Shown here piece by piece: positions 1 through 64,000 of a stretch of DNA of 64,000 bases. The notes beneath the pieces were generated by a model. The model saw only the letters and a program-made list of their open reading frames with translations, did no database searches and had not been told where the DNA came from. A program made the position numbers and the translations under genes. This DNA comes from Chitinophagales bacterium (GTDB lineage Bacteria > Bacteroidota > Bacteroidia > Chitinophagales > LD1). Positions within the stretch are counted from its first letter, which is position 1, and every line of letters starts with the position of its first letter. The stretch is from assembly GCA_016786765.1 (NCBI GenBank), contig JAEUUZ010000022.1, positions 34,443 to 98,442 on the forward strand. Direction: 5' to 3'.

Positions 1-330
1 TGTTTGAGAAGGTACAGTAAATGCTGTTCCGTTTGCATCAATTTTACCGTTTAATAAATAAGTGTCTCCTCCAATTGTGTAAGAGAAGTTAAAGTTCTGA
101 ACATCAGAAGCGTTAGACGATACAGATACAATCAAGTCTGTAATTGTAAAAGATCCACTTGTGTTCACAGCTGTTCCTGAAGTTTTGTAGTTGCCATAGT
201 ATTTAGTTCTTACTTCAGTTTTGCAGTCAGAACCTTCATAACCTGCATCACAAGTTTTTGTACATGAAGAAGTAGTAACTAACATCGCTGATACAGCACC
301 AATCATCAAAAAGTTTAATAGTTTTTTCAT
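1..330 (-). CDS. Predicted lipoprotein with a short EGF-like Cys motif (partial, runs off window start; not in the supplied ORF track)
   Basis: Manual translation from ATG at 330: MKKLLNFLMIGAVSAMLVTTSSCTKTCDAGYEGSDCKTEVRTKYYGNY..., open to base 1. Lipobox-like SSC followed by CDAGYEGSDC. Confidence 0.8.
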   Translation of the reverse strand, partial: MKKLLNFLMIGAVSAMLVTTSSCTKTCDAGYEGSDCKTEVRTKYYGNYKTSGTAVNTSGSFTITDLIVSVSSNASDVQNFNFSYTIGGDTYLLNGKIDANGTAFTVPSQT

Positions 331-352
331 TTTTTTTGTTTTTAAGTTTTTG

Positions 353-360
353 CAAAAGTA
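353..360 (-). promoter_or_regulatory. Bacteroidota -7 promoter box (TACTTTTG) for the lipoprotein gene
   Basis: Matches the TAnnTTTG consensus, about 23 nt upstream of the ATG at 330. Confidence 0.55.
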
Positions 361-465
361 ATATTTCCCGACAAACATTTCAAATAGCATGCCATTTTTT
401 TGTTGGTAAAATGCAGAAGTTTAATTATTTACTACCAAATCATTATTAAACTTGTGAAAATTCAC

Positions 466-473
466 TAAATTTG
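466..473 (+). promoter_or_regulatory. Bacteroidota -7 promoter box (TAAATTTG) for the T9SS cargo operon
   Basis: TAnnTTTG consensus 20 nt upstream of the ATG at 494; divergent from the box at 353-360. Confidence 0.55.
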
Positions 474-493
474 TCGGATAACTTTTATTCAAG

Positions 494-3400
494 ATGGTAA
501 AAATCTATTCTTCAATACTGCTTGTATTCGTATTGAGTTTTTTAACTGCCAATAAGGCTGTGGCGTCTCACGCTCAAGGTGCAGACATTTCTTACGAATG
601 TTTAGGAAATAATCAATACAAGATTATTTATCAGTTTTATCGTGATTGTAGCGGTATTTCAGCATCAACAAGTGTTATAGCCGATATAACATCTACGTGC
701 GGTACAACAACTGTTACGCTGAATCCCGATCCGCTTTATCCTACAACAGAGGTGTCTCAACTTTGTCCTTCTGCTACAAGTACTTGTAACGGTGGAACGA
801 ATCCCGGAGTTCAGGTGTATACCTACACTGCAATTGTAACGCTTCTTCCTAATTGTATCTATACGGTTAGTTATGGAGAATGTTGCAGAAATACATCAAA
901 TAATTTGGCGAGTTCCCAAAGTTTTGACTTATATGTTGAGACAACAATAAACACTAATAATGCCTTATGTAATAACGGACCTCGTTTCACTACTTATCCT
1001 GTACCTTACTATTGTATCGGTAGTCAATACAGCTACAGCCACGGAACGTATGATATCGATGGCGATTCATTGGTGTATTCATTGATAGCCCCTTTGCAAT
1101 CTTCAGGTACTGTGATAGGCTACACTGCTCCTTATTCTCCTACGAATCCAATGCCAACGGCATCCGGATTTTTATTCGATTCTCAAACTGGACAAATGAC
1201 ATTCACCCCCACAACTGCAGGGAATTATGTTGTTACAGTTAAAGTGGATGAGTACAGAAATGGGGTATTGATTGGAACGACAATGCGTGATATTCAATTT
1301 GTTGTTTTAAGTTGTACAAACACTCCGCCTATTATCAATGGAAACATTACTACATCGAATTCATCTGGCGGTGCAGTAATTGACTACAACTCTTTAGGTG
1401 TTTGTCCTGGTGCAACTGTAACGTTTAGTATCACTGCTTATGATCCAACACAACAACCTATAACTGTAACTTCTAATGTTGCTACTTCTATTCCAGGGGC
1501 CACGTTAGTTACAACCCCACTTAAAGGAACCAATGACTCCGTTCGTGTAACTTTTACTTGGACACCAGCACCTTCTGATTCTGGGTTCAGATATTTTACA
1601 ATAACAGTTAAAGATAATCAATGTCCTATTACAGGTAATCAAGTGTTTACCTACGATATTACTGTTTTACGGGGAGTAAATGCTGGCCCTGATAAAGCCT
1701 ATTGTCCTGAAGGAGGTCCAACCTCAGTTACCGTTACAGGAGGGAATCATTTCTCTTGGACAGCTTTAGGTGGCGGCCCTGCAGTAGGTATGGTGAGTGC
1801 AAATACGGATAGTAATGTTGTTTCATTCGCTCCTGCTGTAACAACAACTTATGTCGTTAAAAGTGATTTAACCGGTGGATGTAAAGATCGGGATACCATT
1901 ACTATTTTTCGAGTTCCCGGATTCAGTTCTAATTTGACGGTGGACGATGATACGATATGTTTGAACGGAACTTCAACATTAACAGTTCATGCATATCCTG
2001 ATAGTGTTGGACCTTTTACCTATACTTGGACTCCAACAGCTACTATTATAAGTTTAATTGATTCGAATGCAACAGTTAAACCAACCACTAATACTACCTA
2101 TGTTGTTCAAATAACCTCAGCCAGTGGATGTATTGTAGTTAAAGATAGCGCGCGAATCATCATTAATGGCACTGGTCCGCAGGTTCTATTGTCTTCCGAC
2201 AAAGATTACATCTGTCCAGGAGATACTATTGCTATTACCACTAATATAAGTGCAGTAAATTGTGGTTTAACGCCTGGAGGTAGCGGAAGCGCTTGCCCTG
2301 GAGGAAGTACCTTTATTAGCCGAACTGTTGGTGCAGGAACTGCAACAGGAACAACTGTTACTCCGTATCGTGGTTTTTGGCATGATGGTCGAGTTCAATA
2401 TCTCTTCAAAGCGAATGAACTCCAGGCACTTGGATTGACAGCAGGAACAATTACGGACCTTGCGTTTTTCATCTCTTCAAAAGCGAGTACCGCAGACTAT
2501 AATAACTTTACCATAAAAATGGGATGTACTAGTTTGAGCCAACTCACTACTTCATTTGTTGGAGGTCTTCAAACTGTAGCTAATCCTATTACTTATACCA
2601 GTTATGCAGGTTCAAACCCACATATTCTAGACAATCCTTACGATTGGGATGGTTTCTCTAACCTAATTGTAGAGGTCTGTTTCGATAATAGTGGGTATAC
2701 CCAATACGATGCAGTTCAATATACTACAAACGTGTTTGCTGGGGCTTCACTAATTGAAGATGCCGACAATGCTGCAGGTTGTAGTTTTCCTACAGGTATA
2801 CTCAGTCCTGATAGACCAAACATTACTTTCGGTATGTGTAACCCGCCTGTATTGGGATATACCTTTAATTGGTCGCAATTAGCCGGAACAAGTCCACTTA
2901 CGTGTACAACATGCCAGAACCCTAAAGTGGCATTATATAATGATGGTACTTACAAATTAGATGTTGTTGATCAAAATGGATGTAGTGGAGAAGCGTTAAT
3001 AAACTTGCATGTTAATCAAAGTACTGCAATTTCAGCAGGAAGAGATACTTCACTTTGTACTGCAGGTGGGGTTCAGTTAAATGTGGCCCAACTTAATCCT
3101 CAACCGCTAGTTTGTATTCAAAATTACAGTATACAGGCTGTTCCATATAGCGCTCTTCTTCCTACCGGTGCAACTACCAATATTCCGGCTGGTGACCAAA
3201 CCATCTCAGGGATGTTACCCATCGGTTTCAATTTTGATTTCTATTGTACTACCTACACTACTTTTGCAGCAAGTGGGAATGGTTTCATTACATTCTTAAC
3301 GGGTCAGCCTTATGCTGATTTTAGCTCAACAATTCCAACTGCCGGAACACCAAACGGTTTAATCGCATTATGTTGGGATGATTTGAACGCTTCAACCGGT

Positions 3401-6205
3401 GGTACAGTTGATTATTTTGTTAGAGGTACAGCTCCAAATCGTGTTTTAGTGGTTCGTTACAATAATGTTCGTCACTATGCAAGTACCAATACCATAAATG
3501 GAGAAATTCACTTGTTTGAAACATCTAACGTTATTGAGATTATGACACAATCTCAAAATGATGCAGGTACACATGCTCAAGGTATTGAGAATGCAGCGGG
3601 TACAGCCGGAGTTGCAGTACCTGGGCGTAATTCCCAATCATGGACAGTTTCGTCTCCTGATGGGTATCGTTTCACTCCACAATATAGTGGTGTTGCTCCG
3701 GTTAGCTATAGTTGGACTCCTGGTTTAGGGCTTAGTTCAACTACTATCGCTAATCCGATTGCAACTCCAACTTCATCTACTTGCTATGCAGGTGCCATCA
3801 CGTATACAAATGGTTGTGTGGTAAGAGATACAGTTTGTATTAATATCGGTTCTTTCCCTCACTCTGTATCGGTACTTCCTGATACGATTTGTGCAGGTGA
3901 TACAGCTCAACTTAATTTTACAGGAGCTGGAGTTACTTATGCATGGACGCCAGCTGCTAATGTCACTAATCCGGCAATTGCAAATCCCAAAGCAACGGTG
4001 TTAAACACAACTAAATTCTTTGTTACTGCAACAAACGCTCAAGGTTGTTCAGCATTTGATTCTGTAACATTAAAAGTTCGTCCGTATACACCCGTAACGT
4101 TAAGAAGCGACACAAGTGTTTGTCCGGGAGATTCATTATCTATTACAGTTCCTGGCGGTCCATATACTTCTTACGAATGGTATTCTTTGGCAACCGGCAG
4201 TACTATCATTAGCACATCTCCATCTATAACAACATTACCGGGTAATGGGTATTATGTTAAAGTTCAGAAACCGGGTATTTGTCCGGTTTACTCCGACACA
4301 TTTACTTTAAGTCAATATTCACTTGGCACTATATCAACATCTGGCGATACTTCAATTTGTAATGGAACTTCTTTAGTACTTAATGCTACAGCGGGTATTT
4401 CCAATATTCTTTGGTCAAATAGTGCTACAACTTCATCTATCACTGTAAGTAGTGCTGGCGATTATTTCTATTCCGGTCAAGACATTAATGGTTGTTTATT
4501 ATATTCTGATACAACTACTCTTACTGTTATTGCTCCGCCTATAATCACTTTTGCACCTGTTGCAAATCCTGTTTGTCCATATGATGTTGCTCTTTTAGAT
4601 GCCGGCAGTATTGCAGGTGTAACCTATACATGGAATCCTGGAAATATTGTTACTCCAATATTATCCGTAACTACATCAGGGAATTACATTGTAACTGCAA
4701 ATGCGAATGGTTGCTCTACTACTGATTCTATACTTGTAAACTTTGCACCTGCACCAACAGTTACTCTACCGGCTGCTGATCAAACACTATGCCCTTCTGA
4801 TTCATTCTTAATTCCTGTCTCTGGAGGTTCATTCTCCAGCTATGCATGGCATTCGGCATCTAGTGGTGCTATTGTGCAAACAGGAAATCCATTCTATGGA
4901 AAACCTGTAGATTCTTTCTATGTAGAAGTAAGTGATGCGAATGGTTGCGTATTTACATCCGATACATTTGCTGTTTATGCAAAAGTAATTCCTCAGTTGT
5001 TGCCTTTAGCCAATCAAGGTTTGTGTCAGGGTCAATCGGCAACTTTGTTGGGAACAACTGGATTAACGAATGTGTTATGGTCGCCAAATGGAGAAACAAC
5101 TCAAGACATTACGGTTTCAACAGCAGGTCAATATTCGTATACCGCTTTAGCGAATGGCTGTATAGTGAACTCTAATGTAGCTGTAGTAACAGTCACTTCG
5201 CAACCGGTGATTACTTTCAATAGCTTTAAAAACCCGGTTTGTCCTGGCGAAACAGTTACCATAAATGCAGGTTTAGTTCCTGGTGTAACCTATACATGGT
5301 CACCGGGTGGTTTAGCCGATTCAATTACAACAGGAGTAGGAACTGTTTCAGTTGTTGCTGATAACAATGGCTGTACGGCTACACTATCAACAACAGTTAA
5401 CGCTGCACAAAGTCCAATTGTTACCTTACCTACAGATATTGATGTTTGTGATTGTAGTTTAGATACAATTATTCAGGCGAGTGTTTCAACATTAGCAACA
5501 CCTGTTACTTACCAGTGGAGTGGAACAGGGTCAATCAATCCTTCTTCAGTCGATACCTTGCATGTTACTGCTTCTGGTGCTTACACAGTAACGGTTACGG
5601 ATGCAAATAATTGTACTGCTACAGCTACTTATTCTGCTAAAGCATGGTGTTTAAATATCGATGCGAAAGTAGATGGTCAGAATACAATAAATACAGGTCA
5701 AACGGCACAATTGAATGCAGTAGTAGTGAACTCTAATTACACACCTACATTGTCGTATGTTTGGCAACCGGGTACTACGCTTACCGATTCATTAATTCAA
5801 AATCCTAAAGCTAGTCCTACTGCTACTACAACATACATCGTTTATGTTGCTGATAATGTTCACAACTGTACAGCATTTGATACCATAACAATCGGTGTAA
5901 TCCCTCCAGGACTTTATGCTATACCAACAGGCTTTACACCAAATGGTGATGGACAAAACGATTATTTCTATCCATATTTCTCTCCGGGCTCAACAGTAAG
6001 TGTTATAAGTATGCGAATCTACAACCGTTGGGGTCAATTGATTTACAGCGGCCCAAGCTCACCGGGATGGGATGGGAAAATTAATGGTGTAGATGCACCG
6101 GTTGATACGTACACATACTATTTAGAAATTGCTGTTCCGGATGCGAATAGCCCATCTGGAGTAACTACATTCTTAAAAGCAGGAAGTTTCGCTATAATCA
6201 GATAA
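494..6205 (+). CDS. Large Cys-rich surface protein with T9SS type-B (gliding motility-associated, CHU_C) C-terminal sorting domain
   Basis: Signal peptide followed by SHAQGADISYECLG...FYRDC. C-terminus IPTGFTPNGDGQNDYF...IYNRWGQLIY...WDG is typical of type-B CTDs. Repeated Ig-like Y(S/T)W..P modules. Confidence 0.92.
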   Translation: MVKIYSSILLVFVLSFLTANKAVASHAQGADISYECLGNNQYKIIYQFYRDCSGISASTSVIADITSTCGTTTVTLNPDPLYPTTEVSQLCPSATSTCNGGTNPGVQVYTYTAIVTLLPNCIYTVSYGECCRNTSNNLASSQSFDLYVETTINTNNALCNNGPRFTTYPVPYYCIGSQYSYSHGTYDIDGDSLVYSLIAPLQSSGTVIGYTAPYSPTNPMPTASGFLFDSQTGQMTFTPTTAGNYVVTVKVDEYRNGVLIGTTMRDIQFVVLSCTNTPPIINGNITTSNSSGGAVIDYNSLGVCPGATVTFSITAYDPTQQPITVTSNVATSIPGATLVTTPLKGTNDSVRVTFTWTPAPSDSGFRYFTITVKDNQCPITGNQVFTYDITVLRGVNAGPDKAYCPEGGPTSVTVTGGNHFSWTALGGGPAVGMVSANTDSNVVSFAPAVTTTYVVKSDLTGGCKDRDTITIFRVPGFSSNLTVDDDTICLNGTSTLTVHAYPDSVGPFTYTWTPTATIISLIDSNATVKPTTNTTYVVQITSASGCIVVKDSARIIINGTGPQVLLSSDKDYICPGDTIAITTNISAVNCGLTPGGSGSACPGGSTFISRTVGAGTATGTTVTPYRGFWHDGRVQYLFKANELQALGLTAGTITDLAFFISSKASTADYNNFTIKMGCTSLSQLTTSFVGGLQTVANPITYTSYAGSNPHILDNPYDWDGFSNLIVEVCFDNSGYTQYDAVQYTTNVFAGASLIEDADNAAGCSFPTGILSPDRPNITFGMCNPPVLGYTFNWSQLAGTSPLTCTTCQNPKVALYNDGTYKLDVVDQNGCSGEALINLHVNQSTAISAGRDTSLCTAGGVQLNVAQLNPQPLVCIQNYSIQAVPYSALLPTGATTNIPAGDQTISGMLPIGFNFDFYCTTYTTFAASGNGFITFLTGQPYADFSSTIPTAGTPNGLIALCWDDLNASTGGTVDYFVRGTAPNRVLVVRYNNVRHYASTNTINGEIHLFETSNVIEIMTQSQNDAGTHAQGIENAAGTAGVAVPGRNSQSWTVSSPDGYRFTPQYSGVAPVSYSWTPGLGLSSTTIANPIATPTSSTCYAGAITYTNGCVVRDTVCINIGSFPHSVSVLPDTICAGDTAQLNFTGAGVTYAWTPAANVTNPAIANPKATVLNTTKFFVTATNAQGCSAFDSVTLKVRPYTPVTLRSDTSVCPGDSLSITVPGGPYTSYEWYSLATGSTIISTSPSITTLPGNGYYVKVQKPGICPVYSDTFTLSQYSLGTISTSGDTSICNGTSLVLNATAGISNILWSNSATTSSITVSSAGDYFYSGQDINGCLLYSDTTTLTVIAPPIITFAPVANPVCPYDVALLDAGSIAGVTYTWNPGNIVTPILSVTTSGNYIVTANANGCSTTDSILVNFAPAPTVTLPAADQTLCPSDSFLIPVSGGSFSSYAWHSASSGAIVQTGNPFYGKPVDSFYVEVSDANGCVFTSDTFAVYAKVIPQLLPLANQGLCQGQSATLLGTTGLTNVLWSPNGETTQDITVSTAGQYSYTALANGCIVNSNVAVVTVTSQPVITFNSFKNPVCPGETVTINAGLVPGVTYTWSPGGLADSITTGVGTVSVVADNNGCTATLSTTVNAAQSPIVTLPTDIDVCDCSLDTIIQASVSTLATPVTYQWSGTGSINPSSVDTLHVTASGAYTVTVTDANNCTATATYSAKAWCLNIDAKVDGQNTINTGQTAQLNAVVVNSNYTPTLSYVWQPGTTLTDSLIQNPKASPTATTTYIVYVADNVHNCTAFDTITIGVIPPGLYAIPTGFTPNGDGQNDYFYPYFSPGSTVSVISMRIYNRWGQLIYSGPSSPGWDGKINGVDAPVDTYTYYLEIAVPDANSPSGVTTFLKAGSFAIIR

Positions 6206-6270
6206 ATAATTTTTTTTAATCAATTTTAAATACGATAATTGTGGCACTAATAAATAACCAAACAATCAAC

Positions 6271-7368
6271 ATGAGGAAATCTCTACTCATTGCAAGTGTG
6301 TTATTCATGTCCTTGACCTCTTTCGCTCAGGATATACACTTTTCTCAGTATTACGCTTCACCCCTCACACTCAATCCTGCATTAGTAGGTAAGTTTGATG
6401 GAACATGGAGAGCTACTGGTATTTATCGCGGACAATGGTTTTTGCCTAAAGATATTCAGCCATTTTCTACTGTCTCTGCTTCTGTTGATTTTGGCTTATT
6501 AAAGGACAAAATGAAAGGTAATGTTTTGGGTGTTGGCTTAGTAGCAACTAACGATATGCAAAATTTCATGGCAGTTAGTGGTGACCCAAGTGGTGCTGCT
6601 AATGGTAAGAAAAGCACTATCAATACTACCAAGATTGCCTTATCTTTAGGATACACACTTGGTTTCGGAAAAAATAAAAGTACGCAATTATCTATCGGTT
6701 TTCAACCTGCCGTTGAGTTTAGAAAATTGAATTTTGATTATACTTTCGACAAAGGATTCAATCCGGATTTGAGTTATACGGCAGCGAATAGTGGTGAGCA
6801 ATTAGCATTTCCTTCTAAAACAACGTTTAACTTTAATGCAGGTTTGTTTTTCAATACAAAGCCACTCGATTGGATGACTTTTTATGCTGGGTACTCCATG
6901 TTTAATATTGCACGTCCAACAGATACTTATTTGCAAACATCGATTACTGCAGGCAATAATTACAAACGTCCCTTCCGACATGCTGCTTCAGCAGGTTTTG
7001 AATTCGAATTGAAGAAGAAATTTTTGATTATTCCTGGTGCCTATTTCCAGTATATGGCTAAAGCAACTGAAACTGATTTAGGGGTTACTTTAGGCTATAA
7101 AATTTTGAACACTGACGAAAAATCGGCTATTTTATTCTTAGGATGCTGGGGACGTGTTGGAAGAGATATTATCCCGAAAATTGGATTCGAATACAACAAA
7201 TTCCGTTTTGGCGCTGCATTTGATGTACGATTAACGCAATTACAAAAAGATACGAAGTCGGCTATTGCACAATCTAGTCAACCTATTGCATTTGAAATTA
7301 GTTTGGCCTACATTGGCGGTCTTACTAAACTTAAAGAAAACAACTACCTATTCAACCCACGATACTAG
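6271..7368 (+). CDS. PorP/SprF family T9SS outer-membrane protein
   Basis: QDIHFSQYYASPLTLNPAL N-terminal signature; directly follows a type-B cargo gene. ATG at 6271 preferred over GTG at 6241. Confidence 0.9.
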   Translation: MRKSLLIASVLFMSLTSFAQDIHFSQYYASPLTLNPALVGKFDGTWRATGIYRGQWFLPKDIQPFSTVSASVDFGLLKDKMKGNVLGVGLVATNDMQNFMAVSGDPSGAANGKKSTINTTKIALSLGYTLGFGKNKSTQLSIGFQPAVEFRKLNFDYTFDKGFNPDLSYTAANSGEQLAFPSKTTFNFNAGLFFNTKPLDWMTFYAGYSMFNIARPTDTYLQTSITAGNNYKRPFRHAASAGFEFELKKKFLIIPGAYFQYMAKATETDLGVTLGYKILNTDEKSAILFLGCWGRVGRDIIPKIGFEYNKFRFGAAFDVRLTQLQKDTKSAIAQSSQPIAFEISLAYIGGLTKLKENNYLFNPRY

Positions 7369-7403
7369 AATTTAAAAACTTTAGAACCCAATACCTAAAT
7401 AAG

Positions 7404-9473
7404 ATGAAAAAGATAATTATTGCGCTGTTGCCTTTCATAGTATTGACTGCCAAAGCACAAGAAGAGGAGAAACCAAGCCAAAAGGTAGAAAAATTCCCAA
7501 AAGTTAGTGTTCGGAAAAAGAAGAAAATTGCTGAGACTTTGGTGAAGCAAGGGAGCTACTATAATGCATCGGAGTATTATGAAGATGTTTTGAAAGCAAA
7601 GCCTGATAATATTAAGGTTATTCATCAATTAGCTGAAATAAATCGAAGTCTTCGTGATTATAAATTGGCGGAGAAATATTATGCACTCGAAATCGAAAAG
7701 GACAAAGATAAATGGCCTAACGATATGTTCTTTTTGGGACAGATGCAAAAAATGAACGGTAAGTATGATGATGCTAAAAAAACTTTTCAAGACTATTTGA
7801 AGGTTAAGTTAGATAAAGACGAAAAAAGCTACAAGAGTCTTGCTAAAACTGAAATTATTGGATGTGATTCTTCAGCAGCTTGGTTGAACAATCCATATAA
7901 AATTAAGGTTGAGCATGAAGAGGGTATCATCAATAACGTATTGACCGACTTTGCTCCAAAACCATTAAGCGGTGGTCGTTTATTGTATTCATCACTAAAA
8001 TCGGATACTGCGATTAACGTAACTAAGAGTGATCATGATTATTATGCTAAATTATTCATGGCTACACGTGATGGGAAAAATTGGAAAGACGATACTAAAT
8101 TCGCCTATCCACCGAACGATTCTAAGACACACGTAGGTAATGGTTTACTTTCTGCAGATGAGAATACATTGATTTACACGAAATGTGATCAAACGGAGTT
8201 GGTGAGAATGCGTTGTAAACTTTTCAGAGTTACTAAACAAGGATCAGAATGGTCTAATCCTGAAGAGTTGAAAACATTGAATACTCCAACCGGAACCACA
8301 ACGCAACCTGCATTCGGTGTAGATAAAGATGGAAAAGATATCTTGTATTTTGTTTCTGATCGCGGTGGAAAAGGGGGATTAGATATTTTTTATGCTGAAG
8401 TTCAAGATGGCGGTAAATTCGGACCGGTTAAAAATGCAGGTTCTGAAATCAATACATCAGGAGATGAGTTCTCTCCTTATTTTGACAAAACTAGTAAAGC
8501 ATTTTATTTCTCTTCTAATGGTCACCCGGGTTTAGGCGGACTAGATGTCTTCAGAGCAAATGGAGCACCGGAGAGTTGGGGTATTGCTTATAACATGGGC
8601 GCTCCTGTAAACTCTTCTTGCGATGATATTTATTTCATTTTAGATGATAAAGGAAAAAGAGGTTATGAAGTATCTAACCGTCCAGGCACTAAAACGATTC
8701 GTGGCGAAACATGTTGCGATGATATCTGGAGTGTAGCGGTTAAAGAAGAAGTTGTGTTGAAAGGTATTTTCGCACTTCGTTCAGACCCTAGCCAAACACC
8801 AGTTAACGGTGTAGAAGCTTCATTGTATAAAGTAGATGGCAAAAACTTTGATTTCATCGGCACTCAAGTTACCGCTAATAGTAGTCCTTTCTATTACAAT
8901 TTGAAGCGTGGAGATAAATTCAAAATTAATGGTAATAAAGAAGGTTACTGGCCTGCTGTAGAGAATATCTCTGTAAATGAGAATGAGGAGCGCGATACTA
9001 TCTATCAAGTATTCTTTATCGATAAAATTGAGAAGAAAAAAGTTAAGATTGAAAATATCTATTTCGAATTTGACAAATCTTTGGTTATCGATTACTATAA
9101 ATTCAAATTGGATTCGGTATTCGGTGTGATGATGCAAAATCCTGGTTATAGTTTAGAAATTCAAGGCCATACCGATAGCAAAGGATCAGATGCTTATAAC
9201 GATAAGTTATCTCAGAATCGTGCAAACGAGGCTAAAGCTTACCTTGTTGGAAAAGGAATAACAACTGAACGTATTGTGGCAAAAGGTTACGGAGAAAAAG
9301 TGCCTTTAGCTCCAAACGAAAAGGATGGTAAAGATGATCCAGAAGGTCGTGCACGCAACAGACGTGTTGAATTTAAAATCTTACCAGATAAACCTGAAGA
9401 GGCTCCGGAAATTCAGTATGATCCTACTGAACCTGTTCCGCAAACAAAAACAGGTCCCGGTTTTGATAAATAA
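7404..9473 (+). CDS. PorE-like TPR + PD40 beta-propeller + OmpA-domain protein
   Basis: N-terminal TPR-like helices, PD40 motifs (YFVSDRGGKGGLDIF, YFSSNGHPGLGGLDVF), C-terminal IQGHTDSKGSDAYNDKLSQNRA...RNRRVEF. Confidence 0.88.
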   Translation: MKKIIIALLPFIVLTAKAQEEEKPSQKVEKFPKVSVRKKKKIAETLVKQGSYYNASEYYEDVLKAKPDNIKVIHQLAEINRSLRDYKLAEKYYALEIEKDKDKWPNDMFFLGQMQKMNGKYDDAKKTFQDYLKVKLDKDEKSYKSLAKTEIIGCDSSAAWLNNPYKIKVEHEEGIINNVLTDFAPKPLSGGRLLYSSLKSDTAINVTKSDHDYYAKLFMATRDGKNWKDDTKFAYPPNDSKTHVGNGLLSADENTLIYTKCDQTELVRMRCKLFRVTKQGSEWSNPEELKTLNTPTGTTTQPAFGVDKDGKDILYFVSDRGGKGGLDIFYAEVQDGGKFGPVKNAGSEINTSGDEFSPYFDKTSKAFYFSSNGHPGLGGLDVFRANGAPESWGIAYNMGAPVNSSCDDIYFILDDKGKRGYEVSNRPGTKTIRGETCCDDIWSVAVKEEVVLKGIFALRSDPSQTPVNGVEASLYKVDGKNFDFIGTQVTANSSPFYYNLKRGDKFKINGNKEGYWPAVENISVNENEERDTIYQVFFIDKIEKKKVKIENIYFEFDKSLVIDYYKFKLDSVFGVMMQNPGYSLEIQGHTDSKGSDAYNDKLSQNRANEAKAYLVGKGITTERIVAKGYGEKVPLAPNEKDGKDDPEGRARNRRVEFKILPDKPEEAPEIQYDPTEPVPQTKTGPGFDK

Positions 9474-9484
9474 TATCTAACTAT

Positions 9485-9516
9485 AAAAAAGGCTACCATC
9501 AATGGTAGCCTTTTTT
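9485..9516. terminator. Bidirectional intrinsic terminator
   Basis: AAAAAAGGCTACCAT-CA-ATGGTAGCCTTTTTT, a perfect inverted repeat between convergent genes. Confidence 0.85.
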
Positions 9517-9559
9517 ATTTATTTTAAACTGTTCATTTTTTGAACTTTCCAACTTCTGA

Positions 9560-10081
9560 TTAATAGGTAGAATTGCCAATTCCAATCGATTTTAGTTTTG
9601 ATTGCATTTCTTTACGTGCAAGAAAAATTCTTGATTTAACTGTGCCAATAGGTAGATTTAGCTGTTCTGCTATTTCATTGTATTTATACCCGTTGAAGTA
9701 CATTAAGAACGGAGCAGCTATATCTTGGCTAATTGTTTTTAGTATACCATTCAATTCTTGCTTTAATATTTCATTTTCACCATCGTTGCGTACTTTATTG
9801 CGCATACTGTCAATCAGGAACTGATTTTCAGAACCGTCAAGTATAGTTGGCCGTTTAGCATTCTTACGGTAGTTGTTGATGAAGATATTTTTCATAATGG
9901 TCATTAACCAAGCTTTGAAATTAGTTCCCGATTGGAACTTATCTCTATACAGCAAAGCTCTGTAGATCGTATCCTGAAATAGATCCTCTCCTTCAGCTGT
10001 ATCTTTTGTTAAAGAATATGCAAAAGGTTTTAGCGCATACTCGTAATTCACTAGTTGGGTTGAAAATTCTATAGCAGTCAT
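9560..10081 (-). CDS. ECF-type RNA polymerase sigma-70 factor
   Basis: Region 2 EDLFQDT...FKAWLMTIMKNIFIN and region 4 YNEIAEQLNLPIGTVKSRIFLAR. Confidence 0.92.
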   Translation of the reverse strand: MTAIEFSTQLVNYEYALKPFAYSLTKDTAEGEDLFQDTIYRALLYRDKFQSGTNFKAWLMTIMKNIFINNYRKNAKRPTILDGSENQFLIDSMRNKVRNDGENEILKQELNGILKTISQDIAAPFLMYFNGYKYNEIAEQLNLPIGTVKSRIFLARKEMQSKLKSIGIGNSTY

Positions 10082-10108
10082 GTTTAATTTTTTAATTTAA
10101 AGATTAAA

Positions 10109-10116
10109 CAAAAGTA
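10109..10116 (-). promoter_or_regulatory. -7 promoter box (TACTTTTG) upstream of the ECF sigma gene
   Basis: TAnnTTTG consensus 28 nt upstream of the ATG. Confidence 0.5.
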
Positions 10117-10194
10117 GCTATATAGATTTTAAAAACAAAATATGTTTAATGTTATTATTTGTAAAATAAACAAAAAAGGATGCATAATTATCGC

Positions 10195-11877
10195 TTAATC
10201 GAGTCGTATGGCCTTAAAATAGGTCAAATCTTCATTTACACTTACTTTCTCTCCCTTTTTCAGCTTTAGCGTTTGTGTTTGCGTTTGTGTTGTGCCTTTA
10301 AATCGTATGCTATTGGGTCCTACATTCACTATTACTGGCATTTCGAAGTTGGGAACGGTGCTTATCCAACGATATTCTAAAACATATGATTTTCGCCCTT
10401 TTTTGTTGAGCGTATAATTTAAAATTGGAATTTCCGGATAGTTCAAATATTGCTGAAAAAATGGGCGTAAAGGCATAGCGGTTGACATTTCAAAAAAGCG
10501 AATCACTTCCTCTGCGTTTGTTGTTTTAAATTTAAAAGCTTGATTTGCCATCTTATATATGGTGTTCCACCATAAACTATCGTTATTAACTACTGTTCTT
10601 AAGGAGTTAAGCATAAGCATACCTTTGTTGTACATATCGCCATCGCCCTCTTCGTTAACACCATAAGGGCCTTGCATAGGCGATTTGTTGCCAATAGTTG
10701 ATTTCTTCGCGTTGATGTATTCTAATGCTTTTTGTTTTCCAAACATGCATTCAACATAGATAGCTTCTGTATAAGTACAGAACCCTTCATGAATCCACAT
10801 ATCTCCAATATCAGCACAGCTAACACTGTTTCCCCACCATTCATGTCCGGTTTCATGAATAATGATATAGTCAAAATCTAACCCGATACGAGAATAGTCA
10901 CGCCCATCATAACCGGTTTTAAACTTGTTTCCATAGGCAATAGCTCCTTGATGCTCCATCCCTAAATAAGGCGTTTCAACTAGGGCGTAGCCATCTTTCA
11001 TGAAAGGATATTTTCCTAAATATTTTTCATAACATAATAGCATTGGCTTTACCTGCTCAAATTGCTTTTCTGCCTTAACTTTGTTATGTGCCAACACATA
11101 GTAATCGAGTTGAAGTATGTCCCCATCACTATATTTTAGCGTATCATTCCAATGTATATAGTTGCCAATGTTGAAGGTTACATTATAGAGATTGATAGGA
11201 TAACTTACAAACCAAGTAACAGCCTTTTTCCCGCCATACATTAGCTTTTCCCCTCGCCAATTACCATTGCATATTGCTTCTAATTGTTGAGGAATTATAC
11301 ATGTAATTTGCATGCTGTCGGGCTCGTCTGAGAGATGATCTTTACATGGCCACCAGGCACTTGCTCCAAGCCCTTCACATGCTACAGCCAACCATAAGTT
11401 ATTGTTGATATCATGTTTCCAAATAAAACCTCCATCCCATGGAGCTCGCTTTGCAATTTGCGGCTTTCCATGATAGGAGATAACAAGTGAATCTTTCTGA
11501 TGAATAATAAGTGGCTCAGGAAGTGAAATGAAAACTGCATTAAACTCTCGTGTAAAATTCAATGGACGATTACGATAGAAAATTTGATCAATGCTTAGGT
11601 TTTCGGTCAGGTCAATTTGCATTTTATTGGAATGGCTTGTAGCGTTGAAGTATATTGCGTTTCGACCTTTGATGGTCTTGTTTAGCGTATCAAAATCGAT
11701 ACTTAAATTATAAAAGGTAACATCAAAGCAATTCCGCTCTTCTCGTAAGGATCCACGAAGAGAATCCATGCGTGTAAATATTTTTTTTTGCGAAAGTAAT
11801 TGCGCGTTCATTCCTATTGCCATACATAAAAAAAGAAGTAGAAATAATGATTTTTTAACCTTTAGAATTCGAAACAT
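10195..11877 (-). CDS. M1 family metallopeptidase (aminopeptidase N-like)
   Basis: LGMEHQG exopeptidase motif, HETGHEWWGN (HExxH) and downstream WIHEGF. Confidence 0.92.
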   Translation of the reverse strand: MFRILKVKKSLFLLLFLCMAIGMNAQLLSQKKIFTRMDSLRGSLREERNCFDVTFYNLSIDFDTLNKTIKGRNAIYFNATSHSNKMQIDLTENLSIDQIFYRNRPLNFTREFNAVFISLPEPLIIHQKDSLVISYHGKPQIAKRAPWDGGFIWKHDINNNLWLAVACEGLGASAWWPCKDHLSDEPDSMQITCIIPQQLEAICNGNWRGEKLMYGGKKAVTWFVSYPINLYNVTFNIGNYIHWNDTLKYSDGDILQLDYYVLAHNKVKAEKQFEQVKPMLLCYEKYLGKYPFMKDGYALVETPYLGMEHQGAIAYGNKFKTGYDGRDYSRIGLDFDYIIIHETGHEWWGNSVSCADIGDMWIHEGFCTYTEAIYVECMFGKQKALEYINAKKSTIGNKSPMQGPYGVNEEGDGDMYNKGMLMLNSLRTVVNNDSLWWNTIYKMANQAFKFKTTNAEEVIRFFEMSTAMPLRPFFQQYLNYPEIPILNYTLNKKGRKSYVLEYRWISTVPNFEMPVIVNVGPNSIRFKGTTQTQTQTLKLKKGEKVSVNEDLTYFKAIRLD

Positions 11878-11928
11878 ATCGTTCTTTTGTTTTGTTGAAG
11901 ATACACTTGATTGGATTAAAAGAAAGTA

Positions 11929-13161
11929 ATGAGTAAAATTTTGATTCCTGTATTGATTATAACAGTACTTGTATTTGGTGAGTATTACATGTGGAAAGCG
12001 ATTCAGACAGTCTCTGGTGAAAAATTAAGAGCACTCAAATGGATTTACTTAACATTAAATATTCTGTTTTATGTTGTTTTTTTTGCCTACAAAATAGCAA
12101 GCTCCAAAGTTATACCTCAAGCAATGTTCACAATAGCTATAGCCGGAATGTTTCTATTTTTGGTGGCAAAGTTGATGGTGTTTCTTGTTTTCTTTTTGAA
12201 CGATGCGATACAGATTGTAAAATTCGGATTCTTAAAGATTAGTCAACCTCAATCCGTATCAGGCACGCCTATCAATCGTTCCACATTTTTAAGTAAAATG
12301 GCACTAGGCATTGCGGCCGTTCCGGTTTTTAGTTTAATTTATGGTGTTGTTGTAAATGCGTATAATTATCAGTTTAAAAGGGTTACACTCAAGTTTCCAA
12401 ATCTACCCAAAGCCTTTGATGGATTTACATTTGTACAACTATCCGATATTCATTCGGGTAGCTTTACACAAACACAGCCTATAGTAGATGTTATCAAAAA
12501 AATTAACGACCTAAATGTTGATCTTATATTGTTCACAGGCGATTTGGTCAATAACGTAACAAGTGAAATGGAACCGTTCATGACTATTTTTAATCAGTTA
12601 AAAGCCAAGCAAGGTGTTATGTCCATTACCGGCAACCACGATTATGGCGACTATGTGCAATGGGAAACTCCTGACGCTAAAAAGGAAAACTTTCAACGGT
12701 TCATTCAAACACACAAAGCGTTAGGATGGGATTTGTTGATGAACGAAAACAGAATTTTGGAACGCAATGGTGAAAAGATTGCTATTCTAGGTATCGAGAA
12801 CTGGGGTAAAGCCCTGCATTTCCCCAAATACGGTAAAATGAAACAGGCCGTGATTGGAACTGAAGATATTCCCTTTAAAATATTAATGAGTCACGATCCA
12901 TCGCATTGGGATGGTGAGGTTAGGCCGGAATACGCGGATATTGACTTGACGTTAAGTGGACATACGCATGGTTTTCAATTCGGTATCGAAACAAAGTATT
13001 TTAAATGGTCGCCTTCTCAGTTTGTATATAAGCAGTGGGCAGGATTATATCAGGAAGGTAAACAATATCTATATGTGAATAGAGGGTTTGGATTTCTTGG
13101 CTATCCGGGTCGTGTAGGTATTTTGCCGGAAATTACTGTAGTTGAATTGAAATGTGCATAG
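11929..13161 (+). CDS. Membrane-anchored metallophosphoesterase (YkuE-like)
   Basis: N-terminal TM helices; calcineurin-like motifs SDIH, GDLVN, GNHDYG, SHDP, SGHTHG. Confidence 0.9.
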   Translation: MSKILIPVLIITVLVFGEYYMWKAIQTVSGEKLRALKWIYLTLNILFYVVFFAYKIASSKVIPQAMFTIAIAGMFLFLVAKLMVFLVFFLNDAIQIVKFGFLKISQPQSVSGTPINRSTFLSKMALGIAAVPVFSLIYGVVVNAYNYQFKRVTLKFPNLPKAFDGFTFVQLSDIHSGSFTQTQPIVDVIKKINDLNVDLILFTGDLVNNVTSEMEPFMTIFNQLKAKQGVMSITGNHDYGDYVQWETPDAKKENFQRFIQTHKALGWDLLMNENRILERNGEKIAILGIENWGKALHFPKYGKMKQAVIGTEDIPFKILMSHDPSHWDGEVRPEYADIDLTLSGHTHGFQFGIETKYFKWSPSQFVYKQWAGLYQEGKQYLYVNRGFGFLGYPGRVGILPEITVVELKCA

Positions 13162-13225
13162 ATAAAAGGGCATATCCCTTTTGGTATTAAATTTGAAGCG
13201 TATATTGCAAAACCAATCGTTTGCA

Positions 13226-14245
13226 ATGAACATTTACCCGCTAATAAAAAGTTTACTCTTCAAGATGGATGCCGAAAAGGCACATCACCTCACGCTTTCA
13301 TTACTTAAAAACGAAATGCTATTGCCCTTAGTTCATTTAGCTAAAGCAAAGGAAGTCGATTCACCTAAAGAATTATTTGGCTTGAAATTCAAAAACCCCG
13401 TAGGTTTGGCAGCCGGCTTGGATAAAAATGCAGAGGCTATTGATGCATTGGGTGCATTGGGCTTTGGGTTTGTTGAGATTGGAACTATAACACCAAAGCC
13501 ACAAGAAGGGAATCCCAAACCTCGTTTATTTCGCTTGCCCCAAGATCAGGCATTAATCAATCGTATGGGTTTCAATAATGTTGGTGTTGCCGAGGCTGTT
13601 CGAAATTTGAACAAAAGGAAAAGCAATATTATTGTTGGGGGTAATATCGGTAAAAATAAAGTTACGCCCAATGAAGAGGCCGTTCGTGATTATGAGATTT
13701 GCTTCAATGCTTTGTTTGATGATGTAGATTATTTTGCTGTAAATGTAAGCTCCCCAAATACACCGGGTTTAAGAGCGTTGCAAGAAAAAGAGGCATTGTC
13801 CCTCATCTTACATCGTTTGCAGCATATCAATCAAGGGAAGAAAAAAGCGAAACCTATTCTTCTGAAAATTGCACCTGATTTAGGTTTGGAGCAATTAGAC
13901 GAAATTGTAGACATTGTACAAGACACTCGAATTAGTGGAATTATAGCCACCAATACTACTATCGAGCGAACCGGATTACCCCACTATTTACCTTCCGAGA
14001 TTGAACACATTGGCGCAGGTGGATTAAGTGGAAAACCGCTCACCTCAAAATCAACAGAAGTAATCGCTTATCTCCATAAAGCCGCTAAAGGGACTATTCC
14101 AATTATTGGCGTTGGAGGAATTATGAATGCGGAGCATGCTATTGAAAAGATGCATGCAGGTGCACAGTTGGTCCAACTCTATTCGGGATTCATTTATAAA
14201 GGGCCAAAGTTGATAGAGGAAATCTGTAGTAAATTATCGAAGTAA
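13226..14245 (+). CDS. pyrD: Quinone-dependent dihydroorotate dehydrogenase (class 2)
   Basis: [48 protein letters not shown] at 13226 preferred. Confidence 0.96.
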
Positions 14246-15628
14246 TTTATCGTAATGCTTATACCCAATAGTATCATCCTTAAATTGAAAATAAGGAGAG
14301 GCTAGCTGATGATAATCAAAAATCCCCCACGATGTAATGAAAACCTTACTGTTCCAGAGCGTCCAATCAAAGGAGTGTGGATCGTCTGAAACAGCAATGG
14401 ATACTGTTTTGTTATTTTCAATAGTGGACAACATCCATGTTTGATAGGGAAGCGCCCATGGTAATAAGACCGAATCGCATGGCAAATCGGATGTTCTAAC
14501 TACTAGTTTTTCATTCATATGTTCTGTCAAAAACGTCCTGTTCCAATGCAATTGAGAAGAATAAATAGTGGACACCTTTTCGATTCTAATCACGAACATA
14601 ACAAGCGACACACAAAGTAGGGGTATTACAATTTTTTTGAAACTTGGTGATGTGCTGGCTTCCAAAACAAATACAAAGGATAGCATAAATGCAAGTGGAA
14701 TATAGAAGCTTTCAATTCTGAAATGAAAGATACCTCCATTGTAGTCGGTTATCTGAACAATAAGGAAGTATACTCCCCAAAAAAGTGTTGTAAAAAACAA
14801 TGGCGTCCATTTCTTTTTCAAAATGAGAATAATACTATTAAAGCCAAGTAGAATGGGGATAAAATAATATTCCTCGAGGCAAAGGGATAAGAACTGTCTA
14901 TTCACCGGAATGTTTAAATAATGCGGGAAATACCGTTTGAAATTGTCAAGCCCTGCCATTGCTGAACTATCATAAGCGTTTTTTATGAGCATTGTTTTTA
15001 TTATGCTTATAGTAAAAAACAACACTAACGATAAATGAAGTAATCTCTTGTCGAATCCATCCGATTTAAAAAATAGCAGATAAATTATACAAAACGAAAA
15101 AGGGAAAACAATTAATGGATGGAAAAAAGCAAGGGTAAAAACAAAAACAAAAAGCAATACAAATTGACTGTTCTTAAAATGCGTAATATATTTTCCTTTC
15201 ATCCAAGCTATACAAAGTGGTATAATAACAAGTCCTTGCAGTAATTCAGACTGTACCCAAAAAAAAGTATGTGTTGTAATCAGTGTTTTCAGCAATACAA
15301 GAACAATGGCTAATTCAATGTTTTTAAAATAGAGTACAATGATAAGAAAAGCAACTAAGCTTATACTTTCAAAACTTAGCGAGTACGAAAACATGATATT
15401 TAAAAGACAGAGATTTAGTTTACTCATTAGCAAAGGAACACCTTGTGTTAATGCAGAGCCAAATCGCATCACTTGAATAGCTAAATCTTCTGTGCGGAGT
15501 ATCGTAAATAATTGGAAGGCTGCATCACCAAATGCTATTCTCTCCTTGGCAAAACGAATCGATTCAATACTTGAGATAGCGAATGTGGAGATACCTATAA
15601 AGAATAAGATAAACCGATTGGTTTTCAT
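14234..15628 (-). CDS. Polytopic membrane protein of unknown function (possibly GT-C-fold glycosyltransferase-like)
   Basis: About 10 hydrophobic segments plus a soluble C-terminal tail; 3' end overlaps pyrD by 12 nt. The function is inference only. Confidence 0.6.
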
Positions 15629-15898
15629 AAACACGTTTTGAACGGGTGCAATATATTATATTCAGTACTTTACAATAATTGTTTAGCAATATAACATACA
15701 ATTTTATTCAAACGTAATTTTCGATGCCTAGGGAAAGTGAACTAAGCTAAGTAGATGTTTATAATGTATAGAAGTTACATGCATCTTGCGAAACAATGAT
15801 TTTTAAGGTGTCTACTGATTGAAACATTTTTCCACTTGATTTAATAGCAGAGTAAACTGCTTGGAATGCTTTACTTTAGCAGTTCATCAATTTTTTGT

Positions 15899-18016
15899 AT
15901 GCAAAAACTATTTTTTCTATCCCTCACGTTTTTACTTATCCAAAACATTTTTGCACAGCCCTCAATTTCCATCAATCCAGATAATGTTACCATTGTTCGC
16001 GATAGCTTTGGTGTACCGCACATTTTCGGCAAAACAGATGCTGATTGTGCTTACGGCTTAGCTTGGGCGAATGCTGAAGATGCCTTTTTTGAAACACAAA
16101 ATTTAATGTATGTAGCCAAAGGCTATATGGGGCGTAAAGATGGTATTGATGGTGTAAAGGCCGATTTTTTTGTTCATGCGATTGGTGCACGAAAAATTGT
16201 TGAAGAACGTTATACTAAAGATTTAACACCGGACTATATACGCTATCTCAATGGTTATGTGCAAGGCTTAAACGCTTATGCCGCTGCACACCCCGAGCAA
16301 GTGAAAATCAAAAAGGCATTTCCGGTAACCGATAAAGATGTATTAACTGCGTTTGTAGCTACCATGAGTTTTTTATCGTATTCCCAGAATCAAGTGGGCG
16401 ATGCGGTGGGTGGTAAGTTTGATCAGGAACCCATCAATTTTGACCATCTCAACCCATCGGTTGGTTCTAATGCCTATGCTGCAAGCAGTAAAATTACAGA
16501 CGAGAAAAAAACGTTTCTCTGCATCAACCCGCATTTGCAAATGAACGGTCCGTTAAGTTTTTATGAAATGCACTTGCAAAGTGAGGAAGGTCTCGATATG
16601 CAAGGCGTTACCTTTCAAGGTGCAAGCTCCCATGCCATGGGCACCAACAAACATTTGGGTTGGGGGTTTACATGGAATTATTTCGATAAGGTGGATATAT
16701 TCAAATTAAATATGCATGCTAAACATAAACTGCAATATGAGTTTGACGGCAAATATGAAACGTTGGAGAAGCGCCCTGTTTGGCTGAAAGTAAAAGTGAA
16801 GGGATTAACTATTCCTGTTCGTAAAATGACGTATTGGAGTAAATACGGATGCACTATAAAATCCGATAAAACGGAAAATTTTTATGCTGTTCGATTCCCG
16901 GCTAACATGACCATTAAAACCGGTCAGCAATTGTACGAAATGGCTAAATCTCAAACCTACGATCAGTTTTGGACAGCTATTCGAAATAACCATGCCATAG
17001 CACTATTTAATATGGTTTATGCTGATGAAAAGAATAATATCTTCTATTTATCGCATGGGATGTTGCCCGACAGAAAGCACCTCGAATACAAATGGGCTGG
17101 TATTGTTCCGGGGAATACCAGCAAAACGTTATGGACAAACTTAGTTCCGCTCGATAGTATGCCACATAACATTAATCCTGAATGTGGTTATGTGTTCAAT
17201 ACCAATAATAATGTATATCACGCCACCTGCCTCGAGAACAGCAAAAGTTGCAATTTGCCCGATTATGTGAATGAACGCCCTGGCGATAATAACCGAGCAG
17301 TTACGTTGAAAAATTTCTTCAATACGCATCCAACATTTTCTTACAAAGAGTTCAAGAAGATAAAGTATGAAACACGTTTCCCCAACAACAGTCAATTCAT
17401 CAAATCCTTAAGCCCTTTGTGGAATTTGGATAAAACAAAATATCCTGATTTAACTGAAGCAATCGAAATGCTTCAAGGCTGGGACAGAAACACGGATGTG
17501 AATTCTATTCCTACAACCTTGTTCGGCTCATTTATCAAAACCATTTGGGACGATAGGCACTATGGCGATTATGAGTTTATTACCGGGATAACTCCACTCA
17601 CCGAAGAGCAAACAGTTGATTATTTAAAACGCGCAAAGGAATTTATGTTGAAGAATTTTGGAACCATCCGTGTGCCTTGGGGTGAGGTTCATAAATTGCG
17701 AAGAGGCGATAAAGCACTGTCTATTGAGAGTTTTGCCGATTTGTTATCGCCAAGTTACCCGAAAGCAAATATCATTAATGGTAAGTTGGAATTTAATCCG
17801 GAGCATGGCGATACCTATTGTATGTTTGTCCAATATGGCAAAGATGGTGCTGAAACGATTGAAACTTTAGAGCCACTGGGTAATTCCTTGAATCCAACCA
17901 GTAAACACTATGCCGATCAAATGGAGATTTTCACTAAAAAGCAGCATAAGCAAATGCCTTTCGACAAAAGCTACTGGCTTACACATGCCGAAACGACATA
18001 TCATCCAAAACGTTAA
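15899..18016 (+). CDS. Penicillin acylase family Ntn-hydrolase (AHL/beta-lactam acylase-like)
   Basis: RDSFGVPHIFG, YGLAWANAED, catalytic beta-chain start GSNAYA, INPHL, Gly-rich FTWN region. Confidence 0.9.
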   Translation: MQKLFFLSLTFLLIQNIFAQPSISINPDNVTIVRDSFGVPHIFGKTDADCAYGLAWANAEDAFFETQNLMYVAKGYMGRKDGIDGVKADFFVHAIGARKIVEERYTKDLTPDYIRYLNGYVQGLNAYAAAHPEQVKIKKAFPVTDKDVLTAFVATMSFLSYSQNQVGDAVGGKFDQEPINFDHLNPSVGSNAYAASSKITDEKKTFLCINPHLQMNGPLSFYEMHLQSEEGLDMQGVTFQGASSHAMGTNKHLGWGFTWNYFDKVDIFKLNMHAKHKLQYEFDGKYETLEKRPVWLKVKVKGLTIPVRKMTYWSKYGCTIKSDKTENFYAVRFPANMTIKTGQQLYEMAKSQTYDQFWTAIRNNHAIALFNMVYADEKNNIFYLSHGMLPDRKHLEYKWAGIVPGNTSKTLWTNLVPLDSMPHNINPECGYVFNTNNNVYHATCLENSKSCNLPDYVNERPGDNNRAVTLKNFFNTHPTFSYKEFKKIKYETRFPNNSQFIKSLSPLWNLDKTKYPDLTEAIEMLQGWDRNTDVNSIPTTLFGSFIKTIWDDRHYGDYEFITGITPLTEEQTVDYLKRAKEFMLKNFGTIRVPWGEVHKLRRGDKALSIESFADLLSPSYPKANIINGKLEFNPEHGDTYCMFVQYGKDGAETIETLEPLGNSLNPTSKHYADQMEIFTKKQHKQMPFDKSYWLTHAETTYHPKR

Positions 18017-18053
18017 ATTCATTTTTCATACATTCACAAAAAAAATCAAAACC

Positions 18054-19283
18054 ATGCGCAAGTTATTTTCTGTTTTTGCAACAGCCACCATCGGTTTAAT
18101 CCTGTTTGGTTGTAATCAAAAAGGAGCCTCTTCTGGCGATAGTGCTGCCTTCGAAAAGGAGGTTCAAGAAAAATTAATCAATGCCAAAGAAGGCGAAGTC
18201 ATTGAGCTGCCGGAAGGTACCTTCACAATGACACGTCCGTTGATTTTGGATGGGATTAATAATGTAACGATTCGTGGAAAGGGTAAAGACAAAACCATTT
18301 TGAATTTCAAAGGACAGAAAGATGGCGCGGAAGGACTTCGTATCACCGCTAATGGTACTATTTTAGAAGATTTTGCTGTAATAGACGCAAAAGGCGATTG
18401 TATTAAAGTGCAAGATGCACAGGGGATTACATTCCGCAGATTAAAAGTGGGTTGGTCTACTGAAGGTTCTACGCTTAATGGATCCTATGGTTTGTATCCG
18501 GTTCAATCGTCAAATGTATTAATCGAAGAATGTGAAGTGTTTGGTTCGTCAGATGCCGGTATTTATGTAGGACAATCAAAAAACATTATTGTACGTAAAA
18601 ATTTAGTACATGGTAATGTAGCCGGTATTGAGATTGAAAACTCTATGGATGCTGATGTATATGAAAATACAAGCGAGCATAATACGGGAGGCGTTTTAGT
18701 GTTCGATTTACCTGATTTACCGGTGAAGAACGGTGCAAGATGCAGAGTGTACAACAATAAGATTATTGATAATAACATAAAAAACTTTGGACCAAAGGGC
18801 ACTACCGTTTCTGAAATTCCTGCTGGAACCGGTGTAATTATAATGGCTACTAATCAATGCGAAGTGTTCGGTAATGAAATTAAAGGACATAACTCAGTGA
18901 GCTTAGCAGTAGTTAGTTACTTATCGTTACAGAAGCCATATAAGGATACCGTTTACGATCCTTATGTTGGTGGAGTTTCGGTACACGATAATCAATTTGA
19001 ACGTGGCACGGGTTCATTAGATAATTCTGTGTTATTCGGGAAAATGTTTGCGGCCATCTTTGGCGACAAAGTTCCAGATATAGTGTTTGATGGGTCGATT
19101 AACCCGGCCTATAAAAATGCTGACGGATCTACTAAAGAAGATCAAAAAGTTTGCTTCCACAATAATGGAAATGTAACCTATACCAATATTGATTTGGAAC
19201 ATAAGTCGGCAAATATGTCGAACGATATAACCAAGATGGACTGTACTATTCCCGCACTTAAGGAAGTTAAACTGATGCAGTAA
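18054..19283 (+). CDS. Parallel beta-helix repeat lipoprotein (TIGR03805-like)
   Basis: Lipobox ILFGC. Repeats YGLYPVQSSNVLIE, SDAGIYVGQS, NVAGIEIENS, NTGGVLVFDLP. Adjacent to a diheme cytochrome gene, the known pairing. Confidence 0.82.
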   Translation: MRKLFSVFATATIGLILFGCNQKGASSGDSAAFEKEVQEKLINAKEGEVIELPEGTFTMTRPLILDGINNVTIRGKGKDKTILNFKGQKDGAEGLRITANGTILEDFAVIDAKGDCIKVQDAQGITFRRLKVGWSTEGSTLNGSYGLYPVQSSNVLIEECEVFGSSDAGIYVGQSKNIIVRKNLVHGNVAGIEIENSMDADVYENTSEHNTGGVLVFDLPDLPVKNGARCRVYNNKIIDNNIKNFGPKGTTVSEIPAGTGVIIMATNQCEVFGNEIKGHNSVSLAVVSYLSLQKPYKDTVYDPYVGGVSVHDNQFERGTGSLDNSVLFGKMFAAIFGDKVPDIVFDGSINPAYKNADGSTKEDQKVCFHNNGNVTYTNIDLEHKSANMSNDITKMDCTIPALKEVKLMQ

Positions 19284-19304
19284 ACCAAGATTTTAAATTG
19301 AGAG

Positions 19305-19332
19305 GGGAAGGCAATACGTCTTCCCTTTTTTT
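19305..19332 (+). terminator. Possible intrinsic terminator
   Basis: GGGAAG...CTTCCC stem followed by a T run after the stop codon. Confidence 0.5.
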
Positions 19333-19420
19333 ATAATAAAACACTGACAAAAATCACTGAATATTTATTTCCATGAACCAATGAAATACTAATTTTGTTA
19401 TCATAGAACAATCCTTACAT

Positions 19421-20521
19421 ATGCGTAAATCTATCCTTGTTGTTACTTCATTACTAACCATTGTTGTTGGTCTTGTTTTGCATTCGTGTTCAACACCCTC
19501 CACTGGTGAAGTTGTTTTGAATGTGGCCGATAAATCATTCGATTTACTTTCGAAGTATCATTTTTTTGAAGGGACGTTAAACGATTTGAAACCAAATGTT
19601 GGTGTATTGCCCTATGATTTGGCTTCACCGCTTTTTACGGACTATGCGCACAAAGCACGATTTGTCTACGTTCCGAAAGGGAAACAAGTCGATTACCAAG
19701 AAGAGGGTGTGTTGAATTTGCCTGTGGGTTCATGCTATATTAAAAACTTCTATTACCCGTTTGATTTTCGGGATTTATCGAAGGGGCGAAGAATCATTGA
19801 AACGCGTATGTTAGTTCATCGCGAAAATGGCTGGGAATCGCTTTCTTATATTTGGAAAGATGATCAAAGCGATGCTACACTTGAAGTGGCGGGCGATATC
19901 AAACAAGTAAGTTGGATTCATGATGATGGCAAAAAAATGGATATTGATTATGTGATTCCGAATAAGAATCAATGTAAAGGTTGCCACTGGGATAATAAAA
20001 ATAATGCCTTCATGCCTATTGGTCCGAAAGTGCGTAATTTAAATCATGATTATGCTTACGCAGATGGTGTAAAAAATCAAATTGAAAAGTGGACTGCTAT
20101 GGGTATTTTGAAAGGCGCTAAACCAGGCGCACAATGCCCGAAAATGGTTAGTTATTACGATACTACCGCTACTGTGAACGATAGAGCTAGAGCCTATTTG
20201 GAGATAAATTGTGCGCATTGCCATAATCCGAACGGACCGGCCTATACATCCGGCTTATATGTGAACTTGGAAAATACCAATCCCGAAAATTTAGGTATCT
20301 GTAAAGCACCGGTTGCTGCCGGTATTGGAACAGGAGATCGGTTATGGGATATTGTTCCGGGAAATCACAATGCATCTATTTTATCTTACCGAATGGAATC
20401 GGTAGATGCCGGTGTAAAAATGCCGGAAGTAGGTCGCGTATTAGCCCACAAAGAAGGGGTTGCGTTGATCAATCGTTGGATTGATGAAATGAAGGCCGGT
20501 GAATGCGGTGTAAAACAATAA
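19421..20521 (+). CDS. SO2930/HNE_0200-family diheme c-type cytochrome lipoprotein (TIGR03806-like)
   Basis: PLFTDYAHKARF, ETRMLVHRENGW, two CxxCH motifs (CKGCH, CAHCH), C-terminal MPEVGR. TAATTTTG box at 19390-19397. Confidence 0.82.
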   Translation: MRKSILVVTSLLTIVVGLVLHSCSTPSTGEVVLNVADKSFDLLSKYHFFEGTLNDLKPNVGVLPYDLASPLFTDYAHKARFVYVPKGKQVDYQEEGVLNLPVGSCYIKNFYYPFDFRDLSKGRRIIETRMLVHRENGWESLSYIWKDDQSDATLEVAGDIKQVSWIHDDGKKMDIDYVIPNKNQCKGCHWDNKNNAFMPIGPKVRNLNHDYAYADGVKNQIEKWTAMGILKGAKPGAQCPKMVSYYDTTATVNDRARAYLEINCAHCHNPNGPAYTSGLYVNLENTNPENLGICKAPVAAGIGTGDRLWDIVPGNHNASILSYRMESVDAGVKMPEVGRVLAHKEGVALINRWIDEMKAGECGVKQ

Positions 20522-20590
20522 TAGACAACTCTCCTTTCGCTGTTAATGCAGAATCGAAAACTGCATTATCTTTAACGCGAAATCAACTGC

Positions 20591-21400
20591 ATGCAAAAAA
20601 TTACCGAACAAGAATCTTTGTTTAAAGCCCTCGATAAAATGAGCACGAAAGAACTGCTCTCGAACATCAATACGGTCGATAAAACCGTCCCCATAGCTGT
20701 AGAAAAGTGCATTCCGCAAATCGAACACTTGGTGGATGTAATTGTAGATAAAATGTTGGCAGGAGGTCGTTTGTTTTATATGGGAGCAGGTACCAGCGGG
20801 CGTTTGGGAATCTTAGACGCATCTGAATGCCCTCCAACCTATGGTGTTCCGCATGGTTTAGTTATTGGTTTAATTGCCGGAGGAGATAATGCTATTCGCA
20901 AAGCAGTCGAATTTGCCGAAGATGATAGAACTCAGGGCTGGAAAGACTTGCAACAGTATAACATTTCCGAAAAGGATGTTGTTGTTGGTATTGCAGCATC
21001 CGGTACTACACCTTATGTGATAGGTGCTTTAGACGAGTGCCGGAAAAATGGAGTAACAACAGGATGCATTACTTGTAACATTGATTCTCCATTAGAGGCA
21101 GCGGCTGATTTTCCCATTGTTTGTGTGGTAGGTCCGGAATTTGTTACCGGAAGCACCCGCATGAAAAGCGGAACAGCACAGAAGTTAATCCTGAATATGA
21201 TATCCACTTCGGTAATGATCAAAATTGGAAGGGTAGAAGGGAACCGCATGGTGAATATGCAATTGTCGAACGAGAAGCTCATTCAACGGGGTATTGCAAT
21301 GATACAACTGGAAATCAACGGATTGAGTGCAGAATCCGCTAAGGACTTACTTTTGAAGCATGGCAGTGTAAAAAGTGCAATTTCTGAATATAGGCAGTAG
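20591..21400 (+). CDS. murQ: N-acetylmuramic acid 6-phosphate etherase
   Basis: GAGTSGRLGILDASECPPTYG, GIAASGTTPYV, TGSTRMKSGTAQKL. Confidence 0.96.
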   Translation: MQKITEQESLFKALDKMSTKELLSNINTVDKTVPIAVEKCIPQIEHLVDVIVDKMLAGGRLFYMGAGTSGRLGILDASECPPTYGVPHGLVIGLIAGGDNAIRKAVEFAEDDRTQGWKDLQQYNISEKDVVVGIAASGTTPYVIGALDECRKNGVTTGCITCNIDSPLEAAADFPIVCVVGPEFVTGSTRMKSGTAQKLILNMISTSVMIKIGRVEGNRMVNMQLSNEKLIQRGIAMIQLEINGLSAESAKDLLLKHGSVKSAISEYRQ

Positions 21401-21566
21401 TTAATTTACTACTCCGTTTTGACCATTGTGGATAAATACTTTATTTAGAATAATTCTAAGCTTTACTAGAACCCTTTTAAACAGTGAATTTGGAGCAAAT
21501 GTTCTGTTAATTAACAAAGCCATAATATTTGTTTGAAATCGCTTGTTTTTTTGAAATTTTAGCAGT

Positions 21567-21574
21567 TATATTTG
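21567..21574 (+). promoter_or_regulatory. -7 promoter box (TATATTTG) of the act-cox operon
   Basis: Consensus match. It lies inside the TTG-extended ORF, which supports ATG 21595 or 21613 as the real start. Confidence 0.6.
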
Positions 21575-21594
21575 CCCCGTCTTGTGACAAATCC

Positions 21595-22878
21595 ATGACA
21601 ATTCAATTGAAGATGGGAAAAAAAATACACTGGCTATCAGCCAAAACACTTATTACTACTGCGTTTTCAGCACTTTTGTTGTTTGTTGCAACTTCATCTT
21701 ATGCAGCCGATGCTGCACAAGTGGCTGAAGGGAAAAAATTGTTTAAATCCAATTGTGCCAGCTGTCACAATCCTTTAACTGCGGGCACCGGGCCGGCTTT
21801 GAAGGGCGTAACAGCTCGTTGGGAAGCAGCAGGTGCTTACCAAGGCAAAAGCGGAAAAGAATGGTTGCACGCATGGATTAAAAACTATAACACACCGGTA
21901 GGAGCGAAGTATCCATACGCTGTGGAGATGAGTAATTACTCTCCTTCTGCCATGAACTTGTTCCCGGCATTGAAAGACGAGGACATCGACAAAATCTTGT
22001 TGTATGTCGATAATTCAGAAGTTACACCTACACCTCCTCCTGGTGGTCCAACTGCAGGTACTACAACTCAAGCACCTAAAGAAGAAAACAGCACAGTATT
22101 GTATCTGTTTGTTGCTCTTTTAGTGGTTCTAGCAGCCATCTTAGTTGGAGTTGCTCGTAAATTAGATAACGTAGTAGAAACAGCTAAAGGAAATGCACCT
22201 GCAGCTAGTGTTCCATTTTGGAAAAATACGAAATTCAGAGTAGCCGCATTATTGTTGTTCTTGGTATGGGGTGGTTTCTACTTAGCAGATAACGCAATTC
22301 GCTTGGGTCGTCAACAAGGGTATCAACCAACACAGCCAATTCGTTATAACCACGCATTGCACGCGGGTAAGCATAAAATCGACTGTCAGTATTGCCATAC
22401 TTCAGCAGCTAAAGGAAAAGCAGCAGGTATTCCTTCGTTGAATACTTGTATGAACTGTCACAAAAACGTTCAAAAAGGACCTGAGTACGGTACAGAAGAA
22501 ATCGCTAAAATCTACGATGCAGTAGGTTGGGATGTGAAAACACAGAAATATGTACGTCCTGCTCGTCCGGTACAATGGATTAGAATTCACAACTTGCCTG
22601 ATCACGTTTACTTCAATCACGCTCAACACGTTGTAGCGGGTAAAGTAGCTTGTCAAACTTGCCACGGTCCAATTCAAGAAATGAAAGAAGTATATCAATT
22701 CGCTCCACTTTCAATGGGATGGTGTGTAAATTGTCACCGTCAAACTGAGGTGCAGTTTGGAGGAAACAACTATTACAGTACTTACGAGAAACTACACGAG
22801 CAGTTGAAAAACAAAACTATCGACAAGGTTACTGTAGAGAAAATCGGAGGTACAGAGTGTGCTAAATGTCACTATTAA
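21595..22878 (+). CDS. actA: Alternative complex III multiheme cytochrome c subunit (monoheme + pentaheme)
   Basis: Six CxxCH motifs (CASCH, CQYCH, CMNCH, CQTCH, CVNCH, CAKCH); first gene of the canonical ACIII order. Confidence 0.92.
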   Translation: MTIQLKMGKKIHWLSAKTLITTAFSALLLFVATSSYAADAAQVAEGKKLFKSNCASCHNPLTAGTGPALKGVTARWEAAGAYQGKSGKEWLHAWIKNYNTPVGAKYPYAVEMSNYSPSAMNLFPALKDEDIDKILLYVDNSEVTPTPPPGGPTAGTTTQAPKEENSTVLYLFVALLVVLAAILVGVARKLDNVVETAKGNAPAASVPFWKNTKFRVAALLLFLVWGGFYLADNAIRLGRQQGYQPTQPIRYNHALHAGKHKIDCQYCHTSAAKGKAAGIPSLNTCMNCHKNVQKGPEYGTEEIAKIYDAVGWDVKTQKYVRPARPVQWIRIHNLPDHVYFNHAQHVVAGKVACQTCHGPIQEMKEVYQFAPLSMGWCVNCHRQTEVQFGGNNYYSTYEKLHEQLKNKTIDKVTVEKIGGTECAKCHY

Positions 22879-22945
22879 TCAATAGCAATTTAGAAATCAA
22901 TTAGTGCTTTAATTATAAAAAAGTCAGCGTTTAAAAAGATATAGC

Positions 22946-25900
22946 ATGGAAAAAAACTACTGGAAAGGAATCGAAGAGTTGGAGCAAAGCCCCGCTTTTG
23001 TTGCCCAGTTAGATAAGGAGTTCGCCAGCGAATTGCCTGCATTGGATTCTGTTGTAGAGCCTATCAGCACTACTGCTTCAACAAATCGTAGAGATTTCTT
23101 GAAAATGTTAGGCTTTAGTGTTACTGCTGCAGCTATTGCCACTGCATGTGAAATGCCTGTGCGTAAATCAATTCCTTATGCATTGAAACCGGAAGAAGTC
23201 ATTCCGGGTGTAGCTAACTATTATGCGTCTACATTCTATCAAGGTGGCGACTACGCTTCTGTGTTGGTTAAAACACGTGAGGGTCGTCCTATCAAGATTG
23301 AAGGCAATAAATTATCTGTTGTAACAAAAGGCGGAACATCGGCTAGAGCACAGGCATCTGTGTTGAGTTTGTATGATGGAGCGCGTTACACCGGTCCTAA
23401 AAAAGGAAAAGAAAGTATTTCTTGGGAAAAAGCGGATGCTGAAATCGGAGCAAAATTAAATGCTATCAGCGCTGCCGGAGGTAAAATTGTTTTATTCTCT
23501 TCTTCAGTAGCTTCTCCTTCTACAGCAGCAGCTATCGAAGGTTTTGTAGCGAAATATAAAGCAGAGCACTTAGTAAACGATGCAGTATCTTATGCAGGAA
23601 TTTTGGACGCTAACGAGAAATCGTTTGGTGTTCGTGCTATTCCTTCTTACAGCTTTGATAAGGCTTCTGTAATTGTAAGCTTAGGTTGCGATTTCTTGGG
23701 TACATGGTTATCGCCTGTAGAATTTGCAGCAGACTGGGCTAAAAACAGAAAAGTAAATGCCGAGAACAGAAAAATGTCTCGTCATATTCAAGTTGAATCT
23801 ACATTAACCCTTACAGGAGCTAGTGCCGATCAACGTATTGTTTGCAAACCAAACGAAGAATCATTACACGCAGTTGAATTGTTGAAAGCAGTTTCAGGCG
23901 CAGGTTCTTCTAACGAAAAAATAAACGCAGTAGCGAAAGAATTATTGGCAGCTAAAGGTTCTTCTTTAGTAGTTTCAGGTTCTAACGATGCGAATGTACA
24001 AGTGGTAGTGAACGCTATCAACAATACATTAGGCAACTACGGCACCACACTTTCTTTTGCGAATAGCTACAACACGAAAACCGGTTCTGATAAAGCATTA
24101 GCGTCATTGTTAGAAGGCTTATCAAACGGTTCTACTAAAGCTGTTCTTTTCTTCGATGCAAATCCATTATTAACGCATCCAATGGCCGATAAATTGGCTG
24201 AGGCTTTGAAAAAAGCGGAATTGAGTGTTTCGTTCAGTAACAGAAGAGACGAAACATCTGAGGCTTGTACTTATGTTTGTCCGGATTCTCACTGGTTAGA
24301 GTCTTGGAACGATGTGTCGCCTAAAAAAGGAATATACAATATCGCTCAACCTACTATCTCTAAATTATTCGATACACGTCAGGCACAAGATACATTGTTG
24401 AAATGGTCTGGTGTTGAAACTTCATACTACGATTTCATCCGTTCCAATTGGGAGCGTTCGGTATATCCGAATCAAAAAAGAACCGTTGGCTTTGACGGAT
24501 TCTGGGATATCGCAGTGCATGATGGTGAAGTAGTTACTTCAGGTGGTGGAGAAGCGTCATTCAAAGGTGGTGCTGAAGAGGCAGCATCTGCAGTAGCAGC
24601 AGCTTACAGCAAAGGTGGCGATGTTCAAATTAAATTATACGAATCAGTAGCAGCCGGAAACGGTTTCTGGGCTGATAATCCTTTCTTACAAGAATTACCG
24701 GATCCAATTACGAAAGTATGTTGGGATAACTACCTAAGTGTACCGGTGTCTTGGGCGAAGAAAAACGGTATCAAAAACGATTTGGAATTGAAAGATTACA
24801 CTATCGTTGAAGTTACTGCAAACGGAAAAACAATCAAGTTGCCTGCAGTTGCTGTTCCCGGTCAAGCAGAAGGCGCTTTCGGTATCGCAGTTGGATACGG
24901 AAAAACAGTAGTGAACCACGATGAATTGAAAATCGGTGCTAACGCTTATCCGTTCTTAGCTTTAGTGGGCGATAACTTAGTATCTACAACAACAGCTACT
25001 ATCAAAGTAACCGGAGAAACACAAAAATTAGCGATCACACAAACACACCACAACATTACCTTGAAAGGTTTGGGTGGAATTAAGAGACGTGGTGTAGTGA
25101 AAGAAACTACATTGCCGGAATATGTAAAAAGTGCATCTGCCGGAAATGAAGATCGCGAGAAGATCAAAGAAGAAATGGTTACCCTTTACTACGAGCACGA
25201 GAAATCAGGGCACCATTGGACATTAACAGTAGACTTGAACTCTTGTATTGGTTGTGGAGCTTGTGTTACAGCTTGTAACGTAGAAAACAACGTACCGGTG
25301 GTTGGTAAAGATCAAGTGATTCGTTCACGCGAGATGCACTGGTTGCGTATCGACCGTTATTTCACTTACACTGAAATGATTCAAGACGGAGCAGATACTT
25401 TAGCTCCGGAGAAATTGGATGTTGTGTTCCAACCGATGATGTGTCAGCATTGCGATAATGCACCATGCGAAAACGTTTGTCCGGTTGCAGCAACGAACCA
25501 CTCTTCAGAAGGTTTGAACCAAATGGCTTACAACAGATGTATCGGTACGCGTTATTGCGCCAACAACTGTCCGTATAAAGTTAGACGTTTCAACTGGTAC
25601 GATTATCAAGGAGCAGATAGCTTTAACGAGAAAGTTGGTAAAATGTGGGCAAACGAAGGAGCGCTTTCAGGAATTACGCGTGAACTTCATGAGCCGTTAA
25701 CAAGAATGGTATTGAACCCAGACGTAACGGTTCGTTCTAGAGGGGTTATCGAGAAATGTTCTTTCTGCGTCCAGAACTTGCAAGCCGCTAAGTTAACCGC
25801 TAAGAAAGAAAACCGACCATTGAAAGACGGAGAAGCGACTACAGCTTGTACTACAGCTTGTCCTACATCAGCATTGGTATTCGGAGATAGAAACGACAAA

Positions 25901-26020
25901 ACAAGTCAAGTATTCACGTCAATGAATGATGAGCGCGCATTCGGTGTTATCGAAGAGATTCACACTATGCCGAACGTATACTACTTGACCAAAGTTCGTA
26001 ACCGATCAGAAAAAGCATAA
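22946..26020 (+). CDS. actB: ACIII subunit B (Tat-exported molybdopterin-oxidoreductase-like domain + Fe-S domain)
   Basis: NRRDFLK Tat motif; Fe-S motifs CIGCGAC, CQHCDNAPC, CIGTRYC, CSFC. Confidence 0.93.
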   Translation: MEKNYWKGIEELEQSPAFVAQLDKEFASELPALDSVVEPISTTASTNRRDFLKMLGFSVTAAAIATACEMPVRKSIPYALKPEEVIPGVANYYASTFYQGGDYASVLVKTREGRPIKIEGNKLSVVTKGGTSARAQASVLSLYDGARYTGPKKGKESISWEKADAEIGAKLNAISAAGGKIVLFSSSVASPSTAAAIEGFVAKYKAEHLVNDAVSYAGILDANEKSFGVRAIPSYSFDKASVIVSLGCDFLGTWLSPVEFAADWAKNRKVNAENRKMSRHIQVESTLTLTGASADQRIVCKPNEESLHAVELLKAVSGAGSSNEKINAVAKELLAAKGSSLVVSGSNDANVQVVVNAINNTLGNYGTTLSFANSYNTKTGSDKALASLLEGLSNGSTKAVLFFDANPLLTHPMADKLAEALKKAELSVSFSNRRDETSEACTYVCPDSHWLESWNDVSPKKGIYNIAQPTISKLFDTRQAQDTLLKWSGVETSYYDFIRSNWERSVYPNQKRTVGFDGFWDIAVHDGEVVTSGGGEASFKGGAEEAASAVAAAYSKGGDVQIKLYESVAAGNGFWADNPFLQELPDPITKVCWDNYLSVPVSWAKKNGIKNDLELKDYTIVEVTANGKTIKLPAVAVPGQAEGAFGIAVGYGKTVVNHDELKIGANAYPFLALVGDNLVSTTTATIKVTGETQKLAITQTHHNITLKGLGGIKRRGVVKETTLPEYVKSASAGNEDREKIKEEMVTLYYEHEKSGHHWTLTVDLNSCIGCGACVTACNVENNVPVVGKDQVIRSREMHWLRIDRYFTYTEMIQDGADTLAPEKLDVVFQPMMCQHCDNAPCENVCPVAATNHSSEGLNQMAYNRCIGTRYCANNCPYKVRRFNWYDYQGADSFNEKVGKMWANEGALSGITRELHEPLTRMVLNPDVTVRSRGVIEKCSFCVQNLQAAKLTAKKENRPLKDGEATTACTTACPTSALVFGDRNDKTSQVFTSMNDERAFGVIEEIHTMPNVYYLTKVRNRSEKA

Positions 26021-26070
26021 TAAAGAAAAAGTAAGATTTAAAGAATCGCTAAACTTAAAAATAAGAAGAA

Positions 26071-27519
26071 ATGCACGCATACGAGTCAGACTTTCGGGAA
26101 CCCTTAATCAACGGTTTAGATAAGAACTATACAAAAATCACTGATGATATCGTAGGACCAACCGAGCGAACGTACAAAGGCTGGTGGCCGTTAATGATTA
26201 TCTTCGGAGCACTTGCCGGATTGTTTGTATTCTGTTTGGGATGGACAGTTTACTACGGTATTGGAGCTTGGGGATTGAACAAAACGGTAGACTGGGCTTG
26301 GGATATTACCAACTTCGTTTGGTGGATTGGTATCGGTCACGCAGGAACCTTGATCTCAGCAATCTTATTGTTGTTCCGTCAGCGTTTCCGTACAGGTATT
26401 AACCGTGCAGCTGAGGCGATGACTATCTTTGCCGTAATTTGTGCCGGTATGTTCCCGGTATTCCACATGGGTCGTGTATGGATGGCTTTCTTTATCTTCC
26501 CTTACCCAAATACAAGAGGTCCATTATGGGTGAACTTTAACTCACCATTGCTTTGGGACGTATTCGCAATCTCGACTTACTTCACCGTATCGTTGTTGTT
26601 CTGGTATTCAGGTTTGATGCCTGACTTCGCTACTATCCGTGATAGAGCAAACGGAAAAACTAGAAAATGGATATATAACATCCTTTCTTTCGGTTGGACA
26701 GGTACTGCTAAACAATGGCAACGTTTCGAGTCGTTATCATTGGTATTGGCAGGTTTGTCTACTCCATTGGTACTATCAGTTCACACGATCGTATCTTTTG
26801 ACTTCGCCACTTCAGTTATTCCTGGATGGCATACAACTATCTTCCCTCCATACTTCGTAGCCGGTGCGATCTTCTCTGGTTTCGCTATGGTGGAAACGTT
26901 GATGTTGATCGTAAGAAAGGTATTTAATTTGGAAGACTATATCACCGTGAACCACATCGAGTCGATGAACAAAATCATCGTATTAACTGGTTCTATCGTG
27001 GGTATCGCATATATCACAGAGATGTTCATCGCTTGGTATTCGGGTTACTTGTATGAGCAGTTTGCTTTCTACAACAGAGCATTAGGTAAATACTGGTGGG
27101 CTTATGCATGGATGATGAGCTGTAACGTATTATCTCCTCAATTGTATTGGTTCAAACCTTTCCGCAGAAATCTTTGGATTACGTTTATCCTATCGATTTT
27201 CGTAAACATTGGTATGTGGTTCGAGCGTTTCGTGATTATCGTTACTTCTTTGGCGGATGACTTCTTGCCTTCAAGCTGGAACTATTTCACACCAACATGG
27301 GTGGATATGGGTATCTATATCGGATCAATCGGATTGTTCATGACCTTGTTCTTGTTGTTCTGCCGTTTCTTCCCGGTAATCGCTATTGCCGAGGTGAAAT
27401 CAGTATTCAGAACTTCATCTGAGGTAGCTAAACGTGAGCGTGCCTTGAAAGACGAAAAACAAAACGGAGGCTTCGTAGGTCACACTACATTTGGAATATT
27501 AGACAAAGACGATAAATAA
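26071..27519 (+). CDS. actC: ACIII subunit C (NrfD/PsrC family quinol-binding membrane subunit)
   Basis: [50 protein letters not shown]. Confidence 0.94.
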
Positions 27520-27543
27520 TTTTAAACATTAATCATCACAATA

Positions 27544-28086
27544 ATGGCAACACAAAGCAACAATTACCTTTTAGGATTGTGGGATCATGAAGAAGTATTT
27601 CTTCACGCCATCGAGCATATTCGTCATGACGGAATTGAGATTTATGAGACGTTGACTCCATTCCCGGTTCACGGATTGGAGACTGCTCTAGGATACAGAG
27701 ATACACGTTTGCATACTGCAGGTTTCTTGTTTGGTGCAACCGGAACAACTTTCGCATTATCCATCATGAGCTGGGTGATGACCACCAACTATCCATTGAA
27801 CTTTGGTGGTAAGCCTAATTGGCCATTACCTTCTTTCATCCCGATTACCTTCGAGATGACGGTATTGTTCGCTGCGGTAGGTATGGTATTGACCTATTGT
27901 GTAAGAAACAAACTGTTCCCGGGTTATATCCCTCGAATTTTTGATAAAAGAACAACGGACGATCGTTTTGCTTTGGTATTCGATATCGAAGGAAAATCTG
28001 AGGCTGATGTGGAGCAATTGAAAGCGGTATTGAGCGGTCAAGGTGCTGTAGAAGTTAAGAAGCGAATTTTTTCTGAAAACGAATAA
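27544..28086 (+). CDS. actD: ACIII subunit D (DUF3341)
   Basis: TPFPVHGLETALG, FGGKP, FIPITFEMTVLFAA. Confidence 0.92.
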   Translation: MATQSNNYLLGLWDHEEVFLHAIEHIRHDGIEIYETLTPFPVHGLETALGYRDTRLHTAGFLFGATGTTFALSIMSWVMTTNYPLNFGGKPNWPLPSFIPITFEMTVLFAAVGMVLTYCVRNKLFPGYIPRIFDKRTTDDRFALVFDIEGKSEADVEQLKAVLSGQGAVEVKKRIFSENE

Positions 28087-28096
28087 TCATAGAGCA

Positions 28097-28798
28097 ATGA
28101 TGAAAAATTATTTATATCTATCTGTAATGGCTGTTTTAGTTGCGTTGGTAACTTCATCGTGCAGCCACGACATCAAAAAACCGGGCAAAATTTACATGCC
28201 GGATATGACTTATTCCAACGCTTTGGAACCGTATGCTCAAAGTGTAATTGTGAACGAAAGCGGTGATAGTGCTTCAGCAAGAAAGCCTGTACAAGGAACA
28301 ATTCCACGCGGATGGATTCCTATGGATGAGAACATCAGAAGCAATTCTGCCTACTTACTTTCGTACACGGCTAAAAATCACTTCACACACGATCAAGATA
28401 AATGGCAAGAAGAATACGATAGAGCAGGAGCTACATTGAAAAATCCTCTTCCGTTTACTGACGAGAACAAAGATGCCGGTAAGAAATTATACACTACACA
28501 TTGCGTGAACTGCCATGGCGCAGCCGGTGATGGAGCAGGTAACTTGATTACTTTGGAAGATGGTTCTGATGGTCCTTATACTGCCGTTCCACCAAGTTAT
28601 AAAACAAGATTAACAGAAATCAACGATGGAAATATCTTCTATTCTGTTAGCTACGGAAAAGGTATGATGGGCGGCTACGGTTACTCATTGAATGTAACAG
28701 AAAGATGGCAAGTAATTCAGTATATTAAAAGTTTAGCCGGTGTTGGCGCTACCGCTGTTGCTGCTAAAACAGATTCTACTGCTACTGCAAAAAAATAA
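28097..28798 (+). CDS. actE: ACIII subunit E, monoheme cytochrome c lipoprotein
   Basis: Lipobox SSC, YMPDM, CVNCH, ERWQVIQYIKSL. Confidence 0.9.
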   Translation: MMKNYLYLSVMAVLVALVTSSCSHDIKKPGKIYMPDMTYSNALEPYAQSVIVNESGDSASARKPVQGTIPRGWIPMDENIRSNSAYLLSYTAKNHFTHDQDKWQEEYDRAGATLKNPLPFTDENKDAGKKLYTTHCVNCHGAAGDGAGNLITLEDGSDGPYTAVPPSYKTRLTEINDGNIFYSVSYGKGMMGGYGYSLNVTERWQVIQYIKSLAGVGATAVAAKTDSTATAKK

Positions 28799-28837
28799 GA
28801 CAAATCAGATTCAAAAAAATAATTCAATTATAAAGCG

Positions 28838-30298
28838 ATGACAGAACGTTTTGAATTCACAGACGGAATAAAAAAGACACTTTACATACTCATGGTAGTA
28901 GGTTTAGTGGGATTGTTAGGATCCTTCATCTTGTACCCGGAAAATCAGCATAGCCGATTTTGGACTAACTTGTTAATCAACTCTTATTTCTTCACGGGAA
29001 TAGGCATATTCGGAATCTTCTTTGTAGCTGCCAACACATTGGGCTATAGCGGATGGATTTCTGTGGTGAAACGAGTGGTTATGTCATTGTCAGGTTTCGT
29101 TGTGGTAGGAGCGGTACTTACGCTTGTTATTGTTGGTGCGTCTTACGCTCATTTACATAACTTGTATGACCATTGGATGATTGAAGATCACCGAAAATTA
29201 CTTGACGTTACGAAACAAACATTCTACAATCCTACATTCTGGGCAGCACGTATGGTGCTTTATGTTGTATTATGGGTTGTGTTAGGTAACCGTGTGGTGA
29301 AAGCATTTTCTGCTAAAAACATGAACGACAAAGCAGTGTACAAATGGTCTAAATTATGGGCTGCACTTTGGATTTTAGTATTCGCTGTTACAGAATCGTT
29401 TGCAAGTTGGGATTATGTTATGTGCATCGATCCACATTGGTATTCTACTTTGTTCGGATGGTATAACTTCGCCAGCTACGGTTGTGCAGCATTTGCCTTC
29501 TCTATCTTGTTAGTATTGTTCTTGAAATCGAGAGGGTACTTAGCACAAGTAAACGAAAACCACATCCACGATTTAGGAAAATTCATGTTTGGATTTTCTA
29601 TCTTCTGGACCTACTTGTGGTTCTCTCAATTCATGTTGCAATGGTATGGTAACATGCCGGAGGATACTAACTATTGGGTGAAACGTTTCAACGTTCCTAC
29701 ATTGAAATTCACTATCTTCTTAGCTTTGGCATTGAACTTCTTGTTCCCATTGTTAGTGATTTTGAAAAGAGGTAACAAACGTAACTATAAAATCATTGGA
29801 TTTGCATCTGTAGTTATCATCTTCGGTCACTATTTAGATTTCTTCAACATGGTTGCTTTAGAACCTAATGCTGTTGAAACACATCATGCCGCAAAACACG
29901 AAGCTTCTATTCAAAAAGCTGACTATACTTTATTAGCAGAAAACAAAGGGGCTAAAGAAGCGGTTGCTGCTGCTGAAGCTGTTGCCACTACCGAAGCGGT
30001 TGCTGCTACGGATGCTGCTAAAGAAGAGGTTCACGCTACAGAGGCACATGTTGAACATGCTGCTGAAGCACATGGCGAGCACGCTACAGAAGCTCACGGA
30101 GAACACACTGAAGGACATGGTGAACATGCTGCAGTAACCTCTTATGTTGGTTTAGGTATATTTGAATTAATGGTATTAGCCGGTTTCGTTGGCGCATTCT
30201 TGTTCATGTTCTTCAACACGTTGAGCAAAGAACCATTAATCAACGAGAGCGATCCATATTTGAAAGAATCATTACGTCACCACGTAGAGTACGCTTAA
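28838..30298 (+). CDS. actF: ACIII subunit F, with a His/Ala/Glu-rich insertion
   Basis: WDYVMCIDPHWYSTLFGW, HIHDLGKFMFGFSIFWTYLWFSQFMLQWYGNMPE. Confidence 0.9.
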   Translation: MTERFEFTDGIKKTLYILMVVGLVGLLGSFILYPENQHSRFWTNLLINSYFFTGIGIFGIFFVAANTLGYSGWISVVKRVVMSLSGFVVVGAVLTLVIVGASYAHLHNLYDHWMIEDHRKLLDVTKQTFYNPTFWAARMVLYVVLWVVLGNRVVKAFSAKNMNDKAVYKWSKLWAALWILVFAVTESFASWDYVMCIDPHWYSTLFGWYNFASYGCAAFAFSILLVLFLKSRGYLAQVNENHIHDLGKFMFGFSIFWTYLWFSQFMLQWYGNMPEDTNYWVKRFNVPTLKFTIFLALALNFLFPLLVILKRGNKRNYKIIGFASVVIIFGHYLDFFNMVALEPNAVETHHAAKHEASIQKADYTLLAENKGAKEAVAAAEAVATTEAVAATDAAKEEVHATEAHVEHAAEAHGEHATEAHGEHTEGHGEHAAVTSYVGLGIFELMVLAGFVGAFLFMFFNTLSKEPLINESDPYLKESLRHHVEYA

Positions 30299-30367
30299 TC
30301 AGGTACTTTCAGTGATAGCAATAAACGACACGAGAAAAGAATAATTAGAAAATAGAATAATCAAATT

Positions 30368-31906
30368 ATGACAACTTTATTAGTATTTGGTGCCTTAGTT
30401 TTAATGTATGTAATCTTGGTTTTAATTGGTAAAACCAACGAATTATCGAAATCATTATCGGGCAATCCGAACAGTTATGAGAAAGAAAGCAAGGTAAACG
30501 GCTATTTGATGCTTGCCTTCTTGGTTGGACTATTTTGGTCTATTGCTTTTCAATTAAAGCATTTAGCACCGTTGATGATTCCGAAAGCGGCTTCATATCA
30601 TGGCGAGGAGACCGATAGATTATTCTATGTAACATTGTTCTTCATGACCGTGGTGTTCATCTTAACGCAGATTGCTTTGTTCTACTTTGCATTCCGTTAT
30701 AACGAATCAAGAAACAAAAAGGCGTATTTCTATTCGCATAACAATAAATTAGAGGTAGTTTGGACTATTATTCCTTCTATCGTTCTCACCATTCTTGTTG
30801 TAATGGGTATGCGTGCTTGGTTTAAAATCTTCGATGTTGAAGCTCGCGATAAAAACATGCAAGTAGTTGAGGTTACTGCACAACAATTTAAATGGACATT
30901 ACGTTACCCTGGTACTGATGGTAAATTTGGCGAAAGAATTATTGATAAAGAGCACATTACACCAACCAACGAATTAGGTATCAACTGGAGTGATGCGAAA
31001 AGTCATGACGACTTCTTCTCTGAGCAATTGGTATTGATTAAAGATAAACCGGTATTAGTAAAATTAGGTGCGTTAGATGTAATTCACTCATTCTACTTGC
31101 CGCATTTCCGTGTGAAAATGGACTGTGTTCCGGGTTTACCTACACAATTCTATTTTACACCAAAATATTCTACTAAAGAAATGCAAGAGTACTTAAGTAC
31201 TTTACCTTGGTGGCAAGAAGTGAATCCTACAACAGGATTACCACGTTGGCAAACATTTAAATACGAATTGGCTTGTACTGAGATTTGTGGACGTTCTCAC
31301 TACGGTATGCAAAAAGAAGTGGTTGTATTGGCTAACGAAGCAGAATACAAAGAGTGGATGAAAACACAAACTTCTTACTACGAAACTACAGTAAAAGCTA
31401 CATTGGCAGAGAAGGCTACTGAAGAAGTTAAGCCTACAGCTGAAGTAAGTATTTTCAAAAAAACATTAGCAAGTGGCGTAGAGTTATTAGGCGCATTGTC
31501 TAACGGTATCGAATCAAAATTGATTTCATTTATCGAAGATAAAGGCAAACAAGTTGACAAAACCACTTGGTTTTCTTTCGATCGTTTGTTGTTTGAAACC
31601 GGTAAATCTACCTTGAAACCAGAGTCGCAAGAGCAAGTGAAAAATATGGCTGAGATCTTGAAAGCCTATCCTGCTGTTGAATTGAAAATTGGTGGTTATA
31701 CTGATAATTCTGGTGATGCCAAGAAAAACTTAGCCTTATCTGACGATAGAGCAAAATCGGTATTAGCTGAATTAGTAAAATTAGGCGTTGCCGATTCTCG
31801 TTTGAAAGCAGAAGGTTACGGAGATCAACATCCGGTGGCTGATAACGCTACAGAAGAAGGAAGAGCAAAGAACAGACGTATCGATGTACGTGTTACTAAA
31901 AAATAA
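30368..31906 (+). CDS. ctaC: Cytochrome c oxidase subunit II fused to a C-terminal OmpA-like domain
   Basis: CuA ligands DVIHSF and CTEICGRSHYGM. C-terminus LLFETGKS...KIGGYTDNSG...LSDDRA...GYGDQHP...NRRIDV, in the same frame with no stop. Confidence 0.92.
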   Translation: MTTLLVFGALVLMYVILVLIGKTNELSKSLSGNPNSYEKESKVNGYLMLAFLVGLFWSIAFQLKHLAPLMIPKAASYHGEETDRLFYVTLFFMTVVFILTQIALFYFAFRYNESRNKKAYFYSHNNKLEVVWTIIPSIVLTILVVMGMRAWFKIFDVEARDKNMQVVEVTAQQFKWTLRYPGTDGKFGERIIDKEHITPTNELGINWSDAKSHDDFFSEQLVLIKDKPVLVKLGALDVIHSFYLPHFRVKMDCVPGLPTQFYFTPKYSTKEMQEYLSTLPWWQEVNPTTGLPRWQTFKYELACTEICGRSHYGMQKEVVVLANEAEYKEWMKTQTSYYETTVKATLAEKATEEVKPTAEVSIFKKTLASGVELLGALSNGIESKLISFIEDKGKQVDKTTWFSFDRLLFETGKSTLKPESQEQVKNMAEILKAYPAVELKIGGYTDNSGDAKKNLALSDDRAKSVLAELVKLGVADSRLKAEGYGDQHPVADNATEEGRAKNRRIDVRVTKK

Positions 31907-31933
31907 TTTATTCTCAAAAACAACATAGATAAT

Positions 31934-33739
31934 ATGCATACTGCAACAGTTGACCACGGAGCACATTCAGCGCACGGACATGATGATCACGCTCATCATG
32001 AGTCGTCTTGGTTAGAGACTTATGTTTTCTGTCAAGATCACAAAACTATCGCTAAACAATTTTTGATTACGGGTATGTTTTGGGGAGTTGTCGGAGGATT
32101 ACTTTCAGTACTTTTCCGTTTGCAATTGGGATGGCCAAATGAAACGTTTCCGGTATTAGAAACATTTTTAGGGAAATGGGCTGAGGGCGGTAAAATCAGC
32201 AATGAGTTTTACTTGTCGTTGGTAACCATGCACGGAACCATCCTTGTATTCTTCGTATTAACAGGAGGTTTGTCGGGTACATTTTCTAACTTATTGATTC
32301 CTTATCAAATTGGAGCACGTGATATGGCTTCCGGCTTCATGAACATGTTGTCGTATTGGTTTTTCTTCACGGCATCTGTTATCATGTTTGCTTCTTTCTT
32401 CGTTCAAACCGGTGCAGCATCGGGAGGTTGGACGGCATATCCACCACTAAATGGTATGCGTTTGGAAGCGGTAAACAAAGGTTCAATGTTAGGGTTTGAC
32501 CTTTGGGCCTTATCTATGACTTTATTCGTTGTTTCTTCATTATTAGGTAGTTTGAACTATGTGGCTACTATCATGAACTTAAGAACAAAAGGAATGAACA
32601 TGTTGCGTTTACCATTAACCATTTGGGCGTTCTTGTTCACTGCTGTACTAGGTATCTTATCATTCCCTGCATTGTTAGCGGGTGTATCTTTATTGGAGTT
32701 CGATCGTTTATTAGGTACATCATTCTACTTGAATCAAATTGTAATTAACGGTAACTTATTAGATTACAAAGGTGGTTCACCGGTATTGTTCCAGCACTTA
32801 TTCTGGTTCTTAGGTCACCCGGAAGTATATATCATTATTCTTCCTGCGATGGGTATCGTATCAGAAGTATTATCAACACACGCGCGTAAGCCTATCTTCG
32901 GATATCGTGCGATGGTGGTGTCGATGATGGCTATCGTTATTATATCGTTCTTGGTTTGGGCCCACCACATGTTTGTTACCGGTTTGAACCCGAACTTAGC
33001 AGCCGTATTCGTATTGTTTACCTTGTTGATTGCCGTTCCTTCTGCCATTAAAGTATTCAACTGGATTGGTACCATTTGGAAAGGTAGTATTCGTTTAACA
33101 ACACCAATGTTGTTCGCTATCGGATTCGTATCGATGTTCATTTCGGGTGGTTTGACCGGTTTGATGTTGGGTAACTCTTCTATCGATATTCAATTGCACG
33201 ATACCTACTTCGTTGTAGCCCACTTCCACATTGTAATGGGGGTTGCCGGTTTCTTCGGTATGTTTGCAGGGGTGTATCACTGGTTCCCTCGTATGTACGG
33301 ACGTTACATGAACGAAACATTAGGTTACATTCACTTCTATATTACATTGATTGGAGGATATGCGATTTTCTTCCCAATGCACTTCATGACCGGTTTGCCA
33401 AGACGTTATTATTCATTCTCAAACTTCGATACATTCAGTTCGTTCGATAGTTTGGTAGTGTTTATCTCTGTTGCTGCTATTATCGTATTCTTAGCACAAA
33501 TCCTATTCATCGTTAACTTCTTCTACAGCATCTTCAAAGGAAGAAAATTAGAAGGCGAGTACAACAATCCATGGGGTGGAAATACATTAGAGTGGACTGC
33601 TCCTGTAGCAAGATTGCACGGTAACTGGCCTGGCGATATTCCTGCAGTACACCGTTGGCCATATGATTACTCTGTGAACGGACGTGAGTTTACTCCACAA
33701 ACTACGCCTTTAGCACCGGGTGAAGAAGAACATAAATAA
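31934..33739 (+). CDS. ctaD: Cytochrome c oxidase subunit I (A1 type)
   Basis: MHGT, WFLGHPEVY, WAHHM, HDTYFVVAHFH, PRRY. Confidence 0.97.
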   Translation: MHTATVDHGAHSAHGHDDHAHHESSWLETYVFCQDHKTIAKQFLITGMFWGVVGGLLSVLFRLQLGWPNETFPVLETFLGKWAEGGKISNEFYLSLVTMHGTILVFFVLTGGLSGTFSNLLIPYQIGARDMASGFMNMLSYWFFFTASVIMFASFFVQTGAASGGWTAYPPLNGMRLEAVNKGSMLGFDLWALSMTLFVVSSLLGSLNYVATIMNLRTKGMNMLRLPLTIWAFLFTAVLGILSFPALLAGVSLLEFDRLLGTSFYLNQIVINGNLLDYKGGSPVLFQHLFWFLGHPEVYIIILPAMGIVSEVLSTHARKPIFGYRAMVVSMMAIVIISFLVWAHHMFVTGLNPNLAAVFVLFTLLIAVPSAIKVFNWIGTIWKGSIRLTTPMLFAIGFVSMFISGGLTGLMLGNSSIDIQLHDTYFVVAHFHIVMGVAGFFGMFAGVYHWFPRMYGRYMNETLGYIHFYITLIGGYAIFFPMHFMTGLPRRYYSFSNFDTFSSFDSLVVFISVAAIIVFLAQILFIVNFFYSIFKGRKLEGEYNNPWGGNTLEWTAPVARLHGNWPGDIPAVHRWPYDYSVNGREFTPQTTPLAPGEEEHK

Positions 33740-33757
33740 GCTTTAATAAAAACTGAC

Positions 33758-34663
33758 GTGGCACAAACGCAAACATTAAAACTATCAAGTCTGATCTTGT
33801 TTAAACTTAGAGAGTATGCACTCTTAACTAAGTTTAGATTGAGTGTAACCGTAGTGTTATCGGGCTTGTTGGGCTATTTGTTTGGTGCAGAATACACGCA
33901 ATTCAGTTTTGGTGTTTTCTTCTTGTTCGTGTTATCGGGTTTATTGATTACTTGTTCGGCAAATGCCTTCAACGAAGTGATTGAGAAAGATATAGACGCG
34001 ATAATGGAGCGAACCAAAGATCGTCCGTTGCCCACAGGCCGTATGACCACTTCCGAAGCAATTATTGCAGCAGGAGTGATGGGTGTTTCAGGTTTGTTGA
34101 TTTTGTGGTTGAAATTTAGTTCGTTGGCTGCCATTATGGGTGCTATCTCTATTTTGAGTTATGCATTCATCTACACGCCTATGAAGAAAGTATCTTCAGC
34201 GGCAGTGTTTGTTGGCGCTATTCCCGGAGCATTACCACCGGCTATCGGTTATGTATGTGCAACGTATCCATCTACCTTCAACTATTTTATTGCTTCATTG
34301 CTGTTCTTTATACAGTTTTTGTGGCAGTTCCCGCATTTTTGGTCGATAGGTTGGTTGCGGTATGAAGATTACTTGAAGGCAGGCATTATGATGTTGCCTT
34401 CACAAAGCGGAAAAACAAGATTTAGTGCTATTCATTCATTGATTTATTGTGCGTTCTTATTGATTGTTTCGATGATGCCTTATACCTTTGGTATGGTAGG
34501 TATTTACGGAGCAAGTGTGATGTTGATTATGGGCGTTTTCTTTTTGTGGACTGCTACGCAGTTCTACAGAAATTGCGATGACGCCTCAGCGAAAAGAGTG
34601 TTATTGATGTCTTTTGCTTATCTGCCGATTGTACAATTGGCGATGGTGTTAGACAGAATATAA
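33758..34663 (+). CDS. ctaB: Protoheme IX farnesyltransferase (heme o synthase)
   Basis: NEVIEKDIDAIMERTKDRPLP, YTPMK, GAIPGALPP, WQFPHF. Confidence 0.95.
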   Translation: MAQTQTLKLSSLILFKLREYALLTKFRLSVTVVLSGLLGYLFGAEYTQFSFGVFFLFVLSGLLITCSANAFNEVIEKDIDAIMERTKDRPLPTGRMTTSEAIIAAGVMGVSGLLILWLKFSSLAAIMGAISILSYAFIYTPMKKVSSAAVFVGAIPGALPPAIGYVCATYPSTFNYFIASLLFFIQFLWQFPHFWSIGWLRYEDYLKAGIMMLPSQSGKTRFSAIHSLIYCAFLLIVSMMPYTFGMVGIYGASVMLIMGVFFLWTATQFYRNCDDASAKRVLLMSFAYLPIVQLAMVLDRI

Positions 34664-34734
34664 CCGCGGCACAAAGTTGATTGGATATTTTGACATTGAA
34701 AGTGCATTTGACAATTGAAAATTAACGGAGTAAA

Positions 34735-35358
34735 GTGGGAGAGGATAAATATTTAAACGAGTTAAAAAGTACTACCGAGTACACCGGGGTTCATCCGCAA
34801 AAGTTTGCACTCTGGCTTGGAATGGCAAGTATGACAATGTTCTTTGCAGCGTTAACCAGCGCAATGATTTTGAAGAAAGGCGATTTTCAATCGTGGGAGA
34901 ACTTTCGGTTGCCAACTGTATTTATGTACGGAACAGCAGCCATTGTTTTAGTAAGTGTGTTGATGCATGCCGCATTAGTCGCTTACCGAAAAGCAAGTTT
35001 TTCAACGTTTAGAGCCTTGCTCACAGCCGGTTTTTTGATGGCTATTGTGTTTCTCTACTGCCAATATATTGGTTGGAGTGCCATGAATGCCATCGGTAAA
35101 TCGATAACCGGAAATATCTCGGGACAGTTTGTGTTTTTGATTTCCTACTTACACGGATTTCATATTATGATCGGACTGATTGTGACCTTATTCTTCTTAT
35201 TCTTTGCGTTTCGCGACCGAAAAAATCCGGTATACGAAATGAACAACACCGTTAATCCAAAACGCTTGTTGCACATGGAATTACTGGTTTCGTTTTGGCA
35301 TTTCATCGATATCGTTTGGATATATTTGTATTTATTTTTTTACTTTAATTATCAATAA
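34735..35358 (+). CDS. Cytochrome c oxidase subunit III family protein (first copy)
   Basis: KFALWLGMASMTMFFA, LHGFH, FWHFIDIVWIYLY. Confidence 0.88.
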   Translation: MGEDKYLNELKSTTEYTGVHPQKFALWLGMASMTMFFAALTSAMILKKGDFQSWENFRLPTVFMYGTAAIVLVSVLMHAALVAYRKASFSTFRALLTAGFLMAIVFLYCQYIGWSAMNAIGKSITGNISGQFVFLISYLHGFHIMIGLIVTLFFLFFAFRDRKNPVYEMNNTVNPKRLLHMELLVSFWHFIDIVWIYLYLFFYFNYQ

Positions 35359-35372
35359 AAAGTTAGTAAAAC

Positions 35373-36062
35373 ATGGCAGCTACTTTAGAACACGGACATC
35401 ACGCTCAGCCTTCTGAGCAGGAATTATGGGCAGGGGGTCGTTCTCCGTTCAAAACCAGCTATGGTAAGGTGATGATGTGGTATTTCCTTATATCGGATAC
35501 CTTCACGTTTGCATCGTTCCTTATTGCCTATTCTGCATTGCGTTTCACGCAGTCTGAAGCATGGCCGAAAGCAGCAGAGGTATTCAAATCTATTCCTATC
35601 CACGGTTTAGATCACTACAACTTACCATTGGTATTCGTAAGTTTTATGACCTTCCTATTGATTGTGAGTTCTTACACCATGGTAAGAGCCGTACAAGAAG
35701 GGTATCGTATGAACAAAAGCGGAGTAATCAAATTCCTTATTCCAACATTAGTGTGTGGCGTATTGTTCTTAGGTTGCCAGTATTTAGAGTGGACACACTT
35801 AATCCACGATGGAATGACCGCTACAACCGCTAGCGAGGCTACAAAAGTTGTAAACTTCGGTCAGTTGTTCTTTATCATCACCGGTTTCCACGGATTGCAC
35901 GTATTCGGAGGGGTTGTATTGTTAACGTGGTTAACCGTAGCAACTTGGAACGGCACATTCGAAAAACGCGGACACTACGAAATGGTAGAGAAAATTGGTT
36001 TGTACTGGCACTTTGTTGACTTAGTTTGGGTGTATGTATTCTTAAGCTTCTATCTACTATAA
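35373..36062 (+). CDS. ctaE: Cytochrome c oxidase subunit III family protein (second copy)
   Basis: WYFLISDTFTF, TGFHGLHV, GLYWHFVDLVWV. Confidence 0.92.
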   Translation: MAATLEHGHHAQPSEQELWAGGRSPFKTSYGKVMMWYFLISDTFTFASFLIAYSALRFTQSEAWPKAAEVFKSIPIHGLDHYNLPLVFVSFMTFLLIVSSYTMVRAVQEGYRMNKSGVIKFLIPTLVCGVLFLGCQYLEWTHLIHDGMTATTASEATKVVNFGQLFFIITGFHGLHVFGGVVLLTWLTVATWNGTFEKRGHYEMVEKIGLYWHFVDLVWVYVFLSFYLL

Positions 36063-36108
36063 TCCATCAAAAACGATCATCTATTAAATTCTAAATAACT
36101 TATTCGAT

Positions 36109-36486
36109 ATGGAAAATAATCACGAAATGCCGGAAGGCCACTTACACTGGAACGACCAAGAATATAGCGATAGCCGCAAAGATGTATTGAAAACCATTAT
36201 CATACTTTCTGTAGTTACCATTACAGAGGTAGGTATTGCCATTGTTTACGACCACTTCAACCCAACAGGCGGAAACTTCAAATGGGCCATTAACTTATTT
36301 ATGGTTGTAGCTTCAGTATTTAAAGTGTACTACATCATGGGTACCTTTATGCACTTGAAACACGAAACCAAAGGCTTTTTAATGACCGTATTTGTTCCGT
36401 TTACCTTCTTGATTTGGGCCATCATCGCCTTTACCTTAGAAGGACAATCGTGGGCACACATGCGCTCGTTGTTGAACGTATTTTAA
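36109..36486 (+). CDS. ctaF: Cytochrome c oxidase subunit IV family protein
   Basis: Three TM helices, KVYYIMGTFMHLKHE; last gene of the operon. Confidence 0.85.
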   Translation: MENNHEMPEGHLHWNDQEYSDSRKDVLKTIIILSVVTITEVGIAIVYDHFNPTGGNFKWAINLFMVVASVFKVYYIMGTFMHLKHETKGFLMTVFVPFTFLIWAIIAFTLEGQSWAHMRSLLNVF

Positions 36487-36506
36487 GCAAAACCAAACTT
36501 ATAAGG

Positions 36507-36536
36507 AAGACGACTCGCAAGGGTCGTCTTTTTTTT
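36507..36536 (+). terminator. Intrinsic terminator of the act-cox operon
   Basis: AAGACGACTC-GCAA-GGGTCGTCTT followed by a T run. Confidence 0.85.
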
Positions 36537-36543
36537 GTGACCT

Positions 36544-36613
36544 CCCTAAATCCCTCCAAAGGAGGGACTTGAAATGCGACCACCCTAAATCCCTCCTTGA
36601 TCAGGAGGGACTT
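36544..36613. repeat. Two REP-like palindromes CCCTAAATCCCTCC...GGAGGGACTT
   Basis: Copies at 36544-36570 and 36583-36613. Related units (CCTCCCCCTACCCCCTCCAGAGGGGGACAA) at 54745-54775 and 54844-54873. Confidence 0.75.
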
Positions 36614-36627
36614 TGACAAAATACTTT

Positions 36628-36713
36628 TTTGGGCGTTTTAACGGGCTTTCCGTTCCAATCTGCGGCAATAAGAATTGCCGCAGGATTTCCACTGCAATCC
36701 CTAACGCGGCATT
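36628..36713 (+). repeat. About 85-bp dispersed element, copy 1
   Basis: GGGCTTTCCGTTCCAATC-TGCGGCAAT..ATTGCCGCA-GGATTTCCACTGCAATCCCTAACGCGGCATT; near-identical to 39738-39823. Confidence 0.85.
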
Positions 36714-36732
36714 CAGCATGCATTTACTATTT

Positions 36733-36867
36733 ATTGATTTAAGATGAGTTGATTTAAGATGTATTGATTTAAGATATATTGATTTAAGATGTATTGATTT
36801 AAGATGTATTGATTTAAGATGTATTGATTTAAGATATATTGATTTAAGATATATTGATTTAAGCTGT
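36733..36867. repeat. Tandem repeat, 9 x 15 bp (consensus ATTGATTTAAGATRT)
   Basis: Nine consecutive units counted directly, with no spacers. Confidence 0.95.
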
Positions 36868-36900
36868 AAGAATTTGACATTGGACATTGCTCTTTAGAAC

Positions 36901-36926
36901 GTCATTCCCGCGGAGGCGGGAATCTC
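36901..36926. repeat. REP-like palindrome GTCATTCCCGCGGAGGCGGGAATCTC
   Basis: ATTCCCGC...GCGGGAAT stem. Related GTCA(T/C)TTCGA...GAGAA(A/G)TCTC elements at 38894-38971 and 54430-54505. Confidence 0.7.
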
Positions 36927-37266
36927 ATGATAGTAGTCGAAAGATTCATTAGTAAATAGCTTTGCATTTCGTTATACAATTCTTATAAAGTGTTACAAGA
37001 TTATTACAAAAGTATAATTACACTGTTGTAGGGTGGAAATACCCTACAACGAGGAAACGGTTCATTTACTAGCACAATTTTGAATGAAGCACACTGCTGT
37101 CCTCCGCTGGCGGAGGTGCCACGACAGAGGAGGGGCGGAGGTGGTTCCTCTGTCCTAAAGTTGCAGTTATCACCAACAGAGATAATGATTTTAAAAATGG
37201 AGTGGTACGGTGATAACACCGACCACAGGTGAAAATGGAAAAACTCTCATTCTTTTGGTTGTCATT

Positions 37267-37560
37267 TTATACTAACTTAAAATGTTCCTTTAATCGAATT
37301 GAAGGCTTGTCGATTTTTCGAATCAGTTTCTTCATTCCTCCCGATTGGATTTGATACAGATTTCCATTCTCCTCCACAAACATGGGTAAATTTGTTTGCA
37401 TTGCTTTTTGGTTAGCTTTAAAGGTAGCTAAAATTGCAGCACCAGCCATTGCGCCAAGAATAGTGCCGTTTTCGCTTTTGTTTGTAAGTATGGCTCCCAA
37501 TGTAGCACCTATTAAACCACCTGTAATAAGCGACTCAAATATTTCTTCATCGTTTTTCAT
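37267..37560 (-). CDS. Small hypothetical protein with glycine-zipper-like N-terminus
   Basis: GGLIGATLGAI...GAMAGAAILA followed by a basic C-terminus; lies between repeat units. Confidence 0.7.
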   Translation of the reverse strand: MKNDEEIFESLITGGLIGATLGAILTNKSENGTILGAMAGAAILATFKANQKAMQTNLPMFVEENGNLYQIQSGGMKKLIRKIDKPSIRLKEHFKLV

Positions 37561-38089
37561 ATTCCAAATTTAATCATTTCTTGTTGGGTTGTTAGCGTTT
37601 TTTAATTTCAGGTAAAATCATGGTGTTAGTAAAAGGAGAATTTAAAGATTTTTTCCGTTTTTCCGTTGGTTGGTGTTATCAACAACCGAGATGCTGATTG
37701 AAAAATGGAGCGCTAATTAAACTACAAAACGTTACATAATTCTTATTAAGTGTTACAGCATTCCATGAAGCTTATTTAAATGGAGTGGTGCGGTGATAAC
37801 ACCGACCAGAGGTGAAAACGGTTCATTTACTAGCACAATTTTGAATGCAGCACACTGCTGTCCTCCGCTGGCGGAGGTGGTCCCGCCCTTGGCGGGAGCG
37901 GAGGTGGTTCTTTTCCCTACAATTGCAGTTATCACCATCCAAGAAGCTTATTTAAAATAGTGTGGTACGGTGATAACACCGACCACAGGTAGAAGTTGAT
38001 TTAAAATTGGTGTGGTACTACCCCCCCCCACCTCAACTATAACCTAACCTAATTTTCTTACTTTAGTTTTCGTTAAAACCCTAAGTACT

Positions 38090-38620
38090 ATGTATAAGCT
38101 CTCGATGTATGCCATTGCCGTGTTGGCCATGTTGTTTGGTGTGTGGGTCCGCAACACATTGAATAAAAAAAGCGGTAATGCTTTGCTCAAAAAGTTACGG
38201 GCAGGAACCTTAGCTATTCAAGACATAATTCCTGAACTGATATGGTTAGTAGAATCTTGCGCAAAAGCGGAAGTAGATTTTGCCAATATTTCGCTTTTAA
38301 AAGCCGGCAAGAAAATACATACCCCACGTGGCGATTTTAATATCGAGTATATAGAATTACTAGAGAACAACGACTTAGTGATTGCCGTATTCGGCAACGA
38401 AGACGATACCGTGGGCACAGTGAATCATAAAAACACTGCACTCTATTTTTTTCTAATTCATTTTAATGCTGCGAACGATTGTTACGAAGTGAAGAGTGAA
38501 ATAAGCACCCAGTTGAGTGAAAAATTATTCAAAAAAGAATTTGCTCAAGCACTTCTTTTCGCTAAGCCATTGGACCGCAATGATGCGGAAGATGTGTTTG
38601 ATGAAGATGAAGAAGAGTAG
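38090..38620 (+). CDS. Hypothetical protein, N-terminal TM anchor and acidic tail
   Basis: 176-aa ORF with natural composition, located between repeat units 2 and 3. Confidence 0.65.
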   Translation: MYKLSMYAIAVLAMLFGVWVRNTLNKKSGNALLKKLRAGTLAIQDIIPELIWLVESCAKAEVDFANISLLKAGKKIHTPRGDFNIEYIELLENNDLVIAVFGNEDDTVGTVNHKNTALYFFLIHFNAANDCYEVKSEISTQLSEKLFKKEFAQALLFAKPLDRNDAEDVFDEDEEE

Positions 38621-39112
38621 GTAACACACTCCTTTCTGATATGCTATTTTTCCTTTGCTGTTTTTATAGCCTAACAAGAAACAGAATTTAAGCGAAGTGG
38701 TGCGTGGTTCATTTACTAGCACAATTTTGAATGAAGCAGAATGCTGTCCTCCGCTGGCGGAGGTGGTCCCGCCTTTGGCGGGAGCGGAGGTGGTTCCTCT
38801 TACCTTCAGTTGCTATTATCTCCAACCAAGAAGCTTATTTAAATGGAGTGGTACGGTGATAACACCGCGCACAGGTGAAAAATTATAGAAGCCGTCACTT
38901 CGACTTCCGAGGAGAAGTCTCTGTCTATGATTCACTGAGATTTCTCCACTCGCGGACTCGGTCGAAATGACGAAAATTTTTCTTCCGAACACCTGTAGAG
39001 TTATCACCAACCGAGAAGAAGATTATAAGATGAAGTGGTGCGGTGATAACACCGACCACAGGTGAAACAATAAAACAAACAAAAAGCCTTATTTTACACC
39101 ATAAAAGCACCC

Positions 39113-39649
39113 ATGCCCAACAGAATCACATTGCAAGTCTTCTTGCTCACTACACTGCTTGTTATTGCCGGTTTAATTCTCCGCTATTTTGAAATAGGCT
39201 TAAGATTTATCGATGGAATCGATTTATATGGCAATATAGTTATGCGCTGTTCAGGCATTTATTTGTTGTATGATACTAGAGGTGTAACCCATGCTAAATT
39301 TTGGTATGCGATAGCAATAGCGATAGTAGTATTGGTATTAGGTATGCTGATAAAGATTATGCATTGGCCGGGAGCAAATCAAATGATCATGATTGGCTCG
39401 GGTAGTGTAATTATTTTGTATGGTATACGCTTTTTTCAAAAAAGCGAAAAGAATCATCTCGATGTACTCAAACTTCTTTTTGTATGGGTTTCCTTTGGTT
39501 ATTTTCTGCTATTGGCATTTCATATCCACACCGAAATTCCGATTATAGCCTCTCCCATCTTACTCCTTCTCTGTGTATTTGATTATATGTATATCCAATA
39601 CCAAAACGATACGCTTTTTTTTAAAAAGCTGCTGATGCTTGAAGCATAG
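39113..39649 (+). CDS. Small membrane protein with GldL N-terminal-like motif
   Basis: GMLIKIMHWPGANQMIMIG motif; about 6 TM segments. Confidence 0.7.
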   Translation: MPNRITLQVFLLTTLLVIAGLILRYFEIGLRFIDGIDLYGNIVMRCSGIYLLYDTRGVTHAKFWYAIAIAIVVLVLGMLIKIMHWPGANQMIMIGSGSVIILYGIRFFQKSEKNHLDVLKLLFVWVSFGYFLLLAFHIHTEIPIIASPILLLLCVFDYMYIQYQNDTLFFKKLLMLEA

Positions 39650-39737
39650 CTCTTTTAACGTTTTTTCATCTGGCGCAAGAATGCAGGGTTGGTTTTCGGT
39701 TGGAACTCTTTGCCACAATAGAAAAATTGTGTGCATT

Positions 39738-39823
39738 TTTTTGGCGTTTTACGGGCTTTTCGTTGCAATCTGCGCCAATAAGAATTGCCGCAGGATTTCC
39801 ACTGCAATCCCTAACGCGGCATT
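39738..39823 (+). repeat. About 85-bp dispersed element, copy 2
   Basis: Near-identical to 36628-36713. Confidence 0.85.
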
Positions 39824-39860
39824 GAGGTTCATTGGAAGTGTTGTTATCAATGAAAAATGG

Positions 39861-40766
39861 CTACATATACTGCCGTAAATACTTAATGACATTGTCAATA
39901 CCGGCTTTCATTTCCAACCAATATTGTTCTTCGTTAAAAGTTGACCATTTTTTATAATAACCATCTACATAAAGCGATGTCATTTTTAAATAGGGCGTCC
40001 AATAGAACTTAAACCCTTCAAACATGAATTCTTTGTATTGTGGTAATGCTCGTTTATGCAATTCAGTAAACCATTGCTCGTCTTTACTGAATACAAATTC
40101 TACACGGTGCGTAATTCGAATATCAATATTGTCGAAATAGTTTTTTGAAACACAACACCAATTACCGTTAACTTCTTGGGCTTTAAACTTCTTGTTTAAG
40201 AATATTTTGTTGAGTATTCTACATTGTTCTTCTGCAAATTCATCAGGTGTTTTAATGATGTTCATGTCAAAGCCTTCTTCAATGGTTTCTCTGCTTTTTT
40301 TCTCGATATGTGCACCGTTTACAATATCTCTAATCTCATGTATGGCATCCAAAAATATTTCTTCGCCATCGCCCCCTGCACCAAACCTGTTTTCATCTTC
40401 TGCTAATGCATCTCTATGCAATAAGACACTCATTTCTCGATTGTTGAGTTGCGAGAACTCATACAAATTCATAGAACCAATAATCATGTAATGCTCGTTG
40501 TAATAGCATTTAGCATGCACATTGGGATGATGTAATAAATTAAGGTTAGAGAGTTCCATTAGCTTCTGCTTCTCGGTTACCGATAATTTATCCTCTCTAT
40601 AAATTATAGTTGTTTCTACACCTCTTTGGTTAGCCTTTTTCAAATGATTAAAAATTTGCTCCGACATTTTGATGTAAGGAACTATAATAATAAGCTCTCG
40701 CTCTGTTTCATCAATTAATTTAGGAATCCATTGATTGAGGAGGGTGGTGTTTAAGAATTTTGCCAT
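39861..40766 (-). CDS. Phospholipase D superfamily (single HKD, nuclease-like) protein
   Basis: IIIVPYIK...VHAKCYYNEHYMIIGSMNLYEFSQLNNREM (HxK...GSxN...NxE). Confidence 0.82.
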   Translation of the reverse strand: MAKFLNTTLLNQWIPKLIDETERELIIIVPYIKMSEQIFNHLKKANQRGVETTIIYREDKLSVTEKQKLMELSNLNLLHHPNVHAKCYYNEHYMIIGSMNLYEFSQLNNREMSVLLHRDALAEDENRFGAGGDGEEIFLDAIHEIRDIVNGAHIEKKSRETIEEGFDMNIIKTPDEFAEEQCRILNKIFLNKKFKAQEVNGNWCCVSKNYFDNIDIRITHRVEFVFSKDEQWFTELHKRALPQYKEFMFEGFKFYWTPYLKMTSLYVDGYYKKWSTFNEEQYWLEMKAGIDNVIKYLRQYM

Positions 40767-40790
40767 TGTCGAAAATAGTATAGCTGTTTA

Positions 40791-41624
40791 TTATTTTAAA
40801 TGTTCGTAATACAAAAGTATTGGAGGATTTAAAACTAGACTCCTATCCAAATTGTCAAACATTCTATATTCCTCTAAAAGAGGAAAAAGTTTTTTCTTTC
40901 CATTGTCATGTAGCCCATTTAAAAAAAGGAAAACTAATTCGTAACAAGAAAGTGATGCCCTGAAAATTGATGCATACTTTTTCTTCTCTTCAACTTCAAG
41001 AGGAGCTTCATGAATAAATTTTAAAACATGATATGTAAAAGTATAATAATGGTATAGGTCACCTTTGTAGCTTTCTTGAATTGTATTGTAACGAAATTGA
41101 AATTGACTAAACAAACCATTCCTACAAAAGCGTTCAATCTCATTATACCAATATCTAAAACAATCACGACCTTCTGCAATTTTTTCGAATTTATTAGGTG
41201 AATTTTCACTAACTATTTGAATATCCATAGATTCTACAATTCTAAAGTGTGCATCTAATAATCTGAAAAATGTGTCTTCAAAGCGTTGTCTATTTATATA
41301 TTTTATTTGCTTTTCATTTGCTGTATTTTGATCGACATAAGCTTTTTTTTGGTCAATGTTAGCTTTATATTGAATCCAAAATGCTAGAAAGGTTAGAATG
41401 GATGCCATGATGGCTATGAATGGGGCGGAGATTCCATTTATGGTATCGCCAATTCCACCAGTTCCGGTAAATGAAGTTATGCTTACTACTTTAACTAATA
41501 ATATAGGAAGTATGAGAATCGAAAATGCACCTATACAAATAATGATATACAACCCTGTTTTTAAGAATGATTTTTCAGTTGGAGTTATGTTATTTAAGAA
41601 CTCTATTATTCCTTGATTTTTCAT
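40791..41624 (-). CDS. Putative phage abortive infection protein (putAbiC-like)
   Basis: Two N-terminal TM helices (GGIGDTING...AFWIQY), FEDTFFRLL, LYHYYTFTYHVLKFI...KYASIFRASLSCYELVFLFLNGL. Confidence 0.75.
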   Translation of the reverse strand: MKNQGIIEFLNNITPTEKSFLKTGLYIIICIGAFSILILPILLVKVVSITSFTGTGGIGDTINGISAPFIAIMASILTFLAFWIQYKANIDQKKAYVDQNTANEKQIKYINRQRFEDTFFRLLDAHFRIVESMDIQIVSENSPNKFEKIAEGRDCFRYWYNEIERFCRNGLFSQFQFRYNTIQESYKGDLYHYYTFTYHVLKFIHEAPLEVEEKKKYASIFRASLSCYELVFLFLNGLHDNGKKKLFPLLEEYRMFDNLDRSLVLNPPILLYYEHLK

Positions 41625-41667
41625 AGTAGTTGGGGGGTAATTAGTTGTTTAATAAAAAATTAGTTGA

Positions 41668-42462
41668 TTAAATTTTATCTACAAATTCTCTCATCATTTG
41701 TTGTTTTCTTTTTCGATTTAATTCAGGTGATTCTTGTTGAAGATACTCAAGCCCAAAAAACAAATTTCCCTGTTTGCGATTTTGGCGAGGTTCAATGGTC
41801 TCAATTAATATAGCCTCTAAAAGGTCGCCTAATTCTTTAACTGTTAGTTTTTCGAATTTTAAATCCTTTTTAAGTTTACCCGACTCAATAACTGGGTGGA
41901 AGCCAAACCAAGAAAACCGATTCCAACGACCAGCCAACCTATCGGATATATGGTTTTTTAAACGCTGACCAAGCGTTTGGTCTATGGCTTGACCTACATA
42001 AATTGTTTCTCTACCATCATGTAACAGATAAACGCCAATTTGATCTTTAAAACTCACTGCTGTAGCACCTGCTTGCTGAACACCAAGAATATCGGGGGTA
42101 GTAACCCAGTCCACTAAACTTCTATCCCAATAAATACCAAATGAATTAATAATTCTTGTTTTCTCTAGTTCTGTATTTGTAACTTTTTTGGTCTTGATTT
42201 CATCAGCGGTTATTAAAGATGCATCATCTAAATATTTTCGGAGGATATAATATCCTTTACTAAAGCGTGTAAAAATCGATTTCCCTTTATTGGTATTAAT
42301 ATCCGTAGTTATAGTTGCACTTACTGTATCAGAGGGTGTTGCCCCTAAACTTTTACGATAACCTCGCTCGGCAATTAGCTCTGCAATTTCTGTGTAATGA
42401 AGTGCTCTTTTTTCTTCTTCAAACACTCTCACAATTGCGTCTTTCCATTTTAAGTCTACCAT
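41668..42462 (-). CDS. HARE-HTH (winged helix) + GIY-YIG-like nuclease domain protein
   Basis: N-terminus WKDAIVRVF...LHYTEIAELI...GATPSDTV; C-terminus IGVYLLHDGRETIYVGQA...RLKNH...E. Confidence 0.75.
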   Translation of the reverse strand: MVDLKWKDAIVRVFEEEKRALHYTEIAELIAERGYRKSLGATPSDTVSATITTDINTNKGKSIFTRFSKGYYILRKYLDDASLITADEIKTKKVTNTELEKTRIINSFGIYWDRSLVDWVTTPDILGVQQAGATAVSFKDQIGVYLLHDGRETIYVGQAIDQTLGQRLKNHISDRLAGRWNRFSWFGFHPVIESGKLKKDLKFEKLTVKELGDLLEAILIETIEPRQNRKQGNLFFGLEYLQQESPELNRKRKQQMMREFVDKI

Positions 42463-42475
42463 ATCTTTTTATATT

Positions 42476-45400
42476 TTATGCTTTTTCAATTATCGCTATT
42501 TCTTCTTTGCTCAACTCGTAAAGACTATAAACCAAATGGTCTATTTGTCTTTCTAAATCTTTTGCATTGGCATTATTATTTAATTTCTTCTCTTTCATTA
42601 CTAGTTTAACCTTTTCTAGAATTGCATTTTCTAGATTATAGTCAACTGTTTTTGGTAATGGAAACGGATTTAAATAATTGGTCTTAAATGTTCTAGCATC
42701 TCCTTGTAATGTGTCGCCAGTAGTTTTAAGAAACCACCAAAGTAATTTTGAATTAGCTATTGCCAATAGATACTCGTAACTCTCTTTTGTTTCTTCTTTT
42801 TTAACCCAACTATATGCTTTCGTGGTATGATATAGGTTTTCGTGATTTAAAGTTACATTCGGATGGTTGGCACAAATTTCCATTGAAGAAAGTTTTGGTT
42901 GCTCAAACTTGTTTAGGTTTTTAGGATAAATGTAAGTATGCCAATGTTCCATTTTTCCTGCCTTCCCACTTTCTCTTTCTTTAAATATGTTTTCGTGGTC
43001 AATTACATATTGATATGTTTTCGGAAACTTTTCTTTTATCTCTTCAATGCTAATTATTTCTGCATTTCCATTAACTATTTTGTATGGGAAAAACACAAAG
43101 CGATTAGTTGTTAAATAACTGTAGCGTTGCACATCTTTACCCATTAAAAATGGCTTAAACAACTCTTTTTCTAGCTCGTATTCTTTACCACTAATTGGAA
43201 CTCGTAATTTAAAACGTATGTTATCAAGAATTTCTAAAACATACAATTCATCTCTACTTGTTTGTAATCCCACAAAGATACCTTCAAAGGCATCAGAAAA
43301 TAGTTTTGACTTAGTGTAAATTTTCTCAAATACATTAAATCCCAATTTAGCATCAAATAATATCCATTGGTTAGTGCCATACAAAGCCGAAGCTTTTTCA
43401 ATCATCTCATATGTTATAAAAGTGTAAAGAGATGGTTGCAACATTAAATTCTTAAAGTCTGATTTGAAAGGGAAGCGTTGAAAATAAAATCCTTTACTTG
43501 GCTTCTTACTAAATTGGGCAACACAAGTATAGGTATCAGCATCTTCAAATACCATATTTGCACCAAAGTGCGCAATTGTATCGATAAACTGACCTGTTTT
43601 TAGATAATCCCTAAAGACTTCAGAAGAGGAAGCATTAAAGAATTTGTGAGGGAAAATATAAGCGTTATTGCTTGTTTTTCTTGAAATATTTACTGCTAAT
43701 TCAAAGAATATATTTGCTATGTCGTATGCAGCTTTTGCATTTTTGTATTGTGACTCGTAATAGATTTTTTGTTTTGGTTGTGATGCTTGTATTTCTTGTA
43801 CTCTCATATAAGGAGGATTTCCAATCACCACGTCAAATCCCACAAAATCTCCAATATCATTTAGCACTTCAGGGAATTCAAACCGCCATTCAAATGCGTT
43901 TTCAAAAATTTTGTTGGATTTTATTTCTTCTATTTCGACTTTTAATTTTTGCACCTCGCCCCATAATTTCTCTTCTCGTTCTTTGGCTTTTTTCTTGTCT
44001 GCTTTTGAGCCATATGTCGCTGCATCTTCTTTAAAAATACTAGGAGCTACTAAAACGCCATAATCATATTCTAACTTCACCAATTTTTGAATCTTAGGGT
44101 CGTTTCGCGCTATCTCACTTCTAAAATCAGATTTTATATCTGCAATCAAACGCTCCATTTCTCTTTTCTGTTCCTTGCTTTCAGCGTTCCTATAAGTGTC
44201 AACGGCTATACGGTAAGTATCGATTGTCCACTTACTTTTTTTAAGCGCTTGCTTCAAATCAGCATCAATAGCAAAGCGGCTTACTAATGAGTTACCGCAT
44301 TTTATATTGATGTCGATGTTTGGAAGTGTTTCTAATTCTGTGTGGTTTTTGTAATAGGCATTTTTCAATAGCTCAATCCATAAACGTAAGCGACAAATTT
44401 TTACTGAGTTGGGATTGATGTCCACCCCAAAAAGACAGTTTTCAATAATGGTTTGCTTTTCGTGGAAAAGGGTTTCTTGAATGCGCTGACTTTCCTTGTT
44501 TGTAGGGTTGTAGTCGAATAGTTCGCCTTCTTCGTCTATAACAATCAGTTCATCGTTCACCACTTCAACATGGTATTCCTTTAGTCGTTTGCCTGTTCGG
44601 TCTTGTAAGATTTTCAGGTCGTTTTTAACCGCAATCATTTCATTAAGTGCCGAAACTAAAAAGTGCCCGGAACCTACAGCAGGGTCACAAATTTTGATGC
44701 TGTTTACAATTTCGTTGGCTTCTTTGCGGTCTTCAATTTTATCGTATAATTCTTGAATGCTTGTGCAACTCCATTTTTTAGTTTCGTTAAATTTCTGTAT
44801 TACCGCTTTGCGAATAGTTTCCTTGCACATATACATGGTAATGAACCCCGGTGTAAAGAATGAACCGTCTTTGTAGCCATTTATTTTCTCAAAGATTAAG
44901 CCGAGAACAGAAGCATTGATCAATGATTTATTATCTTCTTGAATTTCTTCTGAACCTTCGCTTGTAAAGTCGTAAGCGTTTAAGAATTCAAACAAATATT
45001 CTAATGTATTAATACTTCCGGTTCGTTTTTTGCCTTGTTCGTTTTTGAGAACGGTAGATGGAAAAACAGGAATTGTTTTATCATCTTTCAAGTTGCTGAT
45101 AATCAAAGTTACTTGCTCAATTTCGGTAGGTTCAAATAGTGAACTGTTTAAGTAAGGAACCTTTTCAAATGCTTTTTTTACGTCTTGGTTCCTATCGTCA
45201 TACTTACGCGCCAGCACTTGGAAAAACAAACTGTTTAAATCGTCATAGTTTTTTATTTTATCTAAACTTAGAAAGGCATACGATTTGTCGCCTTTGTGAT
45301 AAGTGAGCAATTGAGCTTCCAACAATTTAAGAAACAAAATTCTGTTTATCCAAGTAATGCTTAATTCAAGTCCCACATTGAATAACCGTTCTTGTTGTGT

Positions 45401-46330
45401 GTTTCCAAATTGGCTTGGTTTTTCTAAGCGGTTTATTTTGTCTAAGCTATCGAGCTGAATGATTGTATCTTCAAGAATACTACCCGAATTGCGTTCACCT
45501 TCTTTGTTTCGTTCAATTAGTTTTTTGCTTCCCTCTTTGGTTTCGGTTAAGCCAATAATGTGGAGCAACTCGCTGTAAAAGCGCTTATCAAGACTATTGC
45601 TATCGTTAGTAAATGGAAGTTTTAAAAGATGCTCTGGCGATAACAGTTTGAATAAAGAAATTAACGAATTATCGTCTGCTTTGTCGGCATTGCGAAGCGC
45701 TTTTTGATAGTCCTGAATATTGAAGTATGTAAATTCAATTTCAACTTTGATGGTGTCAATAAATGGCTCAGCAATTTGTTTGTAGAAAAAATCGGTTTTA
45801 GTATCAGCTAAACGCCCACCTTCAAAGTCGTTGAATTGCTTCACCAAGTTTTTATTTTGGGCAAAAAGTCTGTCGAATAGGGTAGCATCAAAAATGAACC
45901 ATTCGTTTATGTTGGTCGCCACCAAATATTTTACTTCAAGATTTTTGTGTGTTATTCTTTCTCGTAAGTAGTAAAGCACTAATTCCTGAAACGCTTTCGC
46001 ATTCATTTTTTTAGTGCTAATCATTTCCGTTTTGTTGGTCGGTTTTTTAGCTTCAATAATTACACCCACGGAACTTTTAGCCGAATTTCCATTATGAATA
46101 ACAAGGTCGTTTCGGCCTTTGGTATTAACGAAATGATTAGGGTCGTAATAAGTTTTCTTTAAAAAGTCAATCACCAGGTTTTTATGGAACTCTTCGCTTT
46201 CGGTGTCGTTTGTACTGTCGAGTAAAGCAATTAGATTAGTCTTGAACCCTTCAATTTCAGACCTGTTCGGTTTAACTTTTAGAAAGGCTTTGTTGAGCGC
46301 TTTTTTGGGTTTCAATTCTTTTAATTCCAT
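42476..46330 (-). CDS. Type IIG restriction-modification enzyme (fused endonuclease + adenine MTase + TRD; Eco57I/TaqI-C-like)
   Basis: PD-(D/E)xK-like NDLVI...IIEAKK; SAM motif ICDPAVGSGHFL; catalytic GNPPY; C-terminal TRD. ATG at 46330 preferred over GTG at 46441. Confidence 0.92.
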   Translation of the reverse strand: MELKELKPKKALNKAFLKVKPNRSEIEGFKTNLIALLDSTNDTESEEFHKNLVIDFLKKTYYDPNHFVNTKGRNDLVIHNGNSAKSSVGVIIEAKKPTNKTEMISTKKMNAKAFQELVLYYLRERITHKNLEVKYLVATNINEWFIFDATLFDRLFAQNKNLVKQFNDFEGGRLADTKTDFFYKQIAEPFIDTIKVEIEFTYFNIQDYQKALRNADKADDNSLISLFKLLSPEHLLKLPFTNDSNSLDKRFYSELLHIIGLTETKEGSKKLIERNKEGERNSGSILEDTIIQLDSLDKINRLEKPSQFGNTQQERLFNVGLELSITWINRILFLKLLEAQLLTYHKGDKSYAFLSLDKIKNYDDLNSLFFQVLARKYDDRNQDVKKAFEKVPYLNSSLFEPTEIEQVTLIISNLKDDKTIPVFPSTVLKNEQGKKRTGSINTLEYLFEFLNAYDFTSEGSEEIQEDNKSLINASVLGLIFEKINGYKDGSFFTPGFITMYMCKETIRKAVIQKFNETKKWSCTSIQELYDKIEDRKEANEIVNSIKICDPAVGSGHFLVSALNEMIAVKNDLKILQDRTGKRLKEYHVEVVNDELIVIDEEGELFDYNPTNKESQRIQETLFHEKQTIIENCLFGVDINPNSVKICRLRLWIELLKNAYYKNHTELETLPNIDINIKCGNSLVSRFAIDADLKQALKKSKWTIDTYRIAVDTYRNAESKEQKREMERLIADIKSDFRSEIARNDPKIQKLVKLEYDYGVLVAPSIFKEDAATYGSKADKKKAKEREEKLWGEVQKLKVEIEEIKSNKIFENAFEWRFEFPEVLNDIGDFVGFDVVIGNPPYMRVQEIQASQPKQKIYYESQYKNAKAAYDIANIFFELAVNISRKTSNNAYIFPHKFFNASSSEVFRDYLKTGQFIDTIAHFGANMVFEDADTYTCVAQFSKKPSKGFYFQRFPFKSDFKNLMLQPSLYTFITYEMIEKASALYGTNQWILFDAKLGFNVFEKIYTKSKLFSDAFEGIFVGLQTSRDELYVLEILDNIRFKLRVPISGKEYELEKELFKPFLMGKDVQRYSYLTTNRFVFFPYKIVNGNAEIISIEEIKEKFPKTYQYVIDHENIFKERESGKAGKMEHWHTYIYPKNLNKFEQPKLSSMEICANHPNVTLNHENLYHTTKAYSWVKKEETKESYEYLLAIANSKLLWWFLKTTGDTLQGDARTFKTNYLNPFPLPKTVDYNLENAILEKVKLVMKEKKLNNNANAKDLERQIDHLVYSLYELSKEEIAIIEKA

Positions 46331-46419
46331 AGTATTTAATGTTCCTTCTTTGGCTGGGTAAAATAAGTTTTTTATTGTGAAACGTTTTGAGTGTATTATA
46401 AAAGGTGATTTTTCCTCCT

Positions 46420-46445
46420 TTGGTTGGTGTTCCGCCACCAACCAA
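46420..46445. repeat. REP-like palindrome TTGGTTGGTG-TTCCGC-CACCAACCAA
   Basis: Perfect 10-bp stem. Identical core at 47377-47398, inverted variant at 50800-50825, variant at 37668-37690. Confidence 0.85.
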
Positions 46446-46610
46446 AACTAAAGCGGCACAATTTAGCCAACCACAATCCTAAAAAAAACTTGCACTATTT
46501 TAAAGACGAAGAAAGTTAGAAAGCAGCCCCACTACTCGCTTGCCGTGGAAAGGCTCCTTTCGTGGAGCTGTTTCAGTATGTTTTACTTTGTAGTTGACCC
46601 CTTCGTAAAT

Positions 46611-46699
46611 AAAAAAAAGCCAACTACCTGTTTGAAGTCCCATACCTCCTTACGGATGCGTTTCAAACTATCATAGTTGGCTTAGTAGATGTAAAGATA
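46611..46699 (-). ncRNA. Candidate structured leader or small RNA ending in a U-tract
   Basis: On the minus strand: TATCTTTA box, then AGCCAACTA...TTTGAA...TTCAAA...TAGTTGGCT followed by T8. Confidence 0.4.
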
Positions 46700-46819
46700 A
46701 GTTTTTCTCAATGGTTAGTGTCACCACGGACCATCAGCGGAATGTAAATAGTTTCGTTTCGTGATGAAAAGAATCAATGGAAAGCAATTGCAAGAGCGCG
46801 ACAGCGAGGTAATCAATCA

Positions 46820-47308
46820 TTAGAATGTCCAAGTGATGGAATAGCATTGAGGTAATGCACCCGATGTGGTAGTATAATCAGATGGGTATATAGCATATCC
46901 ACTATATTGAAGAGCTCTTAATGAATAGCTGCTATTCGCTGGCCTTGTTACGGAAAGTGTACTGCCTGCTGCACAACGGCCAACATATACGCTGTTCACA
47001 TAACAGTCGTATGGGTTGCTTTTTGTGCTACTAAATACAAGCCATCCTGTATTATTTATTTGACAGGCCGGTGTGCTTGTGTATGTACAAGATCCGTTAT
47101 TAACTGTTGCATATTGATTATAGTTTGTTGCACTTGGGTCTGTACAGCCATATACAACTGCCGGATATTTGCAACTTCCATCATCTTCATCTGCCTTACT
47201 ATTGTAATTTGTTGCACTTGGATTGGTACAACCTCGAATAGCTTTTTTACAAGAACTAACAGTAATTAATGCACTTGCAAATAGTGCAAAGAATAATAAT
47301 CTTTTCAT
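46820..47308 (-). CDS. Lipoprotein with two GCTxPxAxNYN...GSCxY repeats
   Basis: Lipobox VSSC; repeats GCTNPSATNYNSKADEDDGSCKY and GCTDPSATNYNQYATVNNGSCTY. Confidence 0.85.
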   Translation of the reverse strand: MKRLLFFALFASALITVSSCKKAIRGCTNPSATNYNSKADEDDGSCKYPAVVYGCTDPSATNYNQYATVNNGSCTYTSTPACQINNTGWLVFSSTKSNPYDCYVNSVYVGRCAAGSTLSVTRPANSSYSLRALQYSGYAIYPSDYTTTSGALPQCYSITWTF

Positions 47309-47428
47309 TGGATTTAGGGTTAAAGGGTTAACTAATTAATGCTCAATTATAAATAATATTATTTACACTTCCCTTAGGTTGGTGTTCCGCCACCAACCAA
47401 AACCCACTCCAAATCTAAGCCGGTTTAC

Positions 47429-47725
47429 CAAAAATATGAACCGAGCCTATTGAAAACCCAAACTTACCCACTCTAAACGCAAGCCCTTTAACCTAAAACA
47501 TGAACCTACCCCACCCCAAACATGAACTTACCCTATCGAAAACATAAACCGACCCTACCAGGAGGGTGGGGGTAGCCACCTTTCGGGTAGGGTCGGTTGT
47601 CCTATTTGCACCCCTAAGTTTACCTTTTGGGTAGGGTAGGTTCACCTTTTGGGTGGGTACCCCCACCCTTAGGGGTGGGGGTAGTTTACCTTTTACCTAC
47701 CCTCGGTTCATGTTTTGGGTAGGTA
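47429..47725. repeat. Degenerate ~22-bp-period repeat array arranged as two inverted arms
   Basis: Left arm A(T/C)(G/A)AAC-type cores at 47436, 47458, 47479, 47500, 47522, 47544. Right arm GTT(C/T)A-type cores at about 47574, 47596, 47618, 47640, 47662, 47684, 47706. Confidence 0.7.
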
Positions 47726-47732
47726 AACCCGT

Positions 47733-48218
47733 TTATGGTGTGGTTGTTTCCGTTGTAGACCCGCCTTGGTTAGCAAATCTCGATTTTAACAAATCGTAAA
47801 TGGTATCGGCACCCGATACACCTGCATTCGCTGCCGCCTCAAAATTACGGTAGGCTGCCAATGCTGATACATAGGCTTCGCTTCCAGCTAATAATTGGGT
47901 ATCGCTAATGCGTTCTGCGAGTTGGTTTACAATTGTATAGATCTCATCGAGTTGCACAAAGAGGGTCATGTCTTTTTGCATTTCTGCCACATTAAAGTAG
48001 GCAGGCAATAAGGTTGGGTTATTCACCATCGAGTTAATGGCATCTTCGGTAAAGGCTTTGTTGGAAACATTGATTTTAGGCAATGCAGTTCGCTCTTCTA
48101 CCGTTAAGCCTACTAAAAAGGGCATATTGGTTTGAATGGTTTGAATAGCTGTTTTTACAGCGGTGATTTGTGCCGCAGTCATAGTAATGCTGAGGCGGTT
48201 GTTGGTGATGTTCGCCAT
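47733..48218 (-). CDS. Conserved helical hypothetical protein (161 aa)
   Basis: MPFLVGLTVEER..LPKI...LPAYF...DTQLLAGSEAY..AL..Y resembles a widespread uncharacterised family as I recall it. ATG at 48218 preferred. Confidence 0.8.
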   Translation of the reverse strand: MANITNNRLSITMTAAQITAVKTAIQTIQTNMPFLVGLTVEERTALPKINVSNKAFTEDAINSMVNNPTLLPAYFNVAEMQKDMTLFVQLDEIYTIVNQLAERISDTQLLAGSEAYVSALAAYRNFEAAANAGVSGADTIYDLLKSRFANQGGSTTETTTP

Positions 48219-48453
48219 AGTAATTGGTTTTGTTGTGCCTACTCTTTGATCCCCTTTTCGGCATCCGGGGTTATTTATTTTGCAATAGGGTGAAGGCAAA
48301 CAGGACGCTTACCTACGTGAAATAAAACTAAAATGGGTTTATGAAAAAAACAAGCGAGTTTGGGTTAGGGGAGGGGCAAGGGTGTGGGGTAAAACTTAGC
48401 TCAAACTTAGAATTGAATATAGTTATAGCCATTAAGGCTACCCCTACATTTTC

Positions 48454-48531
48454 CGTAGAAATACTTAGATTTTGCGTAGAAATACGCAAAGTGCTGTTGC
48501 GTAGAAATACGGAAAAAATGCGTAGAAATAC
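48454..48531. repeat. Four direct copies of CGTAGAAATAC
   Basis: Starts at 48454, 48475, 48500 and 48521; copies 2-4 form CGTA-GAAA-TACG mini-hairpins. Confidence 0.85.
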
Positions 48532-48699
48532 GGTTGGAATTGTGGGGGGGAAAGGGGAGGTTTGGGGTTTAGTAATAAGTGTATCTAGTTGGACTGTGAC
48601 GAAACAAACTAAGAAATGAATAGTTTAACTGGTCTATGCGTATTGTTTACTTTGAACATTTCTTCATTTTTTAAAAATCATTTTAACTACAATTAAGTA

Positions 48700-50007
48700 A
48701 TGAGACTTTTCGACAATTATCTTAACGGACTTAATGATGTGCTATCAAGAAAAGTAGCAATAACACCGAAACTACTACAAGAGCAGAGGATGTTTAGCAA
48801 TGACTTTCAAAAAGGAGTTAATCCAACGCCAATAAACGAAAGCATACAAAATTTTCCTGCTGCAATTGAAGGGCCCAAAGTACTATTCTCGTATGATAAA
48901 AGATTTCTTGAAGATAAATTTGGGATTAATCCACATTCATTTACATCTATAGCAATCGGCCCACACCCTGACTTTAAAGAATTGGCAGATACAAATTATA
49001 TCAACCATCATTGTGTTTCTGTTTTTGTAGATATAAAGGGCTCGACAAGACTTATTGAAAAATACACTTTACTTGAAGTAAGACTTATAAAAGACTCATT
49101 GTTAACATTGGCAATACAGGTTGCTAACCAATTTGGCGGTCACGTTCATAGACTTCAAGGAGATGGTATTTTTCTTCAATTTGTAAGACGTAACAAAAAT
49201 GAAAATGATGCAATTATTAACGCTTTAAACGCATCGTCAATTTTGACACAATTTGTAACAAAAGACCTTGCAGAGATTATGAAACAGTATGAATTGCGCC
49301 CATTAAAGATAAGAGTTGGTATTGACTTTGGGAATACCGAGCAAGTATTATGGTCATATTATGGCATCCCTGGTTGTAATGAGTTAACCACCACAAGCTT
49401 ACATACTGATATGGCGGCTAAACTTCAATCAAAAGCTCATGATAATAGTATTTTAATTGGTGGAAATATAAAAGAGAAGTTGGATTTAAAGACGGATTTT
49501 TATAGTATATATGAAACTGAAGATAGCAAAGAAAAAGTATTCTACATTTCCAACCAGTTTACTTATAAATTTTACGTTTTTAATTGGCAGGATTATTTGG
49601 TTTCACTTCCTTATATGGGAAAAAGTAGTGATGGAAAGACACTTGAAGTGAGAGAAAAACAAGTCCAAATTGAATGTTACATTTCAGATGAAAACGGAAG
49701 CAATTATGAAAAATATTTTCCCAATTCCCGTTCAATACCTAAGGGCAAAAAGATTATATTTCATTTGAAGCGTGGCAGTTCTTTGTATATAAAACAATCT
49801 TATGAGAAGATAGAATGGTATGCATATAATTCAGGGCAAGAAGCAGAAAGCAAAAATATGGCTCAACATGACTTTAATAAATCAAACCATGATAAAGTAT
49901 CTTGTGAGACATCAGCAGCTTATCTTGGACACCATTATGTGGAGTGCAAAATAATTACTAACCATAATGGGACAGAGAAATTGACATTCCCAATATTTGT
50001 TCAGTAA
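48700..50007 (+). CDS. pycC: Pycsar pyrimidine nucleotide cyclase with AGS-C-like C-terminal domain
   Basis: Class III cyclase fold FVDIKGSTRL, HRLQGDG, IRVGIDFG, and TDMAAKLQ in place of the canonical NxAARL; C-terminal beta-rich domain; followed by a TM effector gene. Confidence 0.85.
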   Translation: MRLFDNYLNGLNDVLSRKVAITPKLLQEQRMFSNDFQKGVNPTPINESIQNFPAAIEGPKVLFSYDKRFLEDKFGINPHSFTSIAIGPHPDFKELADTNYINHHCVSVFVDIKGSTRLIEKYTLLEVRLIKDSLLTLAIQVANQFGGHVHRLQGDGIFLQFVRRNKNENDAIINALNASSILTQFVTKDLAEIMKQYELRPLKIRVGIDFGNTEQVLWSYYGIPGCNELTTTSLHTDMAAKLQSKAHDNSILIGGNIKEKLDLKTDFYSIYETEDSKEKVFYISNQFTYKFYVFNWQDYLVSLPYMGKSSDGKTLEVREKQVQIECYISDENGSNYEKYFPNSRSIPKGKKIIFHLKRGSSLYIKQSYEKIEWYAYNSGQEAESKNMAQHDFNKSNHDKVSCETSAAYLGHHYVECKIITNHNGTEKLTFPIFVQ

Positions 50008-50116
50008 ATGTCTTAAAAAACACTTCTCTGATTTAGACTAATTTACAGGGAATTGTTTCGAAATCGCAACTTAATTCAGTATCAAATTTTGGATGTAACT
50101 TAAAACCAAATATACT

Positions 50117-50629
50117 ATGGACGAAATAAAAAAAAATCAAAATCTGAACAATCCGAAGCCAGTTGGAGAGACGCCAGAGGGCTTTGGAAAAGGTGTTAAT
50201 GACTACTTCAATCACTACGTAACTGTAGCTGATGCAAAAGCAGGAGCTATATTGGCAGCAAATTTTATTTTGCTAGGAGGTTTAATAGATATTAGTTTAT
50301 GCGATTGCATTTTAGTTCCTTATTTATTGTCCGGTATTGCAAGTATAGCATCAATTATCTTCTGTGGTATCGTTCTATATCCAAGATTAGCAAAAGCAGA
50401 AAAGGGGTTTATCTTTTGGGAAAATATTAAAAGTTACAACTCAATTAATGAGTACTTAAATGATGTTCGACAACTAGACATTCCTAAAGTTGAGGAGGAA
50501 TATGCAATGCAAAATTGGCATGTTAGTAAAATACTTTCAAGTAAGAACAAGTATGTTAGAATAGCTATCACTTTATTTATTATTTCATTGATTTTTTTTG
50601 TTGTAACATTTCTTCTTAAAAAATTATGA
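50117..50629 (+). CDS. pycTM: Pycsar transmembrane effector (PycTM/DUF5706-like)
   Basis: NHYVTVADAKAGAIL, TM helices, LYPRL, FIFWENI, QNWHVSKILSSKNKYVR. Confidence 0.85.
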   Translation: MDEIKKNQNLNNPKPVGETPEGFGKGVNDYFNHYVTVADAKAGAILAANFILLGGLIDISLCDCILVPYLLSGIASIASIIFCGIVLYPRLAKAEKGFIFWENIKSYNSINEYLNDVRQLDIPKVEEEYAMQNWHVSKILSSKNKYVRIAITLFIISLIFFVVTFLLKKL

Positions 50630-50942
50630 TATGCCTGTATGAAATGATGAATGTTATCAAACATTAATGGGGAAAATTTATTCAATTACTGTTGGTCTTG
50701 ATGATAGAATTGAAAAGGTAATTGATGGTCGGGTTGCTCCGGCACTTGAAGAAATTGCAATTGGCTCCGGTAGGAAAATGCTAGCAGCAACATAGGTTTT
50801 TGGTTGGAGTCGGAACACCAAACAACGGCTAAAACTTAACTACAATTCATGATCTTCATAGATTTTCAGTCAATTAGGAACGTATATATTTAATAATTAT
50901 CACTAGATTTATTGCATTTAGTTAATTATAGAAATTACAAAT

Positions 50943-52475
50943 TTGGAAGTACAACAAATTTTAGCATTTAGGGGGATAATTTTATCAATGGTATCAATTA
51001 CAACCAGCATTCTAATTGCTGAGATTTGGTATAGATATTATTCAATTCGAAAAAAAAACGAAAGTGATCTTGGGCTATTTTATATGGCTTTTGCATTATT
51101 GATTTGGGGGATTTCGGAGGGCTTAATGCTATTATTACATAATAGCAAATATATCCAGTTGGTAACTTTAGCTAAGCCCTTGTTTTCTACGGTTAATAGT
51201 TATTATTTAATAATAGGATTGGGGTATTTTGAAATGACTCCGCAATGGTTAAAGTATAGCAATCAAAATACTAAACATCTTTTTTTGTATAGTGCAATAA
51301 CTACTTTTTTATTTACAGTAATTTTTTTTTTAAAGGGAAACTATGATTATGTAAGTATTCCAGATTTTGTTTATTCAATTTGTACTGTTACATTAATTGT
51401 TATTGTTTTTTTTAAAACATTTATAAGCAGGGGGTTATATCTTTTAGCTGTTTTTTCAGTGATAGTAATGTTCATGTTATTACTAGCACAACCATTTTTG
51501 AATTTTTTTTACGGACAGGGAAAAGAGACAGAATGTCTAATTTTAGATTTTTTTAGTCGACTTTCATTTATAATAATAATATGTTTACTTGCTTATAGTT
51601 GGGCACAAAAAAAACTTTTAAACGTCTCTGATAAACTTGAAAATTTAGAGACGAATGTTTCAAATTTAACACGTGAAAAGGATAAACTAGTAAAAGAAGA
51701 GCGTGAGATTTTTTGGAAAGGAGTTGCTTTTACTGCTGCACATAAACTTGGTAATCCTGTAGAGGCTTTGTCATTAAATTGGGTAAATGTTAGTGAAGAA
51801 TTAGAAGCTAGGAATATTAAGAAGGTTCTTCTATATCTTAAGGATATGAAAGATTCAATTCATGATATGAAACAATTACTTGGCGATTTTAAACAATTGG
51901 GTTGGATCGAAAATTTTGAAATGAAAACAGTTAATATTGTTCCAGTTTTGACTAAAATAGAAAGGCAACTTGTTAGAACAGATATTGAATTCACATTTAA
52001 TAATAATGTCCAAACACAGAAGCCTGTTTTTTTAAAAAAAGAAGAAGATGGTGTTGCAGTAATTAGTAGGTTAGATTTCACGGATGAAGTTTTTGTAGAT
52101 GTTGATCAACTTAGATTCAAGATGTGTTTTGACGAGTTAATTCAAAATTCTCAACATTTTTTTAAAGCTGATTGTGAACACAAAATAATTACAATTGATA
52201 TAAATGATTATAAAGATGATTTAACGGAAAGGAACCTAAAGAATAATTTAAAATATGTATGTATTGATTACCGAGACAATGGTGAGGGTATCCCATTAGA
52301 GAGAAAGGAATCAATATTTATGCCTTTCGAAACTACTTATGCTCAAGGTACTGGATTAGGGTTACCTACAGTAAGAAAAATTATTGAACTTCATGGTGGT
52401 ATTATATACGAATGCGGTATACATGGAGATGGTGCACATTTCAAGTTAGTTTTACCAAAATCTATTAGTTTATGA
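50943..52475 (+). CDS. Sensor histidine kinase with about 7 N-terminal TM helices
   Basis: H-box AAHKLGNP, N-box ELIQNS, G1 DNGEGIP, F/G2 FMPFETT..QGTGLGL. Confidence 0.9.
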   Translation: MEVQQILAFRGIILSMVSITTSILIAEIWYRYYSIRKKNESDLGLFYMAFALLIWGISEGLMLLLHNSKYIQLVTLAKPLFSTVNSYYLIIGLGYFEMTPQWLKYSNQNTKHLFLYSAITTFLFTVIFFLKGNYDYVSIPDFVYSICTVTLIVIVFFKTFISRGLYLLAVFSVIVMFMLLLAQPFLNFFYGQGKETECLILDFFSRLSFIIIICLLAYSWAQKKLLNVSDKLENLETNVSNLTREKDKLVKEEREIFWKGVAFTAAHKLGNPVEALSLNWVNVSEELEARNIKKVLLYLKDMKDSIHDMKQLLGDFKQLGWIENFEMKTVNIVPVLTKIERQLVRTDIEFTFNNNVQTQKPVFLKKEEDGVAVISRLDFTDEVFVDVDQLRFKMCFDELIQNSQHFFKADCEHKIITIDINDYKDDLTERNLKNNLKYVCIDYRDNGEGIPLERKESIFMPFETTYAQGTGLGLPTVRKIIELHGGIIYECGIHGDGAHFKLVLPKSISL

Positions 52476-53566
52476 AAAAGAAAATATTAATTGTTGATGA
52501 TGAAGATACTTTACGCAAAGGCTACAAAAACTATTTTGAAAGGCATTTACGTGATGAATGTGATTTTTTTCAAGCTTCAAATGAAGATGAAGCGTTTCTA
52601 TTAATTGATTCTAATGAATTTGATGTTATTGTCACCGATTTACGAATGAAAGTTGCGTCATCAGGTATATTAGTTTTAAAGTATGCAAAGAAAAAGGATC
52701 CAAGTGTTTGTGTAATAATTGTAACCGCATATCCTACAGACTTAAATAAAAATCAAGCGTATGAATTGGGTGTATATGATTGTATAACTAAGGCTCAACC
52801 TGACCAAGAAACTGAAATATATGTGAAAGAGATGCTTTATAAAATAAGGAATGCAATTTATGTTCGAGATACTCTTAAAAGATTATTGGAGCATGAATTA
52901 AAACTACATTACTTCAGACGTTATTTTGATCCTGAAGTTTTTGAAAGAATAATTCAGGACCCCAATTTACTTGTACCAAGTAATAAACTTATAACAATAA
53001 TTTTTTGTGACATTCGAGGTTTCTCCTCTTTAAGTGATAAGTTGAAAGCAAAGACAGATATAGTTGCAGGTTTTTTGACTGAGTTTCTCGAAGAGGTATC
53101 TTTAGTAATCTTTGACAACAAAGGTGTTTTAGATAAGTTTTTAGGAGATGGTATCCTAGCTCTATTTGGAACATTTAATAATCATGAAGATGCAAAGGGA
53201 TCCGCAGTAGATGCTGTAAATTGCGCAATGCAAATGCAACTAAAGTTTAGTCAAGTCTATAATAAATGGAAACTTGAATTTGAGAAACATACTGCAGACA
53301 AGATTGATATTGGATTAGGTTGTGGTATACATACAGGGGAAGCTTTAGTTGGTAATTTAGGAACAGAAAAACGAGACCATTTTACTGCAATTGGAGCACA
53401 TGTGAACTTAGCTGCTCGAATTGAAAGCACCGCAAAAAAAAGTGAAATTCGTATATCTCAAACAACTAAAGCTTATATTGGTAATACTTTTAATACTACT
53501 AAAATTGACACACTTCAGGCAATTAAAAACATTCCTGGAGAATATGATATATTCACAATTGGATGA
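52472..53566 (+). CDS. Response regulator receiver fused to a class III adenylate cyclase
   Basis: REC: ILIVDDE, IVTDLRM, VTAY, ITK. Cyclase: FCDIRGFS, DKFLGDG, GIHTG, FTAIGAHVNLAARIE. ATGA overlap with the kinase stop codon. Confidence 0.9.
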   Translation: MKKKILIVDDEDTLRKGYKNYFERHLRDECDFFQASNEDEAFLLIDSNEFDVIVTDLRMKVASSGILVLKYAKKKDPSVCVIIVTAYPTDLNKNQAYELGVYDCITKAQPDQETEIYVKEMLYKIRNAIYVRDTLKRLLEHELKLHYFRRYFDPEVFERIIQDPNLLVPSNKLITIIFCDIRGFSSLSDKLKAKTDIVAGFLTEFLEEVSLVIFDNKGVLDKFLGDGILALFGTFNNHEDAKGSAVDAVNCAMQMQLKFSQVYNKWKLEFEKHTADKIDIGLGCGIHTGEALVGNLGTEKRDHFTAIGAHVNLAARIESTAKKSEIRISQTTKAYIGNTFNTTKIDTLQAIKNIPGEYDIFTIG

Positions 53567-53593
53567 TGTTTTCTTTTCTTGTTGGTATTTCCC

Positions 53594-53742
53594 GTTTGGC
53601 GTAGTCTCCCGACTAAGTCATTGTGTAAGTTAATCTCTGATTAACATTTAAAATAGAAGAAGGGCTTTGCTTTTTTGCCATGCGGTGTATATAAATCAGA
53701 GATTTATTAACGCTGAGGCCTAGTCTGGAGACTATGCCAAAC
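53594..53742. repeat. 149-bp element with nested inverted repeats (MITE/REPIN-like)
   Basis: Outer GTTTGGCGTAGTCTCCCGACTA pairs with TAGTCTGGAGACTATGCCAAAC; inner GTTAATCTCTGATT pairs with AATCAGAGATTTATTAAC. Confidence 0.7.
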
Positions 53743-53840
53743 ACACCATCACATAGGTTGTAGGGCGAGATTAAAATCTCTATTTAATAAAGCTCACAAG
53801 CCTGAAGACAAGCGAGGACGATTGATCGCAATGACGGGGC

Positions 53841-54368
53841 TTATTTTGCCGGGGAATTATTATAAAGTTTTTTGAGGACTAAGGGCATTATATCTTGGAT
53901 GCCTTGTATATAGAGGTAGGTATCTTTGCTGCTGTCGATAACTAGGTTGTAGTTATTTTCTTTGGCTACTTGTGCGATGGCATTTTTTGCTTTAGCAATG
54001 ATGGGGTTGAGCAGTGCGGTGGTTTTGGTTTTACTTTCGTCTTTTACTTTTTCTCTGTACTCATTTATTTCTTCTAAACGCTTATTAAGTTGTTTTATCA
54101 TCTTGTTTTGTTCGGGTGTAGTTTCTTTGTTGTTCCCTAATTCGATATTGAGTTGGCTATAGTCAATTTCAATTTCGGTTTGCATTTGTTTCAATTTTAA
54201 TTCTATAGAATCGAGATAGGCCCGGTAGATAGTTTCTGCGGCTTTTCTCTCGGGCATTTTGGCGAGGAGGGAATCGTAGTTGATGTGTGCGATTTTTTGT
54301 GCGTTGGCATTAAACGTGCTGATGGCTATGGTAATAAAAAGGAGGAAAAGTTGAAGTGTGTTTTTCAT
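53841..54368 (-). CDS. OmpH/Skp family periplasmic chaperone
   Basis: Signal peptide, QKIAHINYDSLLAKMPE, coiled coil, AIAQVAKENNYNLVID...DIMPLVLKKL. Confidence 0.88.
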   Translation of the reverse strand: MKNTLQLFLLFITIAISTFNANAQKIAHINYDSLLAKMPERKAAETIYRAYLDSIELKLKQMQTEIEIDYSQLNIELGNNKETTPEQNKMIKQLNKRLEEINEYREKVKDESKTKTTALLNPIIAKAKNAIAQVAKENNYNLVIDSSKDTYLYIQGIQDIMPLVLKKLYNNSPAK

Positions 54369-54420
54369 TGGTGTTGTTTGTGTGAAATTAAGAATTGTGG
54401 ATGGTTAATGAAATAGTTCA

Positions 54421-54900
54421 AACACAGATTGCTTCTCAAGTTAGGACGCTTGATTGGAATGACGGAGGCGGAGAGATTTCTCCTCGAAGACTCGTTCGAA
54501 AAGACGGAAAATATTTCTTCCTAACACCTGTGGTGTCTCCACGGACCATTTGCGATTGCTTATTGTTTGTATTGAAGTTCCGGAGCTTTTGGGGTGAGGG
54601 GAGAAGGAAAGGGTTGTTTTATGGGGGCTTTGTGGTTGAAGAGTTAGGGGGAGAGACTTAGGGAACCACCCCCTTACCTCCCGCAAAGCGGGACCAGCGG
54701 GTGATAAAGAAATGGGGATGACTTGAGAGTGAATGCAGAAGATACCTCCCCCTACCCCCCTCCAGAGGGGGACAAAGACCTGCCGGGGATAAAGCGAGAT
54801 TTATCTTCCGCCTCTGGAGGATCGAAATGACAAGGAGGAGGAACCTCCCCCTACCCCCTCCAGAGGGGGACAAGGACCGCCAAAGGCGGAGAGGCAATGA
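54421..54900. repeat. Cluster of mixed REP-like palindromes
   Basis: 54473-54531 resembles 38937-38996; duplicated CCTCCCCCTACCCCCTCCAGAGGGGGACAA; reverse-oriented GTCATT(T/C)C...AATCT units. Confidence 0.7.
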
Positions 54901-54930
54901 CGTTCAGAAAATAATTTTCAATTTAAGCAG

Positions 54931-55015
54931 TATGCTGCGTTAGCGATTGAAGTGGACATCCTTTTGTGAGGAACGAGCAAAAGATGGAAACGGAAAGCGC
55001 GTTAAAACGCCCAAA
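54931..55015 (-). repeat. About 85-bp dispersed element, diverged copy 3 in inverted orientation
   Basis: Reverse complement reads TTTGGGCGTTTTAACGCGCTTTCCGTTTCCATC...GGATGTCCACTTCAATCGCTAACGCAGCAT. Confidence 0.75.
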
Positions 55016-55046
55016 GCATTTACGATTCGGGATTTATTATTTGAGT

Positions 55047-55772
55047 TTATTCGATGAGGAGTCGTTTGGTTTGTGTTTCTTTTTCTAGCTGTATTTTGAG
55101 GGTGTACAGTCCTTTGGCTAGGTCGTGAATATCGAGTAGGTTGTTGTGTGGTGTTGTCCATTTTTTTACGGTTTGTCCGATGGCGTTCAAGAGGTCTATT
55201 TGTTGTATGGGTTCGGTGCAGTGGAGGTACACTTTGTTGTGTGCCGGATTGGGGTATAAACTTATGGCTGTGCTGTTGTTATTGTTTTGCAGGGCTGTGG
55301 TTACGGGATTTACGGTGATGTGCAGGGTGTTGCCGGGCACGCTGATGATGGTGGTGTCGCAATTGGCATTGGTGATGAGTGCGCAGGAAATGGAATCGCC
55401 ATTTTGTAGTGTACTATCGGAATAGGTGGTGCTGTTGGTGCCAACGGCTATACCGTTTTTAAACCATTGGAAGCTATCGGGCCGTTGTGTAATGATGGTG
55501 AATGTTACCGGTGTACCTGCTGTGATGATGGAATCGGGTGTGGCATAGGTGAAGGTGAGATTTGGTCGGTCTTTTATTGGATTCGAAAAGAATGGCGCGC
55601 AATCGCATAGATTGCCTATAGCATCCTCATCGTCATCGGCTTGATCGGGATTGGCTACCAATATGCAGTTATCGCTTGTGTTGGGAATGCCATCGCCATC
55701 GATATCGGTAAGGGTTTGTGCATGTGTAATAATGGTGGTGAATAGTGTTATGGCGAGTAGTAGTGTTTTCAT
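55047..55772 (-). CDS. T9SS type-A CTD protein with thrombospondin type-3 repeat
   Basis: DIDGDGIPNTSDNCILVANPDQADDDEDAIGNLCD; C-terminal ISLYPNPAHN...GLYTLKI...TKRLLIE. Confidence 0.88.
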   Translation of the reverse strand: MKTLLLAITLFTTIITHAQTLTDIDGDGIPNTSDNCILVANPDQADDDEDAIGNLCDCAPFFSNPIKDRPNLTFTYATPDSIITAGTPVTFTIITQRPDSFQWFKNGIAVGTNSTTYSDSTLQNGDSISCALITNANCDTTIISVPGNTLHITVNPVTTALQNNNNSTAISLYPNPAHNKVYLHCTEPIQQIDLLNAIGQTVKKWTTPHNNLLDIHDLAKGLYTLKIQLEKETQTKRLLIE

Positions 55773-55825
55773 GGTTGTTGTTTGGATAAAGATAGGATTT
55801 ATTGATATAGGATGTATAATTTATA

Positions 55826-55958
55826 ATTTAAGATTTAAGATTTAGGATTTGGGGATTTAGGATTTAAGATGTGTGATTTAAGATTTGGGATTAAGAATTA
55901 GGATTTAGGGATTTAGGATGTATGATTTAAGATTTGTTGGTTTAAGATTTAGGATTTA
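55826..55958. repeat. Degenerate heptamer array (GATTTA(A/G))n
   Basis: Intergenic run TTTAAGA TTTAAGA TTTAGGA TTTGGGG... Confidence 0.75.
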
Positions 55959-56423
55959 TGCATTTGGGTTTTGGAAGATGAATTCTAGTTGCAGAAGGGT
56001 TGTGCCTTCGGTGAGGGTGGGGTAGGTGTTGCCGAGCCAGCGTTTGGCTTTGCTATATTCGGTTTCGTTGGGGTAGTGTTCTTTGACGAGGTAGGTGGAG
56101 AAGTTGTGGAAGGAGCTGTTTTTGGCGTAGTACACATTGGGTTGGTAGGTGGCGAAGAAGGTGTCGTTCATCATAAGCGGTATGTTTGCTGTGCCGCTTT
56201 CTACATAAACCTGTGTTGGTGTTTGCGGGTTGTATTTGAAGTGATGCGGATGGCAGGTTTTAAAAAGGGCTAACCATTCTTCTGCGCTGCAGTCGATAAG
56301 GTGGTGGGTGAATTGCTCGATGTTGATTTCGTCCTCCATGTAATATTGCACGGGCGAAAGGCTGTAGTGCCGAACGATTACGCGGTTGTGTTGGTAGTTT
56401 TTGCTGGGTTTATATCTGCGCAT
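55956..56423 (-). CDS. Hypothetical protein
   Basis: 155-aa ORF co-oriented with its neighbours and with similar codon bias; no recognised motif. Confidence 0.55.
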   Translation of the reverse strand: MRRYKPSKNYQHNRVIVRHYSLSPVQYYMEDEINIEQFTHHLIDCSAEEWLALFKTCHPHHFKYNPQTPTQVYVESGTANIPLMMNDTFFATYQPNVYYAKNSSFHNFSTYLVKEHYPNETEYSKAKRWLGNTYPTLTEGTTLLQLEFIFQNPNA

Positions 56424-56474
56424 GGAGCTTTTGTGTTAACGGTTTTACTTTATGTATTGTTTGCTATGGGTGCT

Positions 56475-59400
56475 TTAAAATAATGCTCGAATCTCGGCTC
56501 GTGCGGTGTTGATTACTTTGTCGGAGCCCGTTTTGCGGCCATCGTAGCCGATGATGAGTTGCAATGCAGAGCTGATTTTTTGTTCTATGCCTACGTTCCA
56601 GATATAGTTGATGCCGTTTTTCAAGCCTTCTAATAAGGTGTATTCGGCTTGGAGATTGGCGACTCCGTTGTTGTTGTATTTTACTGCGGCAACCGTGAAC
56701 TTGCTATTCACCGTGGTTTTGCCGGATTTGCTGAAACGAAAATCGACCGATGCGTTGTGTTGTGTGGTGAGTTGTCCGCCATACACGGCAATGGTATTTT
56801 TGCGATAATTGAAGCCATAAGTAAAGGCGAGGCGAATCATGTTTCTATACAAGTAACTGAGCTCGTTGGAGGTTTCGTGGAGGTTGATGTTGTATTGTTG
56901 CGTAAGATAAAAATCGGATAGGTTGGCCTTGGTGCCGTGGTTGTAGGAGCTTTGTAACAACAGCTCTTTGTAGATATTCCAACGTATTGTAAGGCTTTGA
57001 TTTTGACTGATGCGAATTTCGTTGCCGGAGGTGAGCAGTGTTTTTGATTTTAAATAATTGACATCGATTTGCGCATTTATTTTAGACGAAAAGCGATTGA
57101 TGAATAAACTGTTGCGGGCGTTGATGGTGAGCTGCACCAAATTGGTATCGAGGGTTTTGGAGGAGAAGGGAAGAAAATATTCGTAGGCTTTGTTGCTGCG
57201 TAGCGAATAGATTTTTTTGCTCAATTGCAAATTGCTAAAGGTAGAAAAGAGGTTGATGAATTTTTGTGCTCCGTTTTTCGGGTTCTTAAGCAATGCGCTA
57301 GGATTGAGTGTTAGTGCTTGATTGAATTGTGTGCTATTGACCGGCAAAAATTCGGGAGTGGTTTGAAAGGTGCGGATGTAGGTAGAGTCGCCTGCATTCA
57401 ACACGCCTTGTTTGGCGATGTAAGAGGTGATGTTGTTGCGATCTTGTCCTTTCTGCAACACATAATCTCCGATGCCGGTAGGGGAGTAGATGTACACCAA
57501 TTGCAGCTTTTGTTCGCGGCCTGTACCCAGTTCGTAGAAGGTGGTCGATTTTATCAAACCTTTTAGCGCGGTGAAATTATAATCGATACGTCCGAGGTAA
57601 TAATTTTGTAATTCTTGTTGGGCTTTAACGGAATCTTTTTCATCGATTCTGCGGTAGGTGAGCGTCCAGGCTAAGCCTTGATTGCGCAGGCTGGTGACAT
57701 TGCCGGAAAAAGAAACGTTGTGGCTTACACGACCCGGACTGGCGAATCCCTTGCCTTTGGTGTTTTGTTCGGTGCGGGCAAAATATTCTACTTTAAAATT
57801 ATTTTGCAGGGTATCGGCTGAAACGATGTAGTAGCGGTATTCTTGCCATAAACGACTTTGAATAGGGTCGAGGGTATCGGAGCTGTTTTGTTTTGTTTTA
57901 TTGATTTCGTGATTAAAGATGATACCGGTTTTCCAGCCGTTTAGTTTTTTGAAGGTGTAACTGATTTCGCCTTGCGGACGGAAAAATTGTGTGGAAGAAA
58001 CAATGCTGGTGGAATGTAATGCCGAGGTGTTGATGCGCATGTAAAATCCGTTGACCGTAGTTTGCAAATTTACATAATGCTCGAAACCTTTGTAGATACT
58101 GTCTTGTATGAAGGTACGGAAACGATATTCGGTGGAGAGTAAATTTTGAATGGTGTATTGTAGTCCTGCTCTGCTCAAGTGTTCGTTTTTGCGCGGTAGT
58201 GTGGAACCGAGATTAAAATCGCGGCTGAATTCCACTGTTCTGTAGCGTTCTATAACGTTGAAGGTTTTATTGGCGAATTCATAATCGACTACGGCTGTAA
58301 CTGTTGACGGATTTTTGGATGCATTTAACGTTTTGTTGAAGGTTACATTGCCATGTGCACCGGCTCCAAGATTGTTGTTATCGTTAAGTTTGGAGAAGAG
58401 GTTCACATCTTTATTCGAGAGGGCGCCTTCTACATTTACCTTTACATTTTTGCCAATATCTTGTTGTAGGGTTAAGGTATAGAGTTGGTTTAATGCGGGC
58501 GCGATGAGTTTAATTTTGGGTTCGTAGTTGCCGGTGGGCACCAGTTGGTTGCCTGCGATGAATGTTGGAACGGCATATTCGTAGACTCTTCCGTTGGCAG
58601 TGGTTTGAGCGGCTTTGTAATTGCCTTTCCCTTCGCCTACTAAAATAAATGTGAGCGCATATTTTGCGGTTAAGGGATTGGTGGCTACTCGGTAGTAAGT
58701 TAGGGGAATGGTGTCGGTTCCGAATACGAAAGCCGTATCTACGCGTTCATACAAAATGCGGTTTGCATCGTAGGTTACTGAATCTACGCCATTGTAGAAG
58801 GCATTATCAATACTATCGCCTATGCCGGCCAGGAATGATTTTTTATTGGCATCGAGGTTCTGTTGGAAGTTTTGATTCTTGCTGTCTTGCTCGGTGTAAA
58901 GATTAAAACCGATGCGTGTTTTTTTGTAATCCCATTGCAATGCGGCATCGAAGAGGGTGCGTTGGTAGCTGCGTTCGGAGTATTCAAACTCAACGGTGAT
59001 ACGGAGGTCGCGGGTGATGATGCGTTTGGGGGTGAAGATGATTTGCCCGAGGTTGTAATCAATTACATAATCTTGATCGAAGCCTCGTTTTTGTTTTACG
59101 CCATTGATAAACACTTCTTCAGTGTTGGCTAAGATGGTGATGAATGCTTCGTTGTTGGCCCCTACGAGTTTGTATGGACCTTGTGTGCCTTCGCTGACAA
59201 GCAGTGTGTTTCGGGCAAATTTACCGCGCGAAATTCCTCCGCCTGCACGGGCTTTGAGTTGTCCGTATTTTTTTAATCCCAGGTTTAAATCCACTGATGC
59301 GCCTTGTGCTTTTTTGGAGTAGCGCATGAAATAATTGCGCCCTTCAATCATATCGAAATCGCCCACGGTTACGGCTTGTTTGCCCTTGCGGAGTTGAATA

Positions 59401-60107
59401 AAAATTTTGTCGAACTCTTGCAGATTTTGAGTGTTTCCTTCGGGTTGAATGGGAATGTTATTATCGGTGATGTTGGCGACTACTTCCAGGTCTTCGGCTA
59501 ATTGGCCCTGTAGTTGTAGATTGAGCACCGAGTTAAGAATTACATCTTGATTGCTGCCAAAACTAATGCCACGCGAGAAATTTCCGGAATAATCGAGGGT
59601 GCCGAAATCCATAAAATCGTTGGGCGAAGTAAGGGTGGGATTATACACAAATGGCGAAAGCGAAAATTGTTTGGTTTGTGCCACAATGGTTCGGTAATCT
59701 TTATGGAAATAGCGGTTGGCATACATCACCGGATACGCCCGATAACTTATGCGAATAGGCTCGGTGGGCTTTTGTTTCCAAATGAGTTTGGCACTGAAAG
59801 GGTAGAAGTCGTATTGCGATGCCGGTACAACAATGCCGCTTGCTGTAGTAATGGTTAATGTATTAGGCACAATGCTCAGTGTGTCGATTTTGAGGGTATC
59901 GGAACTGTTTTCGATGGTTACACTACGGATATTCGAAAGATTCTGCGCTTTAGCTGAATGGAACAATCCGATACAGAACAGTAGCAACATCGCTTTTGTC
60001 CATACCAGAGGTTTGGATGCTTTGTTTTGATGTTTGCTTTGCGATTGCTTCATGAATAGATGCCCTAAACTGCTACAATTTAATGCAAAGCGGTAAATCT
60101 TTGGCAA
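56475..60107 (-). CDS. Large conserved Bacteroidota outer-membrane (beta-barrel-like) protein; true start probably slightly downstream
   Basis: LDYSGNFSRGISFGSNQDVILNS..., many amphipathic beta strands, ends in Phe (AEIRALF). Confidence 0.75.
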   Translation of the reverse strand: MPKIYRFALNCSSLGHLFMKQSQSKHQNKASKPLVWTKAMLLLFCIGLFHSAKAQNLSNIRSVTIENSSDTLKIDTLSIVPNTLTITTASGIVVPASQYDFYPFSAKLIWKQKPTEPIRISYRAYPVMYANRYFHKDYRTIVAQTKQFSLSPFVYNPTLTSPNDFMDFGTLDYSGNFSRGISFGSNQDVILNSVLNLQLQGQLAEDLEVVANITDNNIPIQPEGNTQNLQEFDKIFIQLRKGKQAVTVGDFDMIEGRNYFMRYSKKAQGASVDLNLGLKKYGQLKARAGGGISRGKFARNTLLVSEGTQGPYKLVGANNEAFITILANTEEVFINGVKQKRGFDQDYVIDYNLGQIIFTPKRIITRDLRITVEFEYSERSYQRTLFDAALQWDYKKTRIGFNLYTEQDSKNQNFQQNLDANKKSFLAGIGDSIDNAFYNGVDSVTYDANRILYERVDTAFVFGTDTIPLTYYRVATNPLTAKYALTFILVGEGKGNYKAAQTTANGRVYEYAVPTFIAGNQLVPTGNYEPKIKLIAPALNQLYTLTLQQDIGKNVKVNVEGALSNKDVNLFSKLNDNNNLGAGAHGNVTFNKTLNASKNPSTVTAVVDYEFANKTFNVIERYRTVEFSRDFNLGSTLPRKNEHLSRAGLQYTIQNLLSTEYRFRTFIQDSIYKGFEHYVNLQTTVNGFYMRINTSALHSTSIVSSTQFFRPQGEISYTFKKLNGWKTGIIFNHEINKTKQNSSDTLDPIQSRLWQEYRYYIVSADTLQNNFKVEYFARTEQNTKGKGFASPGRVSHNVSFSGNVTSLRNQGLAWTLTYRRIDEKDSVKAQQELQNYYLGRIDYNFTALKGLIKSTTFYELGTGREQKLQLVYIYSPTGIGDYVLQKGQDRNNITSYIAKQGVLNAGDSTYIRTFQTTPEFLPVNSTQFNQALTLNPSALLKNPKNGAQKFINLFSTFSNLQLSKKIYSLRSNKAYEYFLPFSSKTLDTNLVQLTINARNSLFINRFSSKINAQIDVNYLKSKTLLTSGNEIRISQNQSLTIRWNIYKELLLQSSYNHGTKANLSDFYLTQQYNINLHETSNELSYLYRNMIRLAFTYGFNYRKNTIAVYGGQLTTQHNASVDFRFSKSGKTTVNSKFTVAAVKYNNNGVANLQAEYTLLEGLKNGINYIWNVGIEQKISSALQLIIGYDGRKTGSDKVINTARAEIRALF

Positions 60108-60113
60108 TAAAAT

Positions 60114-63100
60114 TTACTTGGCGGGTTCAGCTGTTAGCGTTTCTTCGTTTTTGCCTGTGGCTTTGGGTTCTGTTTCGGGTTTTTTCTTCGGATTTTTGCG
60201 TTTGAAGAGATCTTTGAAATTATCGAAATCTTGACGGAACGAAAGTCCTAATCCGGTTTTGTTTCGATTACGTTGATTGAAGTTGTCGTAGTCGCCACGG
60301 TTAAAGGCTTTGGCGCGGAAGTTACCCGATTTGGTAAGGGTGTATTCTACTTGGAAATCGCCATTTACGTTGGTGGTTTTGTTGTTTTTAACGGTACCCG
60401 ATTGATCGGTATAGCGATCGCCAAAATCTAAGTTTCCGCCAACGTTAATCGACAATCGATTGTTGAAGAAGCGTTTGGTTAAAGCCAATTGCAATTCTCT
60501 GCGGGTATCGTACACATCGAGGGCAGAGGTTCCGCTACTTTGTTGATCGTACTGACGGAAATTCAAGTTCACGTCAAAGTCTTTTACATTAATGTTTTCA
60601 AAGAAGTTACTTACATACATCGAGAGTTGTGAGGTAAGAAACTCACTCACCGTGTTGGCTACTCCACCACTGATATAGTTCGGGTTGGCAATAGAGTTGG
60701 TGGCAGTAGTACTGGCTGGCAAGAAACGGTTCATCACCAATAGACCAAAGACTTGTTTGTTCATTTCCGATTCTACACTACGCACCAATTGCATCCTGTT
60801 TTCTACTAAAGTACGAATCAGCGGATCCGGGTCTTGTGGGGCTATGTCGAAGGATACATCCGGTTTTTCGAGAATGCCGGTAAGTTTCAATAATAGTTTG
60901 GTGGTAATACGATTTTTGGCCCGTGCAGTGGCTTCTTCCGAAAGATTCGATTCCGATTGCGATGGATCGTAAATTAAATCATAGGTCGATGTTCGAACAT
61001 CATACGATGCATCGGCATTCAATTGGGCTTTATAGATATCGCCACGGAAATTGATGGTGCCGCCACGGTTCAATAAAAAGCGTTTGTTGATGATGTTCTG
61101 TAAGGTAAATAAATAATTTCCGCGATCGATTTCATACAAACCATAGATGTTGAATTCACCGGTGCGCAACACTTCAATTTTGAGATTGCCGCTTCCTTTG
61201 CTGCTCAAAATATCACCGGCTGCAGGATCGAGCAAAATATCGAGTGTTGCATCGGGCGTTACATCCACTTCTACAGTGAAGTTTACTCCGGCAGGTTTGA
61301 TTTGATCTTTCTTCCCCAACAAACGCAACGAATCCGATTGTTTGTTCACGAATTTGTAGAACGAATACTTATTGGTTTCGAACGAAGAGTTAATGGGGAT
61401 ATAGCAATGCGTTTCCGGATTTACTTTTGCTGTGGCATGAATATCTACCACAGGAATAGTGCCTTTAAAAGTAACCCGACCGTTTGCGAAAATTTGTCCG
61501 TAAAACACCGAATTGTCTTTTGCCGTTGTGTTCATGAACATGGCGTTTTGCGTGTTCACATTCAAATCCAGTCTGAATTTTTTCAGATTGTCGTGATAAA
61601 TTCTTCCATAGCCTTTAGCCGTATTATTGCGTTCATCGGTGAGCACTAATTCTCCAATATCGAAGAATCCGTCTTTGTTAAGGGCAATGTCTTCGTTGCG
61701 TAATTTATATTTTGTGTTGAGGTACGAAACACGCACATCAGCATCGTTGATGTGAATGTTTCCATCAAGGGTTAGTCCTTTAATTGGACCTGCAAGGTGT
61801 GCTAATCCACTGAATGTACCTTTTACATCTTTTACGTATTTGGCAAAGAACGGATAGTTTAGAAAGTCTAATTCGCCATTTTGAATCAATGCCACAACAT
61901 CTAAACGTTGATTGTTTTTCTCCAAACTGTAATAGCCGTTAATGTTTAACTTGTTGGCAGCACCGCCTAATATCCCTTCAATATCAATACGGTTGAGCTT
62001 TTCGTTGAGTGACGATTTAATACTTAAATTCCCGAGTGCAACTTTCCCTAACTGAATGGTGTTGGCATTTAAATCGGCCAAATAGATTGGCTTAGAGAAG
62101 ATACGTTCAATTTTTAAGTTGCCATTCACCTTGGCATCTATATCTTTTACTTTGGTGTTGAAGATGGCCATGAAACCATTGAGCGATGTTTCATTGAGTT
62201 TCACATTCACACAGGCCACGGAATCTTGTGTTTTGTAGCTTTCGAAGGCAATGCGTTGTTCGCCTGATTCGAAAAACAGGTTGCTGATAACGAGATCTTT
62301 TTTGCTTAAATGCACATTGTTATCTACCGGAGTAATCCATTCTTTTCCACCCAACCAAATCGAAGTTTTCTTCAGTTGAATATCAACAGACGAGTAGCCC
62401 GGTTGTACAAACAAATCGGTATTTAAGCGATTGTAGTTTTTGAAATCTTTGATTTGTGTGTTGATGGCATAACCTTCACCGCTGTTCTTTAATGCAACGG
62501 CAACGGTGTCGATATACAAGCTATCTTTTATAAATATTTTATCGATACTAATGTTTGCTGATGTTTTTGCATCGGTAATTGCGCCATCTACATTAGTGGT
62601 TCTGATTTTGTAGGTATCGTAAATCAATTCAGGGATGGAAGCACTGATAACAAAATTATTGGGGTTAGTTGCGATCTCGCCTCGCACAAAGGAGTTGCGG
62701 ACTAACTTAATTTTCGGGTCCAGCATTTTCAATACGGGTAAGCTGTCGTAAATTCTTAAATCAAAAGCAAAGTTTTGATTCGGGAAATGTGTTGTGTCTT
62801 CAATTTTGTAAATCGCTTTATTGAAATAGCTTTTTAATATTTTCGGTAAAATCGTTAACGAATATTTTCCGGTAATATGTCCTTCGGCCATATCGGTTTC
62901 GAATACCAAGCTTTTCTTTCCATTGCCAATAGCGGTTGATTTCAATGTAGTAGAACGCAGCACTTGCACTTCATCGTTGCGCATCAATTTTAAATCATTA
63001 ATAGTAAGGCTGCCATCGAGTTCATCGATGTTTTTGCCTGTAAAATCGGCATCTACAGTGCCTTGGAAACGATAGTCTTCGGTAGAAATATTCAATTCTT

Positions 63101-64000
63101 TCAGCGAAATGTTTTTCACATTCGAATTGAATTTAAACGTAGGTACTGCGGCACTCATATCCGCTTTACCGTTGAAGGTAACATCTAAGTTAGGATCGTT
63201 GATAGAAAGCGCTCCTTGGAACGATTTTCCTTTCACACTTCCGTTCACCGTAAGGTTTTTGTAATTGTAATTTTTATACGTGAAGGCATCTATTTGTCCT
63301 TCAATTTTTGAGTTGAGTGTTTCGATTTTTAATCCTTTTCCATTGATTTTGGCGGTTAAGCTTACATCGCCAATGGCAGTATCGTTGAACCATTCGCCCA
63401 ATTTAAATTTCTGCAAATTCAAATTACCGGAGTAGGCGCTTTCACTGGTTTTCAAATCGTATTTAAAGTTCAAATCCGAATTGGCATTACCCAAATTGGT
63501 ATTCAAGTTTCCTCGTGCCACGAAGTCGGTTAAGAATCCATCGAGGTCACCGCTAAAGTTGATGTTTTGTAGTTTATTGAGGTTGTCAGGTATTTTAGCA
63601 TTAGGCGCTATCCTTCGAATATCTGCAACCGAAGTATGCAACGATTTTAAACGAATATTCAAAAATGTTTCTTGTAAGCGAGGTAAACCGGAGGTATATA
63701 AAGAACCACTTAATGTTGTGTTATTTCCTGTTTTTAAAACTATGTCTTTGGCATCGAGTCCGCTGATTTTTCCTTTTAACTTTCCGTCAATAGAAACGGT
63801 ATTGTGCGCATAAGGTTCAATTCCTTTTACAAAAAAGGTCAAGTCTTTAAGCGAGAATTTACTTTCGTGCAAATTGGCCTGCATGTTTACTTTTTCAATA
63901 AACTCTTTAAAATCGCTGAAGGAATTATAACGCAATACCAATTGATCTTTCAGTTCTGAGTTTTCTGTTTTCAATAAAAAGTCGGTATAGTGTACTTCGC
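60114..64000 (-). CDS. tamB: Translocation and assembly module TamB family protein (partial; frame stays open to the window end)
   Basis: Beta-taco repeats; C-terminal DUF490-like GG.INF.GD...LNADASY and LFNNRL-like FFNNRLSINVGGN...VEYTLT. No stop between 63974 and 64000. Confidence 0.88.
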   Translation of the reverse strand, partial: EVHYTDFLLKTENSELKDQLVLRYNSFSDFKEFIEKVNMQANLHESKFSLKDLTFFVKGIEPYAHNTVSIDGKLKGKISGLDAKDIVLKTGNNTTLSGSLYTSGLPRLQETFLNIRLKSLHTSVADIRRIAPNAKIPDNLNKLQNINFSGDLDGFLTDFVARGNLNTNLGNANSDLNFKYDLKTSESAYSGNLNLQKFKLGEWFNDTAIGDVSLTAKINGKGLKIETLNSKIEGQIDAFTYKNYNYKNLTVNGSVKGKSFQGALSINDPNLDVTFNGKADMSAAVPTFKFNSNVKNISLKELNISTEDYRFQGTVDADFTGKNIDELDGSLTINDLKLMRNDEVQVLRSTTLKSTAIGNGKKSLVFETDMAEGHITGKYSLTILPKILKSYFNKAIYKIEDTTHFPNQNFAFDLRIYDSLPVLKMLDPKIKLVRNSFVRGEIATNPNNFVISASIPELIYDTYKIRTTNVDGAITDAKTSANISIDKIFIKDSLYIDTVAVALKNSGEGYAINTQIKDFKNYNRLNTDLFVQPGYSSVDIQLKKTSIWLGGKEWITPVDNNVHLSKKDLVISNLFFESGEQRIAFESYKTQDSVACVNVKLNETSLNGFMAIFNTKVKDIDAKVNGNLKIERIFSKPIYLADLNANTIQLGKVALGNLSIKSSLNEKLNRIDIEGILGGAANKLNINGYYSLEKNNQRLDVVALIQNGELDFLNYPFFAKYVKDVKGTFSGLAHLAGPIKGLTLDGNIHINDADVRVSYLNTKYKLRNEDIALNKDGFFDIGELVLTDERNNTAKGYGRIYHDNLKKFRLDLNVNTQNAMFMNTTAKDNSVFYGQIFANGRVTFKGTIPVVDIHATAKVNPETHCYIPINSSFETNKYSFYKFVNKQSDSLRLLGKKDQIKPAGVNFTVEVDVTPDATLDILLDPAAGDILSSKGSGNLKIEVLRTGEFNIYGLYEIDRGNYLFTLQNIINKRFLLNRGGTINFRGDIYKAQLNADASYDVRTSTYDLIYDPSQSESNLSEEATARAKNRITTKLLLKLTGILEKPDVSFDIAPQDPDPLIRTLVENRMQLVRSVESEMNKQVFGLLVMNRFLPASTTATNSIANPNYISGGVANTVSEFLTSQLSMYVSNFFENINVKDFDVNLNFRQYDQQSSGTSALDVYDTRRELQLALTKRFFNNRLSINVGGNLDFGDRYTDQSGTVKNNKTTNVNGDFQVEYTLTKSGNFRAKAFNRGDYDNFNQRNRNKTGLGLSFRQDFDNFKDLFKRKNPKKKPETEPKATGKNEETLTAEPAK

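Follow-up and report, generated by a model that had tools for sequence, protein, structure and literature searches.

An OmpA-like module on subunit II of the aa3 oxidase in Chitinophagales and its predicted attachment to the cell wall

Respiratory complexes are usually regarded as freely diffusing proteins of the inner membrane. In a stretch of 64,000 nucleotides from an uncultured Chitinophagales bacterium (GCA_016786765.1, contig JAEUUZ010000022.1), here called the window, a gene for subunit II of cytochrome c oxidase (COX2) continues in the same reading frame into an OmpA-like domain. What is a domain of the wall-binding type doing on the core of a terminal oxidase? An earlier note, made from the sequence alone, proposed that it could tether the respiratory complex to the cell wall.

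The fused gene and its surroundings

The fused gene, coxB-OmpA, stands at the border of two gene clusters. The operon for alternative complex III (ACIII; 21529-30298, + strand) is immediately upstream, and coxA, which starts 28 bp 3' of the fused gene, opens the remaining aa3 oxidase cluster (31934-36486, + strand). The genes are:

21529-22878, + strand: ActA, multihaem (Pfam cytochrome c families)
22946-26020, + strand: ActB (Pfam Molybdopterin/Fer4)
26071-27519, + strand: ActC (Pfam NrfD)
27544-28086, + strand: ActD (Pfam ActD, E 4e-55)
28097-28798, + strand: ActE (Pfam Cytochrom_C)
28838-30298, + strand: ActF, assigned by position and size alone, with no Pfam match
30368-31906, + strand: coxB-OmpA, COX2 plus OmpA-like module, 512 aa plus stop (ORF, translation, Pfam)
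31934-33739, + strand: coxA (Pfam COX1, E 1e-139)
33758-34663, + strand: haem O synthase, cyoE (Pfam UbiA)
34735-35358 and 35373-36062, + strand: two COX3-like genes (Pfam COX3 twice)
36109-36486, + strand: COX4_pro gene (Pfam COX4_pro)

About 7 kb downstream, a small ORF gives a weak match to GldL_N, which is not regarded as evidence for a link to gliding. The genome is 100% complete, and the fused coxB is its sole COX2 gene, with no second COX2 paralogue that would make the fused copy redundant. The aa3 type is present once; the second oxidase is of the cbb3 type.

The frame from 30368 to 31906 is uninterrupted, as seen from the ORF call and translation, and its 512 residues are divided as follows:

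30368-30832, + strand: membrane part, aa 1-155 (AlphaFold2 secondary structure, hydropathy, PF02790 at 69-145)
30860-31372, + strand: periplasmic cupredoxin (CuA) domain, aa 165-335 (AlphaFold2 strands 165-321, Foldseek, PF00116)
31085-31087, + strand: CuA ligand His240, within DVIHSF, aa 237-242 (motif position, alignment)
31274-31309, + strand: CuA loop CTEICGRSHYGM, aa 303-314 (C303, E305, C307, H311, M314)
31373-31483, + strand: linker, aa 336-372, about 37 aa (AlphaFold2 pLDDT, low identity among relatives)
31484-31588, + strand: N-terminal extension of the module type, aa 373-407 (21-module alignment, AlphaFold2)
31589-31876, + strand: OmpA-like core, aa 408-503 (PF00691, PDB sequence matches, Foldseek, dN/dS)
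31703-31705, + strand: Asp446 (GYTD), predicted diaminopimelate contact, invariant, D107 in module numbering
31748-31750, + strand: Arg461 (LSDDRA), second predicted diaminopimelate contact, invariant, R122 in module numbering

The N-terminal part matches both Pfam families of COX2, with 46.9 bits for COX2_TM (PF02790, residues 69-145, cut-off 22.8) and 33.1 bits for COX2 (PF00116, residues 167-263, cut-off 22). Four transmembrane helices are predicted by AlphaFold2 and hydropathy (aa 2-30, 38-69, 77-112 and 127-155), of which the last two form the canonical COX2 hairpin and the first two are extra; the loop at aa 108-128 has a positive-inside charge pattern. The CuA ligand set, H...CxExCGxxHxxM, is complete (H240, C303, E305, C307, H311 and M314), and in an alignment of 53 COX2 sequences H240, C303, C307, G308, H311 and M314 are invariant. 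The single 512-residue frame with transmembrane helices and an intact CuA site, as first read from the sequence, is thus upheld. Foldseek matched the model to the COX2 of R. sphaeroides (E 3e-14) and, for the COX2 part, to 5weh_B (E 5e-14), 7atn_B, 1ar1_B and 2yev_B; no COX2 chain from Bacteroidota was among the PDB sequence matches.

The score with the NCBIfam equivalog TIGR02866 (CoxB), 114.1 bits, lies under the curated cut-off of 147.7, which is a threshold effect of lineage-specific insertions and not a structural criterion. It is probably the reason why NCBI uses the name 'OmpA family protein'. Many fused coxB genes carry this label or '(flagellar motor protein) MotB', and because of such misleading names automated metabolic reconstructions can overlook the aa3 oxidase of Saprospiraceae and of further Chitinophagales.

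In the AlphaFold2 model (mean pLDDT 84.9) the four transmembrane helices and the cupredoxin domain are followed by a linker helix (337-353), a disordered part rich in Ala, Glu, Lys and Thr (pLDDT <50 at 352-360), and a compact, separate C-terminal domain with pLDDT 85-95 across aa 400-512. The Pfam OmpA profile (PF00691) is matched over its full length, 1-98 of 98, at residues 408-503 (80.8 bits against a gathering score of 27.2, E 1e-22). Foldseek superposed this alpha/beta sandwich on solved OmpA-like peptidoglycan-binding domains, 5wtp_C (rmsd 1.7 Å over 103 columns), 5u1h_A and 6jfw_A, and sequence searches of the PDB with the core gave 5wtp_A (E 1e-20), 2k1s and 3td3. The earlier description, an Ala/Glu/Lys linker and then a complete OmpA-like domain, is borne out by these results, among them the structure prediction that had been suggested as a check. 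The module as a whole, some 150 residues built on the OmpA-like fold, includes an N-terminal extension with a helix at 381-390 and the pattern G.E.KL..FIED..K.VDKTTWFSFDR, conserved across the 21 aligned modules, whose hosts are COX2, pyrophosphatase and DUF937 proteins.

The motifs GYTDNSG (aa 443-449), LSDDRA (457-462) and NRRIDV (502-507) are where they had been reported, and the Asp/Arg pair among them, D446 and R461, is invariant together with N502-R504 in the 21-module alignment. In the PDB sequence search Asp446 aligns with GHTD and Arg461 with LSQNRA of the Capnocytophaga OmpA 5wtp. Their contact role is presumably that known from other OmpA-like domains, such as A. baumannii OmpA (D271) and E. 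coli OmpA (D241). Both hydropathy and the AlphaFold2 model show no hydrophobic segment beyond residue 157; since no transmembrane helix comes after the periplasmic cupredoxin domain, the module is predicted to be periplasmic as well.

The genome's own membrane pyrophosphatase (H+/Na+; 899 aa) ends in the same type of module, 61% identical, which is also widespread on the pyrophosphatases of Runella, Spirosoma and Arcicella. Elsewhere DUF937 proteins, bitopic in the inner membrane, carry the module as their periplasmic end. An internal transmembrane helix before the module and the lack of a signal peptide mark 35 of 38 other carriers as anchored in the inner membrane. No DUF937 carrier was found in this genome, where COX2 and the pyrophosphatase alone bear the module. 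The presence of the module on the pyrophosphatase, and the recurrence and polyphyly described below, were absent from the earlier note.

Authenticity, selection and recurrence of the fusion

The appearance of a fusion could come from the loss of a stop codon, from a chimeric contig or from the merging of two neighbouring genes. The source is a metagenome-assembled genome, and assemblers may jump between two homologous modules; contigs do cross-match at 31552-31587. Against this, a DNA contig from another sample spans 30874-31765 with zero differences, and metatranscriptome contigs span the junction at 31175-31587 and 31267-31585; the junction, for which a check had been proposed, is real. The two modules of the genome are just 70% identical in nucleotide sequence, with a longest common run of 14 nt, and the fused frame is unbroken in dozens of independent genomes, cultured isolates included. 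An artefact of assembly or annotation is so improbable that we treat it as ruled out: the fusion is real and transcribed. The same low identity and short common run eliminate another suspicion raised by the cross-matching contigs, namely that the module of COX2 and that of the pyrophosphatase had recently undergone gene conversion.

The module is under purifying selection, with dN/dS of 0.06-0.08 at dS 0.56-0.75 in comparison with relatives. Among more distant relatives, amino acid identity is 71-85% in the module, 54-76% in the catalytic part and 28-52% in the linker.

Full-length fused COX2 is present in at least 48 of 301 sampled species genomes of Chitinophagales, from five families, and the actABCDEF-coxBA synteny around the fused gene recurs in three further lineages. 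Among the Lewinella/Neolewinella relatives, 118 of the best 120 clusters are fused. A phylum-wide search found fused genes in 7 of 401 genomes, all Chitinophagales, at E<=1e-90, a threshold that misses divergent fusions such as that of G062, which scored 1e-83 with its OmpA part unaligned. Most COX2 proteins of Bacteroidota are unfused. The earlier caveat that the architecture might already be catalogued was well placed: RefSeq and UniProt already have it, generically or wrongly named, for cultured Lewinella, Neolewinella and Portibacter. No papers on a COX2+OmpA fusion were found in a literature coverage that omitted most subscription journals, and the architecture has apparently never been studied.

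The fusion is recurrent and polyphyletic, with many gains and losses. The COX2 tree has 17 changes between the fused and unfused states, at least 14 of them forced by well-supported branches. Two genus-mates, G002 and G003, are without the fusion and a third genome, G053, retains a mere remnant; the fusion is dispensable over evolutionary time. Three types of OmpA domain occur on COX2. They are 42-48% identical to one another and stand equally far from unrelated OmpA proteins, a sign that the fusions are convergent. The module tree also conflicts with the COX2 tree, and an AU test rejects co-divergence (p 0.005) for a group chosen after the tree had been viewed. Since both trees were quick searches as well, the sequence comparison suggests, and does not prove, that modules have been swapped between COX2 lineages. 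A history of one ancient fusion with nothing but losses thereafter is not favoured, given the distance between the OmpA types and the conflict between the trees.

A probable wall tether and its rivals

The module most likely serves to tether the aa3 oxidase non-covalently to the cell wall, by a predicted binding to peptidoglycan. This is the most economical reading of a module that is predicted to be periplasmic, keeps the Asp/Arg pair, occupies the position of the cytochrome c of caa3 oxidases and belongs to a gene directly after the ACIII operon; the caa3-like position had been recognised earlier and stands. The CuA domain of the sole aa3 oxidase would take electrons from ACIII, and the flexible spacer of about 37 residues would let the module reach the sacculus. 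There Asp446 and Arg461 may give it a non-covalent hold on the stem peptides of peptidoglycan, as in OmpA, Pal, MotB and YiaD, which would staple the oxidase, plus any ACIII-aa3 supercomplex formed, to the wall. On this view a module of the DUF937 type would have been taken up, cassette-like, by two primary ion pumps with periplasm-facing C-termini, COX2 and the membrane pyrophosphatase. Proton pumps that are less laterally mobile or fixed in place are one candidate payoff; another is that abundant, stable membrane proteins couple the inner membrane mechanically to the wall. A further suggestion of the earlier note, a position near T9SS or gliding motors, is unsupported, since close relatives, including the two unfused genus-mates, have gained or lost the fusion and the same module sits on the pyrophosphatase of the mostly non-gliding Spirosomataceae (Runella, Spirosoma).

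The same binding to peptidoglycan could have been selected for cohesion between the inner membrane and the wall, affecting the width of the periplasm and resistance to plasmolysis, in which case COX2 and the pyrophosphatase would be merely abundant, stable anchors that replace or supplement a protein of the DUF937-transmembrane-module type. We consider this rather unlikely. In its favour, the module usually sits on a bitopic inner-membrane protein without a bioenergetic role, the two enzymes are its sole bearers in a genome that lacks the DUF937 carrier, and they are unrelated, having in common only a periplasmic C-terminus. The swapping of modules between COX2 lineages, as read from the AU test, would also fit. 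However, three OmpA types have converged specifically on the COX2 of the act-cox operon, which suggests that the oxidase itself matters, and the photosystem I of Gloeobacter is a third bioenergetic host.

It is still less probable that the module is a tolerated passenger with little effect on the oxidase, whether cleaved, non-binding or directed to another ligand, for example a periplasmic or outer-membrane partner. The frequent loss of the fusion in close relatives would agree with this, as would the altered pockets of some OmpA-like domains, such as PA0833 (6jfw), one of the top structural matches. The strong purifying selection on the module, the invariance of its predicted binding residues, the retention of the fusion by essentially all Lewinella and Neolewinella, and independent fusions with different OmpA types argue against it.

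The tether is thus the preferred reading. That the wall anchoring of primary ion pumps is a recurrent, selected design principle, beyond the stapling of the inner membrane, is a more speculative proposal to which we give little credence at present. Its cases would be the aa3 oxidase of Chitinophagales with its three OmpA types, the pyrophosphatase of Bacteroidota and Burkholderiales, and photosystem I of Gloeobacter. If it is true, proton or sodium pumps fixed to the sacculus would form immobile bioenergetic patches or local sources of ion-motive force at defined sites of the envelope. The presence of a wall-binding type of domain on a terminal oxidase core and a pyrophosphatase in one cell would mean that in some bacteria ion pumps are physically linked to the sacculus. 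The spatial organisation of bacterial bioenergetic complexes, and whether it matters, is now directly testable: cultured carriers are at hand (Lewinella, Neolewinella and Portibacter for COX2, Runella and Spirosoma for the pyrophosphatase), and fused and unfused sister lineages are natural controls.

Comparison with known systems

The subunit II of caa3 oxidases likewise bears an extra globular domain at the periplasmic C-terminus of its CuA domain, and the COX2 part of the Thermus thermophilus protein (PDB 2YEV chain B) aligns structurally (Foldseek rank 9). In caa3 this domain is a cytochrome c that feeds CuA, whereas here it is OmpA-like and non-redox. No CxxCH motif occurs in the entire 512-residue protein, which has no cytochrome c Pfam match, and its identification as a caa3-type subunit II was rejected on these grounds.

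The OmpA-like part resembles those of YiaD, MotD, MotB, PomB and TssL (NCBIfam, PDB). MotB/PomB, TssL and YiaD share its plan: each is anchored in the inner membrane and has a flexible linker in the periplasm that leads to an OmpA-like domain at the C-terminus, which in these proteins docks on peptidoglycan. Their anchoring serves the generation of force or the assembly of machines, whereas the membrane part here is a subunit of a redox enzyme. Identity as a stator of the MotB/PomB type was rejected, since the N-terminal 340 residues are COX2 and the gene lies among act and cox genes; the similarity to MotB/MotD covers the OmpA-like part only and is below cut-offs. Unlike stators, coxB-OmpA is without a MotA/ExbB-type partner, a plug helix and a conserved channel Asp.

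The pyrophosphatase fusions also join an OmpA-like domain to a primary ion pump whose C-terminus lies in the periplasm, but the host enzyme differs. Such a domain on the membrane pyrophosphatase of Paucibacter has been described, its role stated as unknown (PeerJ 2024, PMC11210485); that paper does not name the Bacteroidota examples Runella, Spirosoma and Arcicella. Gloeobacter violaceus PsaB (PDB 7F4V chain aB) is a bioenergetic core subunit of the cytoplasmic membrane with a C-terminal OmpA-like extension of 155 aa, matched by sequence in the PDB search at residues 754-864 of 872 aa (E 2e-11). Mass spectrometry shows the extension, but the cryo-EM structure does not resolve it, and its proposed role, to hold the complex at the peptidoglycan, is still a hypothesis. 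The host, however, is photosystem I rather than a respiratory oxidase, and this fusion is limited to Gloeobacter species. As for a complex that might be held at the wall, an ACIII-aa3 supercomplex is reported for Flavobacterium johnsoniae (PMC8552683), likewise one of the Bacteroidota, and in the window the act genes directly precede the cox genes.

The fused subunit II and its operon

The gene at 30368..31906 (+) is a single open frame translating into 512 amino acids (aa). Its features are as follows, the Pfam matches all lying above curated cut-offs.

aa 2-30, 38-69, 77-112 and 127-155: transmembrane (TM) helices, four in total (AlphaFold2)
aa 69-145: COX2_TM (Pfam)
aa 165-321: beta-rich domain (AlphaFold2)
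aa 167-263: COX2 cupredoxin domain (Pfam)
aa 324-333 and 337-353: helices after the beta-rich domain (AlphaFold2)
aa 352-360: disordered stretch (AlphaFold2)
aa 408-503: OmpA domain, full length (Pfam, E 1e-22)
aa 443-449, 457-462 and 502-507: OmpA motifs GYTDNSG, LSDDRA and NRRIDV
C-terminal end: compact alpha/beta domain (AlphaFold2)

A motif scan found the full CuA ligand set (H240, C303-x-E305-x-C307-G-x-x-H311-x-x-M314) and no CxxCH in the whole protein, which is therefore not a haem c fusion of the caa3 type. The AlphaFold2 model, based on an alignment of 53 homologues, has a mean pLDDT of 84.9 and separate COX2 and OmpA-like folds. Foldseek matched its first part to subunit II of Rhodobacter and Paracoccus, and its last part to Capnocytophaga OmpA-C (5wtp, rmsd 1.7 Å), OprF-C (5u1h) and PA0833-PD (6jfw), which are solved peptidoglycan-binding domains; a PDB sequence search was concordant. 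The earlier note's reading of a COX2 with an intact CuA site fused to an OmpA-like domain, with the three motifs at the positions it assigned, is borne out by the open frame, Pfam, motifs, AlphaFold2 and Foldseek. Two predicted TM helices (30368-30574, aa 1-69) precede the canonical COX2 hairpin, and are kept across the Chitinophagales homologues aligned here.

On the 5' side lies a full operon for alternative complex III (ACIII), encoding multihaem ActA, ActB, ActC, ActD, ActE and ActF (486 aa, identified by position). On the 3' side are coxA, haem O synthase, two COX3-like genes and COX4_pro. The same gene order and gene sizes surround the fused coxB in genomes of three other lineages (G027, G183 and G068), with ActD and COX1 verified by Pfam. 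Elsewhere in the window, the 178-aa ORF at 39113-39649 (+) weakly resembles the N-terminal domain of GldL (PF22827, 29.6 bits, cut-off 24), and the adjoining 176-aa ORF at 38090-38620 (+) has no Pfam match.

In DNA from another bioreactor sample, one contig spans 30874-31765 with no difference at all. Contigs from two metatranscriptomes span 31175-31587 and 31267-31585, crossing from CuA through the linker into OmpA, and therefore the junction exists in RNA. Together these contigs rule out an assembly artefact, a concern of the earlier note. The genome, which is 100% complete in 66 contigs, contains no further COX2 gene and a single A-type COX1, its remaining oxidase being of the cbb3 type; the fused coxB must function. 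In comparisons with the two nearest genomes (dS 0.56-0.75), the TM and CuA part has a dN/dS of 0.035 and the module one of 0.06-0.08. Across more distant relatives the aa identity of the module (85, 79, 73 and 71%) exceeds that of the catalytic part (76, 71, 63 and 54%), and that of the linker falls to 52-28% against the same relatives, so the linker behaves like a spacer, the module like a domain with a function. At the cbb3 locus of this genome (L064, G000:C46:90302-92395 (-)), the FixO/CcoO part lies inside a 726-aa open frame adjoining a distant COX1 (CcoN) match; CcoN and CcoO may be fused here.

Distribution, naming and repeated origin

The organism is an uncultured member of the Chitinophagales from bioreactors and activated sludge, and MAGs recorded as such carry a gene that is 96% identical. 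Full-length fusions are present in at least 48 of 301 species-representative Chitinophagales genomes, in five families: f1 (6 genomes), f2 (1), f4 (9), f7 (3) and f23 (29). The last is Saprospiraceae in the broad sense, and exact look-up placed in it Lewinella sp. 4G2 (WP_068217143.1), Portibacter marinus (WP_235297035.1) and Candidatus Vicinibacter. With the Lewinella protein as query, 118 of the 120 best clusters have the architecture, among them type strains of Neolewinella antarctica, N. agarilytica, N. persica, N. lacunae, N. aurantiaca, N. litorea, N. xylanilytica, Lewinella aquimaris and L. marina. In a phylum-wide sample of 401 genomes, matches at the strict threshold of E<=1e-90 were confined to Chitinophagales, and in a library of 50%-identity representatives full-length fusions make up only a handful of clusters.

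The caution that the architecture might already be catalogued was apt; it stands in public databases, cultured genera included, under uninformative names. Records are variously called "OmpA family protein", "flagellar motor protein MotB" and "cytochrome c oxidase subunit 2", the first two being applied to the Lewinella, Neolewinella, Portibacter and Ca. Vicinibacter proteins P0246, P0247, P0230, P0380 and P0390. This is probably because such proteins score below the cut-off of the NCBI CoxB equivalog TIGR02866 (114 bits for the window protein, against 147.7). An aa3 oxidase so misnamed could escape metabolic reconstructions.

On sequence evidence, the fusion has more than one origin and is labile. 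COX2 bears three kinds of OmpA domain: the window's type, a Saprospiraceae type and an f7 type. The first has a conserved N-terminal extension of ~45 aa (G.E.KL..FIED..K.VDKTTWFSFDR) and the terminus NRRIDVRVTKK. Cores of the three types are 42-48% identical, which does not exceed their identity to unrelated OmpA proteins encoded in the same genome; among themselves, window-type modules share 70-76%. On a 103-row tree built from the COX2 part alone, in which some unfused database rows are fragments, the fused/unfused state requires 17 changes, at least 14 of these being forced by well-supported branches. Complete unfused genes with stop codons occur in the genus-mates G002 and G003 and in families f2, f4, f7 and f23. 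In G053 (f7) only the last OmpA residues are left, a footprint of loss: its unfused 405-aa COX2 (L049, G053:C10:52700-54700) ends in '...IADNKATEGKQ', the final OmpA residues of fused relatives, and appears to be the remnant of an internal deletion. In G007, a 100%-complete genome of the family to which this organism belongs, a COX2 match (G007:C6:30549-31601 (-)) is broken by two TAA codons, which could reflect a pseudogene, sequencing error or recoding.

Window-type modules are found on three COX2 subtypes defined by the CuA loop (CxExC, CNQLC/CNKLC and CNKIC). The trees of the module and of COX2 disagree, and an AU test rejected monophyly of the modules on the f4-type COX2 clade (p 0.005, for a group defined after the tree was seen), which suggests cassette-like exchange between COX2 lineages.

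Other hosts of the module

Outside the window, the same genome encodes an 899-aa membrane pyrophosphatase (L011:4808-7507, G000:C6:4808-7507(-); H_PPase E 2e-259), which passes the NCBIfam sodium-translocating pyrophosphatase cut-off and is of the K+-dependent type by its GNTTAAIGKG motif. At its C-terminus it carries the linker and OmpA module found on COX2, with 61% identity across 169 aa, extension included. Among 16 OmpA-domain ORFs in this genome, these two alone bear the window-type module; most of the others have N-termini resembling signal peptides and are apparently proteins of the outer membrane or periplasm. Among cultured Cytophagales, module-bearing pyrophosphatases occur frequently (Runella slithyformis, Spirosoma linguale, Arcicella, Rudanella and Flectobacillus), and those of the first four genera are recorded plainly as 'sodium-translocating pyrophosphatase'.

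Further hosts are proteins of ~400-480 aa with an N-terminal DUF937 domain and the module at the C-terminus. Of 38 cluster representatives, 35 lack a signal peptide and have an internal TM helix 70-130 residues ahead of the module, which therefore usually forms the periplasmic end of proteins in the inner membrane. Such a placement fits transfer onto COX2 and the pyrophosphatase, both with periplasm-facing C-termini, that of the latter being presumed from the topology of the solved Vigna and Thermotoga enzymes. The module also follows PAS and GerE (LuxR-type HTH) Pfam matches in P0209 (513 aa), which would be an odd pairing for a periplasmic module, and terminates ~765-aa 'OmpA family' proteins of Cloacimonadota (P0124/P0127, 764-766 aa).

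Probable wall binding and comparison with known systems

The module is predicted to lie in the periplasm, joined by a flexible spacer to the CuA domain of the sole aa3 oxidase, and the canonical Asp/Arg pair of its OmpA-like domain is invariant in an alignment of 21 modules. Wall binding by the COX2 module is probable. Non-covalent attachment of the module to the stem peptide of peptidoglycan would tether the oxidase to the wall, and ACIII with it if both form a supercomplex, as described for Flavobacterium johnsoniae (PMC8552683).

Such a tether may serve to hold the pumps at fixed positions, a reading favoured by the fact that three OmpA types converged on COX2; the earlier suggestion of proximity to T9SS or gliding motors found no support anywhere in the data. 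Alternatively, it may staple the envelope, giving cohesion between inner membrane and wall. That the ordinary home of the module is in non-bioenergetic DUF937 proteins, and that it is easily lost, favor the staple.

COX2-OmpA is a genuine architecture that is expressed, under selection and recurrent; a literature search found no paper on it. In topology it resembles caa3 subunit II, the cytochrome c domain being replaced by a putative wall binder. The nearest functional precedent is PsaB of Gloeobacter, whose 155-aa OmpA-like extension, detected by mass spectrometry and missing from the cryo-EM map, was proposed to anchor PSI to peptidoglycan (PMC11565984); PDB 7f4v was matched in the sequence search with the fused coxB. 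A Paucibacter membrane pyrophosphatase also has an OmpA-like C-terminus, with a "role to be elucidated" (PMC11210485, a 2024 review). COX2-OmpA is a variation on known kinds, COX2 and OmpA-like inner-membrane tethers, and is not a new type of system; it would gain weight if wall anchoring of ion pumps proved to organise bacterial bioenergetics.

Follow-up and report, generated by a model that had tools for sequence, protein, structure and literature searches.

Two adjacent genes on the forward strand encode a sensor histidine kinase (positions 50943..52475; 510 amino acids, with a TTG start) and a response regulator with an adenylate cyclase output (52472..53566; 364 amino acids). The first assignment is based on the open reading frame (ORF) call, Pfam, hydropathy, and AlphaFold modeling, and the second on Pfam, PDB matches, and homolog conservation. 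All positions refer to the window, by which we mean the whole 64,000-nucleotide stretch of DNA that was analyzed. The end of the kinase gene and the beginning of the cyclase gene share 4 bp (ATGA, 52472..52475, forward strand; the sequence reads ..tta TGA, with the ATG at 52472), which suggests that the genes are translationally coupled. Upstream lies a Pycsar system composed of PycC followed by PycTM (48700..50629, forward strand; PADLOC, Pfam), and 313 bp separate the end of pycTM at 50629 from the kinase start. GC content is 0.285–0.298 at 51–53 kb, in comparison to 0.42–0.46 in the right flank and approximately 0.40 in the whole window. A first-pass annotation of this DNA had reported two co-oriented genes with an ATGA overlap, located 313 bp from pycTM in AT-rich DNA; the ORF coordinates and the sequence confirm this arrangement, and the 29–30 per cent GC of the pair confirms the skewed composition.

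The kinase has a HATPase_c catalytic domain at residues 388–506 (Pfam PF02518, 54.8 bits; cut-off 26.4). In the homolog alignment, N402, D445-x-G-x-G449, F462, and G469-x-G471-x-G473 are invariant, as is the predicted autophosphorylation site His267 (codon 51741..51743, forward strand; H-box AAHKLGNP), which is found in all aligned family kinases. With this histidine and the N, G1, F, and G2 boxes in place, the claim of an intact kinase is borne out. In the AlphaFold model, the DHp region forms two long helices (195–290 and 293–319). The protein has no HisKA match in Pfam at E ≤ 0.01, and the HisKA matches of its relatives are sub-threshold (E of 6e-4 to 0.77). Judging by these features, it is a two-component sensor histidine kinase with a divergent DHp, and its catalytic activity is predicted. 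The pairing of the two genes at approximately 40 loci lends indirect support to putative phosphotransfer from the kinase to the partner receiver. The TTG start is supported by the conservation in homologs of residues upstream of Met16.

The N-terminal sensor domain of the kinase (50943..51641, forward strand; hydropathy, alignments, AlphaFold) consists of seven transmembrane (TM) helices at approximately residues 3–218, which are connected by short loops and have no large extracytoplasmic loop among them. The domain is modeled with a pLDDT of 81 and a pTM of 0.81, and TM7 runs on as a single long helix into the DHp. Its invariant residues in the alignments are W29, G44, W55-G56, S82, N85, P100, D141, R163, Q183, and R206-x-SFI. 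This 7TM family is rare: a search of 1.84 billion representative proteins yielded only eight clusters at E ≤ 1e-10. Weaker matches of 350–400 amino acids to the TM domain lack any Pfam domain and are uninformative. A word-indexed search of proteins, run with the kinase and with a five-sequence kinase profile, was dominated by generic HATPase_c candidates and returned almost no new 7TM-type kinases. Foldseek matches are limited to a generic GPCR/rhodopsin-like 7TM bundle (TM-scores of 0.55–0.62, best E of 7e-4). Because these matches are generic and TM7 lacks a Schiff-base lysine, we rejected rhodopsin-like light sensing. The more common type of kinase in the family has an N-terminus that resembles DNPH1/Rcl, together with an Mrr-like nuclease. 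DNPH1/Rcl-like and Mrr-like nuclease domains are frequent in conflict systems.

The partner protein matches both Response_reg (PF00072, 64.5 bits) and Guanylate_cyc (65.7 bits) in Pfam, and it comprises a receiver (residues 5–112), a helical linker (approximately 125–170), and a class IIIb cyclase domain (172–346). The receiver residues D9/D10, D56, T85, and K107 are present and conserved; T85 and the predicted phospho-acceptor Asp56 (VIVTDLRM; codon 52637..52639, forward strand) occur in 119 of 119 homologs. In the class III catalytic domain (52985..53509, forward strand), D180 (FCDIRGF), K222 and D226 (DKFLGDG), T305 (FTAIG), and N312/R316 (VNLAARI) occupy the canonical positions of Spirulina CyaC (1wc0; E of 3e-26). 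D180, N312, and R316 are found in all 119 homologs, T305 in 118, and K222 in 117, while D226 lies outside this tally and was read from DKFLGDG and the CyaC alignment. Based on the Lys/Thr pair K222/T305, the cyclase is assigned to the ATP-specific class IIIb, and its product is predicted to be cAMP. The same prediction had been made in the first-pass annotation from the metal-binding Asp, the ATP-specifying Lys and Thr, and the catalytic Asn/Arg, all of which are retained in the CyaC alignment. Matches in the PDB include CyaC 1wc0, CyaB 3r5g, and the phytochrome-cyclase 6fht (alignment from residue 126), and identity across phyla is 41–51 per cent. By its sequence, the receiver-cyclase is a conserved, slowly evolving protein akin to physiological adenylate cyclases such as CyaC.

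In CyaC of Spirulina and Anabaena, the receiver, kinase, and cyclase are fused in a single protein. The pair resembles such CyaC-type two-component cyclases and REC-CHD regulators in that a receiver would control a class IIIb Lys/Thr cyclase with the six canonical residues shared, but its kinase is encoded by a separate, translationally coupled gene and combines the divergent DHp with a 7TM sensor. Detocs systems consist of a kinase (DtcA), a receiver-only buffer (DtcB), and a receiver fused to a toxic effector (DtcC). Like Detocs, the pair is a mobile cassette of a kinase and a receiver-fused output, some copies of which lie in defense islands; unlike Detocs, it has two genes and no gene for a receiver-only buffer, and, in place of a toxic effector, its output is a signaling cyclase. 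The Dictyostelium protein ACR, in which a 7TM domain and a histidine kinase are followed by two receivers and a cyclase (PMC3009899), shows the same logic and domain order (7TM, kinase, receiver, adenylate cyclase), a likeness that does not imply kinship of the TM sequences; ACR differs in being a single eukaryotic polypeptide that contains two receivers.

The pair is located at the edge of a variable, AT-rich, species-specific island of 17 kb. In another genome of the genus, this site is occupied by a type I restriction–modification (R-M) system and two GmrSD-like genes. Synteny with this genome resumes at 53825, just beyond a long imperfect palindrome with two 54-nucleotide arms (53594..53742). 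This palindrome lies at the island's right edge, in the gap where the cyclase gene and ompH converge. It has a strong RNA fold (−58.5 kcal/mol, z of −7.5) and may serve to terminate transcription in both directions or to mark a boundary. On the other side, the spacer between pycTM and the kinase gene (50630..50942, forward strand; 313 bp; repeat search, RNA fold) matches nothing in Rfam and lacks a canonical terminator. At 50797–50828, it contains a degenerate copy of a GGTTGGTG..CACCAACC hairpin that also occurs at 46417–46448 and 47372–47403, between other island genes. We rejected the spacer hairpin as a terminator or cassette boundary, since its fold is too weak (−11.2 kcal/mol, z of −1.7).

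The adjoining PycC (PADLOC PDLC00761, 646 bits) has an AGS_C domain and the motif RLQGDG, in which the R-x-Q ahead of the metal Asp is the counterpart of the CTP-specifying R142/Q144 of EaPycC (PMC11224242). The receiver-cyclase shares the class III cyclase fold with Pycsar cyclases (84.5 bits on the PADLOC PycC model PDLC00734) and is, with its kinase, the physical neighbor of a genuine Pycsar system. It differs from them in having the ATP-type K222/T305 instead of pyrimidine-type recognition residues, in carrying a receiver domain whereas the Pycsar cyclase senses phage, and in lacking a partner effector at any locus. Additionally, its family evolves slowly, and the solved structures nearest to it are those of physiological cyclases.

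Four co-oriented genes with a gap of only 313 bp and no canonical terminator could be taken to form a two-cyclase relay, in which cAMP or phosphorylation would gate PycC/PycTM or the pair would sense membrane damage caused by PycTM. Several cyclases are present in some Pycsar-1 loci (preprint 10.64898/2026.08.12.744502), and a validated CBASS system, DS-2, has an essential diadenylate cyclase (PMC13092281). We nevertheless consider the relay extremely unlikely. The Pycsar-2 subclade is defined by an AGS-C cyclase and a TM effector (preprint 10.64898/2026.08.12.744502), a type that is complete with two genes, and the PycTM of the window is already paired with its own PycC. The adenylate-type residues of the receiver-cyclase contrast with the R-x-Q of this PycC, and the hairpin of which the spacer holds a degenerate copy also stands between other genes of the island. 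At the other copies of the pair, no Pycsar gene was detected: BLAST with the window's PycC and PycTM gave no match beside any of approximately 40 of them, and neither a second cyclase nor a PycTM family appears in their Pfam-annotated contexts. Of the earlier proposal that a phosphorylation-gated cAMP source next to Pycsar may feed or modulate immunity, the intact pair and its position hold, whereas the functional tie to immunity is not supported.

The homologous two-gene cassette is found at approximately 40 non-redundant loci in many phyla. Its hosts include Bacteroidota, Acidobacteriota, Bradyrhizobium, Desulfobaccales, Verrucomicrobiota, Chloroflexota, and others. The kinase gene precedes the receiver-cyclase gene in nearly every locus that is long enough, with the exception of three loci that have the kinase alone (L025, L054, and L055), and the two genes likewise overlap or are separated by 1–15 bp. 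Closer to home, neither 40 relatives nor 400 genomes of the phylum contain the pair, which is a protein-database singleton and occurs in a single species of the genus. The pair is accessory and island-borne, at a defense hotspot. Its restriction to one species, together with the recovery of its sequence from DNA metagenome runs only, would fit decaying or silent island cargo with no present function in the host. We regard this as very improbable, because both frames are intact, the ATGA coupling is retained, and all catalytic and family-invariant residues are kept, including those of the TM domain. No strain without the pair was seen among the metagenome contigs.

Homologous loci were retrieved with the AAHKLGNP H-box motif. 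Scans with this strict pattern returned few loci (17 and 29), and the neighborhood sample is accordingly modest. Among 418 flanking ORFs, no neighbor family recurs except ABC-type ATPases at three loci, which indicates that the pair has no conserved effector. Defense genes are present within approximately 7–10 kb at five to six of about 24 long-flank loci, a small sample and an uncontrolled count that we nonetheless judge to exceed the expectation for random genes. Specifically, individual cassettes adjoin a type I R-M system and Nsn-like genes; HNH and AAA_15 genes; Mrr_cat and nSTAND3 genes; a type I R-M system and AAA_15; and QatA (L024:762-2759, PADLOC). PADLOC matches are few among 290 neighbor ORFs, with one to two proteins per family, and in a blind test of ten large neighbor ORFs none had a PADLOC match. 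Two candidates were discarded: locus L052, guessed from gene sizes to encode QatABCD, has no PADLOC match there, and the PD-T4-6 and mad6 tallies were left out of the defense count, as they trace to one ordinary Ser/Thr kinase in L025. Housekeeping contexts are varied and comprise thiC/FMO in Bradyrhizobium, deoxyhypusine synthase with arginine decarboxylase, cinA-ligT-[pair]-recA-alaS, serS/MoxR, an integrase with tuf-secE-nusG, an elongation factor with a RIO kinase, and Cdc48-type ATPases with HisG. A minority of family members, rather than most, thus adjoin known defense genes, and the first-pass suggestion of a role in defense is not supported by the neighborhoods.

A defense role of the pair is a minority possibility. 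It could take the form of a stand-alone or modulatory alarm, in which the kinase would sense phage-induced perturbation of the membrane or envelope and the resulting cAMP would act through a cNMP-binding regulator to prime immunity genes, without a dedicated toxic effector. The patchy distribution, low GC content, and defense-hotspot position of the pair are consistent with such an alarm, as are the defense-adjacent loci described above and the DNPH1-like and Mrr-type nuclease sensor region of the major kinase variant. Purine cNMP immune signals also have a precedent in the cGMP of Pucsar, and models in the Pucsar preprint favor ATP for 'Pycsar-like-4' cyclases. We consider the alarm unlikely, given that no effector or regulator is conserved beside the pair, that the surroundings are housekeeping at most loci, and that the kinase has no meaningful PADLOC match. 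In addition, the cassette was not found on the phages, viral contigs, or plasmids searched, and the cyclase is slow-evolving and physiological-like, whereas immune cyclase clades are reported to be fast-evolving (preprint 10.64898/2026.08.12.744502). A broader version, which we hold to be quite improbable, has the whole cassette family serving as a mobile cAMP 'alarm' with swappable sensors of infection cues, acting in trans through host cNMP-binding regulators or neighbors such as Pycsar and having no effector of its own. Its sensors could be the GPCR-like 7TM bundle in this genome and, in most relatives, the DNPH1-like nucleotide-binding domain and Mrr-like nuclease. If a defense role were real, the immune-linked cyclic mononucleotides cCMP, cUMP, and cGMP would be joined by cAMP, made under two-component control.

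The pair is probably a horizontally acquired, self-contained two-component cAMP signaling cassette that lies beside Pycsar through a shared hotspot and not through joint function. The cassette looks like an ordinary mobile signaling module that has come to rest in a defense hotspot, since the pair occurs in many unrelated bacteria and mostly far from defense genes. Its position next to Pycsar would then reflect the arrival of both at one variable site, rather than their working together.

In this signaling cassette, the 7TM kinase, which is almost free of loops on the outside, would sense an intramembrane or membrane cue (for example, the condition of the bilayer or a small hydrophobic ligand) and would pass the signal from TM7 to the directly continuous DHp helix. 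The kinase would autophosphorylate on His267 and transfer the phosphate to Asp56 of the receiver, and the activated receiver, acting through the helical linker, would presumably switch on the dimeric class IIIb cyclase, which would convert ATP to cAMP. The cAMP may be read out by cNMP-binding proteins whose genes lie in other parts of the genome. In Pfam searches, no cNMP-binding domain is encoded in the window, in agreement with the first reading of the DNA. The genome has six PF00027 matches, five of them above the Pfam cut-off and all outside the window; the nearest lies 43 kb beyond the window end, still on this contig. Further class III cyclases are also encoded in the genome.

If the mobile-module reading holds, adjacency to a defense system within a hotspot is weak evidence of a defense role, as the cassette moves as a unit into neighborhoods of many kinds. 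No member of the kinase/receiver-cyclase family was found to have been studied in the literature searched. This uncharacterized family is nonetheless well defined, by the divergent H-box AAHK[LI]GNP, the strict pairing with a 364-amino-acid receiver-adenylate cyclase, and the two swappable sensor types, and these features make it a tractable model for phosphorylation gating of class III cyclases. In databases, homologs of the receiver-cyclase are named 'adenylate/guanylate cyclase domain-containing response regulator'.

The pair comprises a sensor histidine kinase gene (50943–52475, + strand; an open reading frame of 510 aa with a TTG start and a Pfam HATPase_c domain) and a receiver-cyclase gene (52472–53566, + strand; 364 aa, Pfam Response_reg and Guanylate_cyc), the kinase stop and cyclase start sharing an ATGA overlap. 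The kinase gene follows the end of pycTM (50629) after a 313-bp gap, and GC content is 0.285–0.298 at 51–53 kb versus 0.42–0.46 rightward. Open reading frame calls, Pfam domains and the GC profile bear out the first-pass annotation, which had described a co-oriented kinase and REC-cyclase pair after pycTM with these coordinates, overlap, gap and AT-richness. The pair consists of a class III adenylate cyclase under receiver control and its cognate kinase; such systems are known, and this member is new and uncharacterized.

In alignments the cyclase domain matches Spirulina CyaC (1wc0, E = 3e-26), CyaB and a cyclase linked to a phytochrome. It carries D180, K222, D226, T305, N312 and R316, and the five residues tallied (D226 was left out) are kept in 117–119 of 119 homologs. 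Judged from sequence, the Lys/Thr signature (K222/T305) is that of an ATP-specific class IIIb enzyme, and the predicted product is cAMP. The CyaC alignment and the homolog tally uphold the earlier assignment of a metal Asp pair, an ATP-type Lys/Thr pair, Asn/Arg and a cAMP product. The receiver has D9/D10, D56, T85 and K107. In the kinase, His267 is invariant within AAHKLGNP and the N, G1, F and G2 boxes are complete, with no Pfam HisKA model reached. A comparative study sets fast-evolving immune cNMP cyclase clades apart from physiological outgroups (preprint 10.64898/2026.08.12.744502). The receiver-cyclase, conserved across phyla and with its best matches among physiological cyclases, behaves like those outgroups.

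Hydropathy and two AlphaFold models give the kinase seven transmembrane (TM) helices with short connecting loops, of which TM7 runs on as a single helix into the DHp (TM-only model: pLDDT 81, pTM 0.81). This modeled anatomy points to a signal sensed within the membrane. Foldseek matched the TM domain only to a generic GPCR/rhodopsin-like 7TM bundle (TM-score 0.55–0.62, best E = 7e-4), and a rhodopsin identity was ruled out because TM7 has no Lys. The domain is rare: a search of 1.84 billion representative proteins gave 8 clusters at E ≤ 1e-10, every one made up of kinases of ~510 aa.

Receiver-cyclase homologs (1672 matches) show 41–51 per cent identity across phyla. Nearly every locus that could show both genes has a kinase with the same H-box directly upstream of the cyclase, overlapping it or within ~15 bp; three loci (L025, L054 and L055) have the kinase without the receiver-cyclase. 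When 418 flanking ORFs were compared all against all, the one neighbor family to recur was ABC-type ATPases (3 loci), so the cassette lacks a conserved third gene, and specifically a gene for a cNMP-binding effector. Two kinase types share a common core. The 7TM type occurs in the window, a Bacteroidia MAG, Fibrella and two metagenome lineages, and the commoner type, of ~600 aa, has its N-terminus in the cytoplasm, where a region similar to DNPH1/Rcl nucleotide hydrolases (profile versus PDB, E = 8e-8) precedes an Mrr-like nuclease segment. This ~345-aa N-terminus, found in most kinases of the family (e.g. L009:10001–11035, L028:8202–9236 and 23 more loci; alignment A5), begins with a part similar to 2'-deoxynucleoside-5'-phosphate N-hydrolases of the DNPH1/Rcl type (motif D-x-S..PN..YE.G.A.A.GKP) and then runs into a segment resembling Mrr_cat (EFENLCFELLTQMGFRRVEWGK..EIDVVA..KKDPDG). 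It would be unusual for an adenylate cyclase to take its input from a histidine kinase that senses nucleotides or DNA.

Neither 40 relatives from the genus, family and order nor 400 genomes sampled from the phylum have the receiver-cyclase. Searches of phages, viral contigs and plasmids turned up no cassette. The only runs with the sequence are DNA metagenomes from bioreactors, and the strain in them is this one, with no part missing. Synteny with a same-genus genome is conserved up to 36718 and from 53825 on. Between these flanks lie 17 kb here, with the pair as the right-most cargo, versus 16 kb with a type I restriction–modification (R–M) system and two GmrSD-like genes there; this replacement identifies the site as a defence-rich variable hotspot.

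Defence genes adjoin about 5–6 of the 24 homologous loci with long flanks. They are Pycsar and type IIG R–M in the window; type I R–M with nested Nsn-like, GmrSD and AAA_15 genes in a metagenome lineage; HNH plus AAA_15 and Mrr_cat plus nSTAND3 genes on one contig; type I R–M plus AAA_15, with a transposase, in one genome; QatA, 6 kb off, in an Acidobacteriota MAG; and a further DNA methyltransferase match (PADLOC, neighbor ORFs) not pinpointed to a locus. Non-defence contexts are a Bacteroidia MAG, a polysaccharide cluster in Fibrella, a position after thiC in Bradyrhizobium, adjoining polyamine genes in an Acidobacteriota MAG, cinA-ligT-[pair]-recA-alaS in Desulfobaccales, serS/MoxR, and a small integrase-bearing island beside tuf-secE-nusG; two further loci are in housekeeping contexts (elongation factor plus RIO kinase; Cdc48-type ATPases plus HisG). 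Across 290 neighbor ORFs, every PADLOC family had at most two members. The neighborhood comparison that the first-pass annotation proposed does not support a defence role: in our judgement the rate exceeds the random-gene level, is far below that defining defence families, and is as expected for island-borne accessory genes. Overall, we regard a defence role for the pair as unlikely. The Desulfobaccales pair is followed, 4.5 kb downstream, by an MBL-fold protein (L029:15666–16439; precomputed Pfam Lactamase_B and Anti-Pycsar_Apyc1), probably a housekeeping MBL hydrolase.

The Pycsar upstream of the pair is bona fide, with PycTM and a PycC bearing an AGS-C domain (PADLOC, 646 bits); a type IIG R–M enzyme lies at 42476–46441 (Pfam/PADLOC). 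The RLQGDG motif of this PycC matches the CTP-specifying R142/Q144 of EaPycC (PMC11224242), and its product is probably cCMP; it fits 'Pycsar-2', to which AGS-C plus TM-effector systems were recently assigned (preprint 10.64898/2026.08.12.744502). Given K222/T305 in one enzyme and RLQGDG in the other, the two cyclases are predicted to make different nucleotides. Two cyclases can share one immune locus (preprint 10.64898/2026.08.12.744502; DefensePredictor paper PMC13092281), and a two-cyclase relay would couple the pair to this Pycsar. Adjacency is the sole support for such a relay here, and no Pycsar genes were detectable near other pairs (BLAST with the window's proteins; Pfam contexts); we consider it highly improbable. 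Of the earlier view of a phosphorylation-gated cNMP source beside Pycsar that may feed or modulate immunity, the intact receiver-regulated cyclase with its kinase is supported, and the coupling to Pycsar has no backing other than adjacency.

The most economical reading is that the pair is a mobile two-component cAMP module. The 7TM domain would sense a signal, phosphate would pass from His267 of the kinase to Asp56 of the receiver, a helical linker would relay receiver activation and switch on the cyclase dimer, and the cAMP would be read in trans. Across the genome there are four Guanylate_cyc matches (Pfam) and six cNMP-binding matches (five above the Pfam cut-off), all six outside the window, in agreement with the earlier statement that the window encodes no cNMP-binding effector. 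Two adjacent open frames with weak class III cyclase model matches (C37:68314–69455; 33 and 31 bits) and a 710-aa cyclase on contig C46 give the organism several cNMP sources besides the window's two.

A palindrome, TTTGGTTGGTGTTCCGCCACCAACCAAA, lies between island genes at 46417–46448 and 47372–47403 (RNA fold -18 to -19 kcal/mol), with a degenerate copy at 50797–50828 inside the pycTM–kinase spacer; the first copy is a break point of metagenome contigs, as a dispersed repeat should be. Rfam places a DUF805b RNA motif at 48236–48271 on the - strand (41.2 bits versus a gathering score of 35.6, E = 4e-9), overlapping the start annotated for a 188-aa ORF (47733–48299). The true start is probably further downstream, which would place the motif in the leader. 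The type I R–M system at the corresponding chromosomal site of the same-genus genome (L034:10203–19184) is made up of a methylase-specificity fusion gene and a restriction subunit gene, between which two DUF262/GmrSD-like genes are nested. A tandem array of ten 15-bp units (ATTGATTTAAGATGT-like; 36692–36901) begins almost exactly where synteny with that genome ends (36718). Finally, there are two direct copies of a 91-nt element (36626–36716 and 39736–39826; 89 per cent identical), and a 34-nt part of it is inverted at 54982–55015 (91 per cent complementary), 18.3 kb away and past ompH, so that the entire variable island lies between copies. The different island of the same-genus genome at this site is likewise flanked by copies (L034 3081–3172, L035 1526–1610), and the element may mark the hotspot's boundary as a recombination or REP-like element.
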